Shown here piece after piece: positions 1-64,000 of a stretch of DNA of 64,000 nt. The position numbers and the translations under genes are program-made. The number at the start of each line of letters is the position of its first letter. Position 1 is the stretch's first letter. Under the pieces are notes generated by a model. That model saw nothing but the letters and a program-made list of their open reading frames with translations. It was not told the DNA's origin and ran no database searches. This DNA is from an uncultured Candidatus Jidaibacter sp. GTDB lineage: Bacteria; Pseudomonadota; Alphaproteobacteria; Rickettsiales; Midichloriaceae. The stretch covers positions 14,083 to 78,082 of the forward strand of contig CAYWJW010000001.1 in assembly GCA_964458795.1 (NCBI GenBank). Direction: 5' to 3'.

Positions 1-1
1 T

Positions 2-862
2 AATCGTCCACTAAAATTTGAAGAGTGGGATCAAATGAGACCGCAAACTATATTTGTGTCAGCAACTCCAGCAGCTCTTGAATTACAACTGGCAGGCGGT
101 GAATATGTTGAACAAATAATTCGTCCCACAGGTCTTATAGACCCTGAATGCATTATAAGACCAGCTAGCTCACAGGTAGATGATTTGCTCAGAGAGTGTC
201 GCGCTATGGTTGAGCAAGGATCTAGGGTGCTAGTAACTACGCTTACTAAAAAAATGGCAGAAGATTTAACAGATTACTTAACAGAGATAGGTGTAAAGGC
301 AGTTTATTTGCATTCAGATATTGTCACACTAGAGCGCATAGAAATAATCCAAGCTTTACGTAGCGGTATCCATGATGTGCTTGTAGGGGTTAATCTACTC
401 AGAGAAGGTTTGGATATACCGGAGTGCGCACTTGTTGCAATACTTGATGCTGATAAGGAAGGATTCCTGCGCTCTAAAACAGCTTTGATCCAGACCATAG
501 GTCGAGCGGCGCGTAATATTGGTGGGCGAGTAATTCTATATGCCGATAAAATGACCAACTCTATGGGTGGTGCAATTGAGGAGACTAATAGAAGGAGAGC
601 CATCCAAATTGCACATAATGAGAAGCATGGTATAACTCCTGAATCAGTTAAGAAGGAGCTTGGCAAAATTATTCAAGCAGCAGTAGGGGCTGAGGTAAGT
701 GAAGATGAGATCAAGTTGCTTAAACGCAAAGATCTTAAAGCCTATATAGATAAACTAAGTAAGCAAATGATGGCCCATGCCGCCAAGCAGGAGTTTGAAC
801 AAGCAGCCGGCATACGCGATCGCTTAGCGAGAATTAAGGAAGAGATGGTTGAATTAGCTTAG
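2..862 (+). CDS. uvrB: Excinuclease ABC subunit B, C-terminal part (5' end outside window)
   Basis: Frame is open from nt 2 ([23 protein letters not shown]...). It has helicase C-terminal motifs ([23 protein letters not shown]) and a terminal UVR motif ([18 protein letters not shown]). Confidence 0.92.
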
Positions 863-908
863 GAAACTTCCATAATTCTGAAAAACTCGATTGAATAGTG
901 CTAAATAA

Positions 909-1071
909 TTGGCTATATTCAACACTGGAAAAATTATGCTCATGAATTTTGTGTATGCCTAGTAAATTATATGCAGCTATGCTAGAGTCGGCAGATGATG
1001 CCGATTTGATCAAGTTAGTGAAAGAGCGTCAGAATGAAGAGGCATTTGAAGTTGATATAAATGATTTATAG
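909..1071 (+). pseudogene. Degraded Phd/YefM-type antitoxin remnant (N-terminally truncated, frameshifted)
   Basis: Two frames read LAIFNTGKIMLMNFVYA* (909-962) and MPSKLYAAMLESADDADLIKLVKERQNEEAFEVDINDL* (955-1071). Together they parallel residues ~31-82 of the fused TA ORF at 60506-61024 (LAILNRTKPVFYCVPAKRYEAMMGMIEDLQLIELIKSRAGDEEIEVDIDNY). Confidence 0.45.
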
Positions 1072-1074
1072 ATA

Positions 1075-2220
1075 CTAAAACAAATACCCCAAGCGTATCT
1101 TAAATAAACTAAGCTTTGGTTTAAAGGTATAAACAGCACCATTTGGAGCAGTTCCGCTTGACTTATCATAAGAGGTTAAAGTCCATTCGCCACCAAACAT
1201 CATGGAATCGCTAACCATGGTTTCAAAGCCAACACCGAATAAGTTTCCTCTTACGCGTTTCTTACTATTTATAATAAGATCTCCACCTGGACCGGCACCT
1301 GAAACACTGTACTTGAATTTAGACTCCTCAATTCCTATTTTGATACTAGCAATCCAGTAATTCATAATGAGTCCCCCGCGTATTGCTGCACTGTAATTAC
1401 TTGATCCTTTACCACTGGCTGTTAGTGGGAAAGCGGTGAAATAGCCTTTGACTCCATCCCGTCCTCCACCAAGTTCAAGTCCTATTATGCCAGTATCACT
1501 AAATTGTTTTTGGTAGCCAGCATGCAACCCATAAGCTACTCCTCTAGCGCCAATATGGCCACCTGATGTTGCTCCTATTGCCGGACCTAGGCCTATGCTA
1601 CTCTTAACATCTCCGATGCCATAACCGCCATTTATCCCAATATAGAACCCTTCCATATGTGGTTCTTCATAGTCATTAGCTGCAGCTACGGGTTTTACGG
1701 CTGTAGTTACAGGTAAAGGTGGGTTTTGAGGGCACGATTCGCACATCATACGTGGTTTTGGAGGGCACGATTCACACGTGGTAGTAGATGTATGCGTACA
1801 CATCATACGTGGTTTTGGAGGGCATAAATCGCACGTAGTAGTTGATGCATGGTTACACATCATGCGTGGTTTTGAAGAACATAGATCGCATATGATATTT
1901 GATGCGTGTGTGCATGTCATGCGCGGTTTTGAAGGACATAAATCGCAAGTGGTGGTTGATGCATGATTGCACATCATGCGAGGTTTTGAGGTGCATAAGT
2001 CACAAGTGATATTTGATTCATGTGTGCATGTCATACGCGGTTTTGCAGGGCATGATTCACACGTAGTGCTTGGCGGGTGGGCGCACATCATGTAAGATGT
2101 ATATGAGTCTCTAGGAGGACGTGGTTTGGTGGATCCACACAAGTCGCACGCGTATGCTAGGCTGTTAAATAAGCTCCAGATTGCGATAATGCATATGAGA
2201 ATTAAATTAGATATTTTCAT
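1075..2220 (-). CDS. Secreted outer-membrane beta-barrel-like protein with N-terminal Cys/His-rich tandem repeats
   Basis: It has a signal peptide (MKISNLILICIIAIWSLFNSLAYA) and about six 19-aa CxxC..KPRMxCxH units. The C-terminal ~200 aa have an alternating hydrophobic pattern ending RLGYLF (terminal Phe, as in OMP beta-signals). Confidence 0.6.
   Translation of the reverse strand: MKISNLILICIIAIWSLFNSLAYACDLCGSTKPRPPRDSYTSYMMCAHPPSTTCESCPAKPRMTCTHESNITCDLCTSKPRMMCNHASTTTCDLCPSKPRMTCTHASNIICDLCSSKPRMMCNHASTTTCDLCPPKPRMMCTHTSTTTCESCPPKPRMMCESCPQNPPLPVTTAVKPVAAANDYEEPHMEGFYIGINGGYGIGDVKSSIGLGPAIGATSGGHIGARGVAYGLHAGYQKQFSDTGIIGLELGGGRDGVKGYFTAFPLTASGKGSSNYSAAIRGGLIMNYWIASIKIGIEESKFKYSVSGAGPGGDLIINSKKRVRGNLFGVGFETMVSDSMMFGGEWTLTSYDKSSGTAPNGAVYTFKPKLSLFKIRLGYLF
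1723..2061 (-). repeat. 57-bp in-frame tandem repeat (about 6 units) inside the 381-aa surface protein gene
   Basis: The periodicity is visible in the DNA (catcat(a/g)cg(t/c)ggttttg(g/a)ag...). In protein it reads CDLC(P/S/T)SKPRM(M/T)C(N/T)HAS(T/N)(T/I)(T/I). Confidence 0.85.
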
Positions 2221-2347
2221 ATATCATTCCTAATTAAACTATTAGCACTTTAAAAAATGCTAATATACCTTTTGTACTCATGCAATGTTATTTAAGAAAT
2301 ATATAGCTGTGGTTAAGTCAGTATAACAGGATAGCAGCGTTATATAG

Positions 2348-3199
2348 TTAGAACAGGTATCCTAAGCGCATTTTAAAGGCACCAAGCTTTGGTTTAAGGC
2401 TATATACAATTCCATTTTGAGAAGTGCCGCTAATACTTTTATAAGTAGTAATGGTCCACTCACCGCCAAACATCACATTATCACTCACCATGGTTTCAAA
2501 GCCAATACCAAGCAGATTTCCTCTCGTTCGCTTTGAACTGCCTAAAATTAAATTCCCACTGGGATTTATACTATCTGTAACTGAGCCTTTAAGTTTAGTT
2601 TCTTCAATTCCTAGTTTAATACTAACCAACCAGTAATTCATAATAAGCCCAGCACGTATGGCTGCGCTGTAGCTGCTAGATCCTTTAAAAGCTACTGTTA
2701 TTGGGGGGTCAGTAAAGGAACCTTTAATTCCATCGCGTCCCCCGTCTAGTTCAAATCCTACTACTCCTATGTCACTAAATTGCTTTTGATATCCGGCATG
2801 TAAGCCATAAATTACGCCTCTAGCACCCAGATGGCCTCCCGAGCTTGGCATAAAGCTGTTTGTTATACCAGTTTTGACATCGCCTATGCTATAACCGCCA
2901 TTTATTCCGACATATAATCCCTCCATATGCGGCTCTTCATAGTCATTCGCTGTAGCAACTACAGGTTTTACAGATGTGGATATTTGTGGTGGGTTACTAG
3001 GATGCGGTTCGCACATCATGTATGTTTTTGGAGGACATGAATTGCATATAGTACTTTGGGGATGTGCACACATCATATAAGATGTATATGAGTCTCTAGG
3101 AGGGCGCGGGTTGGTGGACCCACATAAATCGCAAGCATAAGCTACACTGTTAAGTAAGCTCCAGAGTATGATAATGTATAAAAGATTAGATATTCTCAT
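2348..3199 (-). CDS. Paralog of the 1075-2220 surface protein with a single degenerate Cys repeat
   Basis: It shares the same signal peptide and leader (CDLCGSTNPRPPRDSYTSYMMCAHP) and the same C-terminal domain ending RLGYLF. Only one CNSCPPKTYMMC unit is present. Confidence 0.6.
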   Translation of the reverse strand: MRISNLLYIIILWSLLNSVAYACDLCGSTNPRPPRDSYTSYMMCAHPQSTICNSCPPKTYMMCEPHPSNPPQISTSVKPVVATANDYEEPHMEGLYVGINGGYSIGDVKTGITNSFMPSSGGHLGARGVIYGLHAGYQKQFSDIGVVGFELDGGRDGIKGSFTDPPITVAFKGSSSYSAAIRAGLIMNYWLVSIKLGIEETKLKGSVTDSINPSGNLILGSSKRTRGNLLGIGFETMVSDNVMFGGEWTITTYKSISGTSQNGIVYSLKPKLGAFKMRLGYLF

Positions 3200-3266
3200 A
3201 CATCACTCCTAACCAAACTATGAGCACCCCCTAAAAAGCTAATCTACCTTTTATACTCATGCAATG

Positions 3267-3371
3267 TTATTTAAATAATAAATTAAAGAACTGCTTTAGC
3301 CCAAAAACAAATATGGCAAAAGCTGCGAGGCTTGCAAGCCATAATCCTATAAACCAAAGCCAAGGCTTCAA
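3267..3371 (-). CDS. Possible CydX-like small subunit of cytochrome bd oxidase (34 aa, TTG start)
   Basis: The small ORF lies 22 nt downstream of the cydB stop on the same strand and reads (M)KPWLWFIGLWLASLAAFAIFVFGLKQFFNLLFK. It is a single TM helix with N-proximal Trp residues, like CydX. The ORF track misses it because it is under 60 aa. Confidence 0.35.
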   Translation of the reverse strand: MKPWLWFIGLWLASLAAFAIFVFGLKQFFNLLFK

Positions 3372-3393
3372 TTTAGTATTGCTTTCAAGTAAT

Positions 3394-4422
3394 TTAGTGA
3401 TGATAGAATGCTTTTTCAGAAACTTTTCCTCTAAAAACGTAATATGAATAAGCGGTATAGCTAAGTATTATTGGCAATAAGACTAGTGCACCCACTAGTA
3501 GGAAAGACTGCGATTCTGGGGCCGCAGCTGCTTGCCATATATCAATCTGGTAAGGAACTAACCAAGGCCAAATGCTGATTGCTAGACCGAAAAAATTGAG
3601 GGAAAAAAGCGCAACTGCTAATAGAAAAGGTGCTAATTCGTGCTCTTTTTTCACTGCTCTTTCATGGAGTATGAAAACAGTTATGACCAACAGTGGTATA
3701 GGGCTTAAATACCATATATTAGGTGAGCTAAACCAGCGAGCTCTAACGCCTTCATGGATAAAAGGCATCCATATACTTACTAATCCCATAAATGCTAACA
3801 AGTATAGAGATGTATACATGGAACTTTTACGTGCCCACTTTTGAGTTACTCCTTCAGTTTTGAGAATTAACCAGTTTGAACCAAGTAACGCATAGCCAAA
3901 AATTACCGCCACTCCACACATTAAGGCGAATGGAGTTAGCCAATCAAAAGGATTGCCAGAATAGGCGTTATCTATTACCTCCACTCCTTGTACAAATGTG
4001 CCTAGCATTAGTCCCTGAGAGAAGGCAGCTATTAAAGATCCAAAGTGAAAAGCTTGATCCCAAACACGTTTAGAGAAATAAGACTCGGCCTTGAAACGAA
4101 ATTCAAAGGCAACTCCACGAAAGATTAATGCGATCAGCATAAAGATAAGGGGTAAATATAATGCTGGAGCCAATATGGAGTAGGCAAGAGGAAAGGCGGC
4201 AAATAGACCGCCACCACCTAACACGAGCCAAGTTTCATTGCCATCCCAAAATGGTGCAATAGAATTAACCATCTTATTTCTGCACTCATCCGATGGGGCG
4301 AATGGAAAAAGAATGCCAATGCCTAAATCGAATCCATCTAGGAGTACATACATGAATATGGCTATCGCAATTAGTCCACTCCATACAAGTGGCAGATCTA
4401 TGATATGTGACAGATCGAACAT
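3394..4422 (-). CDS. cydB: Cytochrome bd ubiquinol oxidase subunit II
   Basis: 342-aa polytopic membrane protein directly following cydA (1-nt spacing). It has the CydB-like N-terminus LPLVWSGLIAIAIFMYVLLDGFDLGIGIL. Confidence 0.9.
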   Translation of the reverse strand: MFDLSHIIDLPLVWSGLIAIAIFMYVLLDGFDLGIGILFPFAPSDECRNKMVNSIAPFWDGNETWLVLGGGGLFAAFPLAYSILAPALYLPLIFMLIALIFRGVAFEFRFKAESYFSKRVWDQAFHFGSLIAAFSQGLMLGTFVQGVEVIDNAYSGNPFDWLTPFALMCGVAVIFGYALLGSNWLILKTEGVTQKWARKSSMYTSLYLLAFMGLVSIWMPFIHEGVRARWFSSPNIWYLSPIPLLVITVFILHERAVKKEHELAPFLLAVALFSLNFFGLAISIWPWLVPYQIDIWQAAAAPESQSFLLVGALVLLPIILSYTAYSYYVFRGKVSEKAFYHH

Positions 4423-4423
4423 C

Positions 4424-5818
4424 TCAACCTCGCTTTGATTTTAGTTTTGTTATAGGTGCTGGTTCTGCTAGTCCATGGGCACCAAAAGCTGGGTCTTTAA
4501 TGTCAATATTTGGTCCTCTTCGCATAAGTCGTAAGATAAAGTAGACTCCAACTCCAAATACTAATATGTATACAACTATCAATGAGATCAACGAAAAGGC
4601 GATATTTTCCGCCATAATTGGTGATATAGCAGAACCGGTTTTCAACAATCCATAAACAACATATGGTTGCCGCCCAACTTCTGTAACAAACCAACCTGCG
4701 AGAATTGCAATAAAGCCGCATGGAGAAAGTAACCTACACCAGTGATGGAACCAACGGGTATCAAAAAGCCTACCTTTGAAAAATAGAATTGTTCCCGCAA
4801 GTGCAGTCAGTAACATAAGTCCGCCAATTGCTATCATAATTCTGAATGAATAAAATACTATAGCTACAGGAGGGCGTTCGGCTTTTGGCCAACTCTTTAA
4901 ACCTCTAACTTCTCCATCTAATGTGTGAGTTAAAATTAAACTGCTAGCATATGGAATGATGATTGAATACTTATTAATCTCTTCCTTGCTATCAGGTACA
5001 CCAAAAAGTCTGAAGCCAGCGCCGCGCTCAGTCTCCCAAATTCCTTCCATTGCAGATATTTTTATTGGTTGATATTTAAGTGTGTTTAAGCCATGCATAT
5101 CTCCAAGCAATATTTGTATAGGTGCAAATATGGAGATTAATAATATAGCCATGCCAAGCATGATTCTTGCATGATCTTTATGTATTTTCTTTATAAAGTA
5201 ATAACTAGCCACACCAGCCACGACAAATGCGGTGGTTAGGTAGGCTGCAGAAATCATATGGGCTAATCTATAAGGGAAAGATGGGTTGAATATAACTGCC
5301 ATCCAGCTAGCTGGAAAGAAGACTCCAAACTCATCAATTCTATATCCTGAAGGTGTATGCATCCAACTGTTTGCAGAGAGTATCCAGAAGGCTGAAATTA
5401 ATGTGCCAATTGCAACTATAATAGTTGATGCAAGGTGCATTCTCGGGCTAACCTTATTCCAGCCGAAAATCATTATACCTAGGAAGGAAGCTTCTAAAAA
5501 GAACGCAGTAAGCACCTCATAACCGAGAAGTGGGCCTAAGATATTACCTGTGTTCCTCGCAAATACCGACCAATTAGTTCCGAATTGATACGCGAGCAAA
5601 AGTCCCGATACCACACCTAGGCCAAAGGATACTGCAAATATTTTAATCCAATACTGATAAATTTCTCTATATACACTTTTGCCGGTTTTAAGCCAGAGAG
5701 CTTCGAGTACAGCGAGCCAACTGGCAAGTCCTATGGTAAAAGCTGGGAAAAGAATATGAAAAGAAATAGTAAAGGCAAATTGAATTCTAGCAAGGATTAC
5801 CGGATCAAGCATTGACAT
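4424..5818 (-). CDS. cydA: Cytochrome bd ubiquinol oxidase subunit I
   Basis: 464 aa with a typical CydA N-terminus (LARIQFAFTISFHILFPAFTIGLA), a Q-loop region and GWFVTEVGRQPYVVYGLLKT. Confidence 0.92.
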   Translation of the reverse strand: MSMLDPVILARIQFAFTISFHILFPAFTIGLASWLAVLEALWLKTGKSVYREIYQYWIKIFAVSFGLGVVSGLLLAYQFGTNWSVFARNTGNILGPLLGYEVLTAFFLEASFLGIMIFGWNKVSPRMHLASTIIVAIGTLISAFWILSANSWMHTPSGYRIDEFGVFFPASWMAVIFNPSFPYRLAHMISAAYLTTAFVVAGVASYYFIKKIHKDHARIMLGMAILLISIFAPIQILLGDMHGLNTLKYQPIKISAMEGIWETERGAGFRLFGVPDSKEEINKYSIIIPYASSLILTHTLDGEVRGLKSWPKAERPPVAIVFYSFRIMIAIGGLMLLTALAGTILFFKGRLFDTRWFHHWCRLLSPCGFIAILAGWFVTEVGRQPYVVYGLLKTGSAISPIMAENIAFSLISLIVVYILVFGVGVYFILRLMRRGPNIDIKDPAFGAHGLAEPAPITKLKSKRG

Positions 5819-5874
5819 ATCAGCACTCTGGTATTAGCAAATAGATGTAATTATTATACTACAGGGAATAGTTA

Positions 5875-6717
5875 ATGCATGCTAGAAAAAATATTTGTGT
5901 GTTTGATATAGAGACCGTGATTGATGTTGAGATGGCTAGAAGTTTTTTAGCTCTGCCAAAAGAGCTCGCAGATACCGAAGTAATGATAAAGCTAGAAGAG
6001 TACCACTTAGGTATTACAGATGGTAAAAATTCCTTTGCGCGCCAGTTGTTTCATAAAGTTGTAGCCATAGCCTTCCTGCAGGCTGAAATTAATTATGATG
6101 GTGGTTATGAGAGTTATAAGTTTGTTGATCTACGAGCTGGGGGCAAAGAAAGTTTTTCTGAAGCTGAGCTGATCAAGAGTTTCTTTAGCCATTTAGGTAA
6201 TTTGAAGCCAAGACTTATAACGTTTAATGGCCGAACTTTTGACCTGCCTGTATTAAAATATCGCGCTATGCGCCATGGTATAAGTGTACGTTGGTTATAT
6301 AGAGATGGAGACAAATGGAATAATTATCAATCTCGCTATAGCAGTGATTGGCATTGCGATTTGTTAGATGTGCTCTCAGATTATGGTGCATCAGCGCGCA
6401 TAAGGCTTGATGAGGTGTGTGCACTACTGGGAATCCCCGGCAAAATTGATGTAAATGGCGCTATGGTATCAGAGCTTTACAGTTGCGGAAAAATCGAAGA
6501 AATACGCGATTACTGTGAGCTAGACGTTGCCAATACTTATTTAGTATACTTGGGCTATATGCGGCATGTTGGTGATCTTACTGCGAGAGGTTATGAGGAG
6601 GCCGTGCAAGACTTGCATGAGTTTTTAAACTCAAATTCTGATATAAAAAAACATTATGCAAACTTTCTAGATATTTGGGATACCAAGCTTGCAGCTTATA
6701 CCAATTCCAGTAAATAA
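5875..6717 (+). CDS. Predicted 3'-5' exonuclease related to the PolB exonuclease domain (RNase H-like fold)
   Basis: Exo motifs are present: VFDIET (DxE), NGRTFDLPVL and YCELDVANTYLVY (Y..D). The last six codons plus stop (YTNSSK*) lie inside a repeat element. Confidence 0.65.
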   Translation: MHARKNICVFDIETVIDVEMARSFLALPKELADTEVMIKLEEYHLGITDGKNSFARQLFHKVVAIAFLQAEINYDGGYESYKFVDLRAGGKESFSEAELIKSFFSHLGNLKPRLITFNGRTFDLPVLKYRAMRHGISVRWLYRDGDKWNNYQSRYSSDWHCDLLDVLSDYGASARIRLDEVCALLGIPGKIDVNGAMVSELYSCGKIEEIRDYCELDVANTYLVYLGYMRHVGDLTARGYEEAVQDLHEFLNSNSDIKKHYANFLDIWDTKLAAYTNSSK

Positions 6718-6733
6718 CTGTACATATGCGGGA
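6698..6733 (+). mobile_element. MITE-like repeat, half copy (ATACCAATTCCAGTAAATAACTGTACA-TATGCGGG)
   Basis: The same ~30-nt terminus recurs at 11065, 26500, 35919/35993, 45537/45600 and 51098. Confidence 0.75.
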
Positions 6734-6734
6734 T

Positions 6735-6808
6735 AAATTTTTTTTGTCAGGGACTTCCATGCCCCTATTTGGAAGTGTATACTAATAAATATAAGATAGA
6801 ATAAATGT
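6735..6808 (+). promoter_or_regulatory. Promoter-like interspersed module, copy a (GGGACTTCCAT-17 nt-TATACT...ATAAATATAAGAT)
   Basis: TTCCAT at 6755-6760 is followed by a 17-nt non-conserved spacer and TATACT at 6778-6783. The eno start at 6817 is preceded by AGGA. This is one of 7 copies with the same block spacing. Confidence 0.5.
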
Positions 6809-6816
6809 AGGAATAT

Positions 6817-8061
6817 ATGAACAGAACACCAAGAATTAGCAGTTTACACTCTCGAACAATACTGGATAGCAGAGGTAACCCAACTGTAGAAGTTGATATA
6901 ACTTTAGAGGATGGATCTTTTGCCAGAGCTTCTGTACCAAGTGGTGCATCGGTGGGAAGTAAAGAAGCACTCGAGCTTCGTGATGAAGATAGCAAATTTC
7001 ATGGTAAAGGTGTTGAGAAGGCAGTTAACAATGTAAATAATGCTATTGCCGGCAAGCTATTAAACAGAAGCTTTGCTCTACAAGCAGAGCTAGATAATTT
7101 GCTTATAGAACTTGATGGCACTGAAAATAAAAGCAACTTAGGTGCCAATGCTATTTTGGGTGTCTCTATAGCTTTTGCCAAAGCATCAGCACTAAGTTTA
7201 GGGCAACCGCTTTATAGCTATCTTGGTTCCGGGCGAAAACTACCTGTGCCATTTTTTAATGTTATAAATGGTGGAGCGCATGCGGATAATGCTCTTGATA
7301 TACAGGAGTTTATGATAGTGCCTTTTGGATTATCTAATTTTGCGGAGATGGTAAGAGCTGGCAGTGAAATTTTTCATACGCTTAAAAAACTGCTCAGGCA
7401 AAAAAAGTTGAGCACCAATGTTGGAGACGAAGGAGGCTTTGCGCCGAACTTAAGTAGCGCAAAAAACACCCTAGATGTTATTTGTGAGGCTATATCAGAG
7501 GCTGGATATATGCCTGGCACGCAAGTCGCAATTGCGCTTGATGTTGCAGCAAGTGAGTTCTTCGAAGGTGGTAAATATAACTTAAGCGGAGAAGGATTGA
7601 TTATGGATTCACATGGTTTAAGCCATTACTTACAAGAGCTATGTGCACATTATCCAATAATCTCAATAGAGGACCCAATGCATGAGAGCGATTATGAAGG
7701 ATGGAAATTGGTTACTAAGCTCATGGGGAAAGATATACAGATTATCGGCGATGATGTTTTTGTGACCAACCCTAAACTAATAGAGTTTGGTATTGAACAA
7801 GGTTTTGCTAATTCTGTGCTCATCAAGCCAAACCAGATTGGAACTATTACCGAAACAATCCAGGCAATCAACATCGCTAAAATGGGAGGTTATAAAACCA
7901 TGATCTCACATCGTTCTGGCGAAACTGAAGATACCACTATCGCACATCTAGCAGTAGCCCTAGAAAGCGGACAAATAAAATCCGGCTCCCTTTCCAGAAC
8001 CGATCGTTTGTGTAAATATAACGAGCTTTTGAGGATAGAGGAATCTCTTAATAAACAATAA
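6817..8061 (+). CDS. eno: Enolase (phosphopyruvate hydratase)
   Basis: [57 protein letters not shown] and [12 protein letters not shown]. Confidence 0.95.
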
Positions 8062-8130
8062 GATCCCCCTTGCGGTCATAATGAACAATGATATATTTGC
8101 TGCAGAAATGTTAAGATTTATAGGTAAAAT

Positions 8131-8190
8131 ATGTCAGAACAAAATAAATTCAAAGGCGGCGATAAGTTTAAATACATGCAATATCACTGA
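8131..8190 (+). pseudogene. In-frame deletion remnant (19 codons) of the 330-aa gene found intact at 9230-10222
   Basis: MSEQNKFKGGDKFKYMQYH* joins the N-terminus (MSGQDKFKGGDKFK) and the C-terminus (YMQYH*) of the downstream copy. The flanking leader 8042-8130 duplicates 9142-9229. Confidence 0.8.
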
Positions 8191-8198
8191 GGTATTCT

Positions 8199-36038: not shown

Positions 36039-38036
36039 ATGGATCTTTTTAGCACAAGTACTGCAAAAATTGAGCCTAAGGTAGCTAAGGCTAAATCTAA
36101 TGACAATAGCTATAGCGCTAAGGATATTGAAGTATTAGAGGGTCTAGAACCGGTAAGGCTTAGACCAGGTATGTATATTGGTGGCACAGATATCCACGCA
36201 CTACACCATCTGTTTGCCGAAGTAATAGATAACTCTATGGATGAAGCAGTAGCAGGGCACGCTCGTCAAATTAAGGTAACTCTGCATGCAAATAATACCA
36301 TTACCATTTCTGATGATGGACGAGGCATTCCTGTAGATCCTCATCCCAAATATCCGGATAAGTCTGCGCTTGAAGTAATCCTAACCATGCTGCACTCCGG
36401 CGGAAAATTTTCTAACAAAGCTTATACTACTTCTGGTGGGCTGCATGGTGTTGGAGTTTCAGTAGTAAATGCGCTCTCAGAGGAATTCGGGGTCACAGTT
36501 TATAGAGGAGGGCGAAAATACACGCAAAGTTACAGTCGGGGATTGCCTTTAACAAAGCTTGCCTCAGAAAGCTGTAAGGCAAACTTGAAAGGTACAGAGA
36601 TAACATTCACGCCAGATACTCAGATATTTGGAGATATAAAGTTCGACCCTGCAAGCATATACAGGCTATCCTGTTCACGCGGGTATCTGTACCGAGGGGT
36701 AGAAATACTATGGCAGTGTGCTGAAGAAATATGTCCTGAAAGTATCCCGTCTAAGCAGGTAATCCACTATCCAAATGGGCTTAAGGATTACATCATCGAC
36801 TACACTAAGGAGTTGGAGATGGTAGTTCCGGAAATTTTTGCAGGTACTGCCGAGTTTGCAAGCGACATGGGCAAAATCGAGTGGGCGATAAGTTGGCAGA
36901 CTTACGGAGAAGGCTTTGCAAAATATTACTGTAACACAGTATTTACCCCGCAAGGTGGTTCGCATGAGCAAGGGTTCAAGGCCGGGCTGCTCAAAGCGCT
37001 TAAGAACTATGGAGAGTTGACTGGCAATAATAAATTAAACGCAATAACAGCTGATGATATCTTCGCTTCTGCAGTGGGAATTGTTTCGGTATTTATAACA
37101 AATCCAATTTTCCAAGGGCAGACCAAGGAAAAGCTATTATCGGCAGAAGCGCTAAAGTTAGTAGAAAATTCTGTGCGTCCGCAATTTGAAAATTGGCTAA
37201 CTGCATCCCCTAAAGTTGCAGGGCTGGTTATTGAGAAGATTATAGAGGATTGTGAAGAACGTCTGAATCGCAAAAAGAGTAAAGAGGCCGCCCGCAAAAG
37301 CCCGATAAAGTCTATGCGTCTTCCTGGTAAACTCACTGATTGCTTGAGTGATGCTAAACAAGGATCTGAAATATTCCTGGTTGAGGGAGAGTCTGCAGGT
37401 GGTTCTGCTAAGCAAGCGAGAAATCGTGAGAACCAAGCTATTATGCCACTCAAGGGGAAGATCCTTAACGTTGTGAACTCTACAGCTGATAAGATAACTG
37501 CCAATAATGAGATCAAAGATCTTCTTACAGCGCTTGGTTGTGGTAGCGGTAAGAACTATCGTGAAGAAGATTTGCGATATGAGAAGGTTGTGATAATGAC
37601 TGATGCTGATGTCGATGGGGCGCATATTACCTCACTTTTACTCACATTCTTTTATAAGCAAATGCCGAAGTTAATTGAGAATGGGCATCTGTATCTTGCG
37701 CAGCCCCCGCTCTATAGAATTACTCATCAAAATAAAACTATGTATGCCGCAAATGATGCTGAGTTGGATAATATGGTTGCTAAGCTTGAAAAAGCGAAAG
37801 GCAAAGTTGAAGTTGGTCGTTTCAAAGGGCTGGGTGAGATGACAGCCGCGCAGCTTAAGGAAACTACCATGGATCCTAAAAAACGCATTTTACTAAAAGT
37901 GGATATAATCAACGATGATAACTTAAGTAGAACTGTTGATGAGCTAATGGGCAAGGATCCAGAGCCACGATTTAGGTTTATTCAACATCGCAGCCAAATG
38001 CGCAAAGAGAATCTGGGTGAGATACTAGATGTTTAA
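36039..38036 (+). CDS. parE: DNA topoisomerase IV subunit B
   Basis: 665 aa, lacking the ~170-aa insertion of proteobacterial GyrB. Motifs are LEGLEPVRLRPGMYIGGT, a GHKL ATPase, Toprim EGESAGGSAKQ and PLKGKILNV. gyrA lies elsewhere in the window with no adjacent B subunit. Confidence 0.75.
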   Translation: MDLFSTSTAKIEPKVAKAKSNDNSYSAKDIEVLEGLEPVRLRPGMYIGGTDIHALHHLFAEVIDNSMDEAVAGHARQIKVTLHANNTITISDDGRGIPVDPHPKYPDKSALEVILTMLHSGGKFSNKAYTTSGGLHGVGVSVVNALSEEFGVTVYRGGRKYTQSYSRGLPLTKLASESCKANLKGTEITFTPDTQIFGDIKFDPASIYRLSCSRGYLYRGVEILWQCAEEICPESIPSKQVIHYPNGLKDYIIDYTKELEMVVPEIFAGTAEFASDMGKIEWAISWQTYGEGFAKYYCNTVFTPQGGSHEQGFKAGLLKALKNYGELTGNNKLNAITADDIFASAVGIVSVFITNPIFQGQTKEKLLSAEALKLVENSVRPQFENWLTASPKVAGLVIEKIIEDCEERLNRKKSKEAARKSPIKSMRLPGKLTDCLSDAKQGSEIFLVEGESAGGSAKQARNRENQAIMPLKGKILNVVNSTADKITANNEIKDLLTALGCGSGKNYREEDLRYEKVVIMTDADVDGAHITSLLLTFFYKQMPKLIENGHLYLAQPPLYRITHQNKTMYAANDAELDNMVAKLEKAKGKVEVGRFKGLGEMTAAQLKETTMDPKKRILLKVDIINDDNLSRTVDELMGKDPEPRFRFIQHRSQMRKENLGEILDV

Positions 38037-38043
38037 TGAAGGT

Positions 38044-38078
38044 AGAGCTGCCCTATTAAAAAATAAGGCAGCTCTTTT
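38044..38078 (+). terminator. Rho-independent terminator between convergent parE and the lipoprotein gene
   Basis: AGAGCTGCC-14 nt-GGCAGCTCT followed by TTTT. Confidence 0.65.
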
Positions 38079-38080
38079 AA

Positions 38081-38662
38081 TTAGATAGCTGAAGTAAGTC
38101 TAGGACGATCGTTGTTATATATTATAAGAACTCTTTGTCCTGCCTGAAATACAACATCTCTTCCTTGTACCACTGATATTAAATCGCTTTTGGTATTTGC
38201 AACAGAGATAGATTGTTTTATATCATCATCTATTGAAGCGCGGCCAATTGATACTTTAGTGGTTTTGGTGCTTGTAGGTGCTTTGCTTACATACTTAGGA
38301 TCAATGCGAACTACGTATTCCATGCCTTCGGATTTGCTAAGTGCATCTTCGGCTACCGCGCCTGCTACGGCACCTAAAATGGCACCGCCAATTGTAGCTG
38401 CTATCTGGCCTTTGCCAGCTCCGATTGCAGATCCAGCTACGGCACCAGCTAACCCACCGCCAAGGCCGCCAACTTGATTATTGGCTAATTTATCTGTTTC
38501 CTTTATTGTAACTGGTCGAGCAGAAATAACTTTGCCTTCGAGTACTTTACCTGCGGAAGCAGTGCTTGTATATACATCAGATCCCATATTACGAGCGCAG
38601 CCTGTTAGAACTAAGCTGGATAGTATTACAGGAAGTGTTAATTTATATAAGAAAGCCTTCAT
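38081..38662 (-). CDS. Outer-membrane lipoprotein with a glycine-zipper domain (17-kDa surface antigen / SlyB-like)
   Basis: It has a lipobox (LVLTGC) and a glycine zipper (GGLGGGLAGAVAGSAIGAGKGQIAATIGGAILGAVAGAVA). Confidence 0.7.
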   Translation of the reverse strand: MKAFLYKLTLPVILSSLVLTGCARNMGSDVYTSTASAGKVLEGKVISARPVTIKETDKLANNQVGGLGGGLAGAVAGSAIGAGKGQIAATIGGAILGAVAGAVAEDALSKSEGMEYVVRIDPKYVSKAPTSTKTTKVSIGRASIDDDIKQSISVANTKSDLISVVQGRDVVFQAGQRVLIIYNNDRPRLTSAI

Positions 38663-38866
38663 TTATACCTCTTTATATTAATGACTTTATGCGCGCATTA
38701 TATAAAAAACTAATGTAAATACAATATATTTATAAAAAGATTGTATATTTTATCATTTCATAAAGATTTTTAAGGTATCCTCTTTATGGAAGACGGGATG
38801 CTATAAAACACTTGCAAATTTGGTAGAATATGAGTATTTTCCGACTGACAATTCTTTTGTCTTCTC

Positions 38867-38943
38867 GGCGGAGTAGCTCAGGTGGTTAGAGCGGCGGAAT
38901 CATAATCCGTGTGTCGGGGGTTCAAATCCCTCCTCCGCTACCA
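38867..38943 (+). tRNA. tRNA with anticodon CAT (Met elongator or lysidine-modified Ile2), CCA encoded
   Basis: GGCGGAGTAGCTCAGGTGGTTAGAGCGGCGGAATCATAATCCGTGTGTCGGGGGTTCAAATCCCTCCTCCGCTACCA folds as a cloverleaf. The D-arm and T-arm resemble E. coli tRNA-Ile2(CAU). It lacks the initiator features (no 1:72 mismatch, no GGG/CCC anticodon stem). Confidence 0.9.
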
Positions 38944-38965
38944 ATTACCCATTACCCATAAAAAA

Positions 38966-38994
38966 GGAGATGCTGAAACAAGGTCAGCATCTCC
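38966..38994 (-). terminator. Rho-independent terminator of the 39022-39666 gene
   Basis: GGAGATGCTGA-aacaagg-TCAGCATCTCC forms an 11-bp stem, followed on the minus strand by TTTTT. Confidence 0.7.
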
Positions 38995-39021
38995 AAGTAG
39001 AAAGCGCGGGTGTATACAGTC

Positions 39022-39666
39022 CTAGTAAACTAGCTCAAATGTAGCCATACCAGGCTGTCCGTCCACATCTTTTACCAAGAAGTGTTCCGCTGTCCATACG
39101 TCAAGGTCACTGGAAACTATTTCAGCCCTAATAGGGTTTTGTATGTCACTACAATCATGAGTTATGGTCATAACTTCTTTAGTATATGAAGTAGCTGCTT
39201 TAACAGATCCTGATTGCAAGGTGCTATAATGAGATTCTACACCTCCTGATTCATTATCAAGATCCTCAAAGAGTTTTACAACTATAGGGTCAGTATTAGA
39301 AGAAAATTCACCTTCTTCATCAAATTCTATACCATGTTTTTCAAGAAGACTACCCATTGCTGCTCTATCTGGTTCTGATAGTTCGAAAATTTTGGACAGC
39401 ACCCCTTTTTGGAAATTAGCCGTAGCTTCTTTTACCGCATTTTTAATAACTTCTTTTTCTACAACCATATTGGCCGTTATAGAGGTGGTGCTTAGAAATT
39501 CTAAGATATCATCTTTACTGAATAATTCATGGATTACTTCGTCAAACTTTTGATTGTTAAGCTTATCACATAAATCTTTCACCTTTAACAAACCTTCTCT
39601 TTCAGCTTTTACTAACATAGGTTTTATTGACTCTAAATCAGTCCGTAATGCATTAATATCTACCAT
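39022..39666 (-). CDS. Hypothetical acidic protein
   Basis: 214-aa ORF with its own terminator. I recognised no motif. Confidence 0.55.
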   Translation of the reverse strand: MVDINALRTDLESIKPMLVKAEREGLLKVKDLCDKLNNQKFDEVIHELFSKDDILEFLSTTSITANMVVEKEVIKNAVKEATANFQKGVLSKIFELSEPDRAAMGSLLEKHGIEFDEEGEFSSNTDPIVVKLFEDLDNESGGVESHYSTLQSGSVKAATSYTKEVMTITHDCSDIQNPIRAEIVSSDLDVWTAEHFLVKDVDGQPGMATFELVY

Positions 39667-39735
39667 TTCAAAACCCCATAATTTTGATTATAACGGCGTC
39701 ATTATAACATTGTCAGTATCATAGATCAAGTTTAA

Positions 39736-40653
39736 CTATCCAAGATACGCACCCACAGTGGTAGCTATGGAGTCAGTGATCCTCTTTGCGGTTTTTGTAA
39801 CAGACCCCAAGATGGTGTTTCCTGGCTTATAATCTAAGTAGTGAGTAATGTTGGAAGTGGCGAGATAGCTGAATATAGGTGCAGCAGCAAGCATCGGGTT
39901 ATGCGCTCTTGTCTGTGCAAATAGACCAACACCTGCAATGATAGAAGTTGTGGTAATTGCACTTCCATAGACTAGCAAACTGTTTGATTGTAAAAATGCA
40001 CGCAAATCATTAGCAGCGTCTTTCTGTTCCTGGGGTTTTCCGGCCTCTTTAACATCAATGTTTGATTGTGGTTCATTTATCAGCTTTATCGCATCATACC
40101 AAAGCTTAGCAATCCCAATGGCAGTAGCTCCGGCAACTACAGTGCCAAGCGAGTAGGTGCTAAGGTTGTCTTTTAAGTTAGAGAAGCACTGTTGCAATCT
40201 AGGATTGCTAAGAGCTGACGTAAATGGCCATGGCATTCGCAATTCAGGAAATCCACCAACAGCTTTGGCAATTCGTTCGCCAATGGGATATATAATAAGT
40301 GGATATGCCAAAAGGGATAATGCAGCCGGTCCTGCTATAGTAAGTATTGTTTCCTTGATACCTATCTGCTTGCCATCATCTGCACGATAACTTATAAAGC
40401 CTGAAAGCATATTTTTAAAACTACCAGCTCCAAAATAAAAATGTGTACCTAGCGCAAGTGATATAAAACTAAGTACTGGATTTGGACCAGACCTTAGCTC
40501 AGATAAGCTTAGCGCGGTAGTTCCTATAAAAGCCAATCGCCCCGCGAAATACATAACTTTCCTGGCCGCAGATGTATTCATAAGCACCTGATTCAAGCCC
40601 CATAAAGTAGCAGCAGCTGTTGCAAAATAGAGCAGGTTCCTGAACATAATCAC
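39736..40653 (-). CDS. Hypothetical polytopic membrane protein (GTG start)
   Basis: 305 aa with multiple hydrophobic segments. I recognised no family. Confidence 0.55.
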   Translation of the reverse strand: MIMFRNLLYFATAAATLWGLNQVLMNTSAARKVMYFAGRLAFIGTTALSLSELRSGPNPVLSFISLALGTHFYFGAGSFKNMLSGFISYRADDGKQIGIKETILTIAGPAALSLLAYPLIIYPIGERIAKAVGGFPELRMPWPFTSALSNPRLQQCFSNLKDNLSTYSLGTVVAGATAIGIAKLWYDAIKLINEPQSNIDVKEAGKPQEQKDAANDLRAFLQSNSLLVYGSAITTTSIIAGVGLFAQTRAHNPMLAAAPIFSYLATSNITHYLDYKPGNTILGSVTKTAKRITDSIATTVGAYLG

Positions 40654-40726
40654 TTTATTTTATCTTTTTAAATTCTAACATAACATAGCTTTGTTAATAT
40701 TTCGTTAAGGCATTTGTAAAAAATGT

Positions 40727-40803
40727 GAAAATTTTAACAGCAGGGACTTCCATGCTCCTATTTTGATGTGATATATTAATAAATATAGGGTAAGAGAAGT
40801 ATG
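40727..40803 (+). promoter_or_regulatory. Promoter-like interspersed module, copy f
   Basis: CAGGGACTTCCAT is followed by an 18-nt spacer and TATATT (40772-40777), then ATAAATATAGGGTAAGAGAAGTATG. It lies about 75 nt upstream of ntrX. Confidence 0.45.
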
Positions 40804-40876
40804 CCAAGTATAATGCTTGATTGAAATATTTTGATTATTGATTATAGTAATAGGGATGTATGGTAGTAGTTAGTAA

Positions 40877-42190
40877 ATGACTGGGATTTTAATAGTTGAT
40901 GATGAAGCGGATATTAGGGACTTAGTCTCTGATGTTTTAAGCGATGAAGGTTATGAGACGGTGTGTGCAAGTTCTGCCGCAAAAGCGATTGATGCTGTAA
41001 CATCTGGTAATTTTTCTGCTGTGGTGCTTGATATATGGCTTGAAGGTAGTGAGATGGACGGGATTGGTGTGCTCAAAGCAATCAAGAGTGTAGATGCTGA
41101 TCTCCCCGTTATTATGATAAGTGGTCATGGCAACATAGAAACAGCAGTGCAAACTATAAAACTCGGTGCGTATGATTTTATCGAAAAGCCATTCAAGGCC
41201 GAAAAGCTAACTATAATGGTTGAGCGAGCAGTTAATACTTACAATTTATTATGTGAAAATAATCTACTCAGAAATCAAACCAGTGCTCCTCTTATAGAAA
41301 CGGAAGGTTCGTCGCGCCTGATGCAGATAGTTCTAAAAGCCTCGCAAAGTGCTGCAGCCTCGAATAGTCGAGTGATTATAACCGGTGAAGATGGAACTGG
41401 GAAAGAATTTCTAGCTAAATATATCCATAAACATTCTCAGAGGGGCGCTAAGAATTTTGCGATACTTAACTCTGCAAGTTTAACAGATGACAATTTTGAG
41501 GCTGAGCTTTTTGGGAAGGACCATAAAATTGGTATATTACAAAGATGTAAGGGTGGGACTGTATATATAGATGAGATTTTAGATCTTAGTCCGAAAGTGC
41601 AGGCTAAATTTTTAAACGTTTTGCAAGATATAAAATTTAATGTGCGGATCATATCTGGATCCTCGCGTGATCTTGCAAAAGCGATAGAAGAGGGAAGGCT
41701 GAATTCTAGTCTATATTACAGACTTAATGTAGTGCCAATTAATATACCTCCTTTGAGGGAGCGTAAGGAAGATATAGAAATATTGGCAGAAAAGTTCTTA
41801 AATCACTTTTCATTAGTAATGGGCCTTAATAAAGTTGCTTTATCTGACTCAGCTCTTGCAGCTCTTCAGCTGTACAACTGGCCGGGTAATACCCGTCAGC
41901 TTAAGAATATCATGGAATGGCTGATGATTATGAAAGCCAAAGATAAGCAGATTATCGAAGCCGAAGATTTGCCGGGTGAAATTAAGCCTTTTAGTGAATC
42001 GGTTGATAATGATAATTGGGTAAGCAACGCTTTTTTGAAGCCACTTAAAGATGCGCGCGACAGTTTCGAGCGTGAGTATCTAAGCGCGCAATTAAACCGA
42101 TACGGCGGGAACATCTCTAAAACCGCGCTGCACGTGGGTATGGATAGAACCGCACTACATAGGAAGCTTAAATTGCTTAAAAAGGTTTAG
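40877..42190 (+). CDS. ntrX: NtrX-like response regulator (receiver + AAA+ + Fis-type HTH) with a degenerate sigma-54 contact motif
   Basis: It has a receiver domain (ILIVDDE...DIWLEG...MISGHG), a Walker A (GEDGTGKE), TVYIDEI and a C-terminal HTH (GGNISKTALHVGMDRTALHRKLK). The GAFTGA position reads KDHKIGIL. Confidence 0.7.
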   Translation: MTGILIVDDEADIRDLVSDVLSDEGYETVCASSAAKAIDAVTSGNFSAVVLDIWLEGSEMDGIGVLKAIKSVDADLPVIMISGHGNIETAVQTIKLGAYDFIEKPFKAEKLTIMVERAVNTYNLLCENNLLRNQTSAPLIETEGSSRLMQIVLKASQSAAASNSRVIITGEDGTGKEFLAKYIHKHSQRGAKNFAILNSASLTDDNFEAELFGKDHKIGILQRCKGGTVYIDEILDLSPKVQAKFLNVLQDIKFNVRIISGSSRDLAKAIEEGRLNSSLYYRLNVVPINIPPLRERKEDIEILAEKFLNHFSLVMGLNKVALSDSALAALQLYNWPGNTRQLKNIMEWLMIMKAKDKQIIEAEDLPGEIKPFSESVDNDNWVSNAFLKPLKDARDSFEREYLSAQLNRYGGNISKTALHVGMDRTALHRKLKLLKKV

Positions 42191-42196
42191 TTTGCT

Positions 42197-42241
42197 CAAA
42201 AAAGCTTCTCTGAAATTTTTAGGTTTCAGAGAAGCTTTTTA
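42197..42241. terminator. Bidirectional Rho-independent terminator between ntrX and the 42250 gene
   Basis: AAAGCTTCTCTGAAA-8 nt-TTTCAGAGAAGCTTT forms a 15-bp stem flanked by an A-run and a T-run. Confidence 0.8.
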
Positions 42242-42249
42242 TTGTAACT

Positions 42250-43119
42250 CTAACACGATGCTGTTCTTCCTGGGTTGGCCAAGTTGAACTTTTGTATGTA
42301 GTCTTTAAACGCATGCTCTACAACTTCCAGAGTTTTATGGCCACTTGACACAGTTTTCATCAATTTATCTTCGCTTTCACGAACTAAAATAGAGTCTAGT
42401 AATGTTGATGCAGTAGCCAAACAAGAGGAACTTGTTAGCAGTAGCGCTCCTTTCATCAATTTATCTGGGGTTACTACATAGCCCAGTAGCTTGTTATTGC
42501 TTTTTAGCGCTAAAGAAATACCAGCAACAGCAAGCGCACAGGTAACAGCTAATGCCGCATTGCGGATATTATGTACTACTTTTTCATATGCGGATGGTTG
42601 TACTTTATCACCTCTAGATAGGGCTAGAATATCGGTTGCGCATTCTAATGTCGCTTCACTAAGCTTTGCTTGAGCTTCAAAAAACTCTTTTAACTCAGCA
42701 GTCTGCGGTATATTATTATCCTTACCTGTATTATCGTTGCCACTTCTTTCCAATTGTGTGCCACTGCTGTTCATTGACGCCCTGCTAGGTGTAGGGCTAG
42801 TAGCTCTGCTAGGTGTGGTGGTAATTCTTGCCATTGTATTTTGATCAAGAGTTAATAAGGTTTTTAAATCAAGTTTTTGTAGGAAATTTACATTTGATTC
42901 AGGTGTAGCCGCTACTATGCTTGGGTGTAAAATTCTCCTAATTTCCTCTCCTATTCCTTCCATAAGTGTTGAGGCTGCTTTATCGTCCACCTCTTTACTC
43001 GGTAACGCGTCTTTCTTGTTCTTCTGATAGTCATGCTTTTGTGTGTAGCTAACTAGTTTACTGTAGAAATCTACTTCACGGCCTATATAGAACCTTTCTT
43101 GTTGTAACATAATGTCCAT
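42250..43119 (-). CDS. Hypothetical protein with a Ser/Thr/Pro-rich linker and C-proximal hydrophobic segments
   Basis: 289 aa with TTTPSRATSPTPSRASMNSSG, then AALAVTCALAVAGISLAL and GALLLTSSSCLATASTLL. It lies downstream of the ABC-like gene on the same strand. Confidence 0.5.
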   Translation of the reverse strand: MDIMLQQERFYIGREVDFYSKLVSYTQKHDYQKNKKDALPSKEVDDKAASTLMEGIGEEIRRILHPSIVAATPESNVNFLQKLDLKTLLTLDQNTMARITTTPSRATSPTPSRASMNSSGTQLERSGNDNTGKDNNIPQTAELKEFFEAQAKLSEATLECATDILALSRGDKVQPSAYEKVVHNIRNAALAVTCALAVAGISLALKSNNKLLGYVVTPDKLMKGALLLTSSSCLATASTLLDSILVRESEDKLMKTVSSGHKTLEVVEHAFKDYIQKFNLANPGRTASC

Positions 43120-43310
43120 CCTAAAAAAATAATGCGACTTAGTTGATACCCTATAAATAATGAAACGGCAATACTAAATTTTCCATTTACCATTTGAAAT
43201 ATATGATAAATATGCGGGAAATATCCAAAATACGGGGCTCCTAGCGCCAATAAAAAATTTTCTTATAGGCAGCTCTAATAAGCTTTTAGTTTCAGGTGGT
43301 TATGCCTGCT

Positions 43311-45473
43311 TTATAGAGATAAAGCGTCCATGGCGCGCTTTGGAGCATTTTCTACTTGAGCCATCCAGCTAATACTCCTATATTTAGCAAGAGGGGTTAG
43401 CTCTGGACTGATCTCTTGTTTTTTTTCTGTGCCTTCTGAGATAGCAATAAGTCTCTCTGTCAGTACCTCAAGAAATTTCTCAACTTGGTCGTCACCTGGC
43501 TCAACCTTGTATTTCTCTATTTCGGTGGTCAAAGCCTCTTCCAAGGATTCTGTGCTCTTCAGATCTATGTTAAGTCTCATGTCTCTCATTGCAGCTTGGA
43601 TCTCACCGGTTGGATCATCTTTGAGTATCTCCAAACAGTTTTTAACTCGCGCTTCCATAGGGCCACGGGTTATATCGCAGACCTTATTATAAAGATTTGT
43701 GCCATCTCCCAAATCTCTAAAAGGTAATCCACTCTGAACGTGATCTATAATAACAAATGCTCTATCTTCAGAATGATCTTTTATCAACTTTATAGCTTTG
43801 GGGATCACGGAGGAATCTAATCCTGTAAACGGCTCATCAAGAACTATAAGCTTTTTTCCCCGCATTAGTGCTGATACCAATAAAATAGCCTTTTTCTGCC
43901 CACCACTTAACTTAGAGCTTGGAGGGCTATCTAAAGGGCTATCAGATTCATATATTTTTGACATCCCTAATTCATCTAAGTATTTTATGACTCGTTCCTT
44001 TTCGTCACCATTCACTTCCTTCTTACCCATTATATCTTCAAGCAATGTGAAGTTTGGCGCGGGGGAATAGTCTTGCATAGACTTATAGAATGAATCAGAT
44101 CTAGTTACCTTTCCTTCTTCAATAAAGGCAGCAAATGCTATAGCGCTAGTCAGTGAACTTTTACCTGAGCCAGACTTGCCTTTAAGCAGCATGATGTCCC
44201 TAGCTTTGAGTTCCAATTCAGTTGTCAATGTAAAGCCACTTTGTGTGCTAATCTTAAGTTTAGTATTCTTCTCTAGCTTCAAAAGAATATCACTTACAGC
44301 TTCACCTTCATTTGTTATTTTCATCATATGATGTTCTTCAGCCTTCTTTTGCTTTTCCTCAGCTTGCTCAAGCAAGACCATTAATTTATTTATCTTTTCA
44401 ATACTTTTATGTAACTCAGCATATTTTTGCACAGCATCAGACATACTGGTAATTACTTTCCTCATCCTAGCAAATTCCTTAAATACAGGATAGTAATCCA
44501 TCTTATATTCAAGTTCAGGATTCGCCAAAATTCCTTTACCCATAAAACGCGGCAAAAACCATTCCTCGAGAATTTTGAAAATTGGAGTAATAGTTTTATT
44601 CAAACCCGATAATATGTGGGAGATATTATTATGTGCACCTCTATATGACTCCTGCATACTGGCTATCAAGCGAGCACTAGTGCCGCTAGATATTATGCTA
44701 GGTGCATTTTTGCTGGCATAATCCACCAATGTTTTGAATTTATTATCACTTTCCTTTGTGCTTTCTTTAACATATAAAGCGATCCTCTTTACCAGATATG
44801 TTACTGTAAGTCTAGCTACGCTTAGGGCTAAAAGTGAAACAAGGATTTTATTCGGTGTGTTAAGCGGAGTAATCAAATGCGGGGCAATTGATTTGCTGGC
44901 AGCTAGGACAGTATTACATTGTGCATAAAATTTTGTGGCATTAATTGCTAGGCCTATTGTGATATCGAGCAAGTTATTTATGATTAATTTGCTGTGGCGA
45001 GACAAGCAATCTTGCAGGAGATAAGCTTCACTTTCTTTGCCATGCATAACCACATCCTGCAGGAAGAAATTAACTTCCATATCTTTTGCTTCAAGCACTT
45101 CTTTTCTAATTTTTTCAGCCATAGGAGCAGCAAGTTCATCAGCTATGATGTTATTCATGGCTTTGCTAGTCTCATCTAAAGCTACATTCAGCACCGAGTA
45201 TGTCGCCAATTTATCGAGTGCTTCATCATAACCCTTAGCTTTCCTACCCCTTAAAGCTTTTTTGTCGTAGCCCTTTAGTCCTGTAACATCATAGGTATAG
45301 TTTTCAACAAACTCTGGAAGATAATGATGCTTAAGTGCCGTTAAAGCCCAAGCCTTTAAACCCGAAAAACTAATTGGATTGAGCGATGAAGTAACTAGAG
45401 CGGCAGTTCTCGCATTCATGCCAAACCCAAGTTGTAGCGCTTTATTTGCAGATCTTTCTATTAATTCAAACAT
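43311..45473 (-). CDS. Atypical ABC-type ATPase protein (about 430-aa non-canonical N-terminal region + transporter-type NBD + C-terminal extension)
   Basis: Walker A GKSGSGKSS, signature LSGGQKK, Walker B LIVLDEP and H-loop IIDH. The N-terminal region is only weakly hydrophobic. It is a paralog of 54535-56448. Confidence 0.65.
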   Translation of the reverse strand: MFELIERSANKALQLGFGMNARTAALVTSSLNPISFSGLKAWALTALKHHYLPEFVENYTYDVTGLKGYDKKALRGRKAKGYDEALDKLATYSVLNVALDETSKAMNNIIADELAAPMAEKIRKEVLEAKDMEVNFFLQDVVMHGKESEAYLLQDCLSRHSKLIINNLLDITIGLAINATKFYAQCNTVLAASKSIAPHLITPLNTPNKILVSLLALSVARLTVTYLVKRIALYVKESTKESDNKFKTLVDYASKNAPSIISSGTSARLIASMQESYRGAHNNISHILSGLNKTITPIFKILEEWFLPRFMGKGILANPELEYKMDYYPVFKEFARMRKVITSMSDAVQKYAELHKSIEKINKLMVLLEQAEEKQKKAEEHHMMKITNEGEAVSDILLKLEKNTKLKISTQSGFTLTTELELKARDIMLLKGKSGSGKSSLTSAIAFAAFIEEGKVTRSDSFYKSMQDYSPAPNFTLLEDIMGKKEVNGDEKERVIKYLDELGMSKIYESDSPLDSPPSSKLSGGQKKAILLVSALMRGKKLIVLDEPFTGLDSSVIPKAIKLIKDHSEDRAFVIIDHVQSGLPFRDLGDGTNLYNKVCDITRGPMEARVKNCLEILKDDPTGEIQAAMRDMRLNIDLKSTESLEEALTTEIEKYKVEPGDDQVEKFLEVLTERLIAISEGTEKKQEISPELTPLAKYRSISWMAQVENAPKRAMDALSL

Positions 45474-45536
45474 AGTAAGCCCACTAAAAATTGCTTCTAG
45501 TAGTATTTATGCCACACAAAGGTTAACAACTGGTTA

Positions 45537-45814
45537 ATACCAATTCCAGTAAATAACTGTACAGATGCGCTTCTGTACAGTTATTTACTGGAATTGGTAT
45601 AAGGTAGTGAAAAGAAGTATATTGGACCATGCTATCACAGGACAATATAACTTAAGAAACCTGCCACACAACCTGTCTTTGCCCGACTTGATCAGGCAAT
45701 CCATTTTAAGGCTATAGAAATGCTTGCTTGATATACTAAATATAAGGCATTACCTGGCCTTAAGATGGATCACCCGATCAAGTCTGGTGATGACATTGGT
45801 TGATTGGTATAAGC
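45537..45814 (-). repeat. Composite ~300-bp repeat, copy B (inverted relative to copy A)
   Basis: The reverse complement aligns with 35698-35995. It contains an almost perfect palindromic MITE copy at 45537-45600 and two hairpin units. Confidence 0.85.
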
Positions 45815-45970
45815 AGTATATCTTATTATTTTTTTTACCTGTTTTAACAGGTGGAAGGCGCATATTTCTTAGGTTTTGTTTTTAAATAACAAGTGGAAAC
45901 AGTGGTTTTCCTGACTTTGAAGCTTTTTATCCTGAAATACGTTCATAATGACTTTTTCTTTAGGATTTAA

Positions 45971-46046
45971 CCACAATTCTCTTATCTTGTATTTATGAGT
46001 ATACTTGACTTGTTATAGGTAATGGAAGTCCCTGTGTGAAATATTT
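45971..46046 (-). promoter_or_regulatory. Promoter-like interspersed module, copy g (minus orientation)
   Basis: The reverse complement reads CACAGGGACTTCCAT, an 18-nt spacer, TATACT, then ATAAATACAAGATAAGAGAATTGTGG. It starts right after the miaA stop and faces the ABC-like gene at 45473. Confidence 0.4.
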
Positions 46047-46937
46047 TTATATTTTTTTATGGGTCTTGGTATTAGCTATAATCTCATTGAAATCAAATTG
46101 ATGCCGTCCCCAGGTAATCTGGCGTTTAGCATAGTGACGGGTTGATTGTTGTGCCTTGCAAATTGTTTCATCTAAGGTCAACTTTCCTTCCAGATAACTC
46201 TGAATTTCTGGGATGCCGCAGGCCTTTGGAAGCGGTGCATCTCCAAAAATGGTAATTAGCTGTTTAACCTCCTTAACTGCACCAAGCTCTATCATTTTGA
46301 TGAAACGTTGGTTAATTTTCTGGTAAATTACCTCGCGAGTTGGGTTTAGCCAAATTATATAATAATCAGATCGCGGAAATGGTGCATGCTTTTCATGTTT
46401 TTGCAGTTCTGCTAGGGAATGACCGCTCTCAAACATCACTTCAAGTGCGCGCATTATGCGTTGCATATCATTAGGCTTAAGCTTTGAGGCAGTCATTGGA
46501 TCTAGCTTGCGTAAGTATTCGTGTAGTTCAGGTGTGTCCAAACGCTCTCTCAGTTCTGCCACCTTGGCCTTTGTTTCGCTAGAGATAGTAGGTAAATCTG
46601 GCAAGCCCTCTACTAGTGCTTTTATATACAGTCCAGTGCCGCCAACTAATATTGGCATTTTGCCTCGAGCACTCACTTCATTAATTTTGCGGGTTGCATC
46701 TATTATAAAATCTCCAACTGAATAAGCATCGAGTACGGATCTAAAGCCATATAAGTGGTGTGGGATATCTTGCCTTTCTTCTGCGGTTGGCTGCGCTCCT
46801 ATAACAGGTATTTCACGGTATACCTGCATAGAATCAGCATTTATTATTTCACCGTCAAATCGCTTGGCAAGCTCTACTCCATAGGCGGTTTTGCCTGAGG
46901 CAGTGGCACCGAAAATGATGTTTATTTTAGCGCGCAT
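46047..46937 (-). CDS. miaA: tRNA dimethylallyltransferase
   Basis: [14 protein letters not shown]-loop, ADSMQVY and [12 protein letters not shown] prefer the start at MRAK (46937, an 11-nt overlap with ruvB) over the ORF-track start at 46982. Confidence 0.88.
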
Positions 46938-47925
46938 GAAGGTTAAGATGCTCAAAAGCTTGCATACTAAGTTCTCGCCCATTTGGAGTGCGTTTTACCA
47001 TGCCCAGCTGCATTAGATAGGGTTCTACCATATCTTCAATCGTACCTTTGTCTTCGGCGATACCTGCTGCAATAGTATCAATTCCCACAGGACCGCCATT
47101 GTAGTTTTTAGCAATATACTGTAGGTATTTATGATCTAGCCCGTCTAGGCCACTATCATCAATGCCAAGACTCTTTAGGGTGTGCTCTACGGTTGCAAGG
47201 TCAATTATTGGATCCCCTGCGGCATGCAAAAAATCTCGTACTCGGCGTAAAAGGCGCAGCGATATTCTAGGAGTGCCGCGTGAGCACTTGGCTATTTTGA
47301 TGGCTGCATCATTGGCTATTTCTACGTTTAGGACTTTGGAGCCTCTAAGCACTATATCCTTTAGTTCACTTGTGTTGTAAAAATCCAACTTAAGCGGGAT
47401 GCCGAAACGATCTTTTAGCGGATTGGAAAGCAAGCCTAACCGGGTTGTTGCCCCTATCAATGTGAACTGGGGCAAGCTTATGCGCACAGATCTAGCCGCA
47501 GGGCCATCACCAATCACAAGGTCAAGCGCGAAATCTTCCATGGCGCTGTATAGTATTTCCTCAACTGCAGTGGGTAGGCGATGTATTTCATCGATGAATA
47601 GGACATCGCCAGGCTGCAGATTAGTTAGTATAGCAGCTAGTTCCCCCGCCTTTGTCAAGATGGGACCAGCAGTGATTTTGATATTGACGCCGAGTTCTTG
47701 AGAAATAATTTGTGAAAGTGTGGTTTTGCCAAGTCCTGGTGGGCCATAAAAAATTACGTGATCGAGGGCTTCATCCCTAGATTTAGCCGCTTCTAAAAAC
47801 ACTCTGAGGTTGTTCTTTAGCTGACCTTGTCCAATGAAATCATCAAGGCTTCTTGGCCTTACTTTTAGTTCCTGGCTTTCGTCTTCTTGGAGCTTTGATG
47901 GTACTTTTGCTGTTTGAGAGATCAT
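46927..47925 (-). CDS. ruvB: Holliday junction DNA helicase RuvB
   Basis: [30 protein letters not shown] and GATTR. The likely start is MISQ (47925), and the ORF-track start is 47943. Confidence 0.92.
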
Positions 47926-48601
47926 GTTTAGGTTTATCCACAACGCCGTTATTTATAGTTAAGATTCTATCAGTTTTTTTGGCTAGCTCAAGATTATGCG
48001 TAACCATTAATACGGAGACATCTCTATTTCTGGCAATTTTTAGGAATTGGGCAAATACTACTTCAGCATTTTCTTCATCTAGATTACCAGTTGGTTCATC
48101 AGCGAGCAAGATTTTTGGTTGATGTATTAGTGCTCTGGCTATAGCGACTCGCTGTTGTTCACCTCCAGAAAGTTCGGATGGAATATTATTCATCCTATGA
48201 GACAATGAGAATTCACTAAGAATCTCTTTAGCGGATTCTTTTGCGAGCGTACGCCGTACTCCTGCAATTAAAAGCGGCATCATCACATTCTCAATCGCAC
48301 TGAATTCAGGGAGTAAATGGTGAAATTGGTATATAAAGCCAATTTTCCTGCCTCTAAGTTCGGTAGCCTTGGCATCTGAAAATCTGTTGCAGTCGCTACC
48401 ATCTATTATAACTTCTCCACTTGTGGGTTTTTCAAGAAGCCCGCATATATGTAGTAGTGTAGACTTTCCACAGCCAGATGGCCCGACGAGAGAACAAATC
48501 TCCCCTCTCCTTAGAACAAGGCTGGCATCTTTAAGTACATCTGTGGTATTTCGTCCTTGGACAAAGCTTTTAGTTATTCTTTTTAAACTAAGAATTGACA
48601 C
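47843..48601 (-). CDS. lolD: Lipoprotein-releasing system ATP-binding protein LolD (GTG start, Lys/Arg-rich C-terminal tail)
   Basis: [51 protein letters not shown] (very close to the same stretch of E. coli LolD), [15 protein letters not shown] and [11 protein letters not shown]. Confidence 0.8.
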
Positions 48602-48606
48602 GATAA

Positions 48607-48780
48607 TCAGCTGCTAAGCTTGCGCTCTTCAAACAGAACGTGCTTGCGGAGTTTTTTATCATACTTACGGAATTTTAGTTTTCCGGTAAGTTGTTTAGGA
48701 TTCTTGCCGCATACATAATAAACGCCAGTGCCTTCGCTGCTAACAAGTTTAAATAGTACGAGATTTCTTTTTCTTGCCAT
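48607..48780 (-). CDS. rpmG: 50S ribosomal protein L33
   Basis: Hand-translated 57 aa: [57 protein letters not shown]. It is not on the ORF track because it is under 60 aa. Confidence 0.85.
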
Positions 48781-48939
48781 GGTTATATTAGAATAAATTT
48801 TATAAGCTGGCGTAGATCCTAACTAGTTGTTGGGTGTATGTCAACAATTTAAACAAATTAGTAGGGGTATGAATAATAAGTATTTGTAATTAATGCACTT
48901 TATGTATTAGCATAAATGGTAAGGATAATATGAATTTAG

Positions 48940-49902
48940 GTGAACAGCATGCCTATTGAGACTTATAAGATTCTTAGCGCTCGAATAAAGCGGAATATAA
49001 TTAAAGCCGCATTTTTATTGAGTATTATAACTCCCTGTATCACATATGCATCAGATAAATTAGCTCCTCAAGCTATGATAGGCTATCTTGATAGATACCA
49101 GATTAAAAATGGTGAAACACTTTATGACGTTGCTAGAAATTTTGGTGTTGGAATTGATGAGCTGATGTATGCTAATCAAATAATTGATCCATGGTTTCCC
49201 GCGGTAGGTACTGAGCTTATAATACCAAGCATGCACGTATTGCCTTCCAAGCCTCATAAAGGGATAGTTATTAACAAGACTGCGCTGCGCCTATACTACT
49301 TTCCTAAAGAAAACAGTACTGAAGGTGTCATTTCTTTCCCAATAGCTATAGGCAAGCCTGGCTATGAAACCCCTATGGGGACTACTAGGATTAATGATAA
49401 AAAAGAAAACCCCTCTTGGAGGCCAACAGATAAAGTGAGAGCAGAATATCCTGGGTTAGGGTTGCCATCCGTCGTGCCCCCAGGGCCTAGTAATCCTTTA
49501 GGAGAATATGCAATTTATCTGGGATGGGACCTGATCGTTATGCATGGAACCAACGATCCCTGGACTGTAGGTAGCCACGTTAGTCGCGGTTGCATAAGAA
49601 TGTATCCTGAGCATATAAAAACTCTATTTAGCAAAGTGAGTCGAGGGACAGAAGTTCGAGTAGTGGATGAGCCGGTAAAAATTGGTTGGTTAGATAATCA
49701 ACTCTACCTTACTGTGTACCCTAATAGAGCGCAAAAGGATAAGATAGATTTGCGCAAACGAGTAGATGTGCCAAGAGACTCAGCAGCAATTAAAAAGAAT
49801 TTACTTAATATTGCTGCAAGCCATCAAATAGAACTAGACTGGAATGCCGTCAACACTGCGTTGCAGGAATACAGAAGTGTTCCGATTAGAGTCTCAAGAT
49901 GA
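48940..49902 (+). CDS. L,D-transpeptidase with LysM domain (YkuD/ErfK family)
   Basis: It has a LysM domain (YQIKNGETLYDVARNFGVGIDELMYANQ) and a YkuD active site (HGTNDPWTVGSHVSRGCIRM). Confidence 0.85.
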   Translation: MNSMPIETYKILSARIKRNIIKAAFLLSIITPCITYASDKLAPQAMIGYLDRYQIKNGETLYDVARNFGVGIDELMYANQIIDPWFPAVGTELIIPSMHVLPSKPHKGIVINKTALRLYYFPKENSTEGVISFPIAIGKPGYETPMGTTRINDKKENPSWRPTDKVRAEYPGLGLPSVVPPGPSNPLGEYAIYLGWDLIVMHGTNDPWTVGSHVSRGCIRMYPEHIKTLFSKVSRGTEVRVVDEPVKIGWLDNQLYLTVYPNRAQKDKIDLRKRVDVPRDSAAIKKNLLNIAASHQIELDWNAVNTALQEYRSVPIRVSR

Positions 49903-51060
49903 TAAAAGCTCTTTACGCTTATTTAGCAGCCCCGTTAACTTGTTCAAACCCAATGCAAATGCACCGTTTCCTAGAACGTTTGCACAGGTGATAACCGGGT
50001 CAAATAGGATATAAAGAGCTGTAATGAGTGACATCATTTCAGCATCAAATCCTAAATAACTCTCTAGTATCGGAAGCATAACAATAATGCCACCCCCAGG
50101 TATTGCTGCGACAGAGAATTTTGCTAGAACAAAATATAAGGTGAAAATCATGTAGCTGATGAGTGAAGGTTCAGGCATACCAAAGCTTTTAAGTACTGCA
50201 TAAGCAAATATTGGTATAGCAAAGCAATCTCCTACTAGGTGGATATTTACCGTTGCAGGGATAACAGAGCGTGCAATATCTTTGTTATGAGTATTACTTT
50301 CAGTGCCAATTATCGTAAGTGGCATGCTTGCCGCACTGGACATAGTCGCAAAGCCGCTAATTGCAGCTGGTAGCATGTTTCTTATGCTCGTAAGAAGCTT
50401 TTGAAACTTGCAGTTGTTTAGTACAAAATAGACAAGCGCTATATAACTAAACTGAGCAACAGCTATGCATGCAAAAATAGCAGTATAGTCTTTAATAATG
50501 ACGCCTACGATACCATCATGCTGTAGTTTGATTACGAAACCAGCTACAAAGAGAGGTATTAAATAGACTAAGCTTTGTAATAAATAGCCTACAAACTTCT
50601 CAATGTTATTTGCGAGTTTAATTGCATATTCTGGATACATCCTTGATGAGATTATACCTAATAAAATACCGGCAAACATTGCTTTGTCGTTGGCTATAAG
50701 TTTAGGAAGCGTAAGCTTCCACAAGGGATCAAGACCAGTGGATTTATCAGGCGAGATCATGGATAAATCAAAGTGATATATCCAGATGCCAACATAATGG
50801 CTTAAAAAGGTTGATAGAAAATTGGAGAAGCATACAAGTGCTAGGATTACCCCAATAATCCTGGTTGCATTATTTGATAGTGCAATTGAGGCTTTGAAAA
50901 GCAAGCCGAAGATTATCAGCGGGAGTAGGGCTATTATTATCTCCTTAATACTTAGACTTATGGAGTATAGCCATTGCTTAAGTGATGGTGGAGCAAATGG
51001 CCCTAAAAGTATGATGGCAATTATCATCGCCACCAAAATAAATGGTATTTTACGAAACAT
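49894..51060 (-). CDS. Dicarboxylate/amino acid:cation symporter (DAACS) family transporter
   Basis: 388-aa polytopic protein with an SSAASMPLT motif (family SSxxTLP) and hairpin-like segments. Confidence 0.65.
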   Translation of the reverse strand: MFRKIPFILVAMIIAIILLGPFAPPSLKQWLYSISLSIKEIIIALLPLIIFGLLFKASIALSNNATRIIGVILALVCFSNFLSTFLSHYVGIWIYHFDLSMISPDKSTGLDPLWKLTLPKLIANDKAMFAGILLGIISSRMYPEYAIKLANNIEKFVGYLLQSLVYLIPLFVAGFVIKLQHDGIVGVIIKDYTAIFACIAVAQFSYIALVYFVLNNCKFQKLLTSIRNMLPAAISGFATMSSAASMPLTIIGTESNTHNKDIARSVIPATVNIHLVGDCFAIPIFAYAVLKSFGMPEPSLISYMIFTLYFVLAKFSVAAIPGGGIIVMLPILESYLGFDAEMMSLITALYILFDPVITCANVLGNGAFALGLNKLTGLLNKRKELLSS

Positions 51061-51077
51061 GGTTCTCTCCTAAGAGG

Positions 51078-51098
51078 GTTATTTACCGGAATTGGTAT
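51078..51098 (-). mobile_element. MITE-like repeat, solitary terminus
   Basis: GTTATTTACCGGAATTGGTAT. Confidence 0.55.
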
Positions 51099-51272
51099 CA
51101 GTATTATAGTTAAAAGTGTGAAGTGGATGTGAAGATCTATTACCAGCCGCAGCCGGTTGTAGTTGTAAGGAGAGTAACTATGTAGCCTGCAATTGACATG
51201 GTGCCAACATTATTAGTACACACTTATTATAACTTATTATAGTATAGCCTGCAAGGCATAACACCAAAATAT

Positions 51273-52565
51273 TTATAATACTCCAGTCTCATTGACGTAT
51301 TTATTATTATTTGCGGTATTGGATGATAGGGTGCTTTTCTGCACAAAGGCTTTATTAACAAGAAATAGCGCTGGCATTGAGGCGATGGCGGTAATAACGA
51401 AAAAGACTGCCCAGCCGAATGCTTCCACCATGAGCCCTGTGGTTCCTGCGACCGTGGTTCTGGCAAAGCTTGCAAGCGCTGATAGCAAAGCATACTGGCT
51501 TGCGGTGAACTGGCGGTTGCATAGCATGGAAATATATGCAACCAATGCGGTGGTGCTTATACCACTGCAGCTGTATTCAATAGTAGTTACTATGAATAGT
51601 ATTGTCATATTACTGCCTGAGCTAAGTAGCATTAAATAGGAGAGGTTGGATAGCATTTGCAGAACAAGTCCCACTACTACAAACTTCTTTAGACCAACTC
51701 TATTTGCTAGATAGCCACCAACAAGTGCGCCGACTATAGTTGCCCCCATTCCAAAGCTTTTCACCACCCATGCGATGTCGAACTTGGAAAATCCTATATC
51801 CAGCAGGAATGGGGAGGTAAGGGCCATTATGAGCGCATCACTCATCTTAAAAAAGATTACAAATAAAAGCATGTGATAGAAGTTAGTGCGTTTATATATA
51901 TCCATAAGTGGGCGTACAAAAGAGCTGGCTAGATGAGCGATGAAAGACTTACCATCTTCTATTTTCTTGAAATTTAGAGGTTCTTGGTAGAACACTACAC
52001 AGCCTAAAAGTATAAGCAAACTCAAAATTGCCATCGATATATAAGCTGCTTCCCAGCTTATAAAATGTGCGATACTTAACGCGCCGCTTGAAGATATAAT
52101 CATCGCCACTCTGTACCCGGTGGTGGCCATAGATGAGCCTGCAGCTTGTTCTTGGATAGGTAGCAACTCGATACGCATGGCATCGATGATTACATCTTGT
52201 GATGCCGATAAGAAGGCAAGTAATACTGAAATTGCGGCTATACTAGCTATTTCGCCCGTGGTAGCTATGCCGCTTAAAATCAAGATTGTGATAGCAAGGA
52301 GGCCACCAACTACTGAAAGCTGCGCTCGCCTGCGGCCAAGTTTAGCAGAAAGAAAGGGAATTCTCAGGTTATCAAGTAGGGGTGACCAAAGAAACTTAAG
52401 GATATGTGGTATACTTATCATGGCAAATGCACCTATGGTCGCAAGATCAAATCCCCGTTCTCTTAGCAAAATGGACAGAGTTGAAGCTGTAAGCGCAAGT
52501 GGTAATCCGCTTAGAATGCCTAAGAAAAAGACCAAAAGTAAATTTTTACGTAGGTAGAAAAGCAT
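51273..52565 (-). CDS. ampG: AmpG-family muropeptide MFS permease
   Basis: LVFFLGILSGLPLALTASTLSILLRERG, WSPLLDN and a 12-14 TMS profile. I prefer the start at MLFYL (52565) because the ORF-track start at 52631 would overlap glmS. Confidence 0.8.
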   Translation of the reverse strand: MLFYLRKNLLLVFFLGILSGLPLALTASTLSILLRERGFDLATIGAFAMISIPHILKFLWSPLLDNLRIPFLSAKLGRRRAQLSVVGGLLAITILILSGIATTGEIASIAAISVLLAFLSASQDVIIDAMRIELLPIQEQAAGSSMATTGYRVAMIISSSGALSIAHFISWEAAYISMAILSLLILLGCVVFYQEPLNFKKIEDGKSFIAHLASSFVRPLMDIYKRTNFYHMLLFVIFFKMSDALIMALTSPFLLDIGFSKFDIAWVVKSFGMGATIVGALVGGYLANRVGLKKFVVVGLVLQMLSNLSYLMLLSSGSNMTILFIVTTIEYSCSGISTTALVAYISMLCNRQFTASQYALLSALASFARTTVAGTTGLMVEAFGWAVFFVITAIASMPALFLVNKAFVQKSTLSSNTANNNKYVNETGVL

Positions 52566-52623
52566 ATGACATCTCACTCCTTGGTCCGCAATATACAACC
52601 AATTTAGTGATTTGGGAAGAGTA

Positions 52624-54447
52624 TTACTCAACCGTAACGGATTTAGCTAAATTTCTGGGCTGATCCACATCTTTACCAAGTGCTATTGCTGCGTGATAGG
52701 CTAGAAGTTGCATAGGTAATGTATAAAGTATTGGCGAAGTAAAGAAATCTGTCTCAGGCATGGTTATTATTGAGTGTGCTAGAGATTTTAATTCTTTAGC
52801 ACCGTTGGCATTGGTAAAGACTATTATCTTACCTTTGCGGGCCGAAATTTCCTGAATGTTGGATGCAGTTTTGGTAAATAATTTATCATATGGGGCCACA
52901 ACAACAACTGGCAAGTTTTCATCAATAAGTGCAATCGATCCATGTTTGAGCTCTCCAGCTGCCATACCTTCTGCGTGTATATAGGATATTTCCTTTATTT
53001 TAAGAGCCCCTTCAAGTGCTATTGGATAGGAAGAGCCGCGGCCTACATATAGCATAGTCCTCGCAGATTTAATCTCTTCCGCTATAGCCTTAATTTTCTG
53101 GCTCATGTTAAGTACAGTATTTAGAGTGTTTGGCAAATCAAGTAGATATGCTAAATGTCCAGAAAGTTCAGATCTAGTTATTAAGTTCTTATGAAATGCG
53201 GTATCAAGGCACATCAAGGCTAAAATAACCATCTGGGCAGTGAATACTTTAGTGGAGGCAACTCCTATCTCGTATCCAGAATATAATGGTAAAACATAAT
53301 CTGACTCGTGAGCTATTGTGCTTTCTTCAACATTCACTATTGAAACTATTTTAAGTCCAGCCTTTTTAACGTGCCTTAGTGCGGCAAGAGTGTCAGCTGT
53401 CTCTCCGGATTGAGAGATGAAAATGCCTATACCTTTTTTATCTAAAATCGGGTTTCTATATCTGAACTCTGATGAAAAATCTATTTCTACAGGAATCTTC
53501 GCTAATGTTTCAAACCAATATTTTGCAACAAAAGCAGAGTGATATGAGGTGCCGCAGGCAATAATATATATACGACTGCATTCTTTTAAATCCATTTCCA
53601 AATTATCAAAGCCGAATTTATTGAAATCAAGGTCATAATATCTATTAAACACCCGCTCCACAACTAAAGGTTGTTCAAGAATTTCTTTCAGCATAAAGTG
53701 CTCATAATCACCTTTGCTTGCTGAACTAAGATCTAGGCGGATATCCTTTGCAGCTCTGGTTACAACTTGGCCTTTAAAATCTGTTATCCTGTAGCTGTCT
53801 CTGCTGATCTCAACTATCTCACCATCTTCTAAATATATCATTTTATCTGTAAACTCGGTGAGGGCCAGTGCATCAGATCCCATATACATTTCGCCATCGC
53901 CTATACCGATTGCGAGTGGTGCACCTTGACGCATGCCAATCATTAAATTATCATTGTTGGCAAATATAATTGCGACAGCAAAAGCGCCTTCAACCTCATG
54001 AAAAGCTTTGAATACAGATTCATAGGGGGTCATACCTTTTTCATAGTAACTAGCTATAAGTTTCAAAAGTACTTCCGTGTCAGTATCGCTCTCAAAAAAG
54101 GCGCCTTCATTTATTAGTCGATCCTTAAGTTCTGCGTGATTCTCAATAATTCCATTATGAACCAAAGCTAATCCGTTTGATGCAAACGGATGTGCATTAC
54201 GTTCGGAAGGGGTTCCATGTGTTGCCCATCTGGTATGACCAATGCCGCTTAAACCATCAAGTGGATCTTTCTTTAAGATGCTGGCTAACTTGGCTATTCG
54301 CCCCTCTACCTTAAGCAACTTTATGTTATTATCATTAACTACCGCTATACCTGCAGAATCATATCCACGATATTCTAGCCTTTTAAGAGAGTTAACAATA
54401 CGATCCGTAACCTCAGCTTTACCAAGGATGCCAACTATTCCACACAT
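52624..54447 (-). CDS. glmS: Glutamine--fructose-6-phosphate aminotransferase
   Basis: MCGIVGILG Ntn start, two SIS domains and a C-terminal NLAKSVTVE. Confidence 0.95.
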   Translation of the reverse strand: MCGIVGILGKAEVTDRIVNSLKRLEYRGYDSAGIAVVNDNNIKLLKVEGRIAKLASILKKDPLDGLSGIGHTRWATHGTPSERNAHPFASNGLALVHNGIIENHAELKDRLINEGAFFESDTDTEVLLKLIASYYEKGMTPYESVFKAFHEVEGAFAVAIIFANNDNLMIGMRQGAPLAIGIGDGEMYMGSDALALTEFTDKMIYLEDGEIVEISRDSYRITDFKGQVVTRAAKDIRLDLSSASKGDYEHFMLKEILEQPLVVERVFNRYYDLDFNKFGFDNLEMDLKECSRIYIIACGTSYHSAFVAKYWFETLAKIPVEIDFSSEFRYRNPILDKKGIGIFISQSGETADTLAALRHVKKAGLKIVSIVNVEESTIAHESDYVLPLYSGYEIGVASTKVFTAQMVILALMCLDTAFHKNLITRSELSGHLAYLLDLPNTLNTVLNMSQKIKAIAEEIKSARTMLYVGRGSSYPIALEGALKIKEISYIHAEGMAAGELKHGSIALIDENLPVVVVAPYDKLFTKTASNIQEISARKGKIIVFTNANGAKELKSLAHSIITMPETDFFTSPILYTLPMQLLAYHAAIALGKDVDQPRNLAKSVTVE

Positions 54448-54534
54448 ATATCAATTGCAAATTATTAATTAACCTCAAGCACACGAGTATACACATAAAT
54501 GATGGGTTTTCAAATACCAATATCTTACGAATTG

Positions 54535-56448
54535 TTACATACTAAGAGAATTGCTAGCTTCAAATTTGCGCACATCGCAGGTTTTGCTTTCTTTATTGAT
54601 AATACAGGTCTTATTATACAAATTTCCCAAACCATTTACTGGCCTGTTTTGTGTATTTTCAGGAAGGTGATCTATTATAATGAAAGTTTTGCCTAATTCT
54701 GCCTGCTCTTTGATTAGCTTCATAACTATTTGAAGAATGGGGGCATCTAAGTTCGCAAGTGTTTCATCCAACAATATAAGGTCCTTGCCGCTTATTAAGC
54801 TGGTAATTAACGCAATACGTCTATTCTCTCCACCAGAAATATCTGCGGTGTTTCTTCCATTTATCTTAGCTATTTGCTCGACTCTATCTAAGCCTTCAAT
54901 ATCAAATAACTTTAATCTTATAAATAGTGAGATAACTTGATCTATCTCACTTTCACTAATTTTCTCCTTCCCAATTATATCCTGTAGTCGAGAAAGGCTA
55001 GGCATTGTTGTATGGTCCAGCATTGCTGTGTGGAAGGAGCCAGTTCTTTTCACAATGCCTTCTCTTATATAAGCTCCTCCTAAAATAGCATTTGAGAATG
55101 AGCTTTTGCCAGAGCCAGTTTCACCTTGTAATAACATAATATCCCCTTTCTCTAATATTAAATTAGTAGTGATTGTGAATACAGGGTTTAGCTTATCAAA
55201 GCTGAGTACAAACGGTTTATCTTCACTAGCTAGTACTTCTAGTACAACCTTATCATTTATCTCCTTATCATTTATCTGAAGATGGTTTTGTGCCTCTTTA
55301 TATTCAGCCTTAGCGGCTTCAATTGCTTCCGTTAACCTATTAAGTTTGTTTATTCTATGCCTAGTACTTGTAATCTCTGTATTAAGAATCTGACTTACGA
55401 TGAAATGCAAATTATTCATAGCAGACTTAATAGGTAATAAATCGTCTATATATGTAAGATTTGGTGCTCTAAGCATTGCTCTGCCTGGAAGTAGATAAAA
55501 GAAAAATCCCTTAACCATACTGTATATAGCAGCTGTCTTAACATTTAATTGCTTTAATGATAGCTCATTGGGAAAGGAACCGGCATAGTGTTCTTTTATC
55601 TTTTGCACAACTAGGCTATTGCAACTTCGGGCAACAATGCTTATCGGAGTTTCTGTAGCGTATTCTAGCCAGGAAACTGTTTCTTTTATAGAGTTTTCGG
55701 AGCGTTCTTTTATTGAGATGTTTTGCTTCTTTTGCTTATTCACCGACAGGCTTGACATCACCCCACCTAGTAAAATCGCAACAAGTAGCTTATGTTCTGC
55801 TTTCAGTAGCTTGTGTTCCCTATCAAGTGGGAATCTTATATATGGAGCTAGAGTCTTTGATGCATTTATTAGGATTCTGCACTCGGCGTATAATCTAATA
55901 AGAAGACCAGGCATCCCAATGGTATTTCGGGTCATGCTGTTTAGAGTGCTTCTAACATCTCCATGCAGGCAGTCTTTCAGTAGTGTTTTATTCTCTTCTG
56001 CATTTTCTTTATCTTTGGCTAACACAATTTTGTGTAGGAAAATATTTATGTTACCATCTTGTGCGAATACTTCTTCAAATAACTTATCTGGTATCATATT
56101 ATCTATAGCGTTATCTAGCTTCAGTGTTAACGCTCGATGAATGGCATGTAAGCCTAAGTTTGCTAGAGGATAGGTGAGTGATCTATAAACTTTGCCTTCA
56201 TAGTCTTTATCATCTCTAGCCATCAGAGCTGCTTTGGGAGCATCAGTAACATCTGAGATCGTAGATGGGGGCACTTCAAAAGGATAGATTTGTAGAATCT
56301 GTCTAAGCGCAACAATAGCGCAGTTTTTTAACCCAGATCTAGTGCATGGATTAAACACTGAAGCCATGAGCTTACCAGTTGCAGGGCTCATTCCGAACAT
56401 AGAATGACCAGCATGTTGCAGCATGGCAGAAAACTCTAGATTGAACAT
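54535..56448 (-). CDS. Atypical ABC-type ATPase protein, divergent paralog of 43311-45473
   Basis: Walker A GETGSGKSS, signature ISGGENRR, Walker B LILLDET and H-loop IIDH. The N-terminus MFNLEF...FGMSPATGKL...SGLKNCAIVAL parallels MFELIE...FGMNARTAAL...SGLKAWALTAL. Confidence 0.65.
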   Translation of the reverse strand: MFNLEFSAMLQHAGHSMFGMSPATGKLMASVFNPCTRSGLKNCAIVALRQILQIYPFEVPPSTISDVTDAPKAALMARDDKDYEGKVYRSLTYPLANLGLHAIHRALTLKLDNAIDNMIPDKLFEEVFAQDGNINIFLHKIVLAKDKENAEENKTLLKDCLHGDVRSTLNSMTRNTIGMPGLLIRLYAECRILINASKTLAPYIRFPLDREHKLLKAEHKLLVAILLGGVMSSLSVNKQKKQNISIKERSENSIKETVSWLEYATETPISIVARSCNSLVVQKIKEHYAGSFPNELSLKQLNVKTAAIYSMVKGFFFYLLPGRAMLRAPNLTYIDDLLPIKSAMNNLHFIVSQILNTEITSTRHRINKLNRLTEAIEAAKAEYKEAQNHLQINDKEINDKVVLEVLASEDKPFVLSFDKLNPVFTITTNLILEKGDIMLLQGETGSGKSSFSNAILGGAYIREGIVKRTGSFHTAMLDHTTMPSLSRLQDIIGKEKISESEIDQVISLFIRLKLFDIEGLDRVEQIAKINGRNTADISGGENRRIALITSLISGKDLILLDETLANLDAPILQIVMKLIKEQAELGKTFIIIDHLPENTQNRPVNGLGNLYNKTCIINKESKTCDVRKFEASNSLSM

Positions 56449-56620
56449 AATTAATATAAATCCAAATTTTTCGGAATTATATGTAGCTATGTTTAAATAA
56501 TCAAATAAAACTTAATTTAAGTCTTGAAAAGTGCATCGTCATCCATGCTCCCAGACATCAGTGTCACGAGTAAATTTAGCATTTAAAATATTTTGAAAAT
56601 TAAGCGATTAGCTCCATTTA

Positions 56621-64000: not shown

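Follow-up and report, generated by a model that had tools for sequence, protein, structure and literature searches.

Why does one sequence of about 80 nt recur between the genes of a short stretch of a bacterial genome, and what could it be doing there? The 64-kb stretch that we analyzed (hereafter the window) encodes cytochrome bd, a PolB-type exonuclease, BioY, TolB, MreC and NtrX, together with mitochondrial-type PDH E2 and E3, a 17-kDa-antigen-like protein and a YopJ-like acetyltransferase. These are the genes of an intracellular alphaproteobacterium, a Midichloriaceae-like member of the Rickettsiales related to Jidaibacter. Among named genomes, the closest is that of a Candidatus Jidaibacter sp. 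MAG (L004), whose ParE is 78% identical; the enolase shares 60% identity with its counterpart in Ca. Jidaibacter acanthamoeba. An initial annotation of the window had described the repeat as a possible portable promoter. We examined the 64 kb of this genome together with about 130 kb from relatives, and favor, at a probability of roughly 0.6, the reading of the module as a promoter cassette that is reused ("mobile") and carries a non-canonical block in its -35 region.

The recurrence of the module far exceeds chance. Its 12-mer core AGGGACTTCCAT, allowing at most one mismatch, matches seven times in the window against 0.15 expected from shuffles, none of which reached seven. A profile built from ten copies of the module recovers exactly seven places (nhmmer E 1e-13 to 1e-19) and has no further match below E=2 in the rest of the window, which bears out the seven copies listed in the initial annotation. 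Every copy is intergenic and none lies wholly within a gene. The core has no occurrence in the window outside a complete module, whose extent of ~80 nt is seen by aligning the flanks of the core, and the copies therefore descend from one sequence rather than being binding sites that evolved independently.

Table 1. Positions in the window of the module copies and of two neighboring features
Feature	Position	Strand	Core	Spacer	-10 box	Remarks
Module copy 1, 5' of eno	6735..6813	+	6749-6760	17 nt	TATACT 6778-6783	
Module copy 2	18589..18670	+	18604-18615	18 nt with TGn	TATATT 18634-18639	
Module copy 3	26316..26401	+	26331-26342	17 nt	TATACT 26360-26365	
Module copy 4	29742..29825	+	29756-29767	17 nt	TATAGT 29785-29790	
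Module copy 5	34767..34850	+	34782-34793	18 nt with TGn	TATATT 34812-34817	
Module copy 6, 5' of ntrX	40728..40809	+	40742-40753	18 nt with TGn	TATATT 40772-40777	ntrX ATG 40877
Module copy 7	45963..46047	-	46022-46033	18 nt	TATACT 45998-46003	
Canonical sigma-70-like site	40821..40848	+				TTGAAA-16-TATAGT, between module copy 6 and ntrX; sister species: TTGAAA-16-TATACT
IS deletion derivative	26421..26483	+				Both terminal inverted repeats of an rve-type IS; intact IS in metagenome contig L002

A strict form of the module pattern had 0 matches in 185,579 species-representative genomes, a set that does not contain the window's species; the module family is not widespread. In metagenomes the same pattern recovered only three short rhizosphere-type contigs (L001-L003), and a plasmid collection held no match. 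Two matches in viral contigs were discarded, being at about the estimated chance level and having no other module features. The module was not found in the Candidatus Jidaibacter sp. MAG (L004) or in the more distant relatives L085, L086, L089, L090 and L093. A closer relative (L091, MreC 90%) has no module after mreC on a contig that stops 76 nt past the gene. A search of the literature on repeats and promoters of Jidaibacter and Midichloriaceae returned nothing relevant.

All copies share one order of parts. An A/T tract (AAAAATATTTT, with consensus AAAAATATTTTGCAT) is followed by the invariant 11-nt block GGACTTCCAT, a near-palindrome of the form GGnAnTnCC, then by the spacer, by TATAnT and by a conserved 26-nt block (AATAAATATAAGATRAGARAAGTGTG). 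From the core to TATAnT the spacer measures 18 nt in four window copies and 17 nt in three; its length is 17 or 18 nt in 12 of 12 copies once those of the metagenome contigs (17-18 nt) and of a sister species (two copies, both 17 nt) are included. TATAnT is present in all ten full copies and varies at position 5 alone, the fifth base being the least constrained position of a -10 box. TGn stands immediately 5' of the box in three window copies and in L002, and TG adjoins the box in copy 1. Half of the full copies (5/10) carry about 15 nt of extra similarity (..AAATCCTAAGGAAA) 3' of GTGTG.

Conservation follows these parts closely. Mean pairwise identity among nine copies is 0.96 in the core, 0.88 in the -10 box, 0.79 in the downstream block, 0.63 in the A/T tract and 0.38 in the spacer, and column permutation gave p = 5e-5 for a contiguous run of columns as poorly conserved as the spacer. 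The initial annotation had called the spacer fixed in length and free of conserved sequence. Its length is indeed fixed at 17 or 18 nt, but its sequence retains some relatedness: the copies with cores at 6749, 18604, 34782 and 40742 form a subfamily at 0.61 identity, and the other pairs stand at 0.33 against a random expectation of 0.26.

The genes that the copies face are diverse. Copy 1 overlaps the eno ribosome-binding site with its 3' end, and in place of the A/T tract it carries the inner portion of a half palindromic repeat (6695-6745). Between the end of TATACT and the eno ATG (6817) there are 33 nt, too few to accommodate another promoter; the distance of 27 nt first given is about the expected length of the leader instead. 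Copy 2 overlaps the last codons of a BioY-family ORF (18051-18605) and lies 121 nt 5' of the lineage-specific gene 18791, which has no Pfam match. Copy 4 is 88 nt 5' of an AEC-family transporter gene (29914), after which comes the YopJ-like gene, and copy 5 is 5' of a lineage-specific hypothetical gene with a probable ATG at 34982. Relative to the gene, the module spans -150 to -68 at ntrX, -172 to -89 (partly) at the AEC transporter and -82 to -4 (partly) at eno. For copies 2 and 5 the span is about -200 to -120, whereas 3 and 7 are more distant or without a gene. The metagenome copies in L001 and L003 likewise precede genes.

Two copies count against a promoter. Copy 3 begins 4 nt past the mreC stop and faces no gene, as had been noted from the start: the IS remnant and a long palindromic repeat able to form a hairpin (26500-26658) follow it. 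Copy 7 starts on the miaA stop codon, which it overlaps; ahead of it lie, in this order, a 25-codon ORF, a 305-nt composite repeat and a 720-aa ABC-like gene (43311-45473). About 490 nt separate it from this next same-strand gene (45473), with a 64-nt perfect palindrome and another repeat between them. A hammerhead-like sequence (CTGATGAG) 3' of copy 3 was set aside, as it is the inverted repeat of an IS.

Orientation is a weak argument for a directional element. The intergenic regions of three copies are divergent, so that a gene is faced either way, which leaves four informative tandem cases (copies 1, 2, 7 and L001). All four are co-oriented with the next gene (p about 0.06). The earlier statement that copies aim at the next same-strand gene is weakened by the divergent regions, and at copy 7 that gene is distant. 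The same annotation had named ntrX as a target of the module. A module does lie 5' of ntrX, but a conserved canonical site lies 3' of it and nearer to the gene (Table 1), so that the module is not obviously the ntrX promoter; it is either dispensable, a second promoter or a regulatory site.

Comparison with the sister species (JGI sample 3300038443, syntenic contigs L084, L087 and L092) separates what is kept in the module from what drifts. Enolase is 79% identical between the two, NtrX 84% and MreC 73%. Diverged modules stand at the matching eno and ntrX sites of the sister, both with the A/T tract, the CTTCCAT block, a 17-nt spacer and TATnnT, and with spacer sequences unrelated to those of the window. 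At ntrX the flanking intergenic sequence aligns between window and sister, and the site is therefore orthologous; the sister copy (L087 9056-9144, nhmmer E=4e-8) reads TTTTTTTTAAGGGGCTTCCAT-N17-TATAGT-GATAAATATAAGAC. It preserves the core, the -10 box and the 13 nt that follow, and its spacer is replaced and differs in length by one base. At eno the sister copy (L084 9924-9990) reads AAAAAATATTTTTTCATGTACTTCCAT-N17-TATTAT and retains AAAAAATATTTT..ACTTCCAT before the N17-TATTAT, the block 3' of the -10 box having largely diverged. At the orthologous sites the core survives as GGGGCTTCCAT and GTACTTCCAT. Retention of blocks and spacing with replacement of the spacer sequence points to purifying selection, which would act on a DNA element of two sites at a fixed distance. 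The two-block architecture that had been read from the window alone is real and apparently selected.

The remaining copies have a different history. At the four comparable sites the sister lacks the other five window copies, and copy 2 stands where gene content differs: the sister carries unrelated genes there and no counterpart of the gene that follows module 2. The mreC and AEC transporter genes overlap in the sister (L092 10848-10861) and lie 3.6 kb apart in the window (26312-29913). The intervening DNA is an insert absent from the sister that carries, in order, module 3 at its left edge, the IS remnant, the palindromic repeat, a symporter-histidine-kinase gene, module 4 at its right edge and the 88-nt leader. 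The gap between the PDH E2 gene and parE is 134 nt in the sister against 1.4 kb in the window, where a segment of ~1.3 kb missing from the sister holds module 5, the lineage-specific gene and two repeats. Module 7 lies in the segment from miaA to an HTH gene, whose content also differs between the two species. At eno, mlaC is directly 5' of the gene in two outgroups, which have no module there, and polB-exo and the module take that position in window and sister. The 17-kb block from 46.9 to 64 kb, which is syntenic with the sister and includes rplM-rpsI and atpDC, contains no module. On these comparisons, the eno and ntrX copies predate the split from the sister and appear to have been selectively maintained, and the other five are newer and mark the edges of lineage-specific insertions or rearrangements. 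Spread by dissemination of a repeat, as the initial annotation had suggested, fits this distribution.

Several junctions hint at how the copies travel. Window copy 3 and L002 have in common a junction made of the module, 30 nt (29 nt in the window) and an IS end, with unrelated 5' flanks and with the rve-type IS still intact in L002. The left edges of modules coincide with insertion boundaries and with the stop codons of the genes 5' of them. In L003, an IS110-family element is inserted precisely within the module, between ATAAATAT and AAGATAAG. Alignment folding and inspection of the module termini found no inverted repeats and no palindromic fold of the kind that marks a MITE such as Correia, ERIC, REPIN or the Rickettsia palindromic element (2 pairs, -0.6 kcal/mol), and no direct repeats that would indicate target-site duplication stand at the module edges, a weak test since the 3' edge is ill-defined. 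Co-mobilization with neighboring DNA, or recombination between copies, is a plausible means of spread. The genome is also rich in other small repeats.

Such observations could be taken as the mark of a dispersed repeat, selfish or relic, for example the end or interior of a mobile element or DNA flanking an IS, with no promoter function and a promoter-like look that is an accident of AT-richness. The multiple copies, the sharing of the entire 80 nt beyond what protein-binding sites would need, the IS junction common to copy 3 and L002, the left edges at insertion boundaries and stop codons, and the company of many other small repeats would all suit this. We nevertheless consider it unlikely. 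Neutral decay is even, and here a spacer near random lies between blocks at 0.8-0.96, a pattern repeated between species at orthologous sites; terminal inverted repeats, a hairpin and target-site duplications are lacking, and no copy is wholly inside a gene. A role as recombination or attachment site for the insertion of gene cassettes, homologous or site-specific, would explain why modules flank inserts: a direct-repeat module stands at either end of the 3.6-kb insert that parts mreC from the AEC transporter gene, modules 5 and 7 sit in lineage-specific segments, and the IS110 family, of which a member interrupts the L003 module, is known for sequence-specific targets. No integrase or recombinase is found beside the window copies, however, and the sites of tyrosine or serine recombinases typically have a crossover region flanked by inverted binding sites, which the module lacks. 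The spacers of modules 3 and 4 are unrelated, so that the pair did not arise by recent duplication. The insert with copy 5 has its left boundary about 65 nt from the module, and any dispersed repeat can mediate RecA-dependent rearrangement when this is not its function. We regard this role as improbable.

The promoter reading accounts for the block structure better in some parts than in others. The -10 hexamer is near TATAAT, with A2 and T6, as in promoters of the sigma-70 type (the sister boxes are TATAGT and TATTAT), and the spacing falls within 17 +/- 1 nt. In the -35 region, TTCCAT matches TTGACA at 2 of 6 positions, and a consensus scan reports the module in none of the four module regions scanned. 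Canonical sites do occur elsewhere, at tRNA-Met (TTGCAA-17-TATTTT) and at RNase P RNA (TTGAAG-17-TAGACT). Without a canonical -35 hexamer, GGACTTCCAT needs another reader, which would be either sigma region 4 through an unusual contact or an activator that covers the -35 region. Other hexamers within the module (TTGCAT as -35; TATAAG or TAAGAT as -10) were rejected, as their partner element would fall in unconserved sequence, and the sigma-54 (GG-N10-GC), sigma-32, sigma-28, CtrA, LexA and IHF consensus sequences gave no fit by inspection. The initial annotation had likened the GGGACTT of the core to an ECF-type -35 element (GGAACTT), which it does resemble. ECF promoters combine a GGAAC-type -35 with a conserved -10 of the CGT or TCTGA type 16-17 nt downstream. 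In the module that position is unconserved spacer, and TATAnT, which is of housekeeping type, lies 21-22 nt past GGGACTT; an ECF sigma factor does not suit this geometry.

In the mechanism that we propose, RNA polymerase with a sigma-70-family factor would read TATAnT as its -10 box, the AAAAATATTTT tract at about -57 to -46 would act as an UP element for the alpha subunits, and GGACTTCCAT, at about -40 to -30, would stand in for the -35 hexamer, with sigma region 4 or an activator as its reader. For the UP elements of E. coli, Estrem et al. (1998) reportedly gave the consensus AAAWWTWTTTT, which AAAAATATTTT fits by eye at the expected distance. Transcription would start about 7 nt past TATAnT, inside the conserved AATAAATATAAG, and module-driven mRNAs would share a purine-rich 5' leader of ~20 nt (AUAAGAUAAGAAAAGUGUG). 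The newer copies would supply transcription to the AEC transporter gene, cut off from its former operon, and to the newly acquired genes 18791 and 34982. A plain promoter does not account for the 26 nt conserved within the genome 3' of the -10 box; these may serve as an operator or as a common leader.

Two further readings concern regulation and RNA. A set of regulated promoters or operators, in which GGACTTCCAT is bound by a lineage-specific activator or by region 4 of an alternative sigma factor, would make the copies a candidate regulon that co-regulates eno, ntrX, the transporter with the YopJ-like effector and lineage-specific proteins, and the block after the -10 box would be another site for a protein or a common RNA handle. 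This reading refines the promoter reading and is compatible with it. It gains from a core that is the most conserved block although it holds no sigma-70 -35 hexamer and that persists at the orthologous sister sites, from the lack of a module at rplM-rpsI, atpDC, tRNA-Met and RNase P, and from the presence at ntrX of a module besides a canonical promoter. Evolution site by site, on the other hand, would leave lone sites, and the core never occurs in the window outside the full module. No candidate regulator was identified, and the geometry and consensus mismatches given above for ECF, sigma-54, sigma-32 and sigma-28 factors apply here as well. We hold a regulon of this kind to be possible, at odds well short of even. 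The alternative at the RNA level takes the module for a shared 5' leader, a small RNA or the start of a leader peptide, with the upstream DNA blocks incidental. It would explain the conservation of the 26-nt block, the GTG, ATG or TTG always found at the end of that block, and the situation after copy 3, where only about 110 nt and a long hairpin follow, like a small transcription unit. Yet the alignment has no conserved fold (two invariant pairs without covariation), in agreement with the early view that this is not a structured RNA. Rfam gave no match overlapping the module, in the window at the gathering threshold or in L001-L003 at E<=1, and around copy 3 at E<=10 only chance miRNA-like matches to the adjacent palindrome. 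The short ORFs vary in length (1-38 codons) and in sequence, and the leader-peptide idea was dropped because they are not conserved. The sister eno copy, moreover, loses the block after the -10 box and retains the upstream blocks. An RNA element is, in our judgment, a poor bet.

To our knowledge, almost nothing is known about the promoters of Midichloriaceae-like bacteria, and the module is a compact and easily tested candidate for these lineages. Its comparative signature, conserved blocks around a scrambled spacer in copies at rearrangement junctions, would be an example of the way in which transcription units are restored or created in a repeat-rich symbiont genome once insertions have split operons. 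Obligate intracellular Rickettsiales have very few transcription factors. If the -35-region block has a dedicated reader, the module would define a regulon that includes ntrX, and it could become a portable expression tool for genetically intractable organisms. More speculatively, GGACTTCCAT might be the site of a new lineage-specific activator or reflect a divergent sigma specificity, in which case the module would build a regulon by copy and paste, with the shared leader as a post-transcriptional handle. Each new copy would then place eno, ntrX, the transporter and YopJ-like effector, or an acquired gene under common control. We put forward this last idea tentatively and would not count on it.

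Among known small repeats, the Correia elements of Neisseria, ERIC and REPIN resemble the module in being short, intergenic and multi-copy, and they too can overlap gene ends and supply promoters to neighbors. These elements have terminal inverted repeats or palindromes and target-site duplications, and known transposases mobilize them. The module, in contrast, has no terminal inverted repeats, no palindrome and no target duplications. A separate palindromic family, distinct in sequence from the module, is present in the window (e.g. 45537-45600). Among promoters, the closest type is that of E. coli rrnB P1 (sigma-70, UP element, extended -10), which the module matches in its A/T tract, TATAnT, spacer of 17-18 nt and TGn, and from which it departs by carrying TTCCAT (2/6) in an 11-nt invariant block and 26 conserved nt after the -10 box. 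Intergenic repeats with AT-rich promoter motifs have been described in halovirus HF2, where reporter constructs were used to assay promoter activity (PMC8707807). As far as the available part of that report goes, these are archaeal viral promoters in one small genome and have no bearing on the mechanism of the module.

The nearest relatives in kind are the putative mobile promoters (PMPs), similar non-coding sequences found 5' of unrelated genes in one genome, for which a role in transcription rewiring is proposed and the way of moving is given as not known (Matus-Garcia, Nijveen, van Passel 2012, NAR 40:10032; commentary PMC3575422). Their published working definition is an identity of at least 80% over at least 50 nt upstream of unrelated (non-paralogous) genes (PMC3575422). 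Copies of the module exceed this threshold: positions 18589-18665 and 34767-34842 are 85.7% identical over 77 nt, 34782-34847 and 40742-40807 are 85.1% identical over 67 nt, and 6749-6798 and 34782-34831 are 84.3% identical over 51 nt. The genes downstream of these copies are unrelated. PMPs were defined by similarity alone, in a survey that did not include the lineage of the module. To such similarity the module adds selection block by block, retention in a sister species and a link to breaks in synteny, and its -35-region block is non-canonical. The module family is thus probably a member of the PMP class, in a lineage new to that class.

The module, an ~80-nt promoter-like repeat, is accompanied by insertion sequences both in the window and in short metagenome contigs carrying further copies (see table). 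An intact rve-type element on contig L002 and a deletion derivative of this same element in the window each lie about 30 nt 3' of a module. On contig L003, an IS110-family element interrupts a module, with its insertion point exactly between ATAAATAT and AAGATAAG, and the module may be a programmed target of this IS family. The window gene fusing a symporter domain to a histidine kinase lies inside the 3.6-kb insert between mreC and the AEC transporter gene, an insert bounded by modules 3 and 4 and missing from the same site in the related species (JGI sample 3300038443, hereafter the sister). On a third metagenome contig, L001, the stop codon of a related, stand-alone symporter gene falls within a module.

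The eno gene is relocated relative to two outgroup relatives lacking the module: in their contigs (L085 and L086) mlaA-mlaC is followed directly by eno, while in the window and the sister cydAB and a PolB-type exonuclease gene precede it. The promoter-like site upstream of ntrX is kept in the sister as TTGAAA-16-TATACT.

Repetition in the window extends to genes and their 5' regions. The two outer-membrane beta-barrel paralogues share about 70% DNA identity, and one of them contains five tandem 57-nt repeats. A duplicated lineage-specific gene family, for which no Pfam match was found, shows 83% identity over about 860 nt, with one 300-nt stretch up to 94% identical; its 130-nt upstream regions are also repeated (90% identity) and are a case of repeated 5' regions separate from the module. 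In other bacteria, hfq is often found downstream of miaA; the likeness to Hfq of the 25-codon ORF following module 7 was not convincing.

Locations of features in the window, unless another contig is named
Feature	Position	Strand	Remarks
Outer-membrane beta-barrel paralogues (2)	1075-2220; 2348-3199
Tandem 57-nt repeats	1742-2083
eno	6817-8061
Lineage-specific family and repeated upstream regions	8042-9047; 9142-9271; 10205-11059
rve-type IS deletion derivative	26421-26483		~63 nt; both terminal inverted repeats kept
rve-type IS, intact	L002, about 60-1190
IS110-family element	L003, 79-1290		DEDD_Tnp_IS110 and Transposase_20 domains
Sodium/solute symporter-histidine kinase	26928-29654	-	908 aa
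Canonical promoter-like site	40821-40848		TTGAAA-16-TATAGT; directly upstream of ntrX
Sister promoter-like site	L087, about 9143-9170
25-codon ORF	45869-45946	-	directly after module 7; downstream of miaA
Phd/YefM antitoxin-ParE toxin ORF	60506-61024	-	domains joined in one ORF
~64-nt palindrome family	45537-45600; 11062-11113; 26500-26658; 35917-35999
Half copies	6695-6745; 51078-51102
305-nt composite repeat	35691-35995; 45535-45821		mutually inverted; 90% identity

A second repeat family in the window consists of a perfect palindrome of ~64 nt (TACCAATTCCAGTAAATAACTGTACAGATGCG/CGCATCTGTACAGTTATTTACTGGAATTGGTA) located at gene 3' ends, one long variant of which contains a nested insert. Three modules are followed by a same-strand member of this family. 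The palindrome is joined to an imperfectly palindromic element of ~135 nt in a 305-nt composite repeat, found downstream of module 5 and again of module 7. The ~64-nt family looks REP/MITE-like or terminator-like.
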